Positions 1 through 64,000 of a stretch of DNA of 64,000 bases are shown piece by piece. The notes under the pieces are model-generated. The model was given only the letters and a program-made list of their open reading frames with translations. It did no database searches and was not told the origin of the DNA. Position 1 is the stretch's first letter, and each line of letters opens with the position of its first letter. This stretch comes from Nitrosopumilus sp. (GTDB lineage: Archaea; Thermoproteota; Nitrososphaeria; Nitrososphaerales; Nitrosopumilaceae), in NCBI GenBank assembly GCA_965203315.1, contig OZ241857.1:896001-960000 (forward strand). Direction: 5' to 3'. Both the position numbers and the translations under genes were made by a program.

Positions 1-1415
1 ATAAAAGAGAATTTTGCGATCGGAACGAGTTCAGCAAATATTGCGTCTTCCTCATTTGCTGTATCTTGTTGGACCCATAAAGTATATGTGTCGATCAAGC
101 TATAGATGACCTTGTCTTCAAATATCCGTACATGATTCAGTTCAGACTCGTCATGCGCAGCAGGCAACACCTTGACGTTGAACGCCAATACGACACCTAG
201 ATGTCTATCTTTATCTTTTATTGCCTTTGCCTCGACGACATCATGTCTAGTAACTGGTCCAATGTCTGCCTTGGATACAGGAATATGAGCATTCTTTAAC
301 ATCGAGAGTATGGCCTCCAAAGAGCCAATAGTATCACACTTTAGTATTACGCCACTGGTCTCAGTATCCACAAAGACGTGTTCCATCTCTGACTCGATCA
401 GTTTGACATATCTCTGAATCTCGTTGTTGTTTGTTGCAACATAGAATGTACTGCCGGGCAGAACGCCTTGGAGATCAGACGATGCAATCTTGATACCAGC
501 AGCTGCTGATACCTTGGGAACGGTAAGAAATTTGTCTCTAGGATCGCGCATCTCATCTAGTGGTTTGGGTAACAGAATCGCCTTTGGCTTCGTAACTACA
601 ACAGAGTCTCGCTTTGCAACTATAATACTATCCTCTCTCTTTATTACACCGTCGATCAGAATAACATTTGCAGTCTGACCTAGACCCACATCGTCGTTTA
701 CTTCGAGTACTATACCTCGAGTATCCTTTGCGCTCTGATCCAATCGCTTCTGGAGGTACTGCTGTGTCAGTCCGACCAGTACGCCAAGTAGTTCAGGTAT
801 ACCAACACCAGAACGAGCAGATAATGGAACAATGGCAATCTCTGATTTAAAGTCCTTGACTCGATAGAACGCTTCTGATCTGTATCCCAGTATGGATAGA
901 GTTCCAACGACGTCGTATATCTTTTGATCTAGATCTGCTTGGATCGATGCATCTTGTTCTTTTATAACTTGAGATATGAACCGACTCTCGGATTTGCGCC
1001 ATCCCGATATCTGATCACATTTGTTCAGAGCTACAACAAATGGAACCTTTCTGCTCTGTAGTATTGTAAGACTCTCATTCGTCTGTTGCTGAAATCCACG
1101 ATTTACATCGACTACAAGAATTGCAATGTCAGCTGCAGAGCCACCACGAGATCGGAGATTTGTAAAGACCTCATGTCCAGGCGTATCTATAACTAGTATG
1201 CCTGGAATCTGCGTCTCTGATTTACCGAGCTGTTTGTAGAGTGGACCGCACTGCTCTTGTATAGTACTGGTTGGAAGAAAGCTTGCGCCAATATGTTGTG
1301 TTATGCCACCTGCTTCGCGACCTTGGACACCTGTACCACGAATCTTGTCTAACAGTGACGTCTTGCCAGAGTCTACATGACCTAAAACTGCCACAATGGG
1401 CTGACGGATATACAA
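1..1415 (-). CDS. infB: translation initiation factor aIF5B/IF-2 (3' end runs off the window)
   Basis: Manual translation from TTG at 1415 gives LYIRQPIVAVLGHVDSGKTSLLDKIRGT...AGGITQHIGA, then DTPGHE and NKCD GTPase motifs; follows ndk as usual in archaea. Confidence 0.95.
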   Translation of the reverse strand, partial: MYIRQPIVAVLGHVDSGKTSLLDKIRGTGVQGREAGGITQHIGASFLPTSTIQEQCGPLYKQLGKSETQIPGILVIDTPGHEVFTNLRSRGGSAADIAILVVDVNRGFQQQTNESLTILQSRKVPFVVALNKCDQISGWRKSESRFISQVIKEQDASIQADLDQKIYDVVGTLSILGYRSEAFYRVKDFKSEIAIVPLSARSGVGIPELLGVLVGLTQQYLQKRLDQSAKDTRGIVLEVNDDVGLGQTANVILIDGVIKREDSIIVAKRDSVVVTKPKAILLPKPLDEMRDPRDKFLTVPKVSAAAGIKIASSDLQGVLPGSTFYVATNNNEIQRYVKLIESEMEHVFVDTETSGVILKCDTIGSLEAILSMLKNAHIPVSKADIGPVTRHDVVEAKAIKDKDRHLGVVLAFNVKVLPAAHDESELNHVRIFEDKVIYSLIDTYTLWVQQDTANEEDAIFAELVPIAKFSF

Positions 1416-1421
1416 GATATA

Positions 1422-1823
1422 TCACTCAAATGCGACCCTCGATTCGTGTTCAAAGCTTTGTTGTGAATCTGATGCGTGGATGATGTTATCGCTGAATCCG
1501 AGTCCATAGTCACCACGTATAGAACCAGGGTCTGCTTCAAATGACTTTGTTGCACCAATCATGATACGAGTGGTAGCAACTGCGTTGTTTCCCTGAATTA
1601 TTGCTGCAACTATGGGCCCTGACGTGATAAACGACACCAACTCTTCAAAGAAAGGTTTGTCTTTATGTACATTGTAAAAGTTGGTTGCTTGGTCTCGGGT
1701 AAATCTGAACATCTTGAGTTTGACTAGTGTAAATCCCTTGTCCTCAAATCGAGCAATGATCTTACCTACAAGCTTGCGCGATACAGCATCAGGCTTTATG
1801 ATGAATAGTGTCTGTTGAGTCAT
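1422..1823 (-). CDS. ndk: nucleoside diphosphate kinase
   Basis: IIKPDAV, PGSIRGDY and NIIHASDS motifs. Confidence 0.97.
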   Translation of the reverse strand: MTQQTLFIIKPDAVSRKLVGKIIARFEDKGFTLVKLKMFRFTRDQATNFYNVHKDKPFFEELVSFITSGPIVAAIIQGNNAVATTRIMIGATKSFEADPGSIRGDYGLGFSDNIIHASDSQQSFEHESRVAFE

Positions 1824-1826
1824 AGA

Positions 1827-2027
1827 CTACTTTCTCCTGATTCCACCCTTGACATATTTTTTAGTCCACTTTAGTCTTCGCGGATCACGTTTGAGTTTTA
1901 GAGCATTCTTTTTACATTTTGCAGAACAGAACCACAATAGTGATCCATCGTTCTTTGCAAGAAGTGTTCCAGATCCTTTGGCAACAGGTCTATCACAGAA
2001 ACTACACGGCTTTACTAATAAACTCAA
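1827..2027 (-). CDS. rpl24e: 50S ribosomal protein L24e
   Basis: CSFC...GSG...FCSAKC zinc motif, PRRLKWT. Confidence 0.95.
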   Translation of the reverse strand: MSLLVKPCSFCDRPVAKGSGTLLAKNDGSLLWFCSAKCKKNALKLKRDPRRLKWTKKYVKGGIRRK

Positions 2028-2037
2028 TATCGATCAC

Positions 2038-2250
2038 CTACTTTATCTTCTTGGCTTCACGCTCTGTCTCACGTAGCATCAAGATCTCACCGAGTCGAAT
2101 AGAGCCCTTTACGTTTCGTGTGAGTATTCGTCCCTTGTCTTTGCCAGTCAGGATCTTGACTCGAACTTGAATAACCTCACCAGCTATTCCTGTACGACCG
2201 ACTATCTGAATGATCTCAGATTGGATTACTTCTTCAGTAGTTGCGCTCAT
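2038..2250 (-). CDS. rps28e: 30S ribosomal protein S28e
   Basis: GRTG...QVRV...RNVKG...ETEREA signature. Confidence 0.96.
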
Positions 2251-2633
2251 TGGTCAGTCTTGCCACCTTTGATCTTTTCTATGGATGATACAATCTCATC
2301 TACGATATGTTGAGCGTCTCCAGCGTCCAATATTGCAGCTGCGGCAGATGTTATATCAATTCCTAACGATTTGCCTAGATCTTGTTTGGTTGGCACAAAT
2401 GCGAATGCCATACCTTGCTCTTCACATAGTATTGGAAGATGTGCTACCACCTCTGGCGGTTCAACGTCTTCTGCGATTACAACTAGTTTACTGATTCCAC
2501 GTTCTATCGCTTTGGTTGCCTCGTTGGTGCCCTTTTTTACCTTGCCACTAGTAGACGCTATACGAACTGCCTCCAAGATTGGACTAACTAGATCTTGAGG
2601 TGTCTCAAACTTTACATAATATCCTTTTGCCAT
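2247..2633 (-). CDS. rpl7ae: 50S ribosomal protein L7Ae
   Basis: [28 protein letters not shown]. Confidence 0.97.
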
Positions 2634-2638
2634 ACTTT

Positions 2639-2663
2639 GTCACCCTTGGGTTCATTCTTCATT
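2639..2663 (-). promoter_or_regulatory. putative kink-turn-like L7Ae autoregulatory element overlapping the SD of rpl7ae
   Basis: 5' UTR reads GAAU-GA-ACCCAAGGGU-GA-C: tandem GA pairs closing an ACC/GGU stem, with GGGUGA 7 nt before the AUG; the canonical stem is weak. Confidence 0.5.
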
Positions 2664-2702
2664 TATTACGTCTTTTAATTTGGTTTTAAAAGTGTTGTTA
2701 GG

Positions 2703-2780
2703 AACTCGGTATGAGAGACCGGGGTTGTCGCCAGTAACAAGCATGTAGAAATAAGGAAAGGCTGATCTCGATACCCGAGG
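2703..2780. ncRNA. candidate small structured RNA (unclassified)
   Basis: GC-rich intergenic patch; CTCGGTATGAGA (2705-2716) can pair with TCTCGATACCCGAG (2766-2779); ATGAGA and CTGA resemble C and D boxes. Confidence 0.25.
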
Positions 2781-2784
2781 TATA

Positions 2785-3006
2785 CTAGAGACATAGTTGC
2801 TTGTAAACATTGTGCAGTTTCATCAAAACCTCGTCATTGTCTGCAATTTGTTTTTTAAGAGACTCTATGGTCTCGTCTTGTTCTTTGCTAATACGCTTTA
2901 GATGTGCTAACTGCTTAGCCAATGCTTGTTCCTCTGCATCTAGTGTGGCCACTCGATCCTGATCTGCAAGAGTCTTAGACATGACTCTATCTAGTAAAAG
3001 CAACAT
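2785..3006 (-). CDS. small coiled-coil hypothetical protein
   Basis: 73-aa ORF with heptad pattern; no recognised family. Confidence 0.55.
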   Translation of the reverse strand: MLLLLDRVMSKTLADQDRVATLDAEEQALAKQLAHLKRISKEQDETIESLKKQIADNDEVLMKLHNVYKQLCL

Positions 3007-3662
3007 TTATCATAGAATGTCTCATAAAGTTGTCCTTTTGGTGTTTATTTCTTGACCTAATATCTTGAATTTTTCTCATTAGAACCTCATATAGAAAATG
3101 ATTTCCGTCTAAGACAGTCTAAGACAGATCATATATGCGAATATTGTAATCCATGGATGACACAGAGATCAGTCAGATTAACTTGCACACCCAATAGGAA
3201 CATGTACTAGTTCTTTACCACCTCGCAACGTTTCTATGGAAATTGCCGTGATCAGTGTGAATAACGCAAACGCCAAACGTACAAAATATCTCGTAGAGAA
3301 GAGTATTGACAAATGTTATCCGATCGAGAGTTCGAGGTTGCTTGCACATATTCAAATTTCTCATAAATATAGGACAGTTTTGATCTTTTTAGTTGATGCC
3401 AATACTCCATCATTGTTGAGTTGTTTGTTCTATCGCATAGTTCAAAGTATCGTTCTCCATTCTATTCTATTGCTCCATAGATTACCATTTTGCGGGAGGA
3501 CGAGCAGTTAGCTCGACAACGATCTTGATGTGTTTTGAGTATGATAATATATGCAATTTATATAGATTTATGAATAAGAAAAAAATGTGTCTAATTTGGC
3601 TTACCATTATGTCAACTTTATTTTTTGATCTGTGTAAATACCATTACATAACTCTGAATGTC

Positions 3663-3884
3663 ATGTCGCAATCAGAGAGGAAGATGCTTCTAGGAGAACT
3701 AGATAGAGTGCGTGATCAATTAGATGACATAGATGAGAGAACTCGTATAGCATTCGATATGATCGAATGGCAGAACGGCATCATATTACAACAAGACCTA
3801 CAAATTGTAGAACTGGAAAGGAAAATGCCAGATGGAGGTCAATCAACTCGATGTGATCCACAGACGTGTACGTATGTAAAATAG
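3663..3884 (+). CDS. small coiled-coil hypothetical protein
   Basis: Probable start ATG 3663 (MSQSERKMLLGELDRV...); the upstream part of the 3525 ORF looks non-coding. Confidence 0.55.
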   Translation: MSQSERKMLLGELDRVRDQLDDIDERTRIAFDMIEWQNGIILQQDLQIVELERKMPDGGQSTRCDPQTCTYVK

Positions 3885-4032
3885 AACCAAAAATCATAAC
3901 AAAAGATGTCCAAAGAACCTTAGATAGTCTCCGTTGAGATTAGTGACTGTGATTGAGGCTATGATTCTTGTACTTTGATATGACGCGATATTCTACTCGC
4001 CTGTCGATCTCACAGACGATCATACAGTGAAT

Positions 4033-5382
4033 CTATTGTTTACAGATGAGTGATCTGACTAGACTGGTATATTCAGCCATGATAGAGTCGAGTCTGTCTC
4101 TAGTTGCAGCCTCGGCATATATACGAAGTATAGGCTCTGTTCCACTAGGTCGTATCATCACCCAAGTATCAGAGTCCAGAGTGATCTTGATACCGTCGGT
4201 ATTATCTGCAGATGGGTACTCTTCTTCGAGTGCAGTAAAGATTAGAGGTATCATAGATTGCGTACATGGAATCTTGTCTTTGGTCGTGAACGATGCTGGA
4301 AGATCATCCACTATATCTGCCAATGATCTCTCAGTAGTGGCCAGTGTCTCAAGTACTAGTCCCAGAGTCATGCAGCCGTCTCTAACACAGTTGTGTGGAC
4401 CGTACATAAATCCACCATTCTCCTCAAATCCGATCAGAGCTGATTCTTTCGTCATGGTACGTGATATCTCGACGCTTCCAACCTTTGTTCGAATAACTTT
4501 GGAACCAAATGTTCTAGAGATGTGATCTATGCCAGACCCAGAGTTGAGACCAGTAACTATAGTGCCATTAGGACTCGCTTTCAAGATGTGTTGTACCAAG
4601 ACTAGAGCAGACTTGTCACCAGTCAGTATAGTACCTGTACTGTCACACAGTATGCTACGATCTCCATCTCCGTCAAACGCAATACCGAGATCAGATAGAG
4701 TCCTGGTTACTGTACTTGATAAATCCTCAAGGTTTTCAGGAGTGGGTTCGGAACCACGTCCGCCAAAGTCACCATCGATGTTGTCATTTATGACGTGTAT
4801 GTCACATCCAAGTAGATCACACAACTTGGGTGCAGCAACGGCTTGCGCACCATTTCCCAGATCTAGAACGACCTTGAATCTCTTTGACATGATAGAACTT
4901 TGATCTACACGTCTCAAGACTCCATCGAGATAGGTTTGTACGGCTCTAGACTCGGAGCTGGTCGTTCCCCATCTTTTAGGATGTAGCCAACTCTTACTGT
5001 CGTATATGGATTCTATAGTATTCTCGTCGTCTCGCGATATCTCGACACCATCGGCGGCCACTAGTTTGATACCGTTATACTGTGGAGGATTATGCGATGC
5101 TGTAATCATTACACCACCAGTATATCCCAACTGTTTTACTGCATACTCTAGACAGGGTGTAGGAACTAGACCCGCTATGCTACAATCGACCCCGATGCTG
5201 TTTAATGTACTGGTTACTAGTTTTGTCAAGAGTGGACTAGAGTGTCTTCCGTCATATCCTACCAGGATTGGTCCGTTGCCAAAGAATGTACCTATAGCAA
5301 GAGTGATATCATGAACAAACTCTAGTGAGAGGTCTCTACCAAATACACCACGTATACCGTTTGTTCCAAAGAATCTTGCCAC
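4033..5382 (-). CDS. glmM: phosphoglucosamine mutase / phosphomannomutase family
   Basis: FGTNGIRG, TASHNP, DGDGDR and RPSGTEP motifs. Confidence 0.9.
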   Translation of the reverse strand: MARFFGTNGIRGVFGRDLSLEFVHDITLAIGTFFGNGPILVGYDGRHSSPLLTKLVTSTLNSIGVDCSIAGLVPTPCLEYAVKQLGYTGGVMITASHNPPQYNGIKLVAADGVEISRDDENTIESIYDSKSWLHPKRWGTTSSESRAVQTYLDGVLRRVDQSSIMSKRFKVVLDLGNGAQAVAAPKLCDLLGCDIHVINDNIDGDFGGRGSEPTPENLEDLSSTVTRTLSDLGIAFDGDGDRSILCDSTGTILTGDKSALVLVQHILKASPNGTIVTGLNSGSGIDHISRTFGSKVIRTKVGSVEISRTMTKESALIGFEENGGFMYGPHNCVRDGCMTLGLVLETLATTERSLADIVDDLPASFTTKDKIPCTQSMIPLIFTALEEEYPSADNTDGIKITLDSDTWVMIRPSGTEPILRIYAEAATRDRLDSIMAEYTSLVRSLICKQ

Positions 5383-5429
5383 AAATATCTTACAACAGAG
5401 ATAAATTTGTGTCTAGTGTCAATACGATT

Positions 5430-5517
5430 GCGGGAGTCGCCCAGCCTGGCCAAAGGCGTAGGGCTTAGGACCCTATCTCTAAGGAGTTCGTGGGTTCAAA
5501 TCCCACCTTCCGCACCA
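5430..5517 (+). tRNA. tRNA-Leu(TAG), CCA encoded
   Basis: GCGGGAG acceptor / CTTCCGC-A-CCA, anticodon arm TAGGG-CT-TAG-GA-CCCTA, long variable arm, GTTCAAATC T-loop. Confidence 0.96.
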
Positions 5518-5731
5518 CAAATTATCTATAGATATACACTCTGATCTCGAGGAATATTGATTCTGTGTCAACGGCTACATGTCAGGTTTAGTGGCCAATA
5601 TCTCGTAATACGATGCAATGGGATGCAATCGGATGCAACGCATACGCCACAGCTACAATAGATATCACTAGTTGAATATCTATTAATCACTAATCATTAA
5701 TCATTAATAATCAATACCATGTCAAATCTAC

Positions 5732-6556
5732 ATGAAGGTTGGGATCACAGTTGTTGGTAAAGATAGAGAAGGTATAGTAGCAGCATTTACAAAGTTTGTA
5801 TTTTCGAAGAATGGGAACATTGAAAAGATAAATCAGAATGTAATCAAGGGACTCTTTGGTATGTATCTAGAGGCATCTTTTACAGATATCGACTTTGATA
5901 GATTTGAGTCAGACATACAACGACTCGCAAAAAAAGAGAGTATGGATGTCAGCACGCATCACGAGACAGATACTCAAAAGAACATTGCAGTATTTGTTAC
6001 TAAAGAACCACGTTGCCTCAATACCCTATTAGACAATGCAGGACAGCTCAAAGGCAAGATTGCGGTCATAGTCGGAACCGAAGATACGCTCAGATACATC
6101 GCAGAGAATCGAGATGTTCCATTTGTGTTAGTAGAAGAGAAGGATCAATGTATAGCTGAAGAGCGGTTGATGAATATATGTAGAGAGTATGACATAGACT
6201 TGATAGTCCTTGCAAGATACATGCGAATCCTAACTCCAAACTTTGTCTGGAGGTATCCCAACAGAGTCATCAATATTCATCCATCACTACTTCCTGCATT
6301 TCCTGGCGCGCTAGCATACGAGCAAGCATATGAGCGAGGGACAAAGATTGTTGGCGTAACATCTCACTATGTTACAGAGAACTTGGATCAGGGACCGATA
6401 ATATTACAAGACTCGTTCAAGGTAGACCCTGACGACTCACTAGACGAGATAAAGACGAGAGGTCAGAGATTAGAAGCAAAGACTCTACTCAAGGCAGTAA
6501 TGTTACACCTAGAGAATAGGCTCGATGTTCGCTGGAGAAAGGTTCACGCAAAGTGA
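5732..6556 (+). CDS. purU: formyltetrahydrofolate deformylase
   Basis: N-terminal ACT domain, LARYMRIL, INIHPSLLPAFPGA, LDQGPII. Confidence 0.93.
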   Translation: MKVGITVVGKDREGIVAAFTKFVFSKNGNIEKINQNVIKGLFGMYLEASFTDIDFDRFESDIQRLAKKESMDVSTHHETDTQKNIAVFVTKEPRCLNTLLDNAGQLKGKIAVIVGTEDTLRYIAENRDVPFVLVEEKDQCIAEERLMNICREYDIDLIVLARYMRILTPNFVWRYPNRVINIHPSLLPAFPGALAYEQAYERGTKIVGVTSHYVTENLDQGPIILQDSFKVDPDDSLDEIKTRGQRLEAKTLLKAVMLHLENRLDVRWRKVHAK

Positions 6557-7275
6557 GTCACATGGATATCACATCAAGATTTGATCCACAGTTACGAGAA
6601 GAGATATCTAGTATAGGTGCAGCAGTGATCCCAGTTGGTGCAATAGAACAACATGGTCCACATCTACCTGTATCGACAGATACAGATATAGTACAAGAGA
6701 TATCTCGTCGTGTTGCAAAACGCTGTAAATTTTTACTACTACCTACAGTGTCATATGGTGTATCGTTTGAACATGCACCATTCTTCAATCTAAGCATTCG
6801 CAGCTCAACTCTACGTACTGTCCTACATGATCTGTGTATCTCGCTACTAGACAACAACACAAGTACAGTCTTTATCATCAATGGACATCACGGAAATCAG
6901 AGATCCATATCAGGTTTGGAGGCTAGACTAAAGAAGGACTCGGGTGGCAGATTGAACGTGTATGTTTTATCATACTGGCACTTTATGAGATGTACCTTTG
7001 ATCATGCAGGGTTTGTCGAGACCTCGTTGATGTTGGCCATATCAGACAAGGTCAAGATGAGTAAGGCAAGAGTTGGACTCGACACCAGTGGGATGACAGA
7101 TATGGAGATCAAACGATTAAGCAAGTTGGCCACAAGATCGTTTATTACAGCAACCGGCAACGGGGTATGGGGCGATCCTCGATCAGCAACCAAGCGAGAT
7201 GGAGAGTTGATCTTGGCCGAGCTAGTTCGAAATATCACCAAAGAGTGTAAGACTCGCGTCAACGATCGCATATAA
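6553..7275 (+). CDS. creatininase-family amidohydrolase
   Basis: PVGAIEQHGPHLP..TD, NGHHGN, HAG..ETS motifs. Confidence 0.9.
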   Translation: MSHMDITSRFDPQLREEISSIGAAVIPVGAIEQHGPHLPVSTDTDIVQEISRRVAKRCKFLLLPTVSYGVSFEHAPFFNLSIRSSTLRTVLHDLCISLLDNNTSTVFIINGHHGNQRSISGLEARLKKDSGGRLNVYVLSYWHFMRCTFDHAGFVETSLMLAISDKVKMSKARVGLDTSGMTDMEIKRLSKLATRSFITATGNGVWGDPRSATKRDGELILAELVRNITKECKTRVNDRI

Positions 7276-7330
7276 GCAGACCAAGAAATTTTAATATAAT
7301 AGCAATACATCAAATCAATGAGTGAGATAG

Positions 7331-7558
7331 ATGTCCGTTGATATGGCAGTTAAAGTGCTAGATGAGAGTATCAGTCAAGTAGTATTGATAAAGCTCAAAG
7401 GTGGTAAGACCATTAGAGGAAACCTCTCTGGTTTTGATCAACATATGAATCTGTTACTAGATGCTTCAGAAGAGATTCCTGTTGAAGGGGATGCCAAGAC
7501 TCTTGGTTCGATCGTAGTACGCGGTGACAATGTGGTGATGATATCACCTGCTGTATAG
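7331..7558 (+). CDS. Sm-like (LSm) RNA-binding protein
   Basis: GFDQHMNLLL and VRGDNVV Sm1/Sm2 motifs; upstream of rpl37e as usual. Confidence 0.95.
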   Translation: MSVDMAVKVLDESISQVVLIKLKGGKTIRGNLSGFDQHMNLLLDASEEIPVEGDAKTLGSIVVRGDNVVMISPAV

Positions 7559-7570
7559 GTAGTGATCTAG

Positions 7571-7738
7571 ATGGTTAAAGGTACAACCTCCATGGGAGGA
7601 TTTACGAGGAAAAAGGTCCACGTGAGATGTAGACGGTGTGGTAAGAATTCGTTACACAAACGCCATGGCCGATGTGCAAGTTGTGGATTTCCAGACGCCA
7701 AGCGCCGCAAGTATTCATGGATCAAATGGTATGCATAA
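7571..7738 (+). CDS. rpl37e: 50S ribosomal protein L37e (55 aa, not in ORF track)
   Basis: Manual translation [10 protein letters not shown]...[13 protein letters not shown]...CASCGFP. Confidence 0.95.
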
Positions 7739-8770
7739 ATGCAAGAGATTACTATTCTTCTAGGTTCATTAGCAGGTATTGCAACTGCAATAGCAGTAAG
7801 ACGTAGACCAAAGATACAGTTACAGAGTCTTGGCGCTAGCTCGCAGATCAGATCTCAGATCACATCATTAAAGATTGAGCGCGACATACTAACCAAAACC
7901 ATATCTAGACTATACGAGAGTGACGATATATCATCAAATATTCAAAAGGACAAGCTCTTGACAAAGTATCAACACCAGTTAGGTATAATCCTTGCAAGAA
8001 TTGAAAAACTAGAACAAGCTAGTGAACATCCAGATCTTGGACCTGTAGGTGACGGATTGATCACGTTGATGGATCAAAAACTAGCAAGACTCGATGAACG
8101 GTTGTACGAGATATCATCAAGGATTGCATCCCAAACGCACAAAGAGTCCACAGATGTACAATCAAAAGCAGAAAAACCAGAGACACGAGTAGAGACAAAA
8201 TCGGTTGTACAGTCAAAGACACATAGAGAGGTACAGACAAAATCAGAAAATGTACACAAGGTACAGATAGATGTACATAAAGAGGTACAGACAGAGACAC
8301 CACCGACGATTGATAATACAAGATCGAGACCAAAACAGTCGTTCGAGATTACAACGCTTACAAATATTCCACACGCCAAGCTTGAGACACCCAATATACC
8401 AGAACGTCTCACAGATGCAAAGAACGACATAAAGCTAGTTCCAGATACTCCCAAGATCAAAAAGGATGACATAAAACACGAGATTCTAAGTACGACGATT
8501 GTACCGAATGTCACTATACCGCAGACTAGTGAGAACGTAAAGGTACTAAAGCCCAGTAAGCCCAAAGTTACAGAAGAGACAGAATCTAAGAGACAAGACC
8601 AATCAAGTAAAAAGACAGAAGACATTACACACGATGCTAGAGACTATACCACAGATGACGATCCACTTGATAAGCTAGATGATGACTCTCTAGACGATAT
8701 TACATTAGAAGATATGCAAAAGAATATCGCAAAGATACTATCGGATCTAGATCAAGCAGAGGTAGAGTAA
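7739..8770 (+). CDS. membrane-anchored coiled-coil protein with low-complexity T/K/E linker
   Basis: N-terminal TM helix, coiled coil, acidic C-terminus ending LDQAEVE; abuts rpl37e and rpiA. Confidence 0.8.
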   Translation: MQEITILLGSLAGIATAIAVRRRPKIQLQSLGASSQIRSQITSLKIERDILTKTISRLYESDDISSNIQKDKLLTKYQHQLGIILARIEKLEQASEHPDLGPVGDGLITLMDQKLARLDERLYEISSRIASQTHKESTDVQSKAEKPETRVETKSVVQSKTHREVQTKSENVHKVQIDVHKEVQTETPPTIDNTRSRPKQSFEITTLTNIPHAKLETPNIPERLTDAKNDIKLVPDTPKIKKDDIKHEILSTTIVPNVTIPQTSENVKVLKPSKPKVTEETESKRQDQSSKKTEDITHDARDYTTDDDPLDKLDDDSLDDITLEDMQKNIAKILSDLDQAEVE

Positions 8771-9460
8771 TTGTCATATGATAGTGCCATAAAGGCACTC
8801 TCTAGAGTTGCGTTACGATACGTACAAGACAATACCATAGTTGGTCTAGGCAGTGGCAGAGCCGCTACATCACTAACCACTGCACTTGCAGAATATACTG
8901 CAAAGAATAGATATCACGTAACCTGTGTTCCAACTTCACTGCAGATCAAGACTGTTGCAGAAGAGTTGGTAATGAATCTAGTCACTGCAGATCAGATAAG
9001 AGAGATCGATGTGGTATACGATGGTGCAGATCAGATAGACGATGATCTATTTGTGATCAAGGGTGGGGGTGGTGCCCTACTGCGCGAGAATATTCTATTT
9101 GGTCTTGCAAAAAAGATCATAGTTGTAGCAGATGAGACCAAGTTTGTGACAGACCTTTCGAGGCCTGTGCCAGTCGAGGTACATCCTCAAGCAAGAACTC
9201 TGGTTACACAAAAGATTACAGAGATTGGAGGATCAGCAACTCTGCGAACCATGAATCGCGGTTATCCTATATTCACCGAGAATGGAAACATCGTACTAGA
9301 TTGCGACTTTGGTACGATCAGAGATCCTAGAGATCTGACTATCAGGATCAAGCAGATACCAGGAGTACTAGAGTCCGGAATATTCTTGCGTAAACCAGAT
9401 CTAGTATACAGAGCAAAGGCAGATGGCAGTTTTGATACCATAGAACAAACTGTCCGATGA
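8771..9460 (+). CDS. rpiA: ribose-5-phosphate isomerase A
   Basis: GLGSG, DGADQ, KGGGGALLREN motifs. Confidence 0.95.
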   Translation: MSYDSAIKALSRVALRYVQDNTIVGLGSGRAATSLTTALAEYTAKNRYHVTCVPTSLQIKTVAEELVMNLVTADQIREIDVVYDGADQIDDDLFVIKGGGGALLRENILFGLAKKIIVVADETKFVTDLSRPVPVEVHPQARTLVTQKITEIGGSATLRTMNRGYPIFTENGNIVLDCDFGTIRDPRDLTIRIKQIPGVLESGIFLRKPDLVYRAKADGSFDTIEQTVR

Positions 9461-9616
9461 ATGCTCCAATGAATTTGAGTTCTTGATTTGTACTAGTTAC
9501 AAATGCAGTTTTGTGTCTACGAGTAATCGACAGGTTTGAACAGTACATGATCTCAAGCATTGTAAACTTTTATCTCAAGATCGAGATGTATGGTTCACGA
9601 CATTAGACCAACGGTA

Positions 9617-9820
9617 TCATGGTAGCGCAGCCTTGAGATCTAGACACTTTTGATCAAACTCTCCTGTGTATTGTCTACCTAGAAAGGTATCTTTTACCCA
9701 TATCTCACAGGTCTCTGTATCGATTACTCGACCAGTATCATTCAACACTAGTTGTATTACAAGCACCACAGATAGTATACCTATCAGGGTAAGAGGTATT
9801 CGCTTCGATGTAATATCCAT
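9617..9820 (-). CDS. small membrane-anchored hypothetical protein
   Basis: Single TM helix followed by a two-Cys domain. Confidence 0.6.
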   Translation of the reverse strand: MDITSKRIPLTLIGILSVVLVIQLVLNDTGRVIDTETCEIWVKDTFLGRQYTGEFDQKCLDLKAALP

Positions 9821-9943
9821 TGATTGTCTGTATGAATATCCATATCAAAAATCTATTGGATGTGTCAAGTTGCCATGACGTCTAGATGGTTTTTGATGAG
9901 ATGGCTGATTTTTACATTTGAGCACATAAACATGATATTCGTA

Positions 9944-11335
9944 CTATTGGATTGTGCGTTCTACGAGTTGACCATAGCCTCGTTCACCCACTAGTTCAAA
10001 GTCATAGGCAATGGTGTTTCCTCTGCACAGTGTGTGTACAGGCCATCCTTTGAGACTCATTCCATCATATACAGAATAATCCGAGAACCCACCAAACAAC
10101 TCACTAGATACCTTCTTTTCACGATCTAGATCGATCAATACGATATCTGCGTCAGAACCCACCTCGAGTGTACCCTTTTTTGGATACATGCCAAATATCT
10201 TGGCAGCGTTGGTACTCGTGACTTGGGCCAGCTGTTCAATAGTAATTCTACCTCTGTTTACACCATAATGTAATAGCAGAGGCAGTGATGTTCCAATGCC
10301 AGGAAACCCAGCTAGTGCGTCCCACACATCTCTTCCACCAAGTTTTAGATCGAGGCGGTTTGCAACATGATCTGTACCTATCGTATCTATATCACCAAAC
10401 TTTAATGCGCTCCACACTGCAGATTGATCTAGACGTGTTCGTATAGGTGGCATGACTTTGGCTAGATATCCCTTCTGTCTCTCGTGCGATAATACTAGAT
10501 AGTGAGGACATGTCTCGACATAGACTCTAGTTCCCAGAGCTCGCTCTCTAGATATCTGTTCCAGAGCTCGCTCTGAACCTATATGTACAAAGTATATTGT
10601 ACAACCATACTTTCTGCCAAGTTTGCAGACAGTCTTGATTGCTTTAACCTCATACTCTGGAGAGCGACTCTCAGACCATGCAGTAAGACCATCCAGTCTC
10701 TTGGCTTTGGCATTCTTTATTCCACAACCACAAGATTCATAGTCTTCTGCATGTACCAGTACAGGACACTTTAGTGCAGATGCATTCTTTATAGTCTCTT
10801 CTACGATATCGTGTGTGACATTTACTTGAGCCGATACGAGGTCTTTGGTTTTAGGAGGCATGTCCATGTATACATGACCGATCTCGCCACCAAGATTCAT
10901 GTATAGTTTGAAAGAGGTTATACCAGAGTTGACACATTGATCCATCTCTGCAATCTGTTGTTTGGTAAATATTGATGCGTGTAATGTATAATCTACATAA
11001 TGATTTTTTTTAGAAGATTGTAGTTGGTCTTTTAATGAGACAGAGAATGGATCACCTAGTCTGAGCATTCGCATCATCGTTGTGACTCCACCCATAGCAG
11101 CAGCATATGACTCAGTCTGAGCAGCCTTGTTTATTGGCGAGTATACACCATAGTGAACATGAGTATCGATCACTCCAGGGATCGCTACAAGTCCAGTTCC
11201 AACAAAATTAAATGTACATTCCATATCTTTGGATGTTATAGCAACGATCTTTTCATCATCGATGATTATATTCTTGTTGACTAGTCCATTAGGAGTTACA
11301 ACATGTACGTCATAGATGCCAGTACTATACGTCAT
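9944..11335 (-). CDS. cyclic amidohydrolase (dihydroorotase/dihydropyrimidinase/allantoinase family)
   Basis: PGVIDTHVH, GGVTT, SFKLY, ETCPHYL, PPIR, GTDH, GSDADIV motifs. Confidence 0.9.
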   Translation of the reverse strand: MTYSTGIYDVHVVTPNGLVNKNIIIDDEKIVAITSKDMECTFNFVGTGLVAIPGVIDTHVHYGVYSPINKAAQTESYAAAMGGVTTMMRMLRLGDPFSVSLKDQLQSSKKNHYVDYTLHASIFTKQQIAEMDQCVNSGITSFKLYMNLGGEIGHVYMDMPPKTKDLVSAQVNVTHDIVEETIKNASALKCPVLVHAEDYESCGCGIKNAKAKRLDGLTAWSESRSPEYEVKAIKTVCKLGRKYGCTIYFVHIGSERALEQISRERALGTRVYVETCPHYLVLSHERQKGYLAKVMPPIRTRLDQSAVWSALKFGDIDTIGTDHVANRLDLKLGGRDVWDALAGFPGIGTSLPLLLHYGVNRGRITIEQLAQVTSTNAAKIFGMYPKKGTLEVGSDADIVLIDLDREKKVSSELFGGFSDYSVYDGMSLKGWPVHTLCRGNTIAYDFELVGERGYGQLVERTIQ

Positions 11336-11410
11336 GTGTGAATGATCATGTCTTCAATATATTATATGTTGAGAAGAGGGACTAGAATAGACCCTAGTGT
11401 AGTGGTTTGT

Positions 11411-11482
11411 GGGCCGGTGGTTTAGTGGCATAATGCCTCGTTCGCAACGAGGATGTCGAGGGTTCGATTCCCTCCCGGTCCA
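11411..11482 (+). tRNA. tRNA-Ala(CGC)
   Basis: GGGCCGG/CCGGTCC acceptor with G3:U70, anticodon arm CCTCG-TT-CGC-AA-CGAGG, GTTCGATTC. Confidence 0.96.
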
Positions 11483-11609
11483 CCTCTTATTGAACAAGAG
11501 CGGTTTTGTCAGAAAGACAAGTGTATGTTTTAGATTGAGTCGAGTGTGAGTTGAACTTAATCTTTCATTAAACATTCTGATAAAACCATCAATAGTATTA
11601 TCTGATATC

Positions 11610-11677
11610 GGATCTCTTTGGTTTACGTGGGATGAATGGTTACAGAAAACACTATCCCACACAAATCGAAAATATCC
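11610..11677. mobile_element. MITE family A, internally deleted copy (68 bp)
   Basis: Left TIR GGATCTCTTTGGTTTACGTGGGATG joined to a degenerate right TIR ATCCCACACAAATCGAAAATATCC. Confidence 0.75.
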
Positions 11678-11707
11678 TTACGCCCAACGTGCTAAATTGT
11701 GATCTAT

Positions 11708-12394
11708 CTACTTAGATATTTTATAATAATTCACTCTTCCTTTCTGATGTACGATCTTTAGCCAATTTAGATGAATAAATATACGAAATGCGCATTTGGA
11801 AGGAAGTCTATTGTTACCACATGCTTTTTGTTCTATATTTTCAACCCACTTTCTTATAAATGGTTTATCGTTGTTCGTGTTTGATACCTTAATTACAGCT
11901 TGCCATATCTTCGATATACGAGAATTTTTATCAGAAATTGAGCCCAAAATAATTTTATATGGTGGAGTATTTGGCTTTGACTTGATGAAGACAGTCCAAT
12001 AATCTGGTTCGTCAATTTTTGTATAAAAGTAGTAAAAGCTTTTATTCAATGATCTTGAATTCGGCACATCTCTGAATTCTTCTTTCAGTTCTTTAAGTTC
12101 GTCATAACTCGGCTTTATTAAATTAGATTTATGCTTGTCATTTTTTATTATCTCTTCAATTTCAGATTGTTTGTCAAAATTTAGCGTATAAAATGTTTTT
12201 TCGTTAATTTGCATACTAGTAATAATGTCCGACACTAGTAATTCTTCGTAGGCTGATTGAGTATTTCGTTCAAATTTACTTTTAAAATGTTCATGCAAGT
12301 TTTTTTCGTCTGTTATCTTGTATACTCGACTAGACGTACTCCGAGAAATAAAAAATCGTACGATTATTCTCTTCCACTCTTCAATTTCGATCAC
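11708..12394 (-). CDS. hypothetical protein, possibly with N- and C-terminal winged-helix domains
   Basis: AT-rich 228-aa ORF; two helix + wing patterns (EKTFYTLN, KGRVNYYKI). Confidence 0.65.
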   Translation of the reverse strand: MIEIEEWKRIIVRFFISRSTSSRVYKITDEKNLHEHFKSKFERNTQSAYEELLVSDIITSMQINEKTFYTLNFDKQSEIEEIIKNDKHKSNLIKPSYDELKELKEEFRDVPNSRSLNKSFYYFYTKIDEPDYWTVFIKSKPNTPPYKIILGSISDKNSRISKIWQAVIKVSNTNNDKPFIRKWVENIEQKACGNNRLPSKCAFRIFIHLNWLKIVHQKGRVNYYKISK

Positions 12395-12505
12395 ATTACA
12401 CCCTTTACAGTTTTAATATATGTATTTTGCCATGATTGGCAAATGTCACAGGCTAAAAAATTAGCAATACATTAAATATATAAACAAGACATAGTAAAAA
12501 TAGAT

Positions 12506-12832
12506 ATGGAAATAATAGAACAAGAAGATGTAAATTTACCATTTGCCCGGTTATTCAATACAGCTAGTGCAAAAATATTAGATTTCTTACTAACTAGCGA
12601 AATATTAGAATATACAAAAGAAGAGATATCAGAATTAACGCGAATTCCTAGCCGTACACTTGAGCGTAGTTTACAGTTATTGTTGCATGAAGAAATCATA
12701 ACAAGAAGAAAAAAGAATCGAGTATATTATTATGCGATAAACTTATCTTCACTGCGTGTAAACGGATTGCGTGATTATATGGATGCGACATTACTCTTTA
12801 ATCTTAAAAGCATAAAGAACAAAGCAAAATAG
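12506..12832 (+). CDS. winged-helix transcriptional regulator
   Basis: KILDFLL..YTKEEISELTRIPSRTLERSLQLL..II..RVYYYAIN wHTH pattern. Confidence 0.8.
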   Translation: MEIIEQEDVNLPFARLFNTASAKILDFLLTSEILEYTKEEISELTRIPSRTLERSLQLLLHEEIITRRKKNRVYYYAINLSSLRVNGLRDYMDATLLFNLKSIKNKAK

Positions 12833-12980
12833 TATCTACATGGATAGAGATTATCCAATATTGTGACACTAGATGTACACATCATATTCGTATAAATGTT
12901 CAAACTCATTTCAAGAACCATCGATCATGAATGTCCTCTCCAAGCCACTAGGATAGAATATGTGGTGATACATGTTTTGA

Positions 12981-13093
12981 GGATCTTTTTGGTTTACATG
13001 GGATGAATAGTTACAGAAAAAGCACTACAAGACTCTAGAATGGAAAATTATGGGAAAACCTTGCGAAATGTCATCCAGTAAATCAAAGAATCC
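12981..13093 (+). mobile_element. MITE family A
   Basis: TIRs GGATCTTTTTGGTTTACATGGGATG / CATCCAGTAAATCAAAGAATCC; shared core CACTACAAGA..AAAATTA..CCTTGCGAAA. Confidence 0.85.
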
Positions 13094-13430
13094 TGTATGA
13101 ATCAAATACTTGTATCTACTATGGAGTTCATGCGAAAGTCATTTTCAGGCACATATGATGTGTGATGGGTCAAATCCGACTAAATTCTCCAAATTATTGC
13201 GGATTTCGTGTATGTGAGGAGGAGTAAAAAAATAACCAAAAATAGAATACGCAACAAGACAATTTTTTAAGACACTCCATGGCAAATACTGGTTCGGTTC
13301 AATTGACGGGGGTTGAGATCATTATGACATTATCCCAAATAACGCATATCATGAGACTTAAAATAGCAACAATTTACGATAGCCGATGTGAGATCGTTTC
13401 CATATTTTGTAAAATTTTTCGAAAATATTG

Positions 13431-13507
13431 TGCAGAAAATGCCAACCCCCCCCCCCCCCATCAATTGAATAGAACCTCAAGAAAGAACCGAATTATGAAT
13501 AGGGTCT
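13431..13507. mobile_element. solo transposon end with poly-C tract
   Basis: GAATTATGAATAGGGTCT matches 25990-26007 at 17/18; both follow GCA.AAAATG and a C run. Confidence 0.45.
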
Positions 13508-13683
13508 CTTGCACGGATAATATCTAATCCTAATTGTGACGACAGTTTGAACATAGAACTGTATTTCACAATCTATACCGAGCATAATACAATCTATCGA
13601 TGTAATATGGATGATGTTCTGTACTTGTACAGCAGTTGTCTGTCAATCAATTCATTTTTTACTTGTGAGACATAGTTCGATGC

Positions 13684-15750
13684 ATGATACTGTTAATTGT
13701 TGCAACATGCTTTGCATCACTATTAGTATTTGTGATGATTCATCATACATATGATATAGATCAGATACATACCTATCTAGACAAGAGTGTACCGTATATA
13801 GGAATAGACACGCCGAGGGAGAATAACATAGACGGTAAAGGGATCAAAGTTGCGGTAATAGATACAGGAGTTGATTATAATCATCCAGATCTGTTTGGGT
13901 GGGGACCTGATGGAAAGATCATTGGAGGATACAACTTTATACAAGAGGGATCGCCACCGCTAGACACAAACGGACATGGTACACAAGTTGCGGGTGTGAT
14001 TGCATCAGATGGTCAGCTAGTAGGTGTTGCTCCAAAGGCAAAGATTCTAGCGTACAAGGTATCAGAAGATGGCGAAGGAGTGTCGGCAGAGTTGATAACT
14101 AGAGCAATAGAACGAGCAATCGAAGATGGAGCAGATATCATAAACATCAGTCTAGGAGTAAACAAGACCAACTTGAAGATAGATCGAGCAGTGAGTCGAG
14201 CACTAGAACAAGATATCCTAGTCGTAGTTGCAGCTGGAAACGATGGACCTGATGTCGCAACAATTGGGAGTCCAGGTAGAAGTAATGGAGCAATCACTGT
14301 CGGAGCCACATATAACAACCTTACATCTAGTATTGTAGCAACGCTAGACGTTGATGGTAAACCGTACACGGCAATTCCCATGGTAGGATCATCGATTCCC
14401 GAGCAGTCGATAAAAGGAGAGATAGTCTTTGGTGGATTTGGTAGAGAATCAGAGATACGAGAGATTGATGCAGATGACAAGATTGTGATAGTGCAACGAG
14501 GAAGTGATATCGAGGGCGAGTTGTTATACTTTTCAATAAAAGAGAGAAATGCAGCACAAGCAGGGGCAAAAGCACTAATCGTATACAACAATGAAGAGGG
14601 AATATTTCTAGGAGAGTTGGTTCATGAGTTTATAGAATCAGGATACGAACCTACCATTCCAGTTGTATCTTTAGATGGTCAAGAGGGTCAAGAGATCATA
14701 ATGTCGCTAAACGGTACAAATCACGCCATCATGAATCTATTTTACAATCCAGATCATATAACACATTTTAGTTCACGTGGTCCCGTATCACCATTTTACA
14801 TAAAACCCGAGATTGTTGCGCCTGGAACATACATCAATACAACACAGAATGATTCAGGATACAACTTTACTAGTGGTACCAGTTATGCTGCACCACATGT
14901 TAGTGGAGCTGCTGCATTAATACTTCAAAAGAATCCAAATCTAACACACACTGCATTGCGATCTATCTTACTTACAACTACACATCCAGTCTCTGATATT
15001 TATGGACAGCAATTCTCGGTGTATGATGTGGGGTCAGGTAGACTCGATATCAAAAGAGCATTTGATGCAAATCTCGTAATAACACCACCAAACTTTGTAT
15101 CAATAGTTACAACAGACAAGCCCAGTACAGAACAACATCTAGACATCAATACACTAAGAGGAGATCCAAATATCGTAAAAGTTGAGTTTGTTGGACCTGA
15201 TCTTGTTAGATTTGAGCATACGATCAAAAGCGATGGTATAGACATCACGTTACGTGTAGCAGATCAGACATATGGCAAGTATGAAGGCAGGATACTGATA
15301 CATGACGACACCACTAGATACACAGTACCGTTTGTTTTACATTACACAGCAGGCTCGATCGTGCCAAGACAAGTACAAGATACTATCCAGTTCGACATAA
15401 CACATCCAGAGACATGGAGTTTTGCAAAGATCACAGTCATAAACAGAGATGATAGTACCAAGACAGTTACCGCAACGCCAGACCGACTTGGTTCTATTGC
15501 AGTTCATGAGAACGTAGAGCATTGGATCAAAGCACAGATAACTACGCCAAACGGCACATCAGATGCATACAGCATTATAAACATTGACGATATAGATGAC
15601 TCTGCACGTGTGACGCTGATAGATATCTCTACTAGGCCCATAGCAATAATCATCAGTGCAGTTGCAATTATTGGAGTATTTGGTTTTATAGTAAAGATCC
15701 GTCACAGAAATATACCACATATAAAAAATACATCAGACATGTCTTTGTGA
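13684..15750 (+). CDS. membrane-anchored subtilisin-like S8 serine protease with PA domain
   Basis: VAVIDTG, GHGTQVAG, AAGNDG and SGTSYAAPHVSG catalytic motifs; PA insert; N- and C-terminal TM segments. Confidence 0.93.
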   Translation: MILLIVATCFASLLVFVMIHHTYDIDQIHTYLDKSVPYIGIDTPRENNIDGKGIKVAVIDTGVDYNHPDLFGWGPDGKIIGGYNFIQEGSPPLDTNGHGTQVAGVIASDGQLVGVAPKAKILAYKVSEDGEGVSAELITRAIERAIEDGADIINISLGVNKTNLKIDRAVSRALEQDILVVVAAGNDGPDVATIGSPGRSNGAITVGATYNNLTSSIVATLDVDGKPYTAIPMVGSSIPEQSIKGEIVFGGFGRESEIREIDADDKIVIVQRGSDIEGELLYFSIKERNAAQAGAKALIVYNNEEGIFLGELVHEFIESGYEPTIPVVSLDGQEGQEIIMSLNGTNHAIMNLFYNPDHITHFSSRGPVSPFYIKPEIVAPGTYINTTQNDSGYNFTSGTSYAAPHVSGAAALILQKNPNLTHTALRSILLTTTHPVSDIYGQQFSVYDVGSGRLDIKRAFDANLVITPPNFVSIVTTDKPSTEQHLDINTLRGDPNIVKVEFVGPDLVRFEHTIKSDGIDITLRVADQTYGKYEGRILIHDDTTRYTVPFVLHYTAGSIVPRQVQDTIQFDITHPETWSFAKITVINRDDSTKTVTATPDRLGSIAVHENVEHWIKAQITTPNGTSDAYSIINIDDIDDSARVTLIDISTRPIAIIISAVAIIGVFGFIVKIRHRNIPHIKNTSDMSL

Positions 15751-15764
15751 TATGACAAGATATA

Positions 15765-16004
15765 TTGAATAGAGAATTTGTCACAGTATTGGACAAAGAG
15801 ATACAGAGATTACTACGAGAAGATATTCAAGAGATGATAAAAAAATTGCTAGAAGAAAAGATAAATTCGTCACAAGTACAAGATTTGCTACAAGAGATGG
15901 TTGAGGAAATAGTACAAAATTCATTACAAGATGTACAAGACAGAATGCAAGAGATTGAAAAAAGGATGGAAGATGTCGAAGATCTGATAGAACATGGAAG
16001 ATAA
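15765..16004 (+). CDS. small acidic coiled-coil hypothetical protein
   Basis: 79-aa helical ORF 14 nt after the protease. Confidence 0.55.
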   Translation: MNREFVTVLDKEIQRLLREDIQEMIKKLLEEKINSSQVQDLLQEMVEEIVQNSLQDVQDRMQEIEKRMEDVEDLIEHGR

Positions 16005-16070
16005 AAAGATCAATGTACAAAGATAAAACCAGTATGAAAAAATTGTGATTGTATATTTTTCAAATACAAC

Positions 16071-16205
16071 TATAGTCACGAACGGAATTGTTTTCCTGTT
16101 TACTTCCACACATGTGTGGTCAGAGACGGAATTTACCTCTGGCAGAACATATGACACTAAATTGTGATACTAAGCACTAGGAAAATTATTATGTTAATGA
16201 CTATA
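16071..16205 (-). mobile_element. MITE family B (TA target, IS630/Tc1-like ends)
   Basis: TATAGTCACGAAC...GTTAATGACTATA; reverse complement of the copies at 40829 and 41760. Confidence 0.85.
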
Positions 16206-16372
16206 TATGACAATCCAGATCTACTCGTGATTGTTTTGCACGTTAATTTTACACCTAGATAATGATTCAATAAAAATGTGTACGAATTATTAAAAAGGTT
16301 TATGTAAAAAAACCACATGTCAGCACAACAGGTACATTAATTGTATTCATCAATAGTTTCGTTTTATGGACT

Positions 16373-18039
16373 AGATATCATGTATAATTCGTTTTCACAG
16401 GCGCAAACGGTAAGATTTAGTTTACCTCCTTATAAACAGAATCTGACCTAGTTGCTTAGATAGGTAATGTGTAGAATAGCCATTATGAAGAGTGTTACAG
16501 TATGCTCTGATGCAGAAAGCAAAAAGATACAATCGTTAGAACGAAAACTAGCCAAAGTAACTAGTGAACGTGATGAATCGAGAACTAAAATCAAAGAATT
16601 AAAGACCGAAATCAAAGAGTTGAAAGAGAAACTCGACTTTGCACATGCCAGACAAAAGATCGAAGAATCGATGTGGATGTGTTCACTTCAACGTAAAACG
16701 AATAAACGAGATACGCAACACGTGTTAGAGTTTTGGAACAGAATAATGAGCAAACCAAATCTCTTCTATACGTACGTTAGGATGCCACAAGAGCGATTTG
16801 ATGACCTACACAAACGGTTTGTAGAGTATATAGAAGAACATCCAAATAAAACCCCACAGTTCTCAGATATCTTTGTAACACAAGGAAACGTGTGCAGATA
16901 CATGTCCAAGTATTATCTGTTCATGATAATCGCGTATTTGAGGTGTGGTCTATCACAATGGAAGATCGGAGGTTTGTTTGATCTAGATCAAGGTACGGTA
17001 TCTCGACATCTAGCATACGTATCGAAATTTTTAGAGACCAATAGTTCTTCGGTAGAGAACATATTTGAAAAGATCGCTAGTTGTAAAACAACTAGAGAGT
17101 TCAAGAGATGGGTACCAGGCGAAAGAGGTGGCAGAATATTCGTGGATGGATTCGAGACAGAGATAGACAAACCAAAAAAATCAAAGGATGAAACAGCAGC
17201 TTATTCAGGCAAGTCAAAGAAACACGTCTATCGTCAAGTGATCCTAACAAATCAAGACAAATTGATTCTGTGTATTAGTAAGGTGTACTATGCCGATACA
17301 TCAGAGATAAACATACTACGATCAATGTTTGAAGATTTCACAGGGTACTGGGAAAAGCTACTAGATCCAAATACGCCATACCATCAAAGACCAGAGCAAT
17401 TTGGAGATGCTGCATATGTAGGACTGTACGATGATATGTTGGGCTCATGTGTCTATGTTCCATACAAGAAACCGAAAAATGGTGAACTCACGCAAGAACA
17501 AAAAGAGTACAATCAATGGATTGCGGCAATTCGTATAGTTGTTGAACACTCCGTTGGAATGTTAAGACAGTTTGGTTGCATGAATGATCAGTTTGAAGGT
17601 ACCAAACCACAGTTTCAACGCAAAACCGCAGCAGTAGCGTCTCTTGTCAACCACGATATATTATGGGACAAGGAGAACAACAAACCATCGAAACGCTTGA
17701 TAGAATTGGAAGAGTTTCGTCGACATAGAGAAAGACACAAACACAGAAAAAAAGCTCGGACAAAAAAGTAAAATTTAGACATCAAAACACATTTGATACA
17801 GAATATGGTCCCAAGACTGCGCACGTTCTTTTGATTTCTGTGTATTTGTGTACAATCGTGTACAATTTTGTACGATTTAGTACAACTTTGTGCTAACGTG
17901 CCGTATTTTGCGGCGTCTTTGTTATTTCTAATTTGAATAAATGCCAGAGTACATGTTATTTTTCTGTAATTTACGATACAACAAGTTATTTTAATCAACA
18001 AAGTGCATTCATGTGAATAATGAATTATACATGATATCT
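16373..18039 (+). mobile_element. IS5-family (ISL2/Harbinger-like) insertion sequence, apparently complete
   Basis: Perfect 18-bp TIR AGATATCATGTATAATTC (16373-16390 / 18022-18039); 3-bp direct repeat ACT on both sides; internal transposase. Confidence 0.9.
16467..17771 (+). CDS. DDE transposase (DDE_Tnp_4/ISL2-like) with N-terminal coiled coil and HTH
   Basis: IFVDGFE..YSGK.KKH, FGDAAYVG, YN..IAAIRIVVEH..G.L motifs. Confidence 0.9.
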   Translation: MCRIAIMKSVTVCSDAESKKIQSLERKLAKVTSERDESRTKIKELKTEIKELKEKLDFAHARQKIEESMWMCSLQRKTNKRDTQHVLEFWNRIMSKPNLFYTYVRMPQERFDDLHKRFVEYIEEHPNKTPQFSDIFVTQGNVCRYMSKYYLFMIIAYLRCGLSQWKIGGLFDLDQGTVSRHLAYVSKFLETNSSSVENIFEKIASCKTTREFKRWVPGERGGRIFVDGFETEIDKPKKSKDETAAYSGKSKKHVYRQVILTNQDKLILCISKVYYADTSEINILRSMFEDFTGYWEKLLDPNTPYHQRPEQFGDAAYVGLYDDMLGSCVYVPYKKPKNGELTQEQKEYNQWIAAIRIVVEHSVGMLRQFGCMNDQFEGTKPQFQRKTAAVASLVNHDILWDKENNKPSKRLIELEEFRRHRERHKHRKKARTKK

Positions 18040-18085
18040 ACTAGTTACAAGAGATGATAATATTTGTGGTGCAAAAATCCAACAA

Positions 18086-19684
18086 TCAAGCTTTGGGACC
18101 AGAGTCTATAATATCTTGAGAGACATTATCGAATTTCTTAAAGTTTTCAACAAACATCATGGCGAGTCTCTTTGCATTATTGTCATATTCAGTCTTGTCG
18201 TGCCATGTATTTCTAGGATCCAAGATATCATCTGGAACATCAGGAATGGAGCATGGTACTTGAAGGTTGAATATATCGTCATGTCGATATTGTACCGAGT
18301 TGAGCTTGCCAGAGAGTGCCGCGGTAATCATAGCTCGACTGTGTTTTATCGAGATGCGTTTACCTATACCATACGGTCCTCCAGACCAGCCAGTGTTCAC
18401 TAGATAGACTGTTGTATCATGATCTCTAATCTTGGCTCCAAGCAACTTTGCGTATACATCTGCAGGTCTAGGCATGAATGGTGCTCCAAAGCACTCCGAG
18501 AATACCGATTTGGGTTCTTTAATACCTCTCTCAGTTCCAGCAAGCTTGCTAGTATATCCAGACATAAAGTGATACATTGCTGCTTTACGACTCAGTCTCG
18601 AGATAGGAGGCAGTACGCCAAGCGCGTCAGCAGTAAGGAAGATTATAACTTTAGGATTACCGCCAACACTAGGAATTACTGCGCCTGGAATATACTCTAG
18701 CGGGTACGCGACGCGAGTATTCTCTGTAAGAGTGTTGTCAGTATAATCAGGAATACCATCATGTAAAACGACATTCTCTAGCACAGCACCGTGTCGGATT
18801 GCATTCCATATCTCTGGCTCTGCAGTTCTATCAAGATTGATGCATTTGGCGTAACATCCTCCTTCAAAGTTGAATGTGCCATCATCTGACCAACCATGTT
18901 CATCATCACCAATCAGCCGTCTGTTTGGATCAGTTGATAGTGTGGTCTTGCCAGTACCAGATAGTCCAAAAAAGAGAACGGTATCTCCGTCACTTCCAAT
19001 ATTAGCAGAGCAATGCATCGGAAGTATTCCTCGGTCAGGCAATAGAAAGTTCATGACAGAGAACATGGACTTTTTCATCTCACCGGCATATTGTGTGCCA
19101 CCAATCAGGACCAATTTGTGAGTAAGATTGATTATAATAAACACTTCACTCTGAGTTTTGTCAATATTTGGTAATGCAGCAAAGTCATTTAGACAGAGTA
19201 GAGTGAACTCGGGTTCGTGATCTTCTAGTTCGGCATCAGTAGGTTTTATGAACATGTTGTTCGCAAAGAGATTCTGCCATGCACGATCATTTACAACTCG
19301 TATAGGTAATCGAGTCTTGGGGTCTGCTCCAACAAACCCATCAAATACAAAGAGTTCTTTATCAGATACAAACTGTTTCATCTTTTCAAATAGATCCGTA
19401 AACCCTTTATCATCAAATTTATGGTTGATCTTTCCCCAGTCAACGGTATTTTCAGTTGTAGAGTCATATACAATATATCGATCATCAGGAGAGCGACCTG
19501 TATACTTGCCAGTATTTGTAGAGAGTGCTCCAGTAGAGTTTACAACACCCTCACCACGTTGTACTGCTAACTTGATCAGTTCAATAACACCAAGGTTTCG
19601 ATGTATCTTGAGTGGCTTGATTCCAAATGACTCGATCTGATTTGTAAATTTGGTCGTCGTTGCCGTACCCATCACTTGAGTCAT
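18086..19684 (-). CDS. pckA: phosphoenolpyruvate carboxykinase (ATP)
   Basis: TGRSP, YAGEMKKS, FFGLSGTGKTTLS, LIGDDEHGW, FEGGCYAK; start placed at ATG 19684 rather than 19750. Confidence 0.96.
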   Translation of the reverse strand: MTQVMGTATTTKFTNQIESFGIKPLKIHRNLGVIELIKLAVQRGEGVVNSTGALSTNTGKYTGRSPDDRYIVYDSTTENTVDWGKINHKFDDKGFTDLFEKMKQFVSDKELFVFDGFVGADPKTRLPIRVVNDRAWQNLFANNMFIKPTDAELEDHEPEFTLLCLNDFAALPNIDKTQSEVFIIINLTHKLVLIGGTQYAGEMKKSMFSVMNFLLPDRGILPMHCSANIGSDGDTVLFFGLSGTGKTTLSTDPNRRLIGDDEHGWSDDGTFNFEGGCYAKCINLDRTAEPEIWNAIRHGAVLENVVLHDGIPDYTDNTLTENTRVAYPLEYIPGAVIPSVGGNPKVIIFLTADALGVLPPISRLSRKAAMYHFMSGYTSKLAGTERGIKEPKSVFSECFGAPFMPRPADVYAKLLGAKIRDHDTTVYLVNTGWSGGPYGIGKRISIKHSRAMITAALSGKLNSVQYRHDDIFNLQVPCSIPDVPDDILDPRNTWHDKTEYDNNAKRLAMMFVENFKKFDNVSQDIIDSGPKA

Positions 19685-20084
19685 GTAGATGCATCTCCAA
19701 GAATATCCAAATTCGTAGACTTGTTCATAAGATAATTCGATCCGAATCAAGTTGCCTTATTATCTCTTTCTTGGTTCAACACGTTCGTAGGATCCTAAGG
19801 CTCACTAGTCAGCTATGTTAAATCGGCAAAAGTCGAGATCTAGATGACGCTATCTCAAATAATGCATATTGTAACTCCAATAGCGAGTAACAGTAAATCA
19901 TAGTAGACGATACACAGCCACGTCCACATCTTGCAAAATCTTAGAATTTGTGTAAAAGTACCAATTTCACAGTATAGTAGAACTCACTTGAGATCGCGAA
20001 ACGACATCTCACGATATTGTACTGTATATTAAAGTAAACGTTTAAAAGCAATCTGTTATTATAAAAATAGCGAGTCGAAAAACG

Positions 20085-20813
20085 ATGGGAAAGAACAAAA
20101 CAGAGATAGATGACAAAAAAGAATACTCGGCTATCCAAATAGAAGAGCTTTTAGGTGATCCATTAAATGAGCATGAATCAAAGCACAGTCCGGAAACTAT
20201 CTTTTATAGTGGATCTATGGAGATTCCCATACCGCAACCTCGAGTCTCAATCATTGGTTCTAGGAATGCGTCAGAGAGAGGGATTACAGAAGCGAAAGAT
20301 ATTGCAGCCAAACTGGTTGAAAACGAGGTAGTGATTGTAAGTGGACTTGCCAGAGGAATCGATACGGCTGCTCACAAGACTGCAATTGAGAAAGGGGGTA
20401 AAACTATTGCGGTACTAGGCACACCGTTAAACAAAACATCGCCCAAAGAGAACTCTGAACTTCAAGATAAGATTATGCGAGATCACCTTGCCATCTCACA
20501 ATATCCAATTGGTCACAATACTAGACGTAGAGATTTTGTATTTAGAAACAGAACAATGGCATTAATTTCTAATGCAACAGTGATCGTTGAAGCTGACGAA
20601 TCTAGTGGATCGTTACATCAAGGACATGAATCCATAAGAATAGGAAGACCGCTATATATTTCCAAGAATATGGTTGATGATAAAAAACTAGAATGGCCAA
20701 AAAAGATGTTAAATAGTGGGGCCATTATACTTGACGATCCATTAGATATTTTGTACGAGTTGCCATCCAAGATTAGAGTAACTTTTGAAATGCTTGAAAA
20801 GATGTTGAAATGA
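20085..20813 (+). CDS. DprA/Smf-family protein (Rossmann core only; ShosA-like)
   Basis: IIGSRNAS, IVSGLARGIDTAAH, FVFRNRTM, VIVEA..SG motifs; lacks SAM and C-terminal wHTH domains. Confidence 0.88.
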   Translation: MGKNKTEIDDKKEYSAIQIEELLGDPLNEHESKHSPETIFYSGSMEIPIPQPRVSIIGSRNASERGITEAKDIAAKLVENEVVIVSGLARGIDTAAHKTAIEKGGKTIAVLGTPLNKTSPKENSELQDKIMRDHLAISQYPIGHNTRRRDFVFRNRTMALISNATVIVEADESSGSLHQGHESIRIGRPLYISKNMVDDKKLEWPKKMLNSGAIILDDPLDILYELPSKIRVTFEMLEKMLK

Positions 20814-21466
20814 AGACATCTCAAATTCTTTTTGGTTCTTATAGGGCAATTCCATCTCAGGGCGTAAGTGAATATAAAGAACATTCTCAAATAAAATATA
20901 AAATTAAACATGAGAGATTTTTTAATACTGGATCAAGAACCGTACCCGCGTCAGAATTTTTTGCAATGAAGATCAAAAACGAAATAGATAAAATGCCATT
21001 TAAAGATCTTTTTAGTAAAGATACTATTTTGGTTCCAGCACCAAAAAGTTCGCTACTAAAGCCAAGCACTCTTTGGGTTCCAAAACTCTTTGCGGAAAAA
21101 CTAGTCAAGATGGGTCTAGGAAAAGGTGTCGAGCCATGCTTGAAGCGTGTTGATGCTGTTACAAGGTCATCCACAGCAAAGTTAACAAATGAATCAAGAC
21201 CAACAGCAATTGACCATTATAATTCTATGCAAGTTAAAGAAATAGTATATGAACCAAATGATATTCTTGTGGTTGATGATATTGTAACGAGAGGAGCTAC
21301 ACTACTCGGTTCAGTAAACAGACTCAAAGATGTTTTTCCCAACGCTAAAATTCGTGGATTTGCGCTTGTGAGAACGATCTCAAATCCTGATAAATTTAAA
21401 AAAGTAGAAGATCCATGTAAGGGCACAATTACACTCAGAGGTGATTATACATTTAGAGAGCCGTAA
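20810..21466 (+). CDS. type I phosphoribosyltransferase, ComF/ShosT-like
   Basis: LVPAPKS and PRPP loop VVDDIVTRGATL; ATGA overlap with the DprA gene. Confidence 0.85.
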   Translation: MKTSQILFGSYRAIPSQGVSEYKEHSQIKYKIKHERFFNTGSRTVPASEFFAMKIKNEIDKMPFKDLFSKDTILVPAPKSSLLKPSTLWVPKLFAEKLVKMGLGKGVEPCLKRVDAVTRSSTAKLTNESRPTAIDHYNSMQVKEIVYEPNDILVVDDIVTRGATLLGSVNRLKDVFPNAKIRGFALVRTISNPDKFKKVEDPCKGTITLRGDYTFREP

Positions 21467-21757
21467 ACAAAATTTAAAGATATAATCAACGAGTTCTGTA
21501 AACTTGTGGTTTAGAACAGCCACGATACGGTGCTAGACAGATATCATGTTTGATTGTGATCGATGAGACTTTACTCATGCACTAGTGCAGAGATCCATCA
21601 TCTTGTCAAGGGCCAATAGTGAATCTTGCCGCTTTGATCTTGGAAACCGATCCTAGATGTCTCGAAGAATCATTTAGGGCAACATTCTGCTTGTGATCTT
21701 GGTATCACATAGATAATCTAGGAACGTATTTATTTCAAAAATCCAAATCTATCTCGA

Positions 21758-22156
21758 ATGACAATCAATCGAGACAAGCTCGCAAAGAGAACAGAAGCAA
21801 AGAAGAACAAGCCCAACTTTGTGAGACCAGAGAGTTGGAGATATGTCAGGCTTGCGACAAACTGGAGAAAGCCAAAGGGGATAGATCATCACCAGAGGAA
21901 ACAAAAGAGTCGTGGTCGTCCAGGACTGGTCAAGATAGGGTATGGGGGACCTAGAGATTCGAGAGGACTGCATCCTTCAGGATATACAGATAATCTAGTA
22001 TACAATTTAAACGACCTAGACGGACTTGATCCAAAAAATGATGGAGTACGAATTGGTCATAGTGTTGGAAGAAGGAAGCGAACAGCTATCACAGTAACAG
22101 CGATTGAACGTAAATTCAAGATCTTTAATGCAAGGGTGAAGTCTGGTGGTAATTAA
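21758..22156 (+). CDS. rpl32e: 50S ribosomal protein L32e
   Basis: KPNFVRPES..NWRKPKGID, RGLHPSG. Confidence 0.96.
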   Translation: MTINRDKLAKRTEAKKNKPNFVRPESWRYVRLATNWRKPKGIDHHQRKQKSRGRPGLVKIGYGGPRDSRGLHPSGYTDNLVYNLNDLDGLDPKNDGVRIGHSVGRRKRTAITVTAIERKFKIFNARVKSGGN

Positions 22157-22598
22157 TCTAAAAGCAAAGAAACGGCTCGCCGCAAGAGTCATAGGGGTAG
22201 GTGTACATCGTATCAGATTTGATACGGATCATCTAGAGGATATCACGGATGCAATAACTCGTGTCAATATTCGTAGTTTGGTCACAGCAAATACAATCAA
22301 AGTAAAAAAGTTTACAGGCACGTCACGTGGCAGAGCGCATACAAAGAAGGCGCAACGTAACAAGCGCGGTACCAAACAAGGATCCAAACAAGGTAGAAAA
22401 GGAGCTCGAGTTGGCAAGAAAGAAGTTTATGTAGCAAAGGTTCGAGCCTTGCGAAGGCTCTTAAAGATTGCAAAGATTCGCAACGAGATAACTAATCCAG
22501 AATTTTGGACATTATACAAAAAGATCGGTGGAAATACTGTCAGAAACAAGGCACATCTTCGAATACTCATGGAAGAGATAAAATCAAAACGTAGTTGA
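22146..22598 (+). CDS. rpl19e: 50S ribosomal protein L19e
   Basis: KKRLAARV.GVG, GTSRGR, GRKGAR. Confidence 0.96.
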   Translation: MVINLKAKKRLAARVIGVGVHRIRFDTDHLEDITDAITRVNIRSLVTANTIKVKKFTGTSRGRAHTKKAQRNKRGTKQGSKQGRKGARVGKKEVYVAKVRALRRLLKIAKIRNEITNPEFWTLYKKIGGNTVRNKAHLRILMEEIKSKRS

Positions 22599-22825
22599 AC
22601 GCATATCTCTCAGTTTTCCCAAATGTGTACTTCTAGTGTAATTGAGTAGTGGGGTATGAATGATCTAGTGTATGATACTATTCGGTGAATATCTTGATGA
22701 GCAACATGTGAGTTTATAGAAACATCTTGATCAGAATCATCGAATGTAGTTTTGAGTATATTCGTCTAACAAAGGCACGATGTAAAGAGAATATCGCACA
22801 TCAACATACAACCAAGACATATCAT

Positions 22826-23125
22826 CTAGAAACGATGTATGCGAGTATTCCAATCTACAACCTTACCGTCACTAGTCTCAACACCCTCATCATGTAGCAT
22901 CTTGATCTTTACCTCTTTACCATACATGTAACCACCAATAGAGCCATCAGACATTACCACACGATGACAAGGGATTATCACGGGATATGGATTCTTGTTC
23001 ATAAAGCGACCTATTGCACGTTGACCATTCTTTATTCCAACCGCCTTGGCTAGTTCGCCATATGTAGTAACTTTGCCACGAGGAACTTCAAGTAGTTTCT
23101 TGTATACTCGTTGTTGAGTGTTCAT
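22826..23125 (-). CDS. ogt: methylated-DNA-protein-cysteine methyltransferase (C-terminal domain only)
   Basis: VPRGKVTTYGELA, NPYPVIIPCHRVV active site. Confidence 0.9.
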   Translation of the reverse strand: MNTQQRVYKKLLEVPRGKVTTYGELAKAVGIKNGQRAIGRFMNKNPYPVIIPCHRVVMSDGSIGGYMYGKEVKIKMLHDEGVETSDGKVVDWNTRIHRF

Positions 23126-23898
23126 AGTCTAATCACATCAAGTTTTGTAGACTCTAACATATCTAGTATGTGTTGTTTGTGCTCTCCCAATCCTTTCCAG
23201 TCCAAGAGAGCAACTGATGCGTCAGGATTTTTACTCAAGATGTGATCAAACATTGTTTGATCTATATCTCCAAGTACATGTTTGGGAGCAATAGTTCCTA
23301 ACGCATAATTGCCATGAATTATCTCATCTGTAAACTTTGATGGATAATGAGTTCCACCAAAGCAGATCGCAGTGGGGTATTTAGATCGTGGCATCTGCAT
23401 CGTCGCGTGTACTAGTTCAGCCACTTTGCTACAGAGCGATGTATCATTCCATTGTTTAGGGGTAGTACCTAATTCGATAAAGATTGATGGTCGCTCAAGT
23501 GCTGTAGGGCCATGATGTGTCGCCTCTAGAGTTATCTCAAAGTCAGGAAACGATTCACTATTGCAAGATAGATTTTGTAGGTATTGTTTTTGTAGTGAAG
23601 AGTATGTCACCGATACTTGTCGATCATGTCCACCAAACTTTGCAGTAGCAAAGTTGCCTGTACTATGACAGGTTAGTGCAAGAACACCAGACTCTGCAGC
23701 ATGTTTTGAGAGAAATACATATGCATCATAGTTGTATTTAGACTCGATCCAATCTGCAGAGATCGTAGGAGAGTCGATAATGACTAGATCGTAGTATCTG
23801 CCACGATATATGCCATCGAGTGAGGTCATGTTATTTGAGAGATGTTGAGCCATATTGTACCCGGCAGGATCTTGATCGTATGCAACTAAAAGATCCAT
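23122..23898 (-). CDS. dtdA: archaeal D-aminoacyl-tRNA deacylase (DTD2)
   Basis: FLSKH, H.TGNF, EATHHGPT, FIELG, GGTHY motifs. Confidence 0.92.
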   Translation of the reverse strand: MDLLVAYDQDPAGYNMAQHLSNNMTSLDGIYRGRYYDLVIIDSPTISADWIESKYNYDAYVFLSKHAAESGVLALTCHSTGNFATAKFGGHDRQVSVTYSSLQKQYLQNLSCNSESFPDFEITLEATHHGPTALERPSIFIELGTTPKQWNDTSLCSKVAELVHATMQMPRSKYPTAICFGGTHYPSKFTDEIIHGNYALGTIAPKHVLGDIDQTMFDHILSKNPDASVALLDWKGLGEHKQHILDMLESTKLDVIRL

Positions 23899-23937
23899 GA
23901 GATAAGAGATATAAAGACAGCATATTAATTTTCAGCA

Positions 23938-24111
23938 ATGAATCCTCGACAGACTTTGAAGAACATGGTAAATACGATGAAGATGGCAAAAAAGCCAGAC
24001 AAGGAAGAGTATCAGCAACACCTCAGACTTGTACTGTTAGGTATAGCTGGTGTCGGAGCTATTGGGTTTACAATTCAGTTCGTCTTTTCAGTGTATACGT
24101 TTGGTAGATAA
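23938..24111 (+). CDS. secE: protein translocase SecE/Sec61-gamma (57 aa, not in ORF track)
   Basis: Manual translation ...MAKKPDKEEY..LVLLGIAGVGAIGFTIQF; conserved position before spt5. Confidence 0.93.
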   Translation: MNPRQTLKNMVNTMKMAKKPDKEEYQQHLRLVLLGIAGVGAIGFTIQFVFSVYTFGR

Positions 24112-24113
24112 AA

Positions 24114-25250
24114 TTGTCAGAGTTAGAATCGCACCTATTTGCAATAAAAACTAAAAGTGGTCAAGAGAGGGTTGTTATGAGACAGCTCGAAGCTAGAGCA
24201 GAAGCTAAAGCGAACGCAGAAGCTGAGATGCTAGCAAAGATAGAAGATGTTAAAGCTGAGATGTCATCCAAGAGAAGAGATGATATGCTAGAGCGAATAA
24301 GCAATGTGATTGATCCAATATATGATACAATATTAAAGATAAAAGAAGCTGTTAAAGCGAAAATCGAGTCTGAGATGCTAGCAAAGATAGAAGATGTTAA
24401 AGCTGAGACGTTAGCAAAGATAGGTACGATGATCGACACATCGATCGAATCAGATGTTAAAGAGAACTATAAGGCATCGTTAGCGTTAAAGATATACGCA
24501 GTTGTCAATGAGGGGAGTAAAGTAGAAGATGTTAAAGAGTCGATCTCATCTATAACAAATATTGCATTAATAATCAATGAAAGGAATAAAGCTGTAGAAG
24601 ATGTTAAAGCGAATATAGAAGCTGAGATGTTAGGATCGATCCTAATCATAAATGGACACATTCCTGAAGATGTTAAAGCGAATATAGAAGCTGAGATGTT
24701 AACAAAGATAGAAGATGTTAAAGCGAATATAGAAGCTGAGATGTTAACAAAGATAGAAGATGTTAAAGCTGAGATAGGTACAATCATCAATGAAGTGAGG
24801 AAAACAGAAGAAGATGTTAAAGCGAATATAGAAGCTGAGATGTTAACAAAGATAGAAGATGTTAAAGCTGAGACAAAAGTCAAAACAAGTCAGATGAATG
24901 TTAAATCCATACTATTAGTAAATGATCTAAAAGGATATGTTGTGATCGAAGCAAAAGATCCAAGAGATGCACATCATGCAGTTGAAGGCATACGACACAT
25001 ACGTACTAACCTACGAGGAGAGTTAGAATTTGGAGATATTGAAAGATATTTGATCAAGAAATCAACAGTGTCACAACTCACAGTCGACAACGTGGTCGAG
25101 ATTACTGGAGGACCGTTCAAGGGAATGAAGGCAACAATAACCAGAGTCGATGTGGAGAATGAGGAGGCTATTGTTGTTTTATTGGATGCGGCATACCAGT
25201 TACCAGTCACCATAGACGCAAACTATCTAAAGATTATAAGCGAGGCTTAG
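24114..25250 (+). CDS. spt5: transcription elongation factor Spt5 with large repeat insertion
   Basis: FAIKT.SGQE (NGN start), LKGYVVIEA, KOW VEITGGPFKG; between secE and rpl11; 378 aa versus about 150 aa typical. Confidence 0.93.
   Translation: MSELESHLFAIKTKSGQERVVMRQLEARAEAKANAEAEMLAKIEDVKAEMSSKRRDDMLERISNVIDPIYDTILKIKEAVKAKIESEMLAKIEDVKAETLAKIGTMIDTSIESDVKENYKASLALKIYAVVNEGSKVEDVKESISSITNIALIINERNKAVEDVKANIEAEMLGSILIINGHIPEDVKANIEAEMLTKIEDVKANIEAEMLTKIEDVKAEIGTIINEVRKTEEDVKANIEAEMLTKIEDVKAETKVKTSQMNVKSILLVNDLKGYVVIEAKDPRDAHHAVEGIRHIRTNLRGELEFGDIERYLIKKSTVSQLTVDNVVEITGGPFKGMKATITRVDVENEEAIVVLLDAAYQLPVTIDANYLKIISEA
24195..24875 (+). repeat. in-frame repeat region within spt5
   Basis: Four exact copies of GAAGATGTTAAAGCGAATATAGAAGCTGAGATGTTA (24597, 24666, 24711, 24810) plus degenerate copies; ten DVK cores. 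Confidence 0.95.
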
Positions 25251-25288
25251 AGGAAGGATTAAATTTTTCATTAAAGGGTGAATAAACT

Positions 25289-25768
25289 ATGAGTGAACAA
25301 AAGGTATCAGCACTAGTTACAGGTGGCGGAGCATCGGCAGGTCCACCTTTAGGACCTTCACTTGGTCCACTAGGAGTGAACATCATAGAGGTCATCAATG
25401 CCATAAACGACAAGACCAAAGACTTTGAAGGTATGAAAGTTCCAGTAACTGTCATAGTAGACAGTGATACGAAAAAGTACGAGATTGAGATCGGCATCCC
25501 TTCATCTGCGGCATTAATTATGAAAGAGGCAGGAATTCAAAAAGGTTCTGGAACATCAGGAACAGATTGGGTTGGAGAAGTAACCATGGATGCAATAGTC
25601 AAGATTGCAAAGACAAAACTTGAGAGATCATACTCGTCATCACTAAAAGCAGTTTCAAAGACAATAGTTGGGACGTGTCTTGCGTTGGGAGTAAAGATCG
25701 AAGGCAAGACGCCAAAAGAGATCACGGTAGAGATCAACGAAGGTAAATGGGACGAAAAATTTCAATAG
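25289..25768 (+). CDS. rpl11: 50S ribosomal protein L11
   Basis: GGGASAGPPLGPSLGPLGVN, GMKVPV. Confidence 0.97.
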   Translation: MSEQKVSALVTGGGASAGPPLGPSLGPLGVNIIEVINAINDKTKDFEGMKVPVTVIVDSDTKKYEIEIGIPSSAALIMKEAGIQKGSGTSGTDWVGEVTMDAIVKIAKTKLERSYSSSLKAVSKTIVGTCLALGVKIEGKTPKEITVEINEGKWDEKFQ

Positions 25769-25809
25769 ATCATTGATAACAGATTTAGATGTTAATTAAG
25801 ACTATTAGT

Positions 25810-25925
25810 GGATCTCTTTGGTTTACTTGTGATGGTATCTCGCAAGGCTTTTTTCTAATTTTCCATTATGGAATCTTGTAGTGCTTTTTCTGTAACCGTT
25901 AATTCCACATAAACCGAAAAGATTC
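25810..25925 (-). mobile_element. MITE family A (reverse orientation)
   Basis: GGATCTCTTTGGTTTAC...ATAAACCGAAAAGATTC with reverse-complement core. Confidence 0.85.
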
Positions 25926-25950
25926 GGAACAGCACAAGTCACGCCACGTA

Positions 25951-26007
25951 GCATAAAAATGTTCAAACCCCCCAACATTGGCCAAAATTGAATTATGAAT
26001 ACGGTCT
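25951..26007. mobile_element. solo transposon end related to 13431-13507
   Basis: GCATAAAAATG..CCCCCC...GAATTATGAATACGGTCT. Confidence 0.45.
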
Positions 26008-26012
26008 AGTGT

Positions 26013-27524
26013 TTAGATCAACATTAAAAGAATACAAGTAGGTATAATGAGATAATCCTGTCTCTCATCCAGATCATTTTTAGACAATACGAGACCGCTT
26101 TTTACGTCAGTTTTATTCAAAAAGCTAACTAGTCCACCTAGTTCTTTAGTATGTATCTGGTTTCTGTATTTGACTTCTATAGGCAACTCAAAATTATTTT
26201 TATAGTACAATACAAAATCCACCTCTCTACCTTTTTGATCCTTCCAAAAAAAGACATGATTAGAGCAATCAAATCCTTGTTTATGTTCTACTAAATTGAA
26301 TGCCCATCTTATAAGATGATTAGAAACAACACTTTCCACCATCTTACTTTGATTAATTTCATCAGCAATAAACTCTTCAGATATCTCAAATGGATCATCT
26401 GCGTTCAGCCAACTATTAAACAAGTGTAGGTAGAAGGGATCATGAAAATAGAGCTTTTTTGGTTTACCAATCAATGGAATCTTTTTTATTTCTCCATACA
26501 TATGGATAATGTTAATAATCGATAGATCGTTTAATGATAATGCATAATCTCGAGTTGTTATCCAACTTCCAATATTTGCCTGTTGTTGTAGACTGTTCCA
26601 AGATATATTAGATCCCATGTTGTTAATTATTGCTCCACCAAATTGCTTTAGTAACATTTCATTCCGTAGCTGACCCCAATCACTTCTAATTCCATCTAGG
26701 TGATCTTTATACAGTTCAGAAGAAATAAAATTAGTTTTAATTTTTTGATCAACAATCTGTGGAGTTCCGCCAGTTAGTAGATATTCATAGAGACAATTAT
26801 TCAAATCATCTATAAAGTTATTGTACAACAGGTCTATCTCTTTTGGGATTTCTTTTGACAGTAATTGTAAGAATATTTTCTTTTTATCCTCTATTTTACG
26901 GAGATGGTGATTTTGGGTAAAAACGGTTATTTCTTTGGCACTGATGTCTACAAATTCAGAGAACTTCATTGGAATGAGTAGTTTGTCAAAAGTATCTGTT
27001 GTCCTTCCCCGTCTACCAGAAAGTCGTTCATTGGCGCGCAAAATGTTAATAGCCTGTGAACCAGTTGCCAACACGGTACAATTTTTAAGCCTGTTGTTAT
27101 CGATCAGCCACTTGATTCCTCTTTGCCAATCAGGCACGAGTGATACTTCATCTAAGAAGAGATATGTTCGATCTGGTTGTTTTCTGTATCTTTTGCTCAA
27201 TCTCAAATAAGATTCAATTGTATCGACTAGTTCAGATCTGGAATCGATCATATCAAAAGAGTAGTAAAAGATATTCCAAGGACAGACTCGATCCAAAAAA
27301 TCTCTGATTTGAAGTTTGAGCAGAGTAGTTTTTCCCACTCGTCTTGGTCCTCTCAGAGTGTAGATGACTGTGTTATCAGGTTCAAAATCATATCTAATCT
27401 CATGTCTTAATCTAGGATCATAGTGTATAGATCTCTCCCACTCTGTTATCTTTTCGTCGTTTTCAATGCTTTTTCTATCCTTCCACCATGGGTTTGCCGC
27501 TCTTAGCTGAGTATCATTTACCAT
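26013..27524 (-). CDS. AAA+ ATPase (AAA_14 + DUF4143, C-terminal PD-(D/E)XK-like)
   Basis: NPWW, GPRRVGKT, FLDEV, ATGS, YLLTGGTP, KLYFHDP, EVDFV..PIEVKY; AT-rich. Confidence 0.9.
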   Translation of the reverse strand: MVNDTQLRAANPWWKDRKSIENDEKITEWERSIHYDPRLRHEIRYDFEPDNTVIYTLRGPRRVGKTTLLKLQIRDFLDRVCPWNIFYYSFDMIDSRSELVDTIESYLRLSKRYRKQPDRTYLFLDEVSLVPDWQRGIKWLIDNNRLKNCTVLATGSQAINILRANERLSGRRGRTTDTFDKLLIPMKFSEFVDISAKEITVFTQNHHLRKIEDKKKIFLQLLSKEIPKEIDLLYNNFIDDLNNCLYEYLLTGGTPQIVDQKIKTNFISSELYKDHLDGIRSDWGQLRNEMLLKQFGGAIINNMGSNISWNSLQQQANIGSWITTRDYALSLNDLSIINIIHMYGEIKKIPLIGKPKKLYFHDPFYLHLFNSWLNADDPFEISEEFIADEINQSKMVESVVSNHLIRWAFNLVEHKQGFDCSNHVFFWKDQKGREVDFVLYYKNNFELPIEVKYRNQIHTKELGGLVSFLNKTDVKSGLVLSKNDLDERQDYLIIPTCILLMLI

Positions 27525-27936
27525 ACTTACTAGTACTATGAATTTAGTTATATAGTTGTTGGATTACAATAAGAGTTTGTTTATATTCATATTTCGTTAC
27601 TGTTGAGGTGTTTACTTATTTATGAAGTTTAGTGTTATTGAGAGTTTTTTTATATAGATAGAGTGTGAAATATTCATCAAATAGACACAGCGAACCAACA
27701 TGTCAGATCAACATGCCCAAACCTGTCTGTGTAACATACAGACGAATCAGCGATTGCAATCAGATTACTAAACATGAGATATAGTGAAATTTTCATAATT
27801 ACTCTATAGATGTTTGAGGTTGAATGTTCTATCAATCAAAATACGACCATAACAGAATCTGACATCAGAAAAAAATTCTTAAACTGTTACCCATTCTCCA
27901 TAGTTTTATATTATACACTAAAAAACCCTCGATACA

Positions 27937-28236
27937 ATGGAATATGTTTACGCTGCTCTACTTCTTCACAAGCTAGAAAAAGAGGTCAACGAGGCAAATA
28001 TTACATCTGTTATAAAAGCATCAGGTGCCGACGTTAATGAAGCACAAGTAAAGTCGCTAGTTGCAGCTCTAGGTGATGTAAATATTGATGAGGCGATCAA
28101 AGCAGCCCCGGTTGCAGTAGCGGCAGCTCCGGCTACGGCAGATGCGCCAGTAGAAGAGAAAAAGAAGGAAGAACCCAAAGACGAAGGTAAGACGGAAGAA
28201 GCAGCTATGGAAGGCTTGTCTTCACTGTTTGGCTAA
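27937..28236 (+). CDS. rpl12: 50S ribosomal protein L12 (aP1)
   Basis: [11 protein letters not shown], Ala-rich hinge, EGLSSLFG. Confidence 0.97.
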
Positions 28237-28276
28237 TCAACAATTCAAAAGATTATCTCGACTAGATTTATTTTTC

Positions 28277-29140
28277 CTAATTGGCTGTATAGCCTGTCTT
28301 GTTTATGATTGCATTTGCATGTGCAAGAGCGCGTTGCAGTATCTCTTGATGCGTCTCAGGTACGATATATGCAGATTCTATAGACACGGAACGTGCAGCA
28401 GTAGCTGCTTTTGTGAGTATCTGTACAATATTCTCAGGTACAACATATGCTATCTCTATAGACAGAGAGATTGCTTGTTGATGTGCTTGTGAAAACTCTT
28501 CTTGTACAGCAGATACGTCAATTACCATAGACTCTGTAGCATATTTGATGCCATCCTCTAGTGCAGAGTATAACAAGATTCCAGCCTCGACTGGCTTTAT
28601 GTCAAGTTTACCTAGTATCGATGCCAACTGTTCACTGATCACCTCGCCTCTTGTAACAGGAGTGGTATCCTTTGATATCCATATCGTCCCTTGATCGATC
28701 TTGGTTGGGATCCCAGCTTCTTTAAACTCTGTAAGCATAGGTCCTGGAGCAATACCAGTATTCTTTGCAGGAACAACAACATCGATGCTTGCGGTATCGC
28801 CACCGCGAGCTGCCATCATTATAGTATTCTTTGACAAGAGAAGGTTGAGTTTAAAGGGCGACATGTTGGTAAATATAAACATGCATTGACCAACCAGCTC
28901 GTCTGCTATCTCTCTGATTCCAGGTATATCTAGTGTAGCTAGTGCCTTTTTGGCTATCTTGCTTTTCATGTTTACAAACTCGACGTCACCCTTGAGGGTC
29001 TTACGTAGTGGAAGGATCTGAGCGGAGCGAACTTTGTCCATCTTTACTATGGATATAACTTTGTATCTCTTGGGCAACTCTTGGAGCTGTTGATACATTG
29101 CTACCTTTTTCTGTGGATAACTGGTACGATTTTCATGCAT
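28277..29140 (-). CDS. rpl10: 50S ribosomal protein L10 (aP0)
   Basis: TNMSPF, AARGG..A..DVVVPA.NTG..PGP, LDIKPVEAG. Confidence 0.95.
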   Translation of the reverse strand: MHENRTSYPQKKVAMYQQLQELPKRYKVISIVKMDKVRSAQILPLRKTLKGDVEFVNMKSKIAKKALATLDIPGIREIADELVGQCMFIFTNMSPFKLNLLLSKNTIMMAARGGDTASIDVVVPAKNTGIAPGPMLTEFKEAGIPTKIDQGTIWISKDTTPVTRGEVISEQLASILGKLDIKPVEAGILLYSALEDGIKYATESMVIDVSAVQEEFSQAHQQAISLSIEIAYVVPENIVQILTKAATAARSVSIESAYIVPETHQEILQRALAHANAIINKTGYTAN

Positions 29141-29795
29141 TCTTTTTCTTGATCTCCTGTATCTGTTTGACCGCCTTGCCCATAGTAGTCTTTACCATTA
29201 CGCGTTTGAAGTTCTTTTCACCGTTTGGTAGTTTCTTCTCGATCGCACTCAATATCGCATGTGCGTTTATTGCTAGATCGTTATCGCTCATAGTCTCATC
29301 TCCAATCTTACATGACATAGATAGAGATGCGCGTGTTCTAACCTTGATAGATGAATGAAATCGTTGAAGGAATGACTCTATAGACGCATTAAACGGAACT
29401 GGAGTAGGCATCTTACCACGTGGACCCAACAGTTGACCTAGGGTCTTACCAACTAGAGGCATCACTTTGGTATCAGCCAAGAAAAAGTCATACTTGTTTA
29501 TGAATTTGCGAGACTCGCGCTTGTTTGTTGCAAACTTGTCTAACTCTTCTGTCCCTACAACAGCATCAGCGTTTGCGGCTTTTGCCTTTTGACCCATATC
29601 CCCCGTCGCTATGACGCATACTGTTGCGGGAGAGTTGGTCTTGGGCAAAGTTACGACTTCGTTGATCGCAAATCCCTTCTTGACATCTATGTCCTTAAAG
29701 TTCATAATCAACTCGACGGATTGTGTAAACTTGCGCGATTTGGATCCAGACTTTGCTTGCCGGATCATACTAGCTAGTTCGGCCTCGGTAATCAT
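29133..29795 (-). CDS. rpl1: 50S ribosomal protein L1
   Basis: RKFTQSVEL, LGPRGKMP, KTTMG; ATG 29795 with TTTTAAATA about 25 nt upstream. Confidence 0.96.
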   Translation of the reverse strand: MITEAELASMIRQAKSGSKSRKFTQSVELIMNFKDIDVKKGFAINEVVTLPKTNSPATVCVIATGDMGQKAKAANADAVVGTEELDKFATNKRESRKFINKYDFFLADTKVMPLVGKTLGQLLGPRGKMPTPVPFNASIESFLQRFHSSIKVRTRASLSMSCKIGDETMSDNDLAINAHAILSAIEKKLPNGEKNFKRVMVKTTMGKAVKQIQEIKKKNA

Positions 29796-29879
29796 TACAA
29801 GAGACATCAAAGAGCCCTATTTAAAATCGTTTAGTGAAATGTTCCACGTACCGTATCCAGCAATGTAAAACAGAAGGGC

Positions 29880-30389
29880 CTAGTTGAGCACCTTGAGACT
29901 ACGACAGACCGAGTAGAGCGTTCGCCGAAGGTTTTGATCAACTAGAGACTCCATCTTTTGTCGCAGTATACGTTTGGCCTCGTCTCGTTCTGAGCCAGGC
30001 GGTAGAGAGAGTATAGTATTGAGAAATTCTGGCAATGACTCACGGATCCATCCATCTAGCATTGTGTAAATTTTAGGGGGCAGTATATCACATTTGTCTA
30101 CATCTAGATCGAGTACCTCTGCAAAGTTTTCATGTTCGACTCGATACACTAGTGCAAGTACTACATTGTCTGGAGTTGGATTCTCAAGTATCTCGCGTGA
30201 TCGCTCACCAGTCTTTCCTTGAGATATCTTGTTCTTTAGACCAACAGGATTTACAATAATCCCATTGACACCAACCTTTCGATCATCAATACCGGTAATT
30301 ACACCAAAGATAAAGTCATTATAGTCACCGTTCTTTCTAGTCGAGAATACATGAACGCCCTCCTTTAGACTAGGCTTTCTACCAAACAC
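29880..30389 (-). CDS. hypothetical protein (host-like codon usage)
   Basis: 169-aa ORF with globular composition. Confidence 0.7.
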   Translation of the reverse strand: MFGRKPSLKEGVHVFSTRKNGDYNDFIFGVITGIDDRKVGVNGIIVNPVGLKNKISQGKTGERSREILENPTPDNVVLALVYRVEHENFAEVLDLDVDKCDILPPKIYTMLDGWIRESLPEFLNTILSLPPGSERDEAKRILRQKMESLVDQNLRRTLYSVCRSLKVLN

Positions 30390-30516
30390 ACAGTTAGTTG
30401 TGATTCAGTATATTTAATGTAAACCTAAAATGGCAAACTCATCACTGTGCCAAATTCAGAATTGATGTAGTTGTTTACGACGCTACAATTTTAAACCAAA
30501 CTTGCAATGACACATC

Positions 30517-31173
30517 ATGGTATCATATCACACAATATTAGAACAATTAGAGTCTTTTTATCCCAATGATAAAGAAAAGTTTTGCATATTTTATTCATCT
30601 AGCGTATCTGATTATTGTACTGTATTGTATAAACAACCACAGCCAACTAGAAACCTGAATGGTGTAATGCATAATCTAGTCAAAACAATAACCTCCCAAG
30701 AGATACGAGATGTGCTAACAAAGACGTCAGGCATATATCACGCATTAGAGATGGTTTATCCTAAATCAGAGTATGATTCTATAAAAAATGGCACTTGTGT
30801 TCGTAATCATACTCTTAAAGATTCAGAGATTCGATGTTGTGATATGATTGTTTCGTCACATCAAGTAATCTGTCATTGCTGCAAAAAACCTGTCAGACGA
30901 CTCGATACTCATAGATTGCACAACATACAAGACATACAAGATATACAATCACATAGTTTATCTGATATCATGACACAATTCAAGAAGAGTGTAAATGCGC
31001 TAGAGCACAACAATAGACGTAAAAAGAATCCACTGTTGAGTCCTATAACGATGGGTGCAGGTTTAGTTAGTGGTCTATTATTAGGGGATATGATGATGAG
31101 CGATATAGCGATGAATGATACCATAACCTCAACAAATGACATCCAACAATTGAATATGTCACCAATTTATTGA
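30517..31173 (+). CDS. orphan protein with Cys/His cluster and C-terminal glycine-zipper-like segment
   Basis: CC..CHCCKK..H and MGAGLVSGLLLG segments. Confidence 0.55.
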   Translation: MVSYHTILEQLESFYPNDKEKFCIFYSSSVSDYCTVLYKQPQPTRNLNGVMHNLVKTITSQEIRDVLTKTSGIYHALEMVYPKSEYDSIKNGTCVRNHTLKDSEIRCCDMIVSSHQVICHCCKKPVRRLDTHRLHNIQDIQDIQSHSLSDIMTQFKKSVNALEHNNRRKKNPLLSPITMGAGLVSGLLLGDMMMSDIAMNDTITSTNDIQQLNMSPIY

Positions 31174-31360
31174 GCAGAAATACCAAAACCGATCACATCA
31201 CATATCACCAAATTTGATCCAATATTCAAATGATGCTCCATAGATATCAGATATCATTTCACAAAATTGATCATAAGATATTGTCATTTCGGTTCTATAG
31301 TCGCCACCACACATGCTAGTCGGCAATTCTTAATATCAGAGATGTACACAGCGCACATAG

Positions 31361-34012
31361 TTGAATAAAGAAGAGATACTAGGAGAGTTTTCTGCAAACT
31401 CGGATAGATATTATAAAGTGAGACTCTTTGAAGATGAGGGATTTGTTCGACAGGCATGTACTAAATGTGGTAGGTTCTTTTGGACCCGTGATCCACAACG
31501 AGTCTTGTGTCCTGACGACGGGACAGACACGTACTCGTTTATTGGAGATCCGCCAACATCAAAGAGGTTCGATTATACAAAAGCGTGGCAACAGATCGAG
31601 TCGTTCTTTAAATCAAACGGACATACATCTGTACCACGTTATCCAGTAGTTTGTAGGTGGCGCGACGATCTATTTTTTACTATTGCGTCAATAGTAGACT
31701 TTCAGAGGGTTATGGGATCAAAGATAGTCTTCGAGTTCCCAGCAAACCCACTACTAGTTCCACAGACATGTCTCCGATTCAAAGATCTAGATAACGTTGG
31801 TGTGACAGGGCGGCACTTTTCGAGTTTCTGTATGATTGGTCAACATAGTGTTCCAGATCAAGGAGGCTATTGGAAAGACGAGTGTATAGAGTTGGACTAC
31901 AAGTTGTTAACAGAACAGTTTGGTATAGGCGGAGACGAGATAGTCTTTGTAGAAGATGTGTGGGCAGGAGGTGGTTCGTTTGGACCATCGCTAGAATATT
32001 TTGTGAGAGGCCTCGAGCTAGGAAATGCAGTGTTTACAGAGTTTCAGGGAGAGTTGGGGAGACACACAACACTTGATCATCGAATCATCGATATGGGTGC
32101 AGGGCTCGAGAGATTCGCTTGGATAACCATGGGAACGCCTACAGCATATGACTGTTGTTTTGGTCCCATAAATGGCATATTGACAGATATGGTAGGTATA
32201 GATCAAGACATGAATGTCTTGAGACGATACTTTGTAGAGATTGCAAAGAGAATAGACAAGTTTGATGATCTAGTCACCATACGAGACATGGCAGTGCGTG
32301 CAGTAGGTCTAGATGATAAACAGGTAACAGAGATGATCAGGCCACTAGAGCATACATATCTGATTGCAGATCACTTGCGAACTCTGATCTTTGCGATATC
32401 AGACGGAGCTCTACCTAGTAATGTTGGTGGCGGTTACAACCTACGGACAATGTTACGGAGAATAGACGCGGCTGCAAAACATCTCAAGATAGATCTAGAG
32501 ATGGATACATTGATCGATGCGCATGTAGACTATCTCAAAGAGACATACCCCGAACTAGATGATCGACGTCGAGATGTCAAGACGATCTTGGATATAGAGT
32601 TGAGACGATACAGAGAGTCCAAGGTACAGATGCAGCGAAAGGCAACAAAGATTCAGAGACAACCTAGTGTAGACGAGTTGATAAGATTGTACGAGTCAGA
32701 TGGTATAACACCAGAGTATCTAAAAGAGATCGACATAATACAAGATATTCCATCGGCATTCTACACAAGACTAGCAGAGTTGCACAAGAGATCAAAACCA
32801 AGAGACACCGTACAGATTCCCCTAAAAGAACTACCAGATACAGAGTTGCTCTTTTATGGAGATGATCCAGTAGAGTTTGAGGCAGATGTCATAGATGTCA
32901 TAGATGATCAGGTGATTCTAGACAGGACATCATTTTACGCTAGAGGTGGAGGTCAAGAACCAGATATGGGTACGATTGCAGGATTTAAGGTAATAGATGT
33001 ACAACGGCATGGAGGCGTAATAATACACAAGTTACAAGATGGTACACCAAAGATAGGAGACGCCGTACATTGTATCTTGGACGTAACTAGACGTACAAAG
33101 ATAACACAAAACCACACCAGTACTCACATCATCAATGCAGCTGCACGTAGTACGTTGGGATCATGGGTCTGGCAACACTCTGCATTCAAAGACGACACAC
33201 ATGCAAGACTAGACATAACACATCACTCATCACTGACCAAAACTCAGATAGAAGAGATCGAGGCGAGAGCTAATGAGATGATCCAAGAAGAGATACCGGT
33301 CTCTATACAGTACAAGAGTCGTGGAGAGGCAGAGCAAGAGTATGGATTTAGAATATACCAGGGCGGAGTTGTACCGGTAAAACAGGTAAGAATAGTATCG
33401 ATAGGAGATAGAGATGTCGAGGCATGTGGTGGTACACATGTCTCAAACACAAGAGATATCAGATTGATCAAGATCACAAAGACGAAACGGATTCAAGATG
33501 GAGTGGTGCGTATCGAGTTCGTCTCAGGAGATGCTGCGAGTATTGTAAACGAGACAGATGATGAACGAGCAGCTAGACAACTAAGACTAGAGATAGAAGA
33601 ACAGCGAGCAGCTAGTCGAGTCAATGCGAGAACCATGATACCCGAGATGTTGGCAAAGGTTACGAGTGGTGAATCAATAGTTACCGATGGATGTACAATT
33701 CGAGACAAGCGATGTATAGTATATGACAAAAAGTATGACGAACGTTTTTGTCTCGCGTTTGGTAAACGACTCATCAAGGAAGACTGTGAAGGGGTCTTTT
33801 GTGGCATATTTGATGCAGGTACAACTATTCGTGTGATGGTTTATGCAGGAGATCGATCTGGAATAGATGCGAGCCGAGTGGCAGAGCGTATATCAGATAT
33901 GCTCGGTGGCGCTAGTGGAGGTGACTCTAGATTTGCGCAAGGTGGAGGAAGAGACACATCTAAAAAAGAGACCATACTAGACTATGCAATAGATATTATC
34001 ATGAGGCAGTAA
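31361..34012 (+). CDS. alaS: alanine-tRNA ligase
   Basis: RWRDD.FFTIASI, GRHFSSF, DMGAGLER, NHTSTH, EACGGTH. Confidence 0.97.
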   Translation: MNKEEILGEFSANSDRYYKVRLFEDEGFVRQACTKCGRFFWTRDPQRVLCPDDGTDTYSFIGDPPTSKRFDYTKAWQQIESFFKSNGHTSVPRYPVVCRWRDDLFFTIASIVDFQRVMGSKIVFEFPANPLLVPQTCLRFKDLDNVGVTGRHFSSFCMIGQHSVPDQGGYWKDECIELDYKLLTEQFGIGGDEIVFVEDVWAGGGSFGPSLEYFVRGLELGNAVFTEFQGELGRHTTLDHRIIDMGAGLERFAWITMGTPTAYDCCFGPINGILTDMVGIDQDMNVLRRYFVEIAKRIDKFDDLVTIRDMAVRAVGLDDKQVTEMIRPLEHTYLIADHLRTLIFAISDGALPSNVGGGYNLRTMLRRIDAAAKHLKIDLEMDTLIDAHVDYLKETYPELDDRRRDVKTILDIELRRYRESKVQMQRKATKIQRQPSVDELIRLYESDGITPEYLKEIDIIQDIPSAFYTRLAELHKRSKPRDTVQIPLKELPDTELLFYGDDPVEFEADVIDVIDDQVILDRTSFYARGGGQEPDMGTIAGFKVIDVQRHGGVIIHKLQDGTPKIGDAVHCILDVTRRTKITQNHTSTHIINAAARSTLGSWVWQHSAFKDDTHARLDITHHSSLTKTQIEEIEARANEMIQEEIPVSIQYKSRGEAEQEYGFRIYQGGVVPVKQVRIVSIGDRDVEACGGTHVSNTRDIRLIKITKTKRIQDGVVRIEFVSGDAASIVNETDDERAARQLRLEIEEQRAASRVNARTMIPEMLAKVTSGESIVTDGCTIRDKRCIVYDKKYDERFCLAFGKRLIKEDCEGVFCGIFDAGTTIRVMVYAGDRSGIDASRVAERISDMLGGASGGDSRFAQGGGRDTSKKETILDYAIDIIMRQ

Positions 34013-34013
34013 T

Positions 34014-36893
34014 ATGGTAAACCAGAACAGGATAGAATGGAATGAGATAGAGTCCAAGTGGCAGAGCGTGTGGGCAAGAGAGCGTCAGTTTGAGACAGAC
34101 CCTTCCGAGTTGCCAAAAAAGTTCATAACGGTTGCGTATCCATATCCCAACTCACCTCAACATATAGGACATGGACGCACATATACCATAACCGACGTAC
34201 ATGCCAGATTTTATAGAATGTGTGGATACAATGTACTGTTCCCCATGGCATTTCATTATACAGGAACTCCTATACTTGCCATGTCAAAAAAGATCCAAGA
34301 AGGCGATGTAGAGATAATACGTAACCTAAGGGATCTGTACATGGTTCCAGAGAATACGATATCAGAGTTTGTAGAGCCGGTAAAGATAGCCAACTATTTT
34401 CATGCAGAGATAAAGGCAGGAATGATCGAGATGGGTTACTCGATCGACTGGAGACGAGAGTTTACTACTATTGATCCAGGATATAGCAAGTTTGTAGAGT
34501 GGCAAGTAAACAAGCAACGACAAAAAAACTTGATAATCCAAGGGTCACATCCGGTGGGATGGTGCCCAAAGGATCAAAACCCGGTATCGCAACATGACAC
34601 GCTAGGAGATCTAGAACCCGAGTTTACAGAGTATGTACTGATAAAGTTCAAGATGGGTGACTATGTAATCCCGACTGCGACACTTAGACCAGAGACGATA
34701 TTTGGTGTAGTAAACTTGTGGATCAATCCAGATGTCACATATGCAAAGATAACACTAGATGGTCATAGATGGATAACCAGTCAAGAGTGTGCAGCAAAAC
34801 TCGAGTTTCTTGATCATGATATCATCATACACGATACAGTATCGGGATCAGAGCTGATAGGATGTACTGTAACTACACCTCAAGGTACAGAGGTACCCAT
34901 TCTTCCGGCCACTTTTGTAGATCAAGAGACTGGGACCGGTATCGTCATGTCTGTTCCTGCTCATGCACCTTTTGATTTACAGGCGTTGTATGACACTCAA
35001 GCGTCTAGTGATCCTAAACTTGCGGCAACTGCAACCAAGATAGTACCGATATCGATAATCACCACAGACGGATATGGAGAGAATCCAGCACGTGATGGTT
35101 TAACAGAGATGGGCATAAGTGATCAGAGTGATCCTAGAATAGACGAGATAACAAAGGAGATATACGCAAAAGAGTTCTATGCAGGACGACTCAATGAAAA
35201 GACGGGCAGATATGCAGGAATGATGGTATCTGCTGCCAAAGATGCAATAAAGTCTCAGATGATACAGGAAGGTACAGCCGATATACTGCTAGAACTCTCG
35301 AGTCCAATAAAGTGCAGGTGTGGAACTCGTTGCGTCGTAAAGATTCTCAACAATCAATGGTTCCTAAACTATGGAGACCCTAGCTGGAAAGAGCTTGCAA
35401 CAAAGTGTTTTGAGAGGATGAGTATACTACCAGCAGAGATCAGAAGCGAGTTCGAATATGTAGTAGGATGGCTCAGAGAGCGAGCTTGTGCTAGGCAACA
35501 GGGCATGGGAACAAAACTTCCGTGGGACAAGGACTGGATAGTAGAGAGCCTAGCTGACTCTGTGATATACATGGCATACTATACAATATCTAGACATCTA
35601 GGAGACATTGCAGATAGACTAGACGACAAGTTCTTCGAGTATGTGTTTGGAGGAGTCGGTGATCCCGATCACATATCAGATACTATAGGCATAACTAGAT
35701 CAAGATTAGAAGAGATCAGATCAGAGTTTAAGTACTTTTATCCTGTGGACTCGAGGCACTCGGGCAAGGATCTTGTTCCAAATCATCTAACATTCTTTGT
35801 TATGAATCACACGGCCCTATTTGACGAAGAGTATTGGCCAAAAGAGATAGTTGTGAATGGTTCTGTCTTGATGAATGGATCAAAGATGTCAAAGAGTATG
35901 GGAAATATAGTTCCTATACGAAAGGCGATAAGAGAGTACGGAGCTGATCCGATACGTCTTACAATGATAATATCTTCCGAGTTGTCACAAGACGCAGACT
36001 TTGGAGTTGAGTCGATCTCTGGAATACAGGATAAACTAGTACACATGTATCAACAGTGTCGTACACTAAAGCCAGAGGACGGCAAGATAGAGGCGTTTGA
36101 AGACAGATGGATCCTATCAAAGATGATAACGATGAATATTCACTCGACTGTAGCGATCGAAAAGATGCGACTACGCGAAGCATTACACAACATACTGTTC
36201 TCGTTTGGTACAGACATCAATTGGTATCTAAAACGCGCAAAGGCCAAAGGCCGTACAGACCTCAACTACATCCTATACACAATACACATTGTACGTGTTG
36301 CCATGCTCTCACCATTTGCACCGCACATATCAGAGGAGATGTGGTCAGTGTTAAAATGCTCTGGTCTTGCGTCAACATCCAAGTGGCCTAAATTCGTTAA
36401 ATCAGATATAGAATCGTCTATACTCCAAGCTGAAGAGTTGTTAAAGTCGATCATATTCGACATTACAAAGATACTCAAAGTTACAAAGATTACACCAAAG
36501 AGAATAGTAGTGTATACAGCGAGTGAGATAAAATCAAAGATACACCGTGCAGTATTACACAAGATAATATCAGGTCAGACAGACATGAGAGATGTAATGA
36601 GATCACTGTTATCTGATTTAGATACCGTCGATGCCAAAAAGATGCCAGAGTTTGTTCAGATGACTATAAGAGATATTCTATCTGAATCGTCAGAGATAAA
36701 CGATATGAGATATACCAATCCAGAGTTTAATGAAACCGAGTTTCTCGTACAAGAGTTGACATCAATAGCAGCAGATGAATTTACAGCCGAGATCAAGATA
36801 TACAACGAAAGTGATTCTGACATATATGATCCAAAAAACAAAGCAAGAAATGCAAGACCGTTCAAGCCTGCGATATTTATCGAGTCAGATTAG
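34014..36893 (+). CDS. leuS: leucine-tRNA ligase
   Basis: YPYPN..HIGH, ATLRPET, KMSKS motifs. Confidence 0.97.
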   Translation: MVNQNRIEWNEIESKWQSVWARERQFETDPSELPKKFITVAYPYPNSPQHIGHGRTYTITDVHARFYRMCGYNVLFPMAFHYTGTPILAMSKKIQEGDVEIIRNLRDLYMVPENTISEFVEPVKIANYFHAEIKAGMIEMGYSIDWRREFTTIDPGYSKFVEWQVNKQRQKNLIIQGSHPVGWCPKDQNPVSQHDTLGDLEPEFTEYVLIKFKMGDYVIPTATLRPETIFGVVNLWINPDVTYAKITLDGHRWITSQECAAKLEFLDHDIIIHDTVSGSELIGCTVTTPQGTEVPILPATFVDQETGTGIVMSVPAHAPFDLQALYDTQASSDPKLAATATKIVPISIITTDGYGENPARDGLTEMGISDQSDPRIDEITKEIYAKEFYAGRLNEKTGRYAGMMVSAAKDAIKSQMIQEGTADILLELSSPIKCRCGTRCVVKILNNQWFLNYGDPSWKELATKCFERMSILPAEIRSEFEYVVGWLRERACARQQGMGTKLPWDKDWIVESLADSVIYMAYYTISRHLGDIADRLDDKFFEYVFGGVGDPDHISDTIGITRSRLEEIRSEFKYFYPVDSRHSGKDLVPNHLTFFVMNHTALFDEEYWPKEIVVNGSVLMNGSKMSKSMGNIVPIRKAIREYGADPIRLTMIISSELSQDADFGVESISGIQDKLVHMYQQCRTLKPEDGKIEAFEDRWILSKMITMNIHSTVAIEKMRLREALHNILFSFGTDINWYLKRAKAKGRTDLNYILYTIHIVRVAMLSPFAPHISEEMWSVLKCSGLASTSKWPKFVKSDIESSILQAEELLKSIIFDITKILKVTKITPKRIVVYTASEIKSKIHRAVLHKIISGQTDMRDVMRSLLSDLDTVDAKKMPEFVQMTIRDILSESSEINDMRYTNPEFNETEFLVQELTSIAADEFTAEIKIYNESDSDIYDPKNKARNARPFKPAIFIESD

Positions 36894-37152
36894 AGATATA
36901 CGTTTAAAATAATCTAGGGATCTGTATTATCTTTGTAATACACTGTTGCCAGTTATTACGTATTTATCGAGACGTACATCTATTGCTTCGTAAATAAAAA
37001 TCGGTAATTAAAATTCTAGTCTAGTAATAGCATAGTTTAGATTTGTGGTTAGTCTTTCACGATTTGATTTTGAGATCATGCACGTATTGTACTAGAGATA
37101 TGTTTGTAATGATCAATAGACAAACCTTTTGCGCGATACATTTTAAAACATC

Positions 37153-38049
37153 TTGAATATAGATGTCGTAATGGATTTTGAGCAGATCATGGGATTAGGG
37201 GGATATGATGCCCACCCCCTATTGACTAAAGCAGCAAAGCTAATGGATCGGGGCAAGCATGAAGAAGTTCTGATCGCTTGCGATAAAGTATTGAACGAGA
37301 TGCCAAAAGAATGGATGGCACATAAACTCAAGGCTTCACTCTATAACGAACTAGAGAGATATGATGAGGCAATAGAATGTATTAATCGAGCAATAAAATA
37401 TTCCAGGGAGCCTTTTAAGGGAATTTGCCTGTGTACAAAGGTGCAAATACTGAGCAAATCTGGCAGACATACTGAAGCAGCAAGGTGGTCAGACAAGGCC
37501 ATACGTAGTGGTTTTGACTTTCCGATGATGTATCATATTAAAGGATGTTCACTGCACCAAATTTATGATGAAACACCAGATAAGAAACTAGCAGAAAAGG
37601 CACTACATTGTTACGATAAAGCGTTAAAAAATGATCCAACCTTTATGCTAATCGAAGAAGCTATGCCAGGCGTACTAGACTCGGCACGTAAAAATGTTTT
37701 AAATAATAAAGGAAGACTATTAATCTCTCTTGAGAGACATGATGAAGCAATAGAATGTTTTGATGAAGAGTTGCTACTAGACCCCGATGATGCTGCAACT
37801 TGGGAAGACAAGTCAGTAGCACTTTATCTTGCGAATAGACGCGATGAAGCAATAGAATGTTGTAAAAAAGTGATTGAACTAGACTCTAGAGATCCAAAAG
37901 TGTTGTTCTCACTTGCAGATACGTTGAATGATCTTGATTTACTACAAGAGGCACTAGATACACTAAACATCGCTCTGAAACTAGAGCCATCAAACATCGA
38001 CGGAAAGGAACTTTATCAACAGATCATCTCAACACTAAATTTAAGATGA
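37153..38049 (+). CDS. tetratricopeptide repeat protein
   Basis: Repeated ..EAIEC.D/N.A...P TPR units. Confidence 0.88.
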   Translation: MNIDVVMDFEQIMGLGGYDAHPLLTKAAKLMDRGKHEEVLIACDKVLNEMPKEWMAHKLKASLYNELERYDEAIECINRAIKYSREPFKGICLCTKVQILSKSGRHTEAARWSDKAIRSGFDFPMMYHIKGCSLHQIYDETPDKKLAEKALHCYDKALKNDPTFMLIEEAMPGVLDSARKNVLNNKGRLLISLERHDEAIECFDEELLLDPDDAATWEDKSVALYLANRRDEAIECCKKVIELDSRDPKVLFSLADTLNDLDLLQEALDTLNIALKLEPSNIDGKELYQQIISTLNLR

Positions 38050-38267
38050 GTGGTTTCCATCCGAGACAGAAAACGTGCATCTAAACACATAACAACTACA
38101 AGATTGAAAAGATGACAACATAGACTAGATCAATTATGATTCAACACCAATTTGGATTTGCTGTGCCGCATAGTATCAGGTATTGTCAACTAGATGTGTT
38201 AACTAGTGACAAATACAAGGATTCAGACTAGGCTATTTATTAGGAAGTCGTTGAACGGCAGAATATC

Positions 38268-39281
38268 TTGAAGATAGCTGTGATGGGAATGGGTGTTGCA
38301 GGATCTTACCTAATGGCGAGATTGGCACAGACAGAACACACAATAGTTGGATATGAGCGGAGTAGTAGAGAGCGACATGACTCGATCTGTGCATGGGGGA
38401 CGATCAAGCCGGTTCTCGATGAATTTTGTAAAAAAGTTGGTAGAGACTTTAATGACTATCTAATACATGATGGAAAAAAGATGCATGTAAAGATGAACAA
38501 TGATACAAAGTTTGATATCGGCCTACATGGATTATGCACGTATGACAAACTTGGATTGATCAAGGACTTTATCAAGGACTCTGACGTACGGTACAATAGT
38601 GCACCACATCTTGCAGAGCTTGAAGAACAGTATGATATCATAGTAGACTGTACTGGATTTCATAGAATGTATCTACCAAAACTAGAGCAGGACTTTTTCT
38701 TACCCACCTATGAATACAAAGTCGAGTACGAGAGAGGTGTACCGTATGAAGACTTTTACATAGAACCTTTTCCGGGTATGTCTGGATACTTTTGGTACTT
38801 TCCATTAGGCGAAAAATGGGCACATATTGGTGCAGGAGATTACAGAAAGAATCACATCAAAGCTACAGATGCATTTCTAAAGAAACATGGTGGCAAAGTT
38901 ATTGCAACCAAGGGACGTCCCATCAGATTGGCAACGCCAAACAAGTGTAAGCCATTTTACAGTGGCAAGGTCGTAGGAGTTGGCGAATCTATTGGAACAG
39001 TATATGCGTTGTTGGGAGAGGGAATAATTCCCAGCATGCAATGTGTAGAGCTCTTTTTAGAGAACATTGATGATTTTGCAGCATACGAACAAGCAGTGGA
39101 TAAACACTACAAGGTTTATGGAAAGGTCTTTAACTTTGTTAGAGCAAAGATCCACAAAGACTTTAACTTTGTTAGAGCACTACCAGATTTCATTGCCATA
39201 TTTAGATACATGAAAAAGCATGAAGATAGATTTGGCATGGACATAAAGATATCTGATCTAATTAAAGTTGCAAAGGCCTAG
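38268..39281 (+). CDS. FAD-dependent oxidoreductase, geranylgeranyl reductase family
   Basis: GMGVAG FAD motif, GYFWYFP, GESIG...LGEGI. Confidence 0.85.
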   Translation: MKIAVMGMGVAGSYLMARLAQTEHTIVGYERSSRERHDSICAWGTIKPVLDEFCKKVGRDFNDYLIHDGKKMHVKMNNDTKFDIGLHGLCTYDKLGLIKDFIKDSDVRYNSAPHLAELEEQYDIIVDCTGFHRMYLPKLEQDFFLPTYEYKVEYERGVPYEDFYIEPFPGMSGYFWYFPLGEKWAHIGAGDYRKNHIKATDAFLKKHGGKVIATKGRPIRLATPNKCKPFYSGKVVGVGESIGTVYALLGEGIIPSMQCVELFLENIDDFAAYEQAVDKHYKVYGKVFNFVRAKIHKDFNFVRALPDFIAIFRYMKKHEDRFGMDIKISDLIKVAKA

Positions 39282-39351
39282 TCTTTTGTAACTTTATGTA
39301 ACTTTTGTAATAATAGAAATGTAATCAAAACTAGAGAGTCTCAATTACTTG

Positions 39352-40053
39352 CTAGTTAAAACTTGTACAACTAAACCCATCTCGATTTGTGCGATTTGAT
39401 GCCATATTGTACTCGTATATGATCTTAGAGTATGTCTCTAATTCGTCATGCATTGGAGCAATGGTATCAGATAGATAAAAACCTGGACAGTCACCAGTAA
39501 ACTGGAAAGTGGCATGAACCTTTGCGCTTCCCTTCTCATTCATAAGCCACGTTGAGAATGGATACAAATAACATACACCAGGTCTTGATGGATGCATACT
39601 ACAGCCACCGTCTTTGTCAAGAAATCTACAAGATATATGAGTCCCATCATCGTCAACAGTCTCGTCTACACGTCGTTTTAGATTTATTGTAGTTAGAGTT
39701 ATGTTCTGATTTGATGGTCCAGGTTCTTCATACGTTGCGACTATAGTCTCATCACGTACAAAGTCAGATGTCTTTTGATATCCCAGTCCATTACCTATAG
39801 TTATCAGATCATCAGATGTGAGTGGGAGGCGTCCTTGTCTATCGCAACAGTTGTGGCAGTCGGGCCAGAAACACTTCCACAAAACATATCTTGTATCGAT
39901 ACACGGAATATGAAACGTCACATTGTTTACACGAGTTGTGTAATCAGAGACATTGGTAATCTCGCCCAGCATGAATGAACGTAACGTAGGATCGATATCC
40001 CAATCTCTTTCCAACAGGTCTAATGACTCTTGAATGTGATTATGTGAAGACAA
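39352..40053 (-). CDS. YkgJ-family CxxCxxCC zinc/iron-chelating protein
   Basis: C..DCHNCC, CRFL..GCSMH..RP.VC.LYPF, CPG. Confidence 0.85.
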   Translation of the reverse strand: MSSHNHIQESLDLLERDWDIDPTLRSFMLGEITNVSDYTTRVNNVTFHIPCIDTRYVLWKCFWPDCHNCCDRQGRLPLTSDDLITIGNGLGYQKTSDFVRDETIVATYEEPGPSNQNITLTTINLKRRVDETVDDDGTHISCRFLDKDGGCSMHPSRPGVCYLYPFSTWLMNEKGSAKVHATFQFTGDCPGFYLSDTIAPMHDELETYSKIIYEYNMASNRTNRDGFSCTSFN

Positions 40054-40088
40054 GGATCAAGTTATAAAAATGATCCATGTAGTTATTA

Positions 40089-40409
40089 ATGTTGGGTGAA
40101 AAAGGCAAGTACGCGTCAGCCACCGAGAACAGAAGGTTTGTTTGGAGTGAGATCGTGTGGCCGTTGATATTAGATCTTGGCGATGTGTCTTTCTCACTAA
40201 GACAATTTCAAGAGAGACGCAATCAGGTATGCAAACATTACAATATTGCAATTCAAATTCCATCTAGAGGTTTGGTCTCATTAGTACAAAAAGGAATACT
40301 AGTCAAGGAGGATGACGTGTACTCGATTCATTTTAGATTGATACCATATATGAGACTACGAGCTGACTGTGATTATGCAACTGCGATCCATGAAGTCAAG
40401 ATAAAATGA
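40089..40409 (+). CDS. hypothetical protein, winged-helix-like
   Basis: 106-aa ORF divergent from the YkgJ gene; SRGLVSLVQKGIL..YSI pattern. Confidence 0.65.
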   Translation: MLGEKGKYASATENRRFVWSEIVWPLILDLGDVSFSLRQFQERRNQVCKHYNIAIQIPSRGLVSLVQKGILVKEDDVYSIHFRLIPYMRLRADCDYATAIHEVKIK

Positions 40410-40563
40410 TACCTTAACGATTCTGTTATTGATATGAATAGATTAAAGATGTACTTCTGTGATATACAGAATACACCAGGGATGTGTTCTCGTGTAAAAG
40501 GAGACAGACATGTATCCGTTAGAGCAATTAACGTAGTATCATTATTAGCCCATTTATCAAAAT

Positions 40564-40755
40564 CTATGCATTTAGTTCATCTAGTGACATCTCAAATATC
40601 TTTTGTACGTTAATGATTTTTACGGCAATGTGTGACACGGTCATCCTGTCTATTCATTATAAAATATGAAGTGACTGCGTTTTTGATGATGTTTATAATC
40701 CAATGTATCTAAACTTTACAAGATCTCTTGATGAAATTTTTGGATTATTTATCGC
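40564..40755 (-). pseudogene. degraded HicA-type toxin
   Basis: Fragments PKISSRDLVKF / HHQKRSHFIF / FEMSLDELNA* across frameshifts and stops, directly after hicB. Confidence 0.55.
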
Positions 40756-40765
40756 ACTGTTTTTC

Positions 40766-41106
40766 CTAATGATTTTTCATGCATTTTTGGCATTCAAATA
40801 TGCCTAACGCAGCTTCTTTAATGTTCTTTAGTCGTGAACATAATAATTTTCCTAGTGTTGTGTCACAATTTGGTGTCATCTGTTCTGCCAGAGGCAAATT
40901 CCGTCTCTGACCACACATATGCAGGAGTAAACGAGAAAACAATTCCGTTCGTGACTATTTAATGCTTCTTCCCCAGTATCACCATCAGATATTGCTCCTG
41001 GTATAGTTGGTATTGTAACAACATATCCACCATCATCATCATCTTTTTCTAACCGCACAGTATATTTTTGCTCAATCAAAATATCTAATTCGTGTATTAC
41101 GTTCAT
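40766..41106 (-). pseudogene. HicB-type antitoxin interrupted by MITE B
   Basis: YTVRLEKDDDDGGYVVTIPTIPGAISDGDTGEEAL resumes as KNIKEAALG...* after removing the MITE. Confidence 0.85.
40829..40959 (+). mobile_element. MITE family B inserted at TA in hicB
   Basis: TAGTCGTGAAC...GTTCGTGACTAT, colinear with the 41760 copy. Confidence 0.88.
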
Positions 41107-41244
41107 TGCCTTATTTAGAAGATGGAAACGTATAATCATTTAAAGTACGACAATAAACTGCGTAGTACAAAAATCGTTCACCTCTAGCCAGATGGCTAGG
41201 ACAAACAGACAGTCAAAAGTCAAGGAAAATGGAGTATACCTAAA

Positions 41245-41599
41245 GGCGATTGCTCATTTCGAGCCCCTAAGCATGTATTGCACCAATAAATCAAACAGAT
41301 CGCAATTTCGGTTATTGTATCGCCACTCCATCTCTTTGAGATACAGTGGGAATTTCTTTGAACTCACACCTCGATACTTTGCCAAGTTCAATTTAGCAAA
41401 GCCCCAGAACCCTTCCATTCCATTGATGTGCGCATCACCTCGCAAAGATGTTCTGATGATCAACTGATTCTCTCTGGTATCCATGAAAGACCGATTTACC
41501 ATACCCGTCATTTCCCATCTCGAGAAGAGATATCAAATACATCAAGACTTGTGTCTAAATTTGGTCATATTTAGTTAGGGGCTCGAAATGAGCAACACC
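41245..41599 (-). mobile_element. internally deleted IS1595-family element
   Basis: 21-bp perfect TIR core TTGCTCATTTCGAGCCCCTAA at both ends; residual transposase C-terminus HINGMEGFW..K..YRGVS..F.LYLKE.EWRYN. Confidence 0.88.
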
Positions 41600-41759
41600 A
41601 TCTAAATTTGATGCAAGATTGATAGAACTGGAAATCAAGCATGTTCTTGCATGGATAAATTATCCACAGACCAATAGTAGAGATGGTTCTGTAAAGTTCA
41701 ACGTAAATTGCCTTTGAAGTAATTATGAAGAGTTAGTGATCGAGTAGGATCTATTCATA

Positions 41760-41893
41760 TATAGTCGTGAACATAATAATTTTCCTAGTCTGCAGTATCA
41801 CAATTTGGTGTTGTTTGTTCTGTCCGAGGTAAATTCCGTCTCTTGCCCACATGTACGAGAGTGAACAAGAAAACAATTCCGTTTGTGACTATA
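41760..41893 (+). mobile_element. MITE family B
   Basis: TA-TATAGTCGTGAAC...GTTTGTGACTATA-TA, TA duplication intact. Confidence 0.88.
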
Positions 41894-42043
41894 TAACTAC
41901 AGTTGTGAGTGACCACACATATGTCTCTTGGAAAAAGGGGCATCAGACCCACATGGAGCATTGAAGAGTCGTCAGGAGAGGAATATTCATGTCAAATGAT
42001 GATTAGATTGTAATTTATATTACGTGATATATAATGTAAGCAC

Positions 42044-42325
42044 ATGGAGCAAAGCGATCTAGTGAGCGTAGATTTTAGAGTCTGTTGTAGTCACAAGGAT
42101 CACGGTAAACCGTGTAGAGATACTATGATCGCAATTCGTGATAATTTTTTCAACATAATAAAAATTAACGCTGTAAAACCAGTCGATAACTCAGAAGATA
42201 TGTGTGTTATTGGCAAAGCAAAGATCAACCCAACAAAACGAAAGAGTTTTGAAGAGAATTTAGCAAAGATACGAATAGGTAAGAAGAAAATTATAACGTC
42301 TAGTGTCACCATACTTCAAGACTAG
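42044..42325 (+). CDS. hypothetical protein
   Basis: 93-aa ORF 6 nt before the HAD gene, TATA-like TTTATA upstream. Confidence 0.6.
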   Translation: MEQSDLVSVDFRVCCSHKDHGKPCRDTMIAIRDNFFNIIKINAVKPVDNSEDMCVIGKAKINPTKRKSFEENLAKIRIGKKKIITSSVTILQD

Positions 42326-42331
42326 TTTGCA

Positions 42332-43258
42332 TTGTACTTTACAACTAAATTTAATACAGGCACTAAAAAACAATTGTTAAATAAATTAAAAAGGTCTGGA
42401 TATTTCTCAGATATTGAATTTACGGCATCAGGACTAATTCGTATTGAAACAAAAGAGCAAATTATTCCTAGAAGTAAAGATCATACAAAAATAAAAAATA
42501 AAATTAAACAAATTACTGGTTCAGATACTATTGAAGAATCATATGAGATTACTGATGGGGTTGATGAACGAGAATATAAAATTGTTTACGTCTTTGCAGA
42601 TATTGATAGTACATTGACTCATACTGGAACTTCAACAATTAACCATGATGTTGAATCAATAATCAATAAGATAAAGGATCACAACGGAGAATTTTATTTT
42701 TGCAGTGGCCGTTCATCTCAAAATATTGACGAATTGATTAAAAAATATAGAACAGGAGAATATGGTATTGCAGAAAATGGTGGAATAATAGTAGGTATGC
42801 GAGAATCCAAAAGAACTTTTGGAAATCGAAGTGAACCCAAAAAACTGATGAAATATTTGTTAAAGCACACAACTGCCAAAATAGACCCGAATCAAAGCAG
42901 TCGCGTTACAGAGATAGTCATATTAGCTAATTCGATAAAAGAACATGAGCTCGAGGATGCAAGAAAGAAAACAAATGCCAACATTGAATATCACGCAAGT
43001 AAAAACACATATCACATCTCAGAGAAAGGAATCAACAAAGGCACTGCAATAGATTTTCTAGCGAATGAATTACATTTTGATTCGGAATTAGATTATCTTG
43101 TAGCAATAGGTGACAGTGATCTCGATATTCCCATGTTCGAACATGTTGCTAAAGGGTTTTTAGTAGAGCCCAATAAAGATATGAAAAAGAAAGTCAAAAA
43201 AACTAAAAAATGTAGAAGTGGTAGGCGCAGCTCCAAAAGCTTTGAGAGACATGTATGA
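42332..43258 (+). CDS. HAD-IIB (Cof/phosphoglycolate phosphatase-like) hydrolase with N-terminal extension; probable frameshift near the 3' end
   Basis: FADIDSTLT, CSGR, IAENGG, NKG.A, IGDSDLD motifs. Confidence 0.85.
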   Translation: MYFTTKFNTGTKKQLLNKLKRSGYFSDIEFTASGLIRIETKEQIIPRSKDHTKIKNKIKQITGSDTIEESYEITDGVDEREYKIVYVFADIDSTLTHTGTSTINHDVESIINKIKDHNGEFYFCSGRSSQNIDELIKKYRTGEYGIAENGGIIVGMRESKRTFGNRSEPKKLMKYLLKHTTAKIDPNQSSRVTEIVILANSIKEHELEDARKKTNANIEYHASKNTYHISEKGINKGTAIDFLANELHFDSELDYLVAIGDSDLDIPMFEHVAKGFLVEPNKDMKKKVKKTKKCRSGRRSSKSFERHV

Positions 43259-43798
43259 CAAATTATTTCCATTTGGATAATTTTAGCTGTTTTATTGATC
43301 AATGTCATTAATCAACGCAAATATGTTACTTGAGTTGTTTTTGGAGAAACTATTCCAAGTTAGCTTCAAATATTTATTAAATTGCAAGCATTCCTATAAT
43401 GTGTAGTGTCTTACTAAAACAGACATTTAGATAAACTGAACTAGGAATCACACAATACTTTTGCACGAATAAGATACCTACAAACCAATAGCCGAGTATA
43501 ACGATTGTTTGGTGAGATGTGACGTAAACTAGTCGTGAGTCAATAATGTAGAGAATGGGTGATTCGATAGACACGTTCATGGCCAGTCATCGATAGTTAT
43601 GGATAACATGCATCTAAAAGGGGTAATGAGACATTATCCTAGGCGTTTATCTAAAAAGATGCAAAAGGTCGTTATATTGAATAGACGAAACATCATGCCG
43701 TATGAAGAGTGAACACTTTTGGTATCTACTTTTGGTATCTACGCCATCGATGTGATAGACAAATAATTATATTTCAAAGACTCGGTAGTTACTTTGGT

Positions 43799-43903
43799 AG
43801 CCCGATAGTCTAGCGGTCAAGTATATTATTAGATCAGTGATTCTGCCCTCTGGATCTCAAGAGTGGATAGGCAGAGACGGCAGTTCGAATCTGCCTCGGG
43901 CTA
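43799..43903 (+). tRNA. tRNA-Gln(CTG) with two introns
   Basis: Removing 43821-43837 and 43855-43869 gives a cloverleaf: AGCCCGA/TCGGGCT acceptor, CTGCC-CT-CTG-GA-GGCAG, GTTCGAATC. Confidence 0.9.
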
Positions 43904-43990
43904 CTGAAACTATCTAGACTCAAAACAGTATGCAAAATAGGTCGTAGTACACTGTTCGAATCTGCCTCGGGCTACTGAAACTATCTAGAC
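43883..43990. repeat. 37-bp exact direct repeat around a 34-bp unique insert
   Basis: GTTCGAATCTGCCTCGGGCTACTGAAACTATCTAGAC at 43883-43919 and 43954-43990. Confidence 0.95.
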
Positions 43991-44580
43991 GCTTGTGCAA
44001 TACGTTCTAGTTCATTCTTTCTCTTTACAGAAGGAGCATTTGGATCATTTGTACTTGCAAGAATGAGTTGTTCTGCCATGTGCTCCTCGATCGGTTTTGG
44101 ATTAACAAATGTTGCCTCTTTTATTGCATCTGCAATAAACTTGAGAGCAAGGTCTACACGTCGTATTGGTGCGACATCGACAGATACATGGTATACGGTA
44201 CCACCATAGACTATTCTAGTTGTATCTTCGTTTGGTGCAGAATACTCGACAGCTCGAACCAAGACCTCAACAGGATTCTTGCCGGTCTTTATCGATATGA
44301 TATCAAACGCGGTCTTGACAGTATTGAGAGCCTTGGTCTTTTTGCCAGACATGCGACCTGTATTCTTTGCATACTTTTTTCCAAAATGCATGATCTTATT
44401 CACGAGTCGCTCAACGATATTAACTTCAGCTTTGTTGAAACGCTTGAGAGCAGAACGGCCGTACGTATAAGGAAGAATCTGTTGTTTGAGAGATATTGCA
44501 GTCTTGAGACCTGGATCGTGTACATCAATCTTTGACGTATCCCATTTCCTAAACAGTAAAAGATTCTTTGTCTGAGCCAA
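43981..44580 (-). CDS. rps7: 30S ribosomal protein S7
   Basis: IVERLVN, DVAP.RRVD.AL, ERIAQASR. Confidence 0.97.
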   Translation of the reverse strand: MAQTKNLLLFRKWDTSKIDVHDPGLKTAISLKQQILPYTYGRSALKRFNKAEVNIVERLVNKIMHFGKKYAKNTGRMSGKKTKALNTVKTAFDIISIKTGKNPVEVLVRAVEYSAPNEDTTRIVYGGTVYHVSVDVAPIRRVDLALKFIADAIKEATFVNPKPIEEHMAEQLILASTNDPNAPSVKRKNELERIAQASR

Positions 44581-44582
44581 CT

Positions 44583-45020
44583 TTATCTCCTAGGCTTCTC
44601 CTTTTTACCAATCACCAACTCGTGTAGTGATGTACCATTTACTTTGAAGACCTTGAAACGGACGCCAGGTATATCACCCATGGCACCACCTTGTGTTGCC
44701 CCCATTCCTTGAATGTGAACTTCATCGTGTTCATCAATAAAGTTCATTGCACCGTCTCGTGGCAAGAATGCAGTTACAGTCTTGCCGTTCTTTATCAACT
44801 GAACACGAACACACTTGCGCACAGCAGAGTTTGGCTGCTTGGCAGCTATTCCAACCTTTTCTAAGACTATACCACGACCTTGTGGTGCGCCACCTAAAGG
44901 ATCTGCCTTTTTATCTATACCCAGTTCACGACGTTTGTATGTAGATATTGCCCAGCGTCGTCGTTTCTTCTTTGTCGTTAAGACTCTACCTGCAAATAGA
45001 CCTAGAGGAGACTTGCGCAT
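44583..45020 (-). CDS. rps12: 30S ribosomal protein S12 (S23)
   Basis: [31 protein letters not shown]. Confidence 0.98.
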
Positions 45021-45023
45021 ATC

Positions 45024-45488
45024 TTACAACTCCAACGTAGGTCGTTCGGGGCTATTAATCATTACATAAGAGATATCAAAATATCGCTTTGCAAACAATC
45101 TCGCCTTCTCGGCATTCTTGCCATCACGACCAACAACTATACCTTTCTTTCTAGGGTCCACCATAACTATTGCCTGTTTTGAACCATCGCCTCGTTTATT
45201 TATTTTTACGTCTGTGATGTACTTGGAGTTGAGGATTGTCTTTAGAAACTTGGCAGGATCCTCATCAAACTCGACTAGTTCGATTTTACGTTTGATTGTA
45301 TTTTGTAGTGATTTGATGGTGGTGCCACCTTTACCTATTGCCATCCCCATCTTGCCTGAATTAACTACAAAGATCACTCTCTCTTGTTTCTCATCTACGA
45401 TACAGTCACGTGCCATAGTACCAACCACATTTTGAAATAGAGACATTAACCGTACTTGATCAGAGTCCAGCTTTATAGATTGTGTCAT
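45024..45488 (-). CDS. nusA: archaeal NusA-like KH protein
   Basis: AIGKGG and VGRDG KH loops; conserved position. Confidence 0.92.
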   Translation of the reverse strand: MTQSIKLDSDQVRLMSLFQNVVGTMARDCIVDEKQERVIFVVNSGKMGMAIGKGGTTIKSLQNTIKRKIELVEFDEDPAKFLKTILNSKYITDVKINKRGDGSKQAIVMVDPRKKGIVVGRDGKNAEKARLFAKRYFDISYVMINSPERPTLEL

Positions 45489-45537
45489 CAGATCGCCTTT
45501 TCGTCTCCATTTGTATATATCTCATTTAAACTAAAGA

Positions 45538-45855
45538 TCATCTCTTTTCAGTATCCATGTCCTTGAGAATCGATTGTATGTTAGAGTTTGGAATCGATGT
45601 GAATGAGAGTGTAGAGATTCTAAATTGTAAGCCACATAGCCGACCTAGAGCTACTGAAGTTCCCGGAAACTTTACCAACGGTACATCTTTGTCTTTTGCA
45701 CTAGTTTCAATCTTTTCAGACATGCTCTGCTCAATTGATCTAGACAGAACAATCAGGCTGGAATTATTTGACGAGTTGGAGACTTGTCTAGCACCAAAGA
45801 TTAGCCTATCCTCTTTTACAGCATCCTTTAGAGCCTTTTCAAGTATCTTACTCAT
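45538..45855 (-). CDS. rpl30e: 50S ribosomal protein L30e
   Basis: L7Ae/L30e fold, F.GTSVALGRLCG..F; upstream of nusA. Confidence 0.85.
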   Translation of the reverse strand: MSKILEKALKDAVKEDRLIFGARQVSNSSNNSSLIVLSRSIEQSMSEKIETSAKDKDVPLVKFPGTSVALGRLCGLQFRISTLSFTSIPNSNIQSILKDMDTEKR

Positions 45856-45941
45856 GTATGATCTCGATCCTCAGTATAGGGCTTTATAGGTTTATGTAAA
45901 AACACCATCTACGAGATATGTACAAATGTACCGAGTGTACC

Positions 45942-47093
45942 TTACCTTACATCGAGTACAGTAGAGATAGTTGATGCAATTGCAGTCGGTTTATCAAGAG
46001 AACGCCACACAAACGAGTCCACAGTGTATGATCCGGGTCTATCGGGTAGCCATGAGTGAGATACAGTGAGGGTCTGTTTGGGAGAGAATGTACCGGTTAT
46101 CCATCCAAGCGATACAACGGTATCATTGCGACTGATCTGAATCAGATGCACAAAGTCTTGTGGACGATCTATAGTGTTGCGTACACTGCCTACAATCATA
46201 GTCTGTAAACCAGATGTAACATTATCGTCAACGACTACAGCCAAGTTCTCGATAGGCATGTTCACAATACCATAATGAGACGATACCTTGATCGACAGAA
46301 CGTCAGACTTGCTATATGGTTCTGGTACAGTATAGTCATCATATTGGACGGTGATCTCGTCGCCGGGTACAACATACAATGTATTGTATTCAGACGAGTC
46401 TGATATCGGAATATCACCTACAAAAACTCCAGAACTTGGTGCAGTCTCAACTATATGTAGAGATACACCAGATGGATCAGAGTCAGAGTATATAGATATC
46501 TCGACTTGGTCAAGCGTCTCTGGATCGATATTCATATCTGGATCGATCACACGAACTGTATTATCGTCTAGATGTACTTGTCCGATATTCCATGATATCA
46601 TAAATGACTCTGAGAGAATTACACCATCAGCAAACTCGAATGAGATGGTCACTGCAGAGTCACGATCAACTTGCAACAATCCATCGTTTGGTCCACTACC
46701 AAAAGTTCTAGGCGTGATATCAGGTGTACGATCACCATCGATGTCATGTGCGAATCCGCTAAGGATTATAGATCCTGTAAACACGCCACTGTTTGGATGA
46801 GTCTCGACAAGACGGTACTCGTCTAGAGAGTCTCGAGATGTAGATATTCTGATAGAATACTCTGGATCCCCTCCGATCGAGTCTATACCAAGCCTGTTTT
46901 CATTCCAACTAGGTGCAATGATCTTGAGATGAACCTTTTCTGTCCACGTGTATACACTCTTGTCTGTGATGATTGGTGCGTATGGATTATAATAGTCTGG
47001 AATCGATTGACCGTATCCGATCGGCATAACAGTCAAGACTAGTCCAAAGATCACTCCGCATGTAATACCAAATGCGACATGCAAACTAGACAT
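45942..47093 (-). CDS. secreted/surface protein with repeated ET..SGVF.G modules
   Basis: Signal peptide, two ETxxxSGVFxG motifs, C-terminal Ig-like domain. Confidence 0.75.
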   Translation of the reverse strand: MSSLHVAFGITCGVIFGLVLTVMPIGYGQSIPDYYNPYAPIITDKSVYTWTEKVHLKIIAPSWNENRLGIDSIGGDPEYSIRISTSRDSLDEYRLVETHPNSGVFTGSIILSGFAHDIDGDRTPDITPRTFGSGPNDGLLQVDRDSAVTISFEFADGVILSESFMISWNIGQVHLDDNTVRVIDPDMNIDPETLDQVEISIYSDSDPSGVSLHIVETAPSSGVFVGDIPISDSSEYNTLYVVPGDEITVQYDDYTVPEPYSKSDVLSIKVSSHYGIVNMPIENLAVVVDDNVTSGLQTMIVGSVRNTIDRPQDFVHLIQISRNDTVVSLGWITGTFSPKQTLTVSHSWLPDRPGSYTVDSFVWRSLDKPTAIASTISTVLDVR

Positions 47094-47105
47094 GTGTACA
47101 TGTAT

Positions 47106-47342
47106 TCAAGATGTAGATTTAACATTTGGTAGTGATAGTGCTAAAATGTTGTCACCACGCAGCAGAATATTATTAAGAGATATAGGCTCGTCGCCAGTTA
47201 TATCTTGGGCATCATCTAGCGTCAGATTCATGTGTATATCAAACTCTCTCAAGATACCTTGAATGGTCGTGTTGTTACGTAGCCGTAAAAGAACAACCTT
47301 GTTCTTGCTTGCCTTCATTACGGTTGGAATATCATTTACCAT
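47106..47342 (-). CDS. second Sm-like (LSm) protein
   Basis: FDIHMNLTL, LRGDNI. Confidence 0.92.
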   Translation of the reverse strand: MVNDIPTVMKASKNKVVLLRLRNNTTIQGILREFDIHMNLTLDDAQDITGDEPISLNNILLRGDNILALSLPNVKSTS

Positions 47343-47683
47343 ATCTATCTCTGTTTACATTATGACTATTTAGATATTGTCAAGAGAGGTTTTATGTAAT
47401 CTAGGATGGAGATAAGATATGAAAGATCTAAACTAGATTAACAAAAACAAAGTTCTTGTAGATACTGGTATTTTGAACGATGATTTTCTATTGTTGTACC
47501 ATCGATCAGAATCAGAATATTCCGAGTCTTACAACCTCACACCCTCGTGTCTTTTGGTACAGTTGCTAGAGTCCACCAGCGAGATTGGTGCCATCAGACA
47601 TCGCAAATGTTCGTGTAAATTTTGGCGTCGAGTACAATCGACTCAAGCGGGGGCTCGGGAGGGATCTCAGTTAATGTTTGTGC

Positions 47684-47790
47684 GGATCTCTACAATTTAC
47701 ATGGGATCGCATTTCGCAAGACTTGTCCTAAAATGCCAAGTCTTGTACTTTTTCTGTAAAAATTCTATCCCACATAAATCGTACAGATCC
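47684..47790 (-). mobile_element. MITE family A (diverged, reverse orientation)
   Basis: GGATCTCTACAATTTACATGGGAT...ATCCCACATAAATCGTACAGATCC. Confidence 0.8.
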
Positions 47791-47874
47791 AAAAATCATG
47801 CCTGCCTGTTATGACAACCTGATATCATACTGTAAGAGATACGAATGAGCTTTTCTAATGTTTGATGGTAATGG

Positions 47875-48375
47875 TTATTCATCATATCGTGAGAATATGG
47901 TTGTGCAGCCCTTTAAAGAATCTGAGTCTAAAAAGAGTTCTGACTCATGATACACTGCTGCTTCTATAATTAAATTCTTAAAATCAAGATCGTTTTCAAT
48001 TATACCATATATGGTATCAGTTGCGTATTTGTCGTCATCGTGATCATGTACAACAACCAGGTTCATGTAAGTAGAAGCCGAGTTGTTTTCATAATACGCA
48101 TATTTTATCATATCAACATTTTGAAATGATTCCACAATCGCATCTATCACTTGTTGAGAGAATTTTCTGCGGACAGGCTTTTTATTCGCCTTCATATTTT
48201 CTGTAACTATATCTCTAATGTCAGACATTAGATAATTCATGATAGATTTTATCTCTTTTTTATCTACATCATTTATGTAGTATTTTAATACCTTGACTAT
48301 ACTCTTCTCTATCTGCTTTAACGTCTTGTTTAACGCTTGCTGGTTTATTTTGTTTGGATCATATGGTTTTTTCAT
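47875..48375 (-). CDS. orphan protein, possible degenerate nucleotidyltransferase (MNT-like) fold; paralog at 63233
   Basis: 166-aa ORF near-identical in its C-terminal half to 63233-63598. Confidence 0.7.
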   Translation of the reverse strand: MKKPYDPNKINQQALNKTLKQIEKSIVKVLKYYINDVDKKEIKSIMNYLMSDIRDIVTENMKANKKPVRRKFSQQVIDAIVESFQNVDMIKYAYYENNSASTYMNLVVVHDHDDDKYATDTIYGIIENDLDFKNLIIEAAVYHESELFLDSDSLKGCTTIFSRYDE

Positions 48376-48509
48376 TGTGTTTTGTTTGATTTTACAGTAT
48401 ATAGTCTAGACGGCAATGTTTGTTATCTTGATAGGAGGCATAGTCAGGGGCAAACAAGCTTACGCTAGCCTCAATGACTTATCATGCTCAATATTTTACC
48501 ACTCTCATA

Positions 48510-48622
48510 GGATCTCTACGGTTTACGTGAGAGAGTGGTTACAAAAACACTACAAGATTCTATAAGAGAAGATTAGGAAAAAAGTCTTGTGAAATGTCAT
48601 CATACATAAATCGAAGAGATCT
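48510..48622 (+). mobile_element. MITE family A
   Basis: GGATCTCTACGGTTTAC...CACTACAAGATTCTATAAGAGAA...ATAAATCGAAGAGATC. Confidence 0.85.
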
Positions 48623-48767
48623 TGGGGCAGAACTGTCTGGTGAATAGATACAATCACACTTGTCTCATATACGCATATTTCAAACTATTGATCTATCAAA
48701 TTCGTCGACTAGTCATTCAAACAATATCAAAACATAATGATTAACGCAGTATATCTCTTGGTATGAT

Positions 48768-51700
48768 CTAGTGCTTTGAGACTTGCATGTATAGATCAAC
48801 TGTTCCGCTGCCTATAGGAATATTGCTACCAACTATGACATTCTCTGTTATACCTTTGAGTTCTTCTGTCTCACCACCAAGTGCTGCGTGTGCGATGGTG
48901 GGAACGGTAATCTCAAACGCAGCTCTTGCAAGAACACTGTCCTTTTTACCTGCGATACCGTGTCTACCTATCTGCATCAGTGAACCACGAGAACACATCA
49001 GATCAGCTACCAACATGATATAACGATTATCGACCTCGAGACCTTGGTCTCGGAGTATGGTGTTTAGTTCACTGATCAATGCATTGCGTGCTGCCTCGAT
49101 CCCAAGGGTATCTACAATCTCAGAGACGTTGTTTGTGATGACTCTTTTACGATCGACTCCATCTACTTTTAATGCATGTTTAACGTTTGAACCCGTAGTC
49201 TGTATAACCCACTCTTGATTTCGTTTAACTAGAGCTATACGCTCGACTTCAGAGACTCCCTTTACTATGGTCTTCTTGACCTTGTTTCGTAATGTAATGA
49301 CAGTCTGTGGATCATACTCTTCGACGAATTCCAGCGTTAACAAGTTGTCCAAAATATTGATCTTGAACTTTTTGTTTGATGCAAGAGCAGCTTCGATATC
49401 GGCCATGGTACAACTCCTCTGATCTAGGTGTCTCTTATCAAAGGCCATCTTTATGTTTGTAGAGTCTGTTGTGATGTGGGGTTTTAGATCACTGATCTTT
49501 GTCTGTAAGATATTCTTGGCAACATTTATGGCGTCTTCACGAGAGTCTTTGATCTCGTCCTTGAGATGTATATCCATAGTAGGTGTTACCGGCTTTTTGC
49601 GTGCATCGACTAGTTCGATCAGTCTAGGCAGTCCAAGCGTTACGTTCCTCTCTTTGATTCCAGCAAAGTGAAAAGTCCTTAGAGTCATCTGTGTACCAGG
49701 CTCACCGAGAGACTGAGCAGTGACTATTCCAACTGCTTGTCCTGGCTCAACCTTGGCCTTGTTGTACAATAATAGTCCCTTCTTACATACAGCACTCACT
49801 CCATCACGGCTCAGTTTAGATTTAGCTAGCGCATTACGTACAGTCTCTGCGAGTTTGGGGTTGAACGTCTTTGTGTATTTTTTGACCAGAGACTCGATCT
49901 CTTCTTTGGTAGCTAGATCACCAGAATCGATGAGTTTTTGAGACTCTATGAGCCGATGAATGTTGAATGCCTCACCATGATCGCTCTTGGCTACATCGAT
50001 TCCGTCTTCACCATAGAGGAACTGAATTATATGACCGTGCGGATCACGAACCGTTCCATCATACTCTAGTCGAATATGCTCTAGCGCGTTGATCAGACGA
50101 CGCTGCATGTATCCACTCTGCTGTGTACGGACTGCAGTATCTACTAGACCTTCACGTCCGCCCATGGCATGAAAGAAGAACTCGATGGTAGAGAGACCTT
50201 CACGATAGTTTGATTTTACAAATCCATGTGCGTCTGGACTGTTGTCTTTTTCTTTAAAGTGTGACAAGACACGGTTATGGAATCCTTCATTGAGCCTATC
50301 TCCTCTACGAGACTGTTGACCGAGTGCACCTGCCATCTGACCTACATTCAACGAAGAGCCACGAGCTCCAGTGGTGGCCATGATCTTGCCAGCGTTGTTG
50401 TCGTCAAGAGAGTCGTTTGCAGTAGAGCCTGCCTTGTCTCTTGCCATACCAAGCTCTTTGAGGATATCTGCCTCTAGTGTCTCTCTTGGGCTCATTCCTG
50501 GTTTAGCTTGTAGTGTTCCGTTGTCATACTCGCGTATGAAACCAGATACGGTATCATAGGTATCTTTGATATCGTCGAGTATCTTTTGCTTGTCCTTGTC
50601 TGGAACTTCTAGATCACCATATCCATAACTGAATCCATAGTGCGTGATGAACTGCTTTACGATGATCAGTATAGAGTTTAGGAACTTTTTACCCGTCTCG
50701 TTTCCATAGTCTTTAGTAATACGGTGTAGTACACTCTCTGGCTCTTCAGCGCCTATCGATGTCTTGTCTATTACTCCACTGATCAGTTCACCGTTCTTGA
50801 TGACTACATCGTTCTGAGCTCCGCCTGTTCCTTTGGACCACTTTGACGTTATGGTATAGTTAAAGTCCTTGGGAAGAAATAGTGAAAAGAGTTGTTTGCC
50901 TGTATATGCAGGTCCGTCTTTGTTCTTGGTTGCAGGAGATGGAAGTGTGCCCGTATATCCACCAAGCATGGCAAGGTTTGAAAACTCTAGTTTCGAGAGC
51001 ACTGTACCGTCTTTGGTTAATAGATATGCACCGGTTACAAAGTCACGTAGTGCGCCGATTATGGGACCACCGTATCTAGGTGATATTAGTTGGTCTTGGA
51101 CACGCATCAATAGAATGGCTTCGGCACGAGCCTCTTCTGATTGTGGCACATGTAGATTCATCTCATCGCCATCAAAGTCTGCATTATACGGAGGGCATAC
51201 AGATGGATGTAGTCTAAATGTCTTGCCAGGCAGCACCTTGACATAGTGTGCCATGATAGACATCTGGTGTAGTGATGGTTGACGATTAAACATGACGATA
51301 TCACCGTCTGCTAAGTGCCTCTCTACGTGATATCCGATCTCGAGTGTCTCTGCAATTACAGAGCGATCCTCAACAAAGTCTAGTCGGATCTTGACACCAT
51401 CGGGTCGTACTATATAGTTGACTCCTGGAAATGTGTGTGGTCCATTTATGACAAACTCTCGCATACGTTTGATGTTCCACTCGGTGACGATCTCTGGGAT
51501 CGTGAGCTTCATGGCGACGGTCTCAGGTACACCAACCTCTGAGAGATCTAGATTTGGGTCAGGAGATATCACAGTTCTGCTAGAAAAGTCGACACGCTTG
51601 CCAGATAGCGATCCACGAAATCGACCCTCCTTTCCTTTGAGTCTCTGAGTAAGAGTCTTGAGAGGTCTACCAGAGCGGTGATGTGCTTGAGGAATACCAG

Positions 51701-52553
51701 ACACCTCGTTGTCAAAGTATGTTGTGGTGTGATACTGTAATAGATCTACTAAATCTTGAACTATGAGTGGTGGAGTCCCTGCCTCTTTTGACTCTTTGAG
51801 TCGTTGGTTTACACGAATGATATCAACCATCTTGTGTGTCAGATCATCCTCTGAGCGGATACCGGTCTCGAGTATTATCGATGGTCTGACCGTTACAGGT
51901 GGGACAGGTAACACTTGAAGTATAAACCACTCTGGACGAGCCGTAGTGGGCTCATAGTTCAAGAGAGAGAGATCTTGATCTAGGATCTGTTCAAAGCGTT
52001 CTCGTATTGTAATTGGAAGTAGACGATGTTCGCCGATCTCGGTCTTTTCTATAAAGATGGTAGGCTTGATGAATATCAGATCATATTGAGCCTTGCCGCA
52101 GTGAGGACACTCTTTGGCCTTTTTGGCAGCATCAATGATCTCGTCAGGGATTTGTCTCTTTGATAGTACAGTGTATGCAGCATCTCTGGATTTGATGTCC
52201 TTGTATCTATCTAGATCTTCTTGAGGAACTTTGAGTCGTGCACAAGAACGACATGTAGACTGTAATAGTTTGTAGATATTGTCAATGAATGCAATGTGTA
52301 GTACTGGTTCGGCTAGTTCGATATGACCAAAGTGACCTGGGCAACGCGCAGCTGTATTTCCACATGTGAGACATTTTTGTCCTGGTTCTAGTGTACCTAG
52401 CCTGCCATCCATGAGTCCGCCTTGTACTGGAGCTCCATCCTCATCGTATGTCTCAGGTGCAGTGATCTCTGCTACCGAGTAACGTCGGATCTCATCTGGA
52501 GACCAGACAGAAAACTTGATGCCAGAGATGGACTTTACAGTTTGTAGCGACAT
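48768..52553 (-). CDS. rpoA: DNA-directed RNA polymerase subunit A (unsplit A'+A'')
   Basis: NADFDGD catalytic motif and the A''-type GEPGTQMTLRTFH in one 1261-aa ORF. Confidence 0.98.
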   Translation of the reverse strand: MSLQTVKSISGIKFSVWSPDEIRRYSVAEITAPETYDEDGAPVQGGLMDGRLGTLEPGQKCLTCGNTAARCPGHFGHIELAEPVLHIAFIDNIYKLLQSTCRSCARLKVPQEDLDRYKDIKSRDAAYTVLSKRQIPDEIIDAAKKAKECPHCGKAQYDLIFIKPTIFIEKTEIGEHRLLPITIRERFEQILDQDLSLLNYEPTTARPEWFILQVLPVPPVTVRPSIILETGIRSEDDLTHKMVDIIRVNQRLKESKEAGTPPLIVQDLVDLLQYHTTTYFDNEVSGIPQAHHRSGRPLKTLTQRLKGKEGRFRGSLSGKRVDFSSRTVISPDPNLDLSEVGVPETVAMKLTIPEIVTEWNIKRMREFVINGPHTFPGVNYIVRPDGVKIRLDFVEDRSVIAETLEIGYHVERHLADGDIVMFNRQPSLHQMSIMAHYVKVLPGKTFRLHPSVCPPYNADFDGDEMNLHVPQSEEARAEAILLMRVQDQLISPRYGGPIIGALRDFVTGAYLLTKDGTVLSKLEFSNLAMLGGYTGTLPSPATKNKDGPAYTGKQLFSLFLPKDFNYTITSKWSKGTGGAQNDVVIKNGELISGVIDKTSIGAEEPESVLHRITKDYGNETGKKFLNSILIIVKQFITHYGFSYGYGDLEVPDKDKQKILDDIKDTYDTVSGFIREYDNGTLQAKPGMSPRETLEADILKELGMARDKAGSTANDSLDDNNAGKIMATTGARGSSLNVGQMAGALGQQSRRGDRLNEGFHNRVLSHFKEKDNSPDAHGFVKSNYREGLSTIEFFFHAMGGREGLVDTAVRTQQSGYMQRRLINALEHIRLEYDGTVRDPHGHIIQFLYGEDGIDVAKSDHGEAFNIHRLIESQKLIDSGDLATKEEIESLVKKYTKTFNPKLAETVRNALAKSKLSRDGVSAVCKKGLLLYNKAKVEPGQAVGIVTAQSLGEPGTQMTLRTFHFAGIKERNVTLGLPRLIELVDARKKPVTPTMDIHLKDEIKDSREDAINVAKNILQTKISDLKPHITTDSTNIKMAFDKRHLDQRSCTMADIEAALASNKKFKINILDNLLTLEFVEEYDPQTVITLRNKVKKTIVKGVSEVERIALVKRNQEWVIQTTGSNVKHALKVDGVDRKRVITNNVSEIVDTLGIEAARNALISELNTILRDQGLEVDNRYIMLVADLMCSRGSLMQIGRHGIAGKKDSVLARAAFEITVPTIAHAALGGETEELKGITENVIVGSNIPIGSGTVDLYMQVSKH

Positions 52554-55500
52554 TATATCTTCTCCTTTATCAAGAGTCTTGGTGCAACGTTGAGACTCTG
52601 CATCTCTTGTAGTAATAGTTTGAATGCATATGCAACAGATACAGATGATATCTTTGCTTTATCTCCACATACACGACATAGATACTTGCGTTGTTTAGCA
52701 TCATAGTATGCTACTAGACCACATCTCTCACATGCGTATACATCAGATTTGTCAGACTCGTCCAAGAGTCTGTCTTTTAATATCATCGAGGCACCGTACG
52801 CAATGAGACAGTCTCGCTCCATCTCACCAAATCGTAGACCACCACCACGTGCTCGTCCTTCAGTAGGTTGTTTTGTGAGCATCTGAACTTGACCACGTGC
52901 TCTAGCATGAATCTTGTCAGCTACCATATGATGCAGTTTCTGATAATATACCACACCTATAAAGACCTCTACTGGGAACGGTTTGCCGGTTCGACCATCA
53001 TACATCATCTCTTTACCAGAGTACTCGAATCCATGAGCATCCATGACTTTACGAACTATGTCCATCTTTTCACCAACAAATGCAGAACCATCGAATCTAG
53101 AGCCACGTAGAGCTGCTGCCTTACCACAAATAGACTCCATCATCATTCCAACCGTCATTCTAGATGGAAATGCGTGTGGGTTGATCAAGACATCAGGTGA
53201 GATGCCACTAGCTGTATACGGAAGATCTTCGTTCTTGGCCAACATACCCAAGACACCCTTTTGTCCGTGACGTGATGCAAATTTATCACCTATCTCTGGT
53301 ACGCGCATATCTCGAACTCGTATCTTGTACATCTTGCCACCCTCACTCGACTGGGTCATGACAACCGTATCAACCACACCAGATTCAGATGGTCTAACTC
53401 CTATCGAGGTGTCACGTCTGTATGGACCTCCAGTAGGCTCAAACTCGCGATACTCTTCCATAAATCGTGGCGGGCTAGTCTTGCCGATCAGAATGTCGCC
53501 ACCTTTGACGACTGCCTCTGCAGCTATTACGCCGTCCTCTTCTAATAGCCTATATGCTCGCTCGCCCTTGTATCCACGAATATTACTATCTGCGTTTGGT
53601 ATTACAAAGTCGTCACGAGCGCCACCAGGATATTGCTTGGACTCGGCATCATATATGCGAAAGAAGAATGTACGTCCAAGACCGCGATCAACTGCTGCTT
53701 GACTTAATACAATTGCGTCCTCGATATTGTATCCATCAAATGGCAGTACAGCAACCACACAGTTTTGTCCAGCAGGTCGATCCTCTAGTCCCAAGAGACC
53801 CATAGCTTTTGTGTTAACTATAGGAGTTTGAGGATACAGCATAAAGTGTTGTCTAACATAGGTACTGGTATTCATCATCGGTGTAGAGAATCCAAGACTC
53901 TGTTTGGCCATTGCAGACTCGTATGTATTTCGAGGAGACTGGTTGTGTTCAGGATATGGAATGATCGATGCGCCAGCACCAAGTATAGCGGGTGGGAATA
54001 CCTCAAGATGTGTATATCCACGTGTGACTTTGTCGTCCAGAGTCACATGACAGTTCTCTTCTTCGTTGGCATCGATCAACTCGAGTACACCCATTCGCAA
54101 GAGATCATGCCAAGCCAAGACCTTTTGTGATATCTTTACCAACATATCTGAACTGAGTAGAGATTTGTTGTCTTTGATCCGTATCAGAGGTCGGAGCACA
54201 CGACCAGCGTTGCAGTTTACGTATAGTCGCCTAGTAGACTCTTTCGTATCAGATTCATGAAAAGACACTCCCACATGTGCGTTAATCTTGGCGCTGCGTC
54301 TCTGATCACGTAGTCTCTCTGCAAGTTCTTGGCCATCTTGATGATAACCTATCAGACGACCGTCGACAAATATACGAGCTCCTTTCTCTTTGAGTTCATC
54401 TGTGAGTTTCTCTTCGTCAAGAAAGTAAACTGTTCCTAGATCGTACAGTTTCTCGACTATCTCTTCTGAGGGTACGTTCACAGATATAATACCAGACAAT
54501 GCAATGTTCTTTACTAGACCACAGTTGGATCCCTCTGGCGTCTCACTTGGACATATACGTCCAAAGTGAGTTGCGTGAAGGTCTCGTGCCTCAAAGTTTG
54601 GTTGAGTTCGACTTAGTGGTGATTGTATCCTTCTCAGGTGAGAGATTGTAGATAGATAGTTTGTACGATCCAATAGTTGTGTGACACCCACACGACCACG
54701 ACCCCAGTTACCAGTAGCTATTGCGTTGTTTAGTTTATCAGATATGATTCCTGGTCGTATTGCTGCAGATACAGCAGGCAGTCCCCGTTTTTGGCCTGTA
54801 CGTTCTAGTTGATACTTCATGTCTCGTACGAGGTTTCTAAATGCCGTTCTAAAGAGATCAGCCAACATCTGACCTGCAAACTTTATCACCTTATTTCCAT
54901 AGTGGTCTTTATCGTCAGGATCGATCCATCCTAGTTTCAGCTCTAACAGTTTACATGTGGCTTCGCCAAGAAACTGTGCCTTTACCTTTCGGTCCTCTGA
55001 ACGTTTACCTAGATGTGGCAACAGACTCCAGTCTAGGAGAGTCTCTGCACGTTTTATCTGAAACTCTTCCAACATTCCTGGTGCGATACGTTTGCTGATG
55101 TACACTAGAGCGTCTTTAGAGGTTGACACATCACTGGTCTTGTCGAAAGAGTCGTCAAGCTCATCTTGGATCTTTCCAACTAGAGAGACAGCAGATGCGA
55201 TATCTCGATCAGACTCTAGACCCAGAGCACGCATCAATGTAATAGCAGGTATAGCGACCGGCGAACCTGGAATGTTTGCTGTGATCAGTCCATCGTTCTT
55301 CATGACTAGTTCAAGTTTTGCGCGGTATCCAACTATCGAAGAGTATACCTTGGCCTTGTAGACGGGATTGTTGCTAACCATCTCTTTATCTACAATTATC
55401 TTGTTGTACGAGAGATCTTCCAATCCAACTATTACTCGTTCTGAACCGTTGATGATAAAGTAACCACCAGGATCATTTGGATCTTCACCGTGTTCGATTA

Positions 55501-55909
55501 ATTTTTGATTCGAAAAGTTGTTCAACATACATGCCTTTGATTTTATCATAACTGGAATATCGCCTATACGGACAGACTTGGACTCGAGTACCTTGCCATC
55601 CTCTATAACGCTTATATCCATATTTACTGGGGCAGAGTAGGAGACGTTTCTCAACCTAGCTTCAGCTGGAGTTATTTGGGTAATAGAACCGTCTAGTTCC
55701 ATCATTACCGGTTTACCAAGTTTTGCTTTACCTAGGTGAATCTTGTACGGATACTCGGCGTTCTCGATCTCTATCTGTCCTGCTTCATTTATGATATCTT
55801 GGAGACCTCGATCTAGAAACTCGTCAAAAGAGTTCAAGTGTTGGCGTGCTATGCCTTCACGTTTTAGGATATCTTGTATTATAGGCCATCGTACCGTAGG
55901 ATCAGACAT
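52553..55909 (-). CDS. rpoB: DNA-directed RNA polymerase subunit B
   Basis: GGYFIINGSE, GDKFASRHGQKG, RFGEMERD; start ATG 55909 (MSDPTVRWP) after GGTGGAG. Confidence 0.97.
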   Translation of the reverse strand: MSDPTVRWPIIQDILKREGIARQHLNSFDEFLDRGLQDIINEAGQIEIENAEYPYKIHLGKAKLGKPVMMELDGSITQITPAEARLRNVSYSAPVNMDISVIEDGKVLESKSVRIGDIPVMIKSKACMLNNFSNQKLIEHGEDPNDPGGYFIINGSERVIVGLEDLSYNKIIVDKEMVSNNPVYKAKVYSSIVGYRAKLELVMKNDGLITANIPGSPVAIPAITLMRALGLESDRDIASAVSLVGKIQDELDDSFDKTSDVSTSKDALVYISKRIAPGMLEEFQIKRAETLLDWSLLPHLGKRSEDRKVKAQFLGEATCKLLELKLGWIDPDDKDHYGNKVIKFAGQMLADLFRTAFRNLVRDMKYQLERTGQKRGLPAVSAAIRPGIISDKLNNAIATGNWGRGRVGVTQLLDRTNYLSTISHLRRIQSPLSRTQPNFEARDLHATHFGRICPSETPEGSNCGLVKNIALSGIISVNVPSEEIVEKLYDLGTVYFLDEEKLTDELKEKGARIFVDGRLIGYHQDGQELAERLRDQRRSAKINAHVGVSFHESDTKESTRRLYVNCNAGRVLRPLIRIKDNKSLLSSDMLVKISQKVLAWHDLLRMGVLELIDANEEENCHVTLDDKVTRGYTHLEVFPPAILGAGASIIPYPEHNQSPRNTYESAMAKQSLGFSTPMMNTSTYVRQHFMLYPQTPIVNTKAMGLLGLEDRPAGQNCVVAVLPFDGYNIEDAIVLSQAAVDRGLGRTFFFRIYDAESKQYPGGARDDFVIPNADSNIRGYKGERAYRLLEEDGVIAAEAVVKGGDILIGKTSPPRFMEEYREFEPTGGPYRRDTSIGVRPSESGVVDTVVMTQSSEGGKMYKIRVRDMRVPEIGDKFASRHGQKGVLGMLAKNEDLPYTASGISPDVLINPHAFPSRMTVGMMMESICGKAAALRGSRFDGSAFVGEKMDIVRKVMDAHGFEYSGKEMMYDGRTGKPFPVEVFIGVVYYQKLHHMVADKIHARARGQVQMLTKQPTEGRARGGGLRFGEMERDCLIAYGASMILKDRLLDESDKSDVYACERCGLVAYYDAKQRKYLCRVCGDKAKISSVSVAYAFKLLLQEMQSLNVAPRLLIKEKI

Positions 55910-55914
55910 TATTT

Positions 55915-56021
55915 CTCCACCACATACCCATAGTAGCTCGTACCAGCTACCATTACTGGACCATACTTCAAGGCTTCTTCGGCTCCTCCACCACATACCT
56001 ATAGTAGTAGCTCGTACCAGC
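55915..56021. repeat. duplicated rpoH 3' end (36 bp) around a 38-bp unique insert
   Basis: 55986-56021 versus 55915-55947; the latter has a 3-bp deletion and one substitution. Confidence 0.92.
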
Positions 56022-56231
56022 AGTAGGGCTATCTCTAGTGATCTTTATCATATCACCTGGTTTGACACCAAGTGTCACGATTGCTGGATCGGTACTAAAG
56101 ATTAATGGTAACTCTGTGGGCTTGCAGTTGTACTTTATCAAGATCTCTTCAGCCTCACCTTTGGTGATTATCTCGTGTTTGGGAACATAATAGTGATCTG
56201 GTACATATATCTGATCCTTCTTTATCGCCAT
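55968..56231 (-). CDS. rpoH: DNA-directed RNA polymerase subunit H (Rpo5)
   Basis: H.YVPKHEI, LP.I..TDP, I.R.SPTAG..YYR.VV. Confidence 0.96.
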   Translation of the reverse strand: MAIKKDQIYVPDHYYVPKHEIITKGEAEEILIKYNCKPTELPLIFSTDPAIVTLGVKPGDMIKITRDSPTAGTSYYYRYVVEEPKKP

Positions 56232-56408
56232 CTAGATCACCTTCACCATACTCGACGTTAGGTGTTGAAAAAATATACACAAACTGTCCATTTTGCAAAT
56301 TGAGGTCAATATATATGTAATCTGAGACATTTAGTTGTGTTTATTTTTTGTATTTTGTCAAAAAAATTTTTCACAACCTTAAATAGTAGAATTTAGAGCC
56401 TAAAAACA

Positions 56409-57227
56409 ATGAAGACTCATCTATCGGTGTTTGCCATGACGGCAATTTTGATTGTAGGGATTGGTACTGCACCAGCATTTGGACAGATAGTAGCGGGAGC
56501 GATCGATGTCTCTACAGATAAAGAGTCGTATACAACAGGCGACACTATTGTTGTGAGTGGAACTATACGAGACGATCTTGGTACAGATATAACGATGAGG
56601 ATTATTGCACCTAACGGAAACGTTGTTGCTGTACAGCAGATCACACCAAAAGTAGACAAGACATATGAGACAGAGGTTGTGATAGGCGGTATCTTCAAGT
56701 TTACTGGAGAATACACTGTAAGGGTAACATATGCAAGTGAAAACCGTGTGGCCGCGTCTATGTTCAACGTAGAGGTAAAAGCCATGGAAGAACCAACTGT
56801 TCCTGTAGTCGATATTGAGACTTGGGAGATAGAAGGTACAGATGATCTCATACAGTATAGTATTACTGGTGGAACAGTGAAGAGTATTGTTCCTGATCCA
56901 GAATCAATGTCTCTGCGCATAATGATTGAAGCAACAGATGATGGAACGTTGACCATAACCATACCACGGACCATACTAGAAGCAGATGAAAAAGGAGTAT
57001 TCATCCTAGTTGATGATGAAGAGATGAACGACTTTGGTATAGATACAACTGATGAATATCGAAAGATCACAATCGACTTCCCACAAGGAACAGAGATGAT
57101 TGTGATAATCGGTACTTGGGTAATTCCTGAATTTGGTGTAATTGCAGCAATGATTCTTGCAATAGCAATCATATCTGTAATCGCAATCTCTGCAAGATCA
57201 CGACTTAGCATTATCCCACGATACTAA
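56409..57227 (+). CDS. PEFG-CTERM surface protein
   Basis: Signal peptide; IPEFG + TM + basic tail. Confidence 0.92.
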   Translation: MKTHLSVFAMTAILIVGIGTAPAFGQIVAGAIDVSTDKESYTTGDTIVVSGTIRDDLGTDITMRIIAPNGNVVAVQQITPKVDKTYETEVVIGGIFKFTGEYTVRVTYASENRVAASMFNVEVKAMEEPTVPVVDIETWEIEGTDDLIQYSITGGTVKSIVPDPESMSLRIMIEATDDGTLTITIPRTILEADEKGVFILVDDEEMNDFGIDTTDEYRKITIDFPQGTEMIVIIGTWVIPEFGVIAAMILAIAIISVIAISARSRLSIIPRY

Positions 57228-57229
57228 GT

Positions 57230-57258
57230 TTCAACTTTTTTTTCATTCTTTTTGTTTT
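57230..57258 (+). terminator. oligo-T archaeal terminator
   Basis: T-rich runs directly after the stop codon. Confidence 0.55.
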
Positions 57259-57447
57259 GGTACTATGCGTTCGTCACAACACATGTCAACTCAAGTATAT
57301 CGAATTGCCTAAAATCGAGATAGTACTAACTCATCTAGTTTGAGAGTGGGATCGTGATAGTTTTTGAAATTCGTATTGGATGGTTGCATCTGTCACATTG
57401 GGGTTTCAAAATGTACGCTATAATATGTAACATAGAATTTGGCAAGA

Positions 57448-57825
57448 TCACAGCTTTTCGCGAAGGGTCTTGTCAATGCTTTGAAGAGTTATTGCAATTG
57501 TATCTAATTTGTTATCAATTGTATCTAATTTGTTATCAATAGATTCAAGCTTGTCATCAATTGTGTCTAGTTTGTTGTCAACAGATCCAAGCTTGTCCAA
57601 GATCATTCTATTAGTGACTTTGAGATCGTCTATGCCATGGTATATCTTTTCTGAAATCTGTTTTGTGGCATACATCATATACAATCCTACACTACCACTA
57701 CTCATAAGTGCTACCCCTGTAGCTGTGAGATTAAAATCAAATGGCGATGTTTCAAACAATTCCAGAGATGCCATTGTAGCACCTACAACAAACAAGATAG
57801 ACAGACCAACTCGTTTGACAATCAA
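57448..57825 (-). CDS. two-TM protein with heptad-repeat coiled-coil tail
   Basis: Two hydrophobic helices then repeated D(N/D)KL(D/E)(T/S)I heptads encoded by 21-bp tandem repeats. Confidence 0.75.
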   Translation of the reverse strand: MIVKRVGLSILFVVGATMASLELFETSPFDFNLTATGVALMSSGSVGLYMMYATKQISEKIYHGIDDLKVTNRMILDKLGSVDNKLDTIDDKLESIDNKLDTIDNKLDTIAITLQSIDKTLREKL

Positions 57826-58012
57826 TACAATTCACATTCAAGCAACTTTCCATACTCCGAGACTGACTTTAAAAGCTTTGGTTATCAGCGATATCTAGAT
57901 CGAATTAAATATTTAGTAATATGCATATCGATATGCTCGCTGCAGAGTAACGTGTAATTGCTGTAATCAATAATTTTAGCATCATGTTAGAGTCGGTACT
58001 AGTTGTATCAGA

Positions 58013-58130
58013 GGATCTTTACGGTTTACTTTGGATGGAATTGTTACGTAAAAAACACTACAAGATTCTATAAGAGAAAATTAGGAAAAAAGCCTTGCGA
58101 AAAGTCATCCCATGTAAATCAAAGAGATCC
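58013..58130 (+). mobile_element. MITE family A
   Basis: GGATCTTTACGGTTTACTTTGGATG...CATCCCATGTAAATCAAAGAGATCC. Confidence 0.88.
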
Positions 58131-58198
58131 GTATAGCGAAATTGCAGAATCGCCAAAAAATATACACACATAAATAACAATAATCTAGCACAAACAGA

Positions 58199-59038
58199 AT
58201 GAACGTCTGGTCGATCGTAGCAATGTTGGTTGCTATATCACTGATCTCAGTAGGGGTAGTTCAGCAGACCACCTTTGCTCAAGAAGCTGGAATGGCTATG
58301 CGAGCCACATCTGATGAAGGATCAGATACCATCTCAATAATGGGCAAGACGTTCTTGAGAACTACAGACATTGCATTCAAAGTCACAGCGCCTAATGGTG
58401 TCAATGTTGTAGAAATTGGACAAGTATCTCCAGATACAAACGGAGAGTTTGCTCTAGATATCAAGACCAATTTGTGGAAACAGTCTGGCTATTATACAGT
58501 TCTCGCAAGGCAGGACAATTCTGCATTTCATACTCTAAAACTAGAAGTCGAAGTGATCGATGGCATCACGAGACAGACAGATGAGCGAGCAACCAATCTA
58601 TCTACAGATATCTTTGCAGACGCAGACATACTAGAGGAGATGGGATTAGAACTCTATCCGATAATGGTAGAGGTTGGAACTACAGAGTTTGAGGTTATGG
58701 GGAGAACTGACAGGGTCGAACAAGATGTAACAATCATAATTACATCACCAGGATTTGGAAATAGAGTCACAGCTGCTCAAGTTGTCCCAGATCAAGATGG
58801 AGAGTTTGTTGCAAACATATCTGTAAAAGGACCATTATGGAAAGAGGATGGCAACTATACGGTAACTGCACAACAGGGCTCAGACCCAGAGTATACTGAC
58901 TCGACTCAGATAGAGATACTAGATGGCGTAATAGTTCCAGAGTTTGGTGCCATTGCAATGCTGATACTAGCTGTTGCAATCATCTCGATGATTATAGTAT
59001 CCGCAAGATCTAGACTTGGTATCATTCCAAAATACTAG
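58199..59038 (+). CDS. PEFG-CTERM surface protein
   Basis: Signal peptide, two Ig-like repeats, VPEFG + TM + basic tail. Confidence 0.92.
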   Translation: MNVWSIVAMLVAISLISVGVVQQTTFAQEAGMAMRATSDEGSDTISIMGKTFLRTTDIAFKVTAPNGVNVVEIGQVSPDTNGEFALDIKTNLWKQSGYYTVLARQDNSAFHTLKLEVEVIDGITRQTDERATNLSTDIFADADILEEMGLELYPIMVEVGTTEFEVMGRTDRVEQDVTIIITSPGFGNRVTAAQVVPDQDGEFVANISVKGPLWKEDGNYTVTAQQGSDPEYTDSTQIEILDGVIVPEFGAIAMLILAVAIISMIIVSARSRLGIIPKY

Positions 59039-59082
59039 ATAATTTTTAGAAAGGGAAACATAAAAAGATAGACTAGTCATTA

Positions 59083-59898
59083 TTGCAGTATATGAAACTT
59101 GGAATAATCTGTATGATACTAGCAGTATCAGTAACAGTCGCATCAGCACAAGAGTCGACAGTAACGATAGATACTAATACGGATACTTATCTAAGAGGCG
59201 ATACGATCATTGTATTTGGAAATGTCTCAACGATCTTGCAAGGAACAGCTGTTGTGATTCAGATCAGTCATCAGGGCGCAATAATCGATGTTGCGCAGGT
59301 TGATGTGGCAGATGTTGGTTCCTTCTTTAAGACGTTCATTGCAGGTTGTTTAGAGTGTCCAAACGATAAATGGGTAAATGTTGGTACATATGATATCAAA
59401 GCATCATATGGAGAAGGAAATGTTGTAGAGACACAGATAGAGTACATCAAAGAGATCCCAATAATAGAGAATAGTGACAATATTGAAGTAGATGCAGGCA
59501 GTCATGGAACATTCGATGTTGGATACGAGATGACTGGAGGAGATGTAATAGCTATCAGAGTCGATATGGATATTTTAGGACTGGTAGTAGACATAGATGC
59601 AAAAGAGTCTGGAAGTGTAACCTTGGAGATGCCAAGAGACTATATCGGCGCACAAGAGGGCGATGATGATATTGACTTTATTGTACTGATCGACGACAAT
59701 CCAATAGATCATATAGAAAGTGAAGGTGTCAACACTAGAAAGGTTACGATGGATACGATACCCGGCAACTCACAGATCAAGATAATCGGCACATATGTGG
59801 TACCAGAGTTTGGAACTATACTGTTCATTATGGTAGTTGCTATTGGCAGTTTGGTTGCTATGCGATATCTGCCTATGCAAAAGAGTATTTCTCTTTGA
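59083..59898 (+). CDS. PEFG-CTERM surface protein
   Basis: Signal peptide, VPEFG + TM; 3' end overlaps convergent iscS by 26 bp. Confidence 0.9.
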   Translation: MQYMKLGIICMILAVSVTVASAQESTVTIDTNTDTYLRGDTIIVFGNVSTILQGTAVVIQISHQGAIIDVAQVDVADVGSFFKTFIAGCLECPNDKWVNVGTYDIKASYGEGNVVETQIEYIKEIPIIENSDNIEVDAGSHGTFDVGYEMTGGDVIAIRVDMDILGLVVDIDAKESGSVTLEMPRDYIGAQEGDDDIDFIVLIDDNPIDHIESEGVNTRKVTMDTIPGNSQIKIIGTYVVPEFGTILFIMVVAIGSLVAMRYLPMQKSISL

Positions 59899-61030
59899 GT
59901 GGCGAGACCGCACGTAACTCTTGTACAACTCGTTTCAATGTATCGACTGTGCGATGGATCTCAGATATGGTGTTCTGTACTCCGATCGATATACGTAGTG
60001 AACCAGTTATCTGTTCATGCGATAGTCCCATCGCAGATAGAACATGAGACTCTCTCTGCGTGTATACGGAACATGCAGAACCTGTAGATGCCGCAATCCC
60101 ATTTTCGTCTAACTTGATCAATAGGTCTTCACCTGAAACACCAAGGAATGTAAAGTGTACATTGTTTGGTAGCCTAGAGTCTAGATCGCCGTTGATGTAC
60201 ACATATGGGATCTCGGAGGTGACCCGTTGTATCAGTGTGTCATGTAGTCTTTTGAATAGCGTTACGTTAGAGTTGAGATTATCCCTCGCGATCTCACACG
60301 CTTTGCCAAACCCAACAATGCTAGCAACATTCTCTGTACCAGAACGCATTCCACTCTCTTGACCACCACCCAATATGAGAGGAGATATATCGATACCGTC
60401 TCGTATGTATAAAGCACCAACTCCTTTGGGACCATTGATCTTGTGAGATGATATCGACAAGAGATCTAGATCTAGTTTTACAACATCTATCGGTACCTTA
60501 CCTACAGCTTGGACGGCATCTGTATGAAATAGGATATCATGTTTACGACATGTGGCAGCTAGTTTTGCGATATCTTGTATGGTACCTACCTCGTTGTTTG
60601 CAAACATTATCGATACAAGTTTAGTATTTGGTCTGATGTGATCTACAAGCGAGTCCAGAGTTATCATACCGGTACTGGTCACAGGTAAATATGACACTTG
60701 ATATCCCTGTGACTCTAATAGTTTGCATGGCTCCAAGACAGCATCATGTTCGATCGAAGAGACCACAACATGACAGTCAGGATACTGGTCAACTATACGC
60801 AATGCAGTATTATTTGACTCTGTTCCACCAGAGGTGAATACGATTGTATTTGGATCTGCGTTGATCAGAGATGCGATTTGTCGCCTCGCATATTCTACAG
60901 CTCTCTTGGACTGTCTGCCGTATCTATGGATCGATGATGGATTTCCATACTGCTCTCGCAGAAAAGGCAGCATTGCAGCTAGTACGTCATCATGTATTAT
61001 GCTAGATGCCGCATTGTCTAGATAGATCAA
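59873..61030 (-). CDS. iscS: cysteine desulfurase
   Basis: YLDNAA, TSGGTESNN, SSHKINGPKG, STGSAC. Confidence 0.95.
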   Translation of the reverse strand: MIYLDNAASSIIHDDVLAAMLPFLREQYGNPSSIHRYGRQSKRAVEYARRQIASLINADPNTIVFTSGGTESNNTALRIVDQYPDCHVVVSSIEHDAVLEPCKLLESQGYQVSYLPVTSTGMITLDSLVDHIRPNTKLVSIMFANNEVGTIQDIAKLAATCRKHDILFHTDAVQAVGKVPIDVVKLDLDLLSISSHKINGPKGVGALYIRDGIDISPLILGGGQESGMRSGTENVASIVGFGKACEIARDNLNSNVTLFKRLHDTLIQRVTSEIPYVYINGDLDSRLPNNVHFTFLGVSGEDLLIKLDENGIAASTGSACSVYTQRESHVLSAMGLSHEQITGSLRISIGVQNTISEIHRTVDTLKRVVQELRAVSPLKEKYSFA

Positions 61031-61824
61031 TCTGTTATCACGTTAATCTTTCCTGGACTATATCCGGTTTGGTCTATCTCTGCTGATCGGAAACCGATTG
61101 TAGCTAGCTTGTCGTATAGTATCGAGACTTGAGCAAGATCTAGATCATCGATCATCTCTGGTTCGATCTCTATCTTTGCGTGACCCGCCATGTCTCGTAC
61201 ACGAACCTGTCGTGAACCAAGTAGTTGTTTTACCATCTGTTCACCAACCTCGACTCTTGCTAGTCTTGCAGCAGTGACACGTTGACCCCAAGGAATTCTA
61301 GATGCGAGACAAGAGTTTGACGGACGGTCATATACCGAGAGTCCAGCTCTTTTTGCACACTCGCGTACATCATACTTGGACATCTCTAGTTCTACTAGAG
61401 GACTCGATACTCCTCTTGCACGAAGAGCCGATATTCCAGGTCGATAGTCTCCTAGATCATCGATGTTTGTTCCATCTACAATAGTGGCAATGTTGTACTC
61501 TGCAGCAAGTTTGACTAGATGATCACCTAGTTCTGTTCTGCAATGATAGCAACGCTCTTGGTCATTTTTGACAAACGCTTCATTCTCTAGTTCGTTGTAT
61601 TGTATTATTACATGAGGTATACCAATCTCTGCTGCGACATGCTTTGCAGATCCAAGTTCGTCAGCAGAGAGGGTCTTATAGTCAGCAGTCACTGCCATTG
61701 CAGCATCGCCCAGTTTGGTATATGCAGCATATGCAACAAGACTGCTATCTACACCACCAGATAACGAGACCATTACATTTGATCTAGAATCAAACCATGC
61801 CACCAGTTGTTCAAGTTTGGTCAA
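61027..61824 (-). CDS. larE: ATP-dependent sulfur transferase LarE
   Basis: PP-loop SGGVDS, RCYHC, DYRPG, SCLASR; probable TTG start at 61824 overlapping the larC end. Confidence 0.9.
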   Translation of the reverse strand: MTKLEQLVAWFDSRSNVMVSLSGGVDSSLVAYAAYTKLGDAAMAVTADYKTLSADELGSAKHVAAEIGIPHVIIQYNELENEAFVKNDQERCYHCRTELGDHLVKLAAEYNIATIVDGTNIDDLGDYRPGISALRARGVSSPLVELEMSKYDVRECAKRAGLSVYDRPSNSCLASRIPWGQRVTAARLARVEVGEQMVKQLLGSRQVRVRDMAGHAKIEIEPEMIDDLDLAQVSILYDKLATIGFRSAEIDQTGYSPGKINVITD

Positions 61825-63010
61825 GTGTCTCGATCTCCTTTCTGATTTGATACTCTGTATCTTTAATAGATTTAGCAAGTTTGGTGGATATGTCTAGTAG
61901 ATCGTCAAACTCGATCTTGAACGTCTCTCTTCCATTAAAAGACGATCTCTTGTATCTAACAGTAAATCTTTGATCACATATGACTATCTCGGCGGTATGA
62001 TTCGTTCTGGGTACCACAACTCGATCAACATGCGATACTCGTACTCCTAATGTACCGGTCTCAGATACCAGAGTGTCCACAAGAGTATCAGAGAGATGAT
62101 GATCACAGATTACTGATATCAGTATAGTTGGTCTAGACTTTTTTGTGATACCACTATACATAGAGACGTCGCGTGCACCATCTTTTAAGAGTCGATCAAC
62201 TAGACTACCTAGAATCTCACTCGATACATCATCTACGTTGGTCTCGAGAATAGATATACTATCAGAGCTGTGATTGGTGCCACGAACCATCTTGAGAACA
62301 TTTGCAAAGGTTTTGTGATCTCGCTGTCCAGCACCATACCCAATAGACGTAACTTGGAGTTGAGGATAGAACTGGATCGGTCTTGCAATACAAGAGAGTA
62401 TTGCAGCTCCAGTTGGTGTTGCAAGCTCGTCAGAGACACTAGCTCCATGTATGTACATTCCAGTATCTTTAAAGATCTCTAGTACAGCACTAGATGGATT
62501 GGACATTGTACCGTGTGAGAAATTAAATGTTCCACCACCTACACATACAGGCATACATAGTATATCATCATCAAACAGATCTAGATCATCTAGAGCTATT
62601 GCTGTTCCAACTATATCGATCAATGTATCGATGCTTGCCGTCTCGTGTAGATGTACTTTATCTGCATCGATACCGTGAACTGTGGCTTCTGCAGATATCA
62701 AGGTATCTATACAAGATCGTGTAAATGATTTAGCCTTTGATGAGAGATGTAGTGAATCAGCTGCATCGAGAATCGATTTTCGTATATCAGTAACGCTGTA
62801 CATGTCAGACTCTATCTCTAGATTAAGACTAGTAGATCTTATTCCATTCTTTATAGTATCTACAAAGGAGATGTGTTTGAGTGATGACTCGACATTGCAT
62901 GATCTTATTCCAGATATGATCTTTTCTCGATCAGCACCTAGATCTACCAAACATGATAAAATCATATCACCGGAGACTCCTGCCACTTGAGGATCTATTA
63001 CCAGCACCAT
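61811..63010 (-). CDS. larC: nickel pincer cofactor biosynthesis protein LarC
   Basis: GVSGDM, AEA.VHG..VHLHE, TPTGAA, LETNVDD, ETGTLGVR. Confidence 0.93.
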   Translation of the reverse strand: MVLVIDPQVAGVSGDMILSCLVDLGADREKIISGIRSCNVESSLKHISFVDTIKNGIRSTSLNLEIESDMYSVTDIRKSILDAADSLHLSSKAKSFTRSCIDTLISAEATVHGIDADKVHLHETASIDTLIDIVGTAIALDDLDLFDDDILCMPVCVGGGTFNFSHGTMSNPSSAVLEIFKDTGMYIHGASVSDELATPTGAAILSCIARPIQFYPQLQVTSIGYGAGQRDHKTFANVLKMVRGTNHSSDSISILETNVDDVSSEILGSLVDRLLKDGARDVSMYSGITKKSRPTILISVICDHHLSDTLVDTLVSETGTLGVRVSHVDRVVVPRTNHTAEIVICDQRFTVRYKRSSFNGRETFKIEFDDLLDISTKLAKSIKDTEYQIRKEIETLDQT

Positions 63011-63232
63011 TGTCTAACAAGATAACAAAATAAATATAAATTCGTCTGATTGATTTGAGTATTGGTCCTGTTTTTTATATTCTAACTCGGCAACACTCTT
63101 TGAATTTTGAGAAGTTGTCTTTGACAGTATTTAGTCTCGGCATAGATATCTAAATTCGATAACTTTGATTTACTATATCCATCTGCAATCTTGAGATACA
63201 AGCGAATTTTTCTAATCGTCAACGATAATTAG

Positions 63233-63720
63233 TTAGGTGGACAATCGTGGGAACAGAGTTGTAGTGCCCTTTAAAGAATCTGAGTCTAAAAAGAGTTCTG
63301 ACTCATGATGCACTGCTGCTTCTATAATTAAATTCTTAAAATCAAGATCGTTTTCAATTATACCATATATGGTATCAGTTGCGTATTTGTCGTCATCGTG
63401 ATCATGTATAACAGCCATGTTCATGTAAGTGGAAGCCGAGTTGTTTTCATAATACGCATATTTTATAATACCAACATCTTGAAATGCTTTTACAATTGCG
63501 TTCTCTACTAGTTCAGAGAACTTTTTACTGACTAGCTTTTGATTAGCTTGCATATTCTCCGTCACTATACCTCTAATGTCAGACATTAGATAATTCATGA
63601 TGGATTTTATCTCTTCCTTGTCTGCGTTGTGTATATAGTATTTTAGTACCTTGACTATGCTCTTCTCTATCTGCTTTAACGTCTTGTTTAACGCTTGCTA
63701 GTTTACTTTGGCTTTTTCAT
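63233..63720 (-). pseudogene. degraded paralog of the 47875-48375 gene
   Basis: Homology extends to ATG 63720, but the 5' part has a 13-nt deletion and CAG changed to TAG; an in-frame ATG at 63598 remains. Confidence 0.8.
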
Positions 63721-64000
63721 TATGTCTTGTTTGATCTTATGGTATATGGTACCGGTATGGTATATGGTATAGCACATGATATTAGCATAATGGTAATGTT
63801 TGTCATCCCAATAGGCGTTAGTCAATAAATCAGATCCCAAACCCACAGGATATCATACTTTCCATTCGTAAAGTACTTGTCAGAGATCTAGTATTTCAAA
63901 ATGAACATCTAGTATCAAAGTAAAATGATGTCTAGTATCTCGGAATGATTCCAAGTCTAGATCTTGCAGACACTATAATCATCGAGATGATTGCAACAGC

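What the first reader, a model, noticed from the sequence alone, without database searches (positions are those of the whole stretch)
43883..56021. Recurrent 36-37 bp duplication + 34-38 bp insert scars: possible ectopic Cas1-type spacer integration into core genes
Seen: two unrelated loci 12 kb apart share the same geometry. At tRNA-Gln/rps7 it is a 37-bp duplication around a 34-bp insert; at rpoH it is 36 bp around 38 bp. Neither insert shows TIRs or resembles its flanks. Known: Cas1-Cas2 integration duplicates a repeat-length target around a spacer-length insert, and 36-37 bp repeats with 34-38 bp spacers are common CRISPR dimensions. Cas1-using casposons are known in Nitrosopumilus and target gene 3' ends. 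Inference: a ruler-based integrase may be writing single spacers into non-CRISPR chromosomal sites. The duplication ends ignore gene boundaries: the rpoH one stops short of the stop codon and the tRNA one runs into rps7. This fits a fixed-length mechanism better than gene-restoring att sites. A 36+33 bp unit inside spt5 (24597-24701) has similar geometry but is weaker evidence. No cas gene is present in this window and there are only two cases.
Basis: partly seen in the sequence, partly recalled or inferred. Interest (0 to 1): 0.75.

Follow-up and report, generated by a model that had tools for sequence, protein, structure and literature searches.

The report
Stray CRISPR spacers inserted into core genes
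The two small scars beside a tRNA gene and at the end of an RNA polymerase gene are most likely single CRISPR spacers that the cell's own Cas1-Cas2 integrase wrote into the wrong place, a rarely seen natural record of how this immune enzyme mutates its host genome.

Summary
Both scars are real. At tRNA-Gln/rps7 there is an exact 37-nt duplication around a 34-nt insert. At rpoH/rpoB there is a 36-nt duplication around a 38-nt insert, and its non-coding copy has decayed to 33 nt.

- The genome carries a complete type I-B cas operon (Cas1, Cas2, Cas4) about 50 kb beyond the window. Its array has 70 repeats of 37 nt and spacers of 34-39 nt, the same geometry as the scars.
- Seven isolated scars of this geometry exist genome-wide. 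Six of 22 isolated direct repeats fall at period 69-75 (P=0.001).
- Congeneric genomes have empty sites at all four loci tested. One public run of an otherwise identical strain lacks exactly the 71 bp at tRNA-Gln.

Five of the 7 inserts copy distant loci of the same chromosome, against 0 of 69 array spacers.

A second species with a related system shows 7 of 20 isolated repeats at period 69-75 (P=7e-5): six scars and one mini-array. In 800 kb of a Cas1-less relative none had this geometry.

The spt5 case is an ordinary coding tandem repeat.

Weak points: no PAM beside the self-matches in this genome, only modest target-site similarity to the repeat, and no direct proof that Cas1 is responsible. 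Off-target integration is known experimentally, so this is a natural, recurrent archaeal instance.

The parts
43799..43903 (+). tRNA gene (read by eye as tRNA-Gln, anticodon CUG) with two insertions relative to the tRNA model. Its last 21 nt are part of the duplicated target.
   Evidence: Rfam RF00005, 40.7 bits, E=1.2e-6, model 1-71. ARAGORN does not call it. Conserved in 11 of 11 aligned congeners.
43883..43919 (+). Duplicated target, copy 1 (37 nt). It completes the tRNA and keeps its native 16-nt trailer.
   Evidence: Exact direct repeat. Single-copy in 11 of 11 relatives.
43920..43953 (.). 34-nt insert (ectopic spacer). It matches 32 of 34 nt of a thiolase-family gene at C1:1158254-1158287 of the same chromosome.
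   Evidence: Not found (up to 3 mismatches) in 150 other genus genomes. No exact match in viral contigs. A contig of run X5 lacks it together with one repeat copy.
43954..43990 (+). Duplicated target, copy 2 (37 nt). It supplies the last codons and the stop of rps7.
   Evidence: The S7 ORF is 43981-44580 on the minus strand.
43981..44580 (-). rps7 (ribosomal protein S7), convergent with the tRNA. It is left intact by the duplication.
   Evidence: Pfam PF00177, 130 bits.
55986..56021 (-). Duplicated target, coding copy (36 nt). It encodes ...AGTSYYYRYVVE at the rpoH 3' end and has the same length as in relatives.
55948..55985 (-). 38-nt insert (ectopic spacer). It supplies a new RpoH tail (EPKKP plus stop at 55968-55970). 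No source was found.
   Evidence: Not found in 150 other genus genomes or in viral contigs.
55915..55947 (-). Duplicated target, relic copy (33 nt: 1 substitution and a 3-nt deletion). It is now untranslated. It keeps the native sequence upstream of the rpoB start and the old rpoH stop, which overlaps the rpoB ATG (TAATG, 55911-55907).
   Evidence: In relatives the rpoH stop abuts the rpoB ATG.
55968..56231 (-). rpoH (RNA polymerase subunit H/Rpb5), now ending inside the insert.
   Evidence: Pfam PF01191, 94 bits, residues 10-80 of 87; translation.
52553..55909 (-). rpoB (RNA polymerase subunit B). Its true start is the ATG at 55909-55907.
   Evidence: Pfam Rpb2 domains 1-7. The start aligns with relatives.

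Best explanation
Each scar is the product of one off-target spacer integration by the host's own type I-B adaptation complex (Cas1-Cas2, perhaps without Cas4).

Proposed mechanism:
1. The complex carries a spacer-sized DNA fragment of 33-39 bp.
2. It makes two staggered strand-transfer attacks about 36-37 bp apart on a chromosomal sequence that is not a CRISPR repeat.
3. Gap repair then duplicates the 36-37 bp between the attacks on either side of the fragment.

The stagger equals the length of the CRISPR repeat although the targets do not resemble the repeat. The ruler therefore appears to be a property of the complex and not of repeat motifs.

The fragments are mostly pieces of the host chromosome or of a near-identical genome. 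They are tolerated because the flanking pseudo-repeats are not Cas6 substrates, so no crRNA should form (inferred).

Only harmless events survive. At convergent or tandem gene ends the duplication hands each neighbour its own copy (tRNA-Gln/rps7, rpoH/rpoB, tRNA-Gly/TPR gene, RibL-like/RibK). Inside ORFs the added length is a multiple of three.

Shown: the geometry, the genome-wide peak, the insertions relative to relatives, the copied origin of the inserts, an intact adaptation module, and replication in a second species. Inferred: that Cas1-Cas2 is the enzyme, the order of the attacks, and the lack of crRNA.
For: 1. Geometry. The own array has 70 repeats of 37 nt and 69 spacers of 34-39 nt, mode 35. 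The scars have duplications of 35-37 nt and inserts of 33-39 nt.

2. Complete system. The type I-B operon reads Cas7-Cas5-Cas3-Cas6b-Cas1-Cas2-Cas4 with open frames, directly upstream of the array. The array looks active: 4 spacers match contig C7 perfectly and 2 partly, and a 5' TTA/TTG lies beside the protospacer for 5 of these 6 spacers.

3. Genome-wide peak. Six of 22 isolated repeats lie at period 69-75, P=0.001. With rpoH that makes 7 sites: C1:187161, 750910, 807542, 939883, 951915, 1392035 and 1929632.

4. Real insertions. Targets are single-copy in congeners:
- tRNA-Gln: 11 of 11 aligned.
- rpoH/rpoB: 9 span the junction and 1 is partial; 1 locus was dropped by my script.
- tRNA-Gly site: 9 of 9 show one copy, and BLAST pieces overlap by 34-36 nt in 5 genomes.
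- RibL/RibK site: 8 of 9, 1 truncated.

5. Polymorphism. A 4085-nt contig of run X5 (depth 280, no other differences) joins 43882 to 43954, skipping 71 nt with 37 nt fitting both sides. Contigs of runs X1, X3 and X4 break inside or just before the first repeat copy and resume inside the second, as expected of 31-mer contigs (k as I understand Logan's) where the duplication is present. Contigs of X1, X3 and X5 span the rpoH scar unchanged.

6. Captured DNA. Five of 7 inserts match distant loci of the same chromosome (36/36, 34/37, 33/39, 32/34, 32/35). None of the 69 array spacers does (Fisher P=1e-6).

7. Selection filter. All three intragenic scars add 69 or 72 nt, keeping the frame; two leave the ORF open, while the one in the IS transposase leaves two ORFs. 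The other four lie at gene ends.

8. Replication. Genome G152 is another species, with a related Cas1 scoring 234 bits. Its array has 67 repeats of 36 nt and spacers of 34-39 nt. It has 7 of 20 isolated repeats at period 69-75 (P=7e-5), all exact with duplications of 35-37 nt and inserts of 34-36 nt. Two inserts copy distant loci of G152 perfectly, against 0 of 66 array spacers.

9. Control. In 800 kb of the Cas1-less genome G010, none of 10 isolated repeats has this geometry. The one at period 70 is a 31-nt palindromic motif.

10. Target ends. Five of 13 sites have a 5'-GT at one target boundary, as at the 5' end of one or both strands of the two arrays' repeats (P=0.013). The summed terminal 8-mer similarity gives P=0.04.

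11. Precedent. Passages I read describe off-target Cas1-Cas2 integration in E. coli cells and by P. furiosus proteins in vitro (PMC7054753; PMC6698737).
Against: - No PAM. None of the 5 self-matches in this genome has the TTA/TTG seen beside the array's protospacers, on either side. Two have TTG 2-3 nt away, which may be chance. In G152 both perfect self-matches have TTG on one side, but G152's PAM could not be determined independently.
- Weak target similarity. In this genome alone, the similarity of targets to the first 8 nt of the repeat is not significant as a sum (P=0.09-0.17). Four of 7 targets show no likeness to the repeat.
- Imperfect matches. Four of the 5 self-matches are imperfect (82-94% identity) while the flanking duplications are nearly all perfect. 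The true sources may therefore be related DNA and not these loci. No better source turned up in 150 other genus genomes for the tRNA-Gln insert, the only self-matching insert searched there.
- Variable duplication length. It ranges over 35-37 nt and is not fixed at 37.
- No experiment or read-level evidence ties the events to Cas1.
- The empty allele in X5 could reflect loss by recombination between the 37-nt copies and not a recent gain.
- Contigs cannot show minority alleles.
Confidence: 0.85

Rival explanations
1. The scars are remnants of integrated mobile elements. A tyrosine or SSV-type integrase recombined at a 36-37-bp att core in a tRNA or gene end, and the element's interior was later deleted, leaving attL, about 35 bp, and attR.
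For: Two of the seven sites are tRNA 3' ends (tRNA-Gln; tRNA-Gly), the classic integrase targets. Direct repeats covering the tRNA 3' end are what att sites look like.
Against: - Random internal deletions would not leave 33-39 bp seven times in this genome and six more times in G152.
- The seven 'cores' are unrelated in sequence.
- Five sites are not tRNAs.
- No relative carries an element at the four sites tested.
- Five inserts are copies of ordinary chromosomal loci, one of them a thiolase gene.
Confidence: 0.03
2. An unknown integrase or transposase not related to Cas1, perhaps carried on a mobile element, has a fixed 36-37-bp stagger and inserts short captured fragments. The match to the CRISPR dimensions is coincidence.
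For: The self-matches in this genome lack the PAM, and most targets do not resemble the repeat. The genome holds many IS copies and an MGE-like contig, C7.
Against: - No known transposase inserts unrelated 35-bp fragments with a 36-bp duplication (recalled knowledge).
- Both dimensions match the host's own array, in two species.
- A Cas1-less relative shows none in 800 kb.
- The 5'-GT boundary bias matches the repeat termini.
Confidence: 0.05
3. The scars come from replication slippage, tandem duplication or templated break repair. A break was repaired by copying a short stretch from elsewhere, together with a local duplication.
For: Five of 7 inserts are copies of other loci in the same genome, as templated insertions are.
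Against: - A tandem duplication would repeat the insert as well, and it does not.
- Break repair has no reason to give a constant 35-37-bp duplication and 33-39-bp fill at 13 sites in two genomes.
- No microhomology between insert ends and flanks was seen.
Confidence: 0.04
4. The scars are assembly artefacts.
For: The window's assembly has 7 contigs and some apparent redundancy: hits at identical coordinates on C1 and C5.
Against: - Contigs from three runs in two studies span the rpoH scar with no differences.
- Runs from three studies hold 79-97% of the sampled words of the tRNA site, and their contigs break inside or just before the first repeat copy and resume inside the second.
- The scars preserve reading frames and gene ends.
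Confidence: 0.01

Closest known systems
Off-target ('non-canonical') spacer integration by Cas1-Cas2. This covers Nivala, Shipman & Church 2018, Nat Microbiol (not held here; known to me only through citing passages in PMC7054753, PMC6698737 and bioRxiv 10.1101/148544), and P. furiosus Cas1-Cas2 off-target integration in vitro (PMC6698737, passages read).
   Same: A spacer-sized insert is flanked by a duplication of repeat length at a non-CRISPR site, in a genome that has the adaptation module. Integration shows some preference for sequences sharing features with the repeat ends.
   Different: - Those data come from E. coli over-producing Cas1-Cas2 with supplied oligonucleotides, and from plasmids in vitro. 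According to the preprint passage, natural cases were only 'circumstantial evidence in two other species'.
- Here the events are natural, fixed or polymorphic in wild archaeal genomes.
- There are 7 and 6 of them in two species, about one per ten array spacers.
- They sit in core genes and carry mostly self-derived inserts without a PAM.
- None has grown beyond one spacer, so they are scars and not new arrays.
Isolated or mini CRISPR arrays, one proposed origin being off-target spacer acquisition. Shmakov et al. 2020, CRISPR J, is not held here; I know it only from the citing sentence in PMC13142298. Viral mini-arrays are described in PMC8616872, passage read.
   Same: The unit is two repeats plus one spacer, away from the cas genes.
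   Different: Mini-arrays have repeats identical or close to the host's CRISPR repeat and are thought to be usable by Cas proteins. The flanking duplications here are ordinary gene sequence (tRNA, rpoH and others) unrelated to the repeat. G152:43914 may be a true mini-array, because its repeat ends in GGATTGAAAC.
Repeat-length ruler of type I-B adaptation in Haloarcula hispanica (Wang et al. 2016, PMC4872114; abstract and passages read).
   Same: The subtype and adaptation genes are the same (Cas1, Cas2, Cas4). The repeat is duplicated by two staggered cuts.
   Different: In H. hispanica the duplication size is set by two mid-repeat motifs (AACCC, GTGGG), and moving them gives 29-33 bp. Here targets without any shared internal motif still give 35-37 bp. 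This argues for a mostly sequence-independent ruler with about 1 nt of slack.
   Same: A Cas1-family integrase is involved, and gene 3' ends and tRNA genes are targeted.
   Different: Casposons are kilobase-sized elements with terminal inverted repeats, their own casposase and short target duplications (about 14-15 bp, recalled). None of this is present here. The genome's single Cas1 sits in the CRISPR operon.

Membership tests
Product of CRISPR Cas1-Cas2 spacer integration | Target duplication equal to the host's CRISPR repeat length | tested here: met
   The repeat is 37 nt. The duplications are 37, 36, 36, 36, 35 (37 with one mismatch), 37 and 37 nt. In G152 the repeat is 36 nt and the duplications are 35-37 nt.
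Product of CRISPR Cas1-Cas2 spacer integration | Insert within the host's spacer length range | tested here: met
   Array spacers are 34-39 nt. The inserts are 34, 38, 33, 39, 37, 36 and 35 nt; one, at 33 nt, is 1 nt short.
Product of CRISPR Cas1-Cas2 spacer integration | Intact Cas1 and Cas2 encoded in the genome | tested here: met
   Cas1 scores 230 bits and Cas2 61 bits, with Cas4, all in open frames next to the array.
Product of CRISPR Cas1-Cas2 spacer integration | Insert is captured DNA with an identifiable protospacer elsewhere | tested here: met
   Five of 7 inserts match distant loci of the same chromosome. Two of 7 do so in G152.
Product of CRISPR Cas1-Cas2 spacer integration | Protospacer flanked by the system's PAM | tested here: not met
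   The array's protospacers on C7 have 5' TTA/TTG for 5 of 6 spacers. None of the 5 self-matches of ectopic inserts has it on either side. In G152 2 of 2 have TTG on one side, but that PAM is not independently known. A PAM is a feature of Cas4-guided selection, not of the integration chemistry.
Product of CRISPR Cas1-Cas2 spacer integration | Target resembles the leader-repeat junction or the repeat ends | tested here: inconclusive
   The tRNA-Gln target matches the repeat at 18 of 37 positions and the s807 target at 18 of 37 (GTCTGAAA start). The sum over the 7 sites is not significant (P=0.09-0.17). Over two genomes, 5 of 13 sites have a 5'-GT boundary (P=0.013) and the terminal 8-mer similarity gives P=0.04.
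Product of CRISPR Cas1-Cas2 spacer integration | Dependence on Cas1 catalytic activity | not testable with these tools
   This needs an in vitro integration assay or heterologous expression.
Functional (neo-)CRISPR array | Repeats processed by Cas6, further spacers added, leader present | tested here: not met
   All 7 sites hold exactly one insert. The flanking copies are gene sequence unlike the repeat. Transcription and processing were not tested.
Integrase att site / integrated element remnant | Element with an integrase between the att repeats, in this genome or in relatives | tested here: not met
   Only 33-39 nt lie between the repeats. Relatives have empty sites.
Casposon | Casposase gene, terminal inverted repeats, short target duplication | tested here: not met
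   The genome has one Cas1, in the CRISPR operon. No inverted repeats were found in the inserts.
Tandem duplication | The whole unit (repeat plus intervening sequence) is present twice | tested here: not met
   The sequence after copy 2 is unrelated to the insert. The spt5 case does meet this test and is filed here.

The most novel reading that the evidence does not exclude
Ectopic spacer integration may be a steady, ongoing mutational process in CRISPR-bearing Nitrosopumilus-like archaea, at about one surviving event per ten array spacers in both genomes examined. It would rewrite gene termini: RpoH gains a new C-terminal tail, and stop-start coupling with rpoB is broken.

The scars would also preserve a sample of what Cas1-Cas2 captures before interference can select on it. 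That sample is mostly host-derived and, in this genome, has no PAM, whereas the array holds none of it. This would point to a separate, Cas4-independent and leader-independent integration pathway with a sequence-independent ruler of about 36 bp. It would also make the autoimmune and mutational cost of carrying an adaptation module directly measurable from genomes.
Probability: 0.35. Interest if true: 0.85.

Novelty: new member of a known kind. Interest (0 to 1): 0.72.

Why it matters
Off-target integration by Cas1-Cas2 has been shown mainly with over-expressed enzymes or in vitro. How often it happens in nature, what it costs and what it captures are open questions.

- **A natural record.** There are thirteen scars in two wild archaeal genomes, one of them polymorphic between otherwise identical strains. 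Several lie in core loci: two tRNA genes (one beside rps7) and the rpoH/rpoB junction.
- **The enzyme's ruler.** The scars give a read-out of the ruler on targets that lack repeat motifs.
- **Unselected prespacers.** They suggest that self-derived fragments are captured but are kept out of the array.
- **Effects on genes.** They show that an immune integrase can change gene ends.
- **A scalable test.** The search is simple: look for isolated direct repeats whose length equals the host's repeat and whose spacing equals its spacer length. It can be run on every CRISPR-bearing genome.

Tried and rejected
- **spt5 unit (window 24597-24701).** Rejected as a scar. It is part of an array of at least 5 copies with a 45-nt coding unit (EDVKANIEAEMLTKI) inside the Spt5 ORF.
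- **Sources of the two window inserts.** Neither was found, at up to 3 mismatches, in the 150 other genus genomes searched. Neither has an exact match in viral contigs. Only exact matches could be sought in viral contigs, so a diverged viral source is not excluded.
- **The host's 37-nt repeat.** It was not found (up to 3 mismatches) in 88 other genus genomes of at least 95% completeness. I could therefore not test a strain with the same array.
- **PAM for G152.** None of its 66 array spacers matched either genome in hand, so no PAM could be derived.
- **Older, decayed scars.** A sensitive scan gave candidates at C5:232655 (period 75), C1:751781 (period 73) and C1:779598 (period 71). Counts at period 69-76 were 24 against 13.6 expected, but several of these are low-complexity hits on contigs C2 and C3. 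I did not count them.
- **Clustering near the array.** Four of 7 own sites lie 60-260 kb upstream of the array, and one G152 site lies 600 bp downstream of its array. I judged this not significant and made no formal test.
- **Run X4.** Its low-depth contigs cover the region only in pieces. Nothing is concluded from its gaps.
- **Papers not held.** Nivala 2018 (PMC5832444) and Shmakov 2020 (PMC7757702) could not be read. What I say of them rests on citing passages.
- **Searches for prior description.** Literature searches found no description of such scars in Thaumarchaeota or other wild archaeal genomes. This is not proof that none is in print.

Full report
**What is in the window**

At 43883-43919 and 43954-43990 there are two exact copies of a 37-nt sequence, separated by 34 unrelated bases (sequence).
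- Rfam places a tRNA at 43799-43903 on the plus strand at 40.7 bits, with two insertions relative to the model. ARAGORN misses it. I read the anticodon as CUG (Gln) by eye.
- The duplication starts at the T-loop (GTTCGAAT), runs through the 3' end of the tRNA, and continues 16 nt further into the stop codon of the convergent S7 gene (43981-44580, minus strand).
- Copy 1 therefore completes the tRNA and copy 2 completes rps7.

At the rpoH/rpoB junction the copies are 55986-56021 (36 nt) and 55915-55947 (33 nt), around a 38-nt insert at 55948-55985.
- On the minus strand rpoH (Pfam Rpb5_C) reads through the 36-nt copy into the insert and ends ...YYYRYVVEEPKKP*.
- The 33-nt copy would have encoded ...YYGYVVEK*, with its TAA overlapping the rpoB ATG at 55909-55907.

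**Are they insertions?**

Yes. In 11 of 11 aligned congeneric genomes the tRNA is followed after 8-45 nt by the rps7 end, with one copy of the target and nothing like the insert.

At rpoH/rpoB, 9 relatives span the junction with a single copy (...YYRYVVEI*, stop abutting the rpoB ATG). One relative covers only the rpoH end, and one locus was dropped by my script for giving scattered hits. The in-frame copy has the same length as in relatives. The downstream untranslated copy has lost 3 nt and carries one substitution. The rpoH event is therefore older, and the relic copy is decaying.

Public runs add a time axis.
- A 4085-nt contig of run X5 has depth 280 and no other difference over 2.2 kb. 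X5 carries the same organism label and study as the best holder but comes from another sample. This contig joins 43882 directly to 43954: 71 nt are skipped and 37 nt fit both sides. That is the empty tRNA-Gln site.
- Contigs of X1, X3 and X4 stop inside or just before copy 1 and restart inside copy 2. This is how 31-mer contigs (k as I understand Logan's) behave when a 37-nt repeat is present.
- The rpoH scar is spanned without differences by contigs of X1, X3 and X5.
- So the tRNA-Gln event is polymorphic among near-identical strains: a recent gain, or a loss by recombination between the copies. The rpoH event is shared by all three.

**The host's CRISPR system has the same dimensions**

The genome (2.47 Mb, 7 contigs; the window is C1:896001-960000) has one Cas1 at C1:1009365-1010234. 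It lies in a type I-B operon: a 580-aa protein without a Pfam hit, presumably Cas8b, then Cas7, Cas5, Cas3 (HD plus helicase), Cas6b, Cas1, Cas2 and Cas4.

The array follows directly at C1:1011295-1016339. It has 70 repeats of 37 nt, the last one degenerate. Its 69 spacers are 34-39 nt long: 25 of 35 nt, 15 of 36, 14 of 34, 8 of 37, 5 of 38 and 2 of 39.

Four spacers match the 53.6-kb contig C7 perfectly and two match it partly. A 5' TTA or TTG lies beside the protospacer for 5 of these 6 spacers. C7 encodes an MCM helicase and a 3328-aa ORF and looks like a mobile element. The system is complete and looks active.

**Genome-wide peak**

Among isolated near-exact two-copy direct repeats with period 36-160, and with the array excluded, 6 of 22 lie at period 69-75 (P=0.001). 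With the indel-bearing rpoH pair there are seven scars:

| Site on C1 | Duplication / insert (nt) | Context |
|---|---|---|
| 187161 | 36 / 33 | In frame inside a 181-aa ORF |
| 750910 | 36 / 39, one mismatch | Convergent ends of a cytidylyltransferase-like gene and CTP-dependent riboflavin kinase |
| 807542 | 35 / 37 | Inside an IS transposase (rve); adds 72 nt |
| 939883 | 37 / 34 | tRNA-Gln / rps7 (in the window) |
| 951915 | 36 / 38 | rpoH / rpoB (in the window) |
| 1392035 | 37 / 36 | Last 10 nt of tRNA-Gly(CCC) plus the end of a convergent TPR gene |
| 1929632 | 37 / 35 | In frame inside a 380-aa ORF |

All three intragenic scars add a multiple of three. The other four sit where a duplication gives each neighbouring gene its own end. 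Empty sites in relatives were also confirmed for the tRNA-Gly site (9 of 9 single-copy; BLAST pieces overlap by 34-36 nt in 5 genomes) and for the riboflavin site (8 of 9; 1 truncated).

**Where the inserts come from**

Five of the 7 inserts match distant loci of the same chromosome:
- tRNA-Gln insert: 32 of 34 to a thiolase-family gene.
- s750: 33 of 39 to a non-coding stretch.
- s807: 34 of 37 to the HTH part of a paralogous IS.
- s1392: 36 of 36 to a small ORF.
- s1929: 32 of 35 to an ORF without a Pfam hit.

None of the 69 array spacers matches the chromosome outside C7 (Fisher P=1e-6).

None of the five self-matches has TTA/TTG on either side. Four of the five are imperfect, although the flanking duplications are almost all perfect. 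The true donors may therefore have been closely related DNA. No better donor for the tRNA-Gln insert, and no donor at all for the rpoH insert, was found in 150 other genus genomes or, as exact matches, in viral contigs.

**Target choice**

The tRNA-Gln target matches the repeat at 18 of 37 positions, or at 17 of 37 on the other strand, where it reads GTCT...AGATTCGAAC against GTCT...AGATTGAAAC. The s807 target also matches at 18 of 37 and starts GTCTGAAA. Over the seven sites the similarity to the repeat's first 8 nt is not significant (P=0.09-0.17).

Pooling both genomes, 5 of 13 sites have a 5'-GT at one boundary, as at the 5' end of one or both strands of the two arrays' repeats (P=0.013). 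The summed terminal 8-mer similarity gives P=0.04. This is a modest preference, not a requirement.

**Replication and control**

Cas1-family genes occur in 58 of the 150 other genus genomes searched. I fetched one complete genome, G152 (1.70 Mb), whose Cas1 scores like ours (234 bits).
- Its array has 67 repeats of 36 nt and spacers of 34-39 nt, mode 35.
- It shows 7 of 20 isolated repeats at period 69-75 (P=7e-5). All are exact, with duplications of 35-37 nt and inserts of 34-36 nt.
- One of them, at 43914, has a CRISPR-like repeat and may be a true mini-array. The other six are ordinary sequence at gene ends or in frame.
- Two inserts are perfect copies of distant G152 loci, against 0 of 66 array spacers. 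Both of these have TTG on one side.

In 800 kb of G010, a complete congeneric genome with no Cas1 hit, none of 10 isolated repeats has the geometry. The single one at period 70 is a 31-nt palindromic motif. The control is small: about 3 scars would be expected at the density of the other two genomes.

**Interpretation**

The simplest account is off-target integration by the host's Cas1-Cas2. The complex makes two staggered strand transfers about 36-37 bp apart on non-repeat DNA, followed by gap repair.

Unrelated targets give the same stagger within 1 nt. The ruler therefore looks intrinsic to the complex. This differs from the motif-anchored ruler reported for the H. hispanica I-B system (PMC4872114, abstract and passages).

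Self-derived inserts are found at ectopic sites but not in the array, and in this genome they lack a PAM. Two readings fit. Such prespacers may be purged from the array by autoimmunity. Alternatively, ectopic events may come from a Cas4-independent, leader-independent side reaction. The second reading would better explain why even harmless PAM-less self spacers are missing from the array, but this is inference.

**Rivals**

Integrase att remnants, an unknown non-Cas integrase, templated repair and assembly error each fail on the constant geometry, the empty sites in relatives, the copied origin of the inserts or the independent runs. Details are in the rival entries.

**Known or new**

Off-target integration is documented for E. 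coli over-producing Cas1-Cas2 (passage in PMC7054753 citing Nivala 2018) and for P. furiosus proteins in vitro at sites sharing repeat features (PMC6698737). A preprint passage says Nivala et al. found only circumstantial evidence in two other species (10.1101/148544). Off-target acquisition is also listed as one proposed origin of isolated arrays (PMC13142298 citing Shmakov 2020). Type I-B systems in Thaumarchaeota are known (PMC6563490).

I could not read Nivala 2018 or Shmakov 2020. My four literature searches found no description of such scars in wild archaeal genomes.

I file this as a new, natural and recurrent member of a known kind. Interest is well above average because it can be measured from genomes alone.

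No tool named the organism. Its Cas1 is nearest to Nitrosopumilus and Nitrosarchaeum MAG proteins (51% and 61% identity).

Noticed in passing
window 47745-48583 (variable stretch 47950-48300): Contigs of three runs (X1, X3, X5) show an 'opposite strands' joint between 47745 and 48583, and a second, divergent version of 47950-48300. The segment is flanked by copies of the ~120-bp repeat noted in the entry on C1:807812-807930 (hits at C1:943751-943791 and 944510-944621, i.e. window 47751-47791 and 48510-48621). It looks like an invertible or replaceable ~0.8-kb segment holding two small ORFs with no clear Pfam match.
   Followed up: partly
window 24114-25250 (+): The Spt5 homologue (NGN plus KOW) carries an insertion of about 210 aa made of EDVKANIEAEMLTKI-type repeats (45-nt unit and degenerate copies) just after the first ~20 residues, ahead of the matched part of the NGN domain. 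This is unusual for an essential elongation factor.
   Followed up: partly
G000 C1:807812-807930 and more than 100 other places (e.g. window 11610-11655, 25809-25923): A ~120-bp repeat with inverted ends occurs in over 100 copies at 70-99% identity across C1, C5 and C6. It looks like a MITE or REP-type element.
   Followed up: no
G000 contig C7 (53,622 bp): The contig is matched perfectly by 4 array spacers and partly by 2, with a 5' TTA/TTG PAM. It encodes an MCM helicase, a LAGLIDADG-containing 887-aa protein and a 3328-aa ORF. It is probably a virus or plasmid co-assembled with a host that is immune to it.
   Followed up: partly
window 43818-43837 (inside the tRNA): The tRNA-Gln carries an ~18-20-nt insertion in the D-loop region. 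It is present in only 3 of 11 aligned congeners (L017, L021, L023), besides the anticodon-loop insertion shared by all.
   Followed up: no
G152:43914-44022 (L074): This is a two-repeat, one-spacer unit. Its 37-nt repeat (GTCAAATTGAC...GGATTGAAAC) is CRISPR-like but differs from G152's main array repeat. It could be a mini-array, the relic of another array, or an integration into a repeat-like sequence.
   Followed up: no
G000 contigs C2 and C3; C1 versus C5: C2 and C3 hold long (CA)n tracts and 188-nt and 128-nt satellite arrays that are unlike the rest of the genome and may be contamination. Several short hits fall at identical coordinates on C1 and C5 (9419, 11021, 12823), which suggests that the two contigs share a duplicated start.
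   Followed up: no
G000 C1:327409 and G010 ~607128: A conserved ~30-nt palindromic motif (ATGTTTCTAAA.TCGA.TTTAGAAA) recurs as nearby pairs in two genomes. It may be a terminator or a regulatory site.
   Followed up: no
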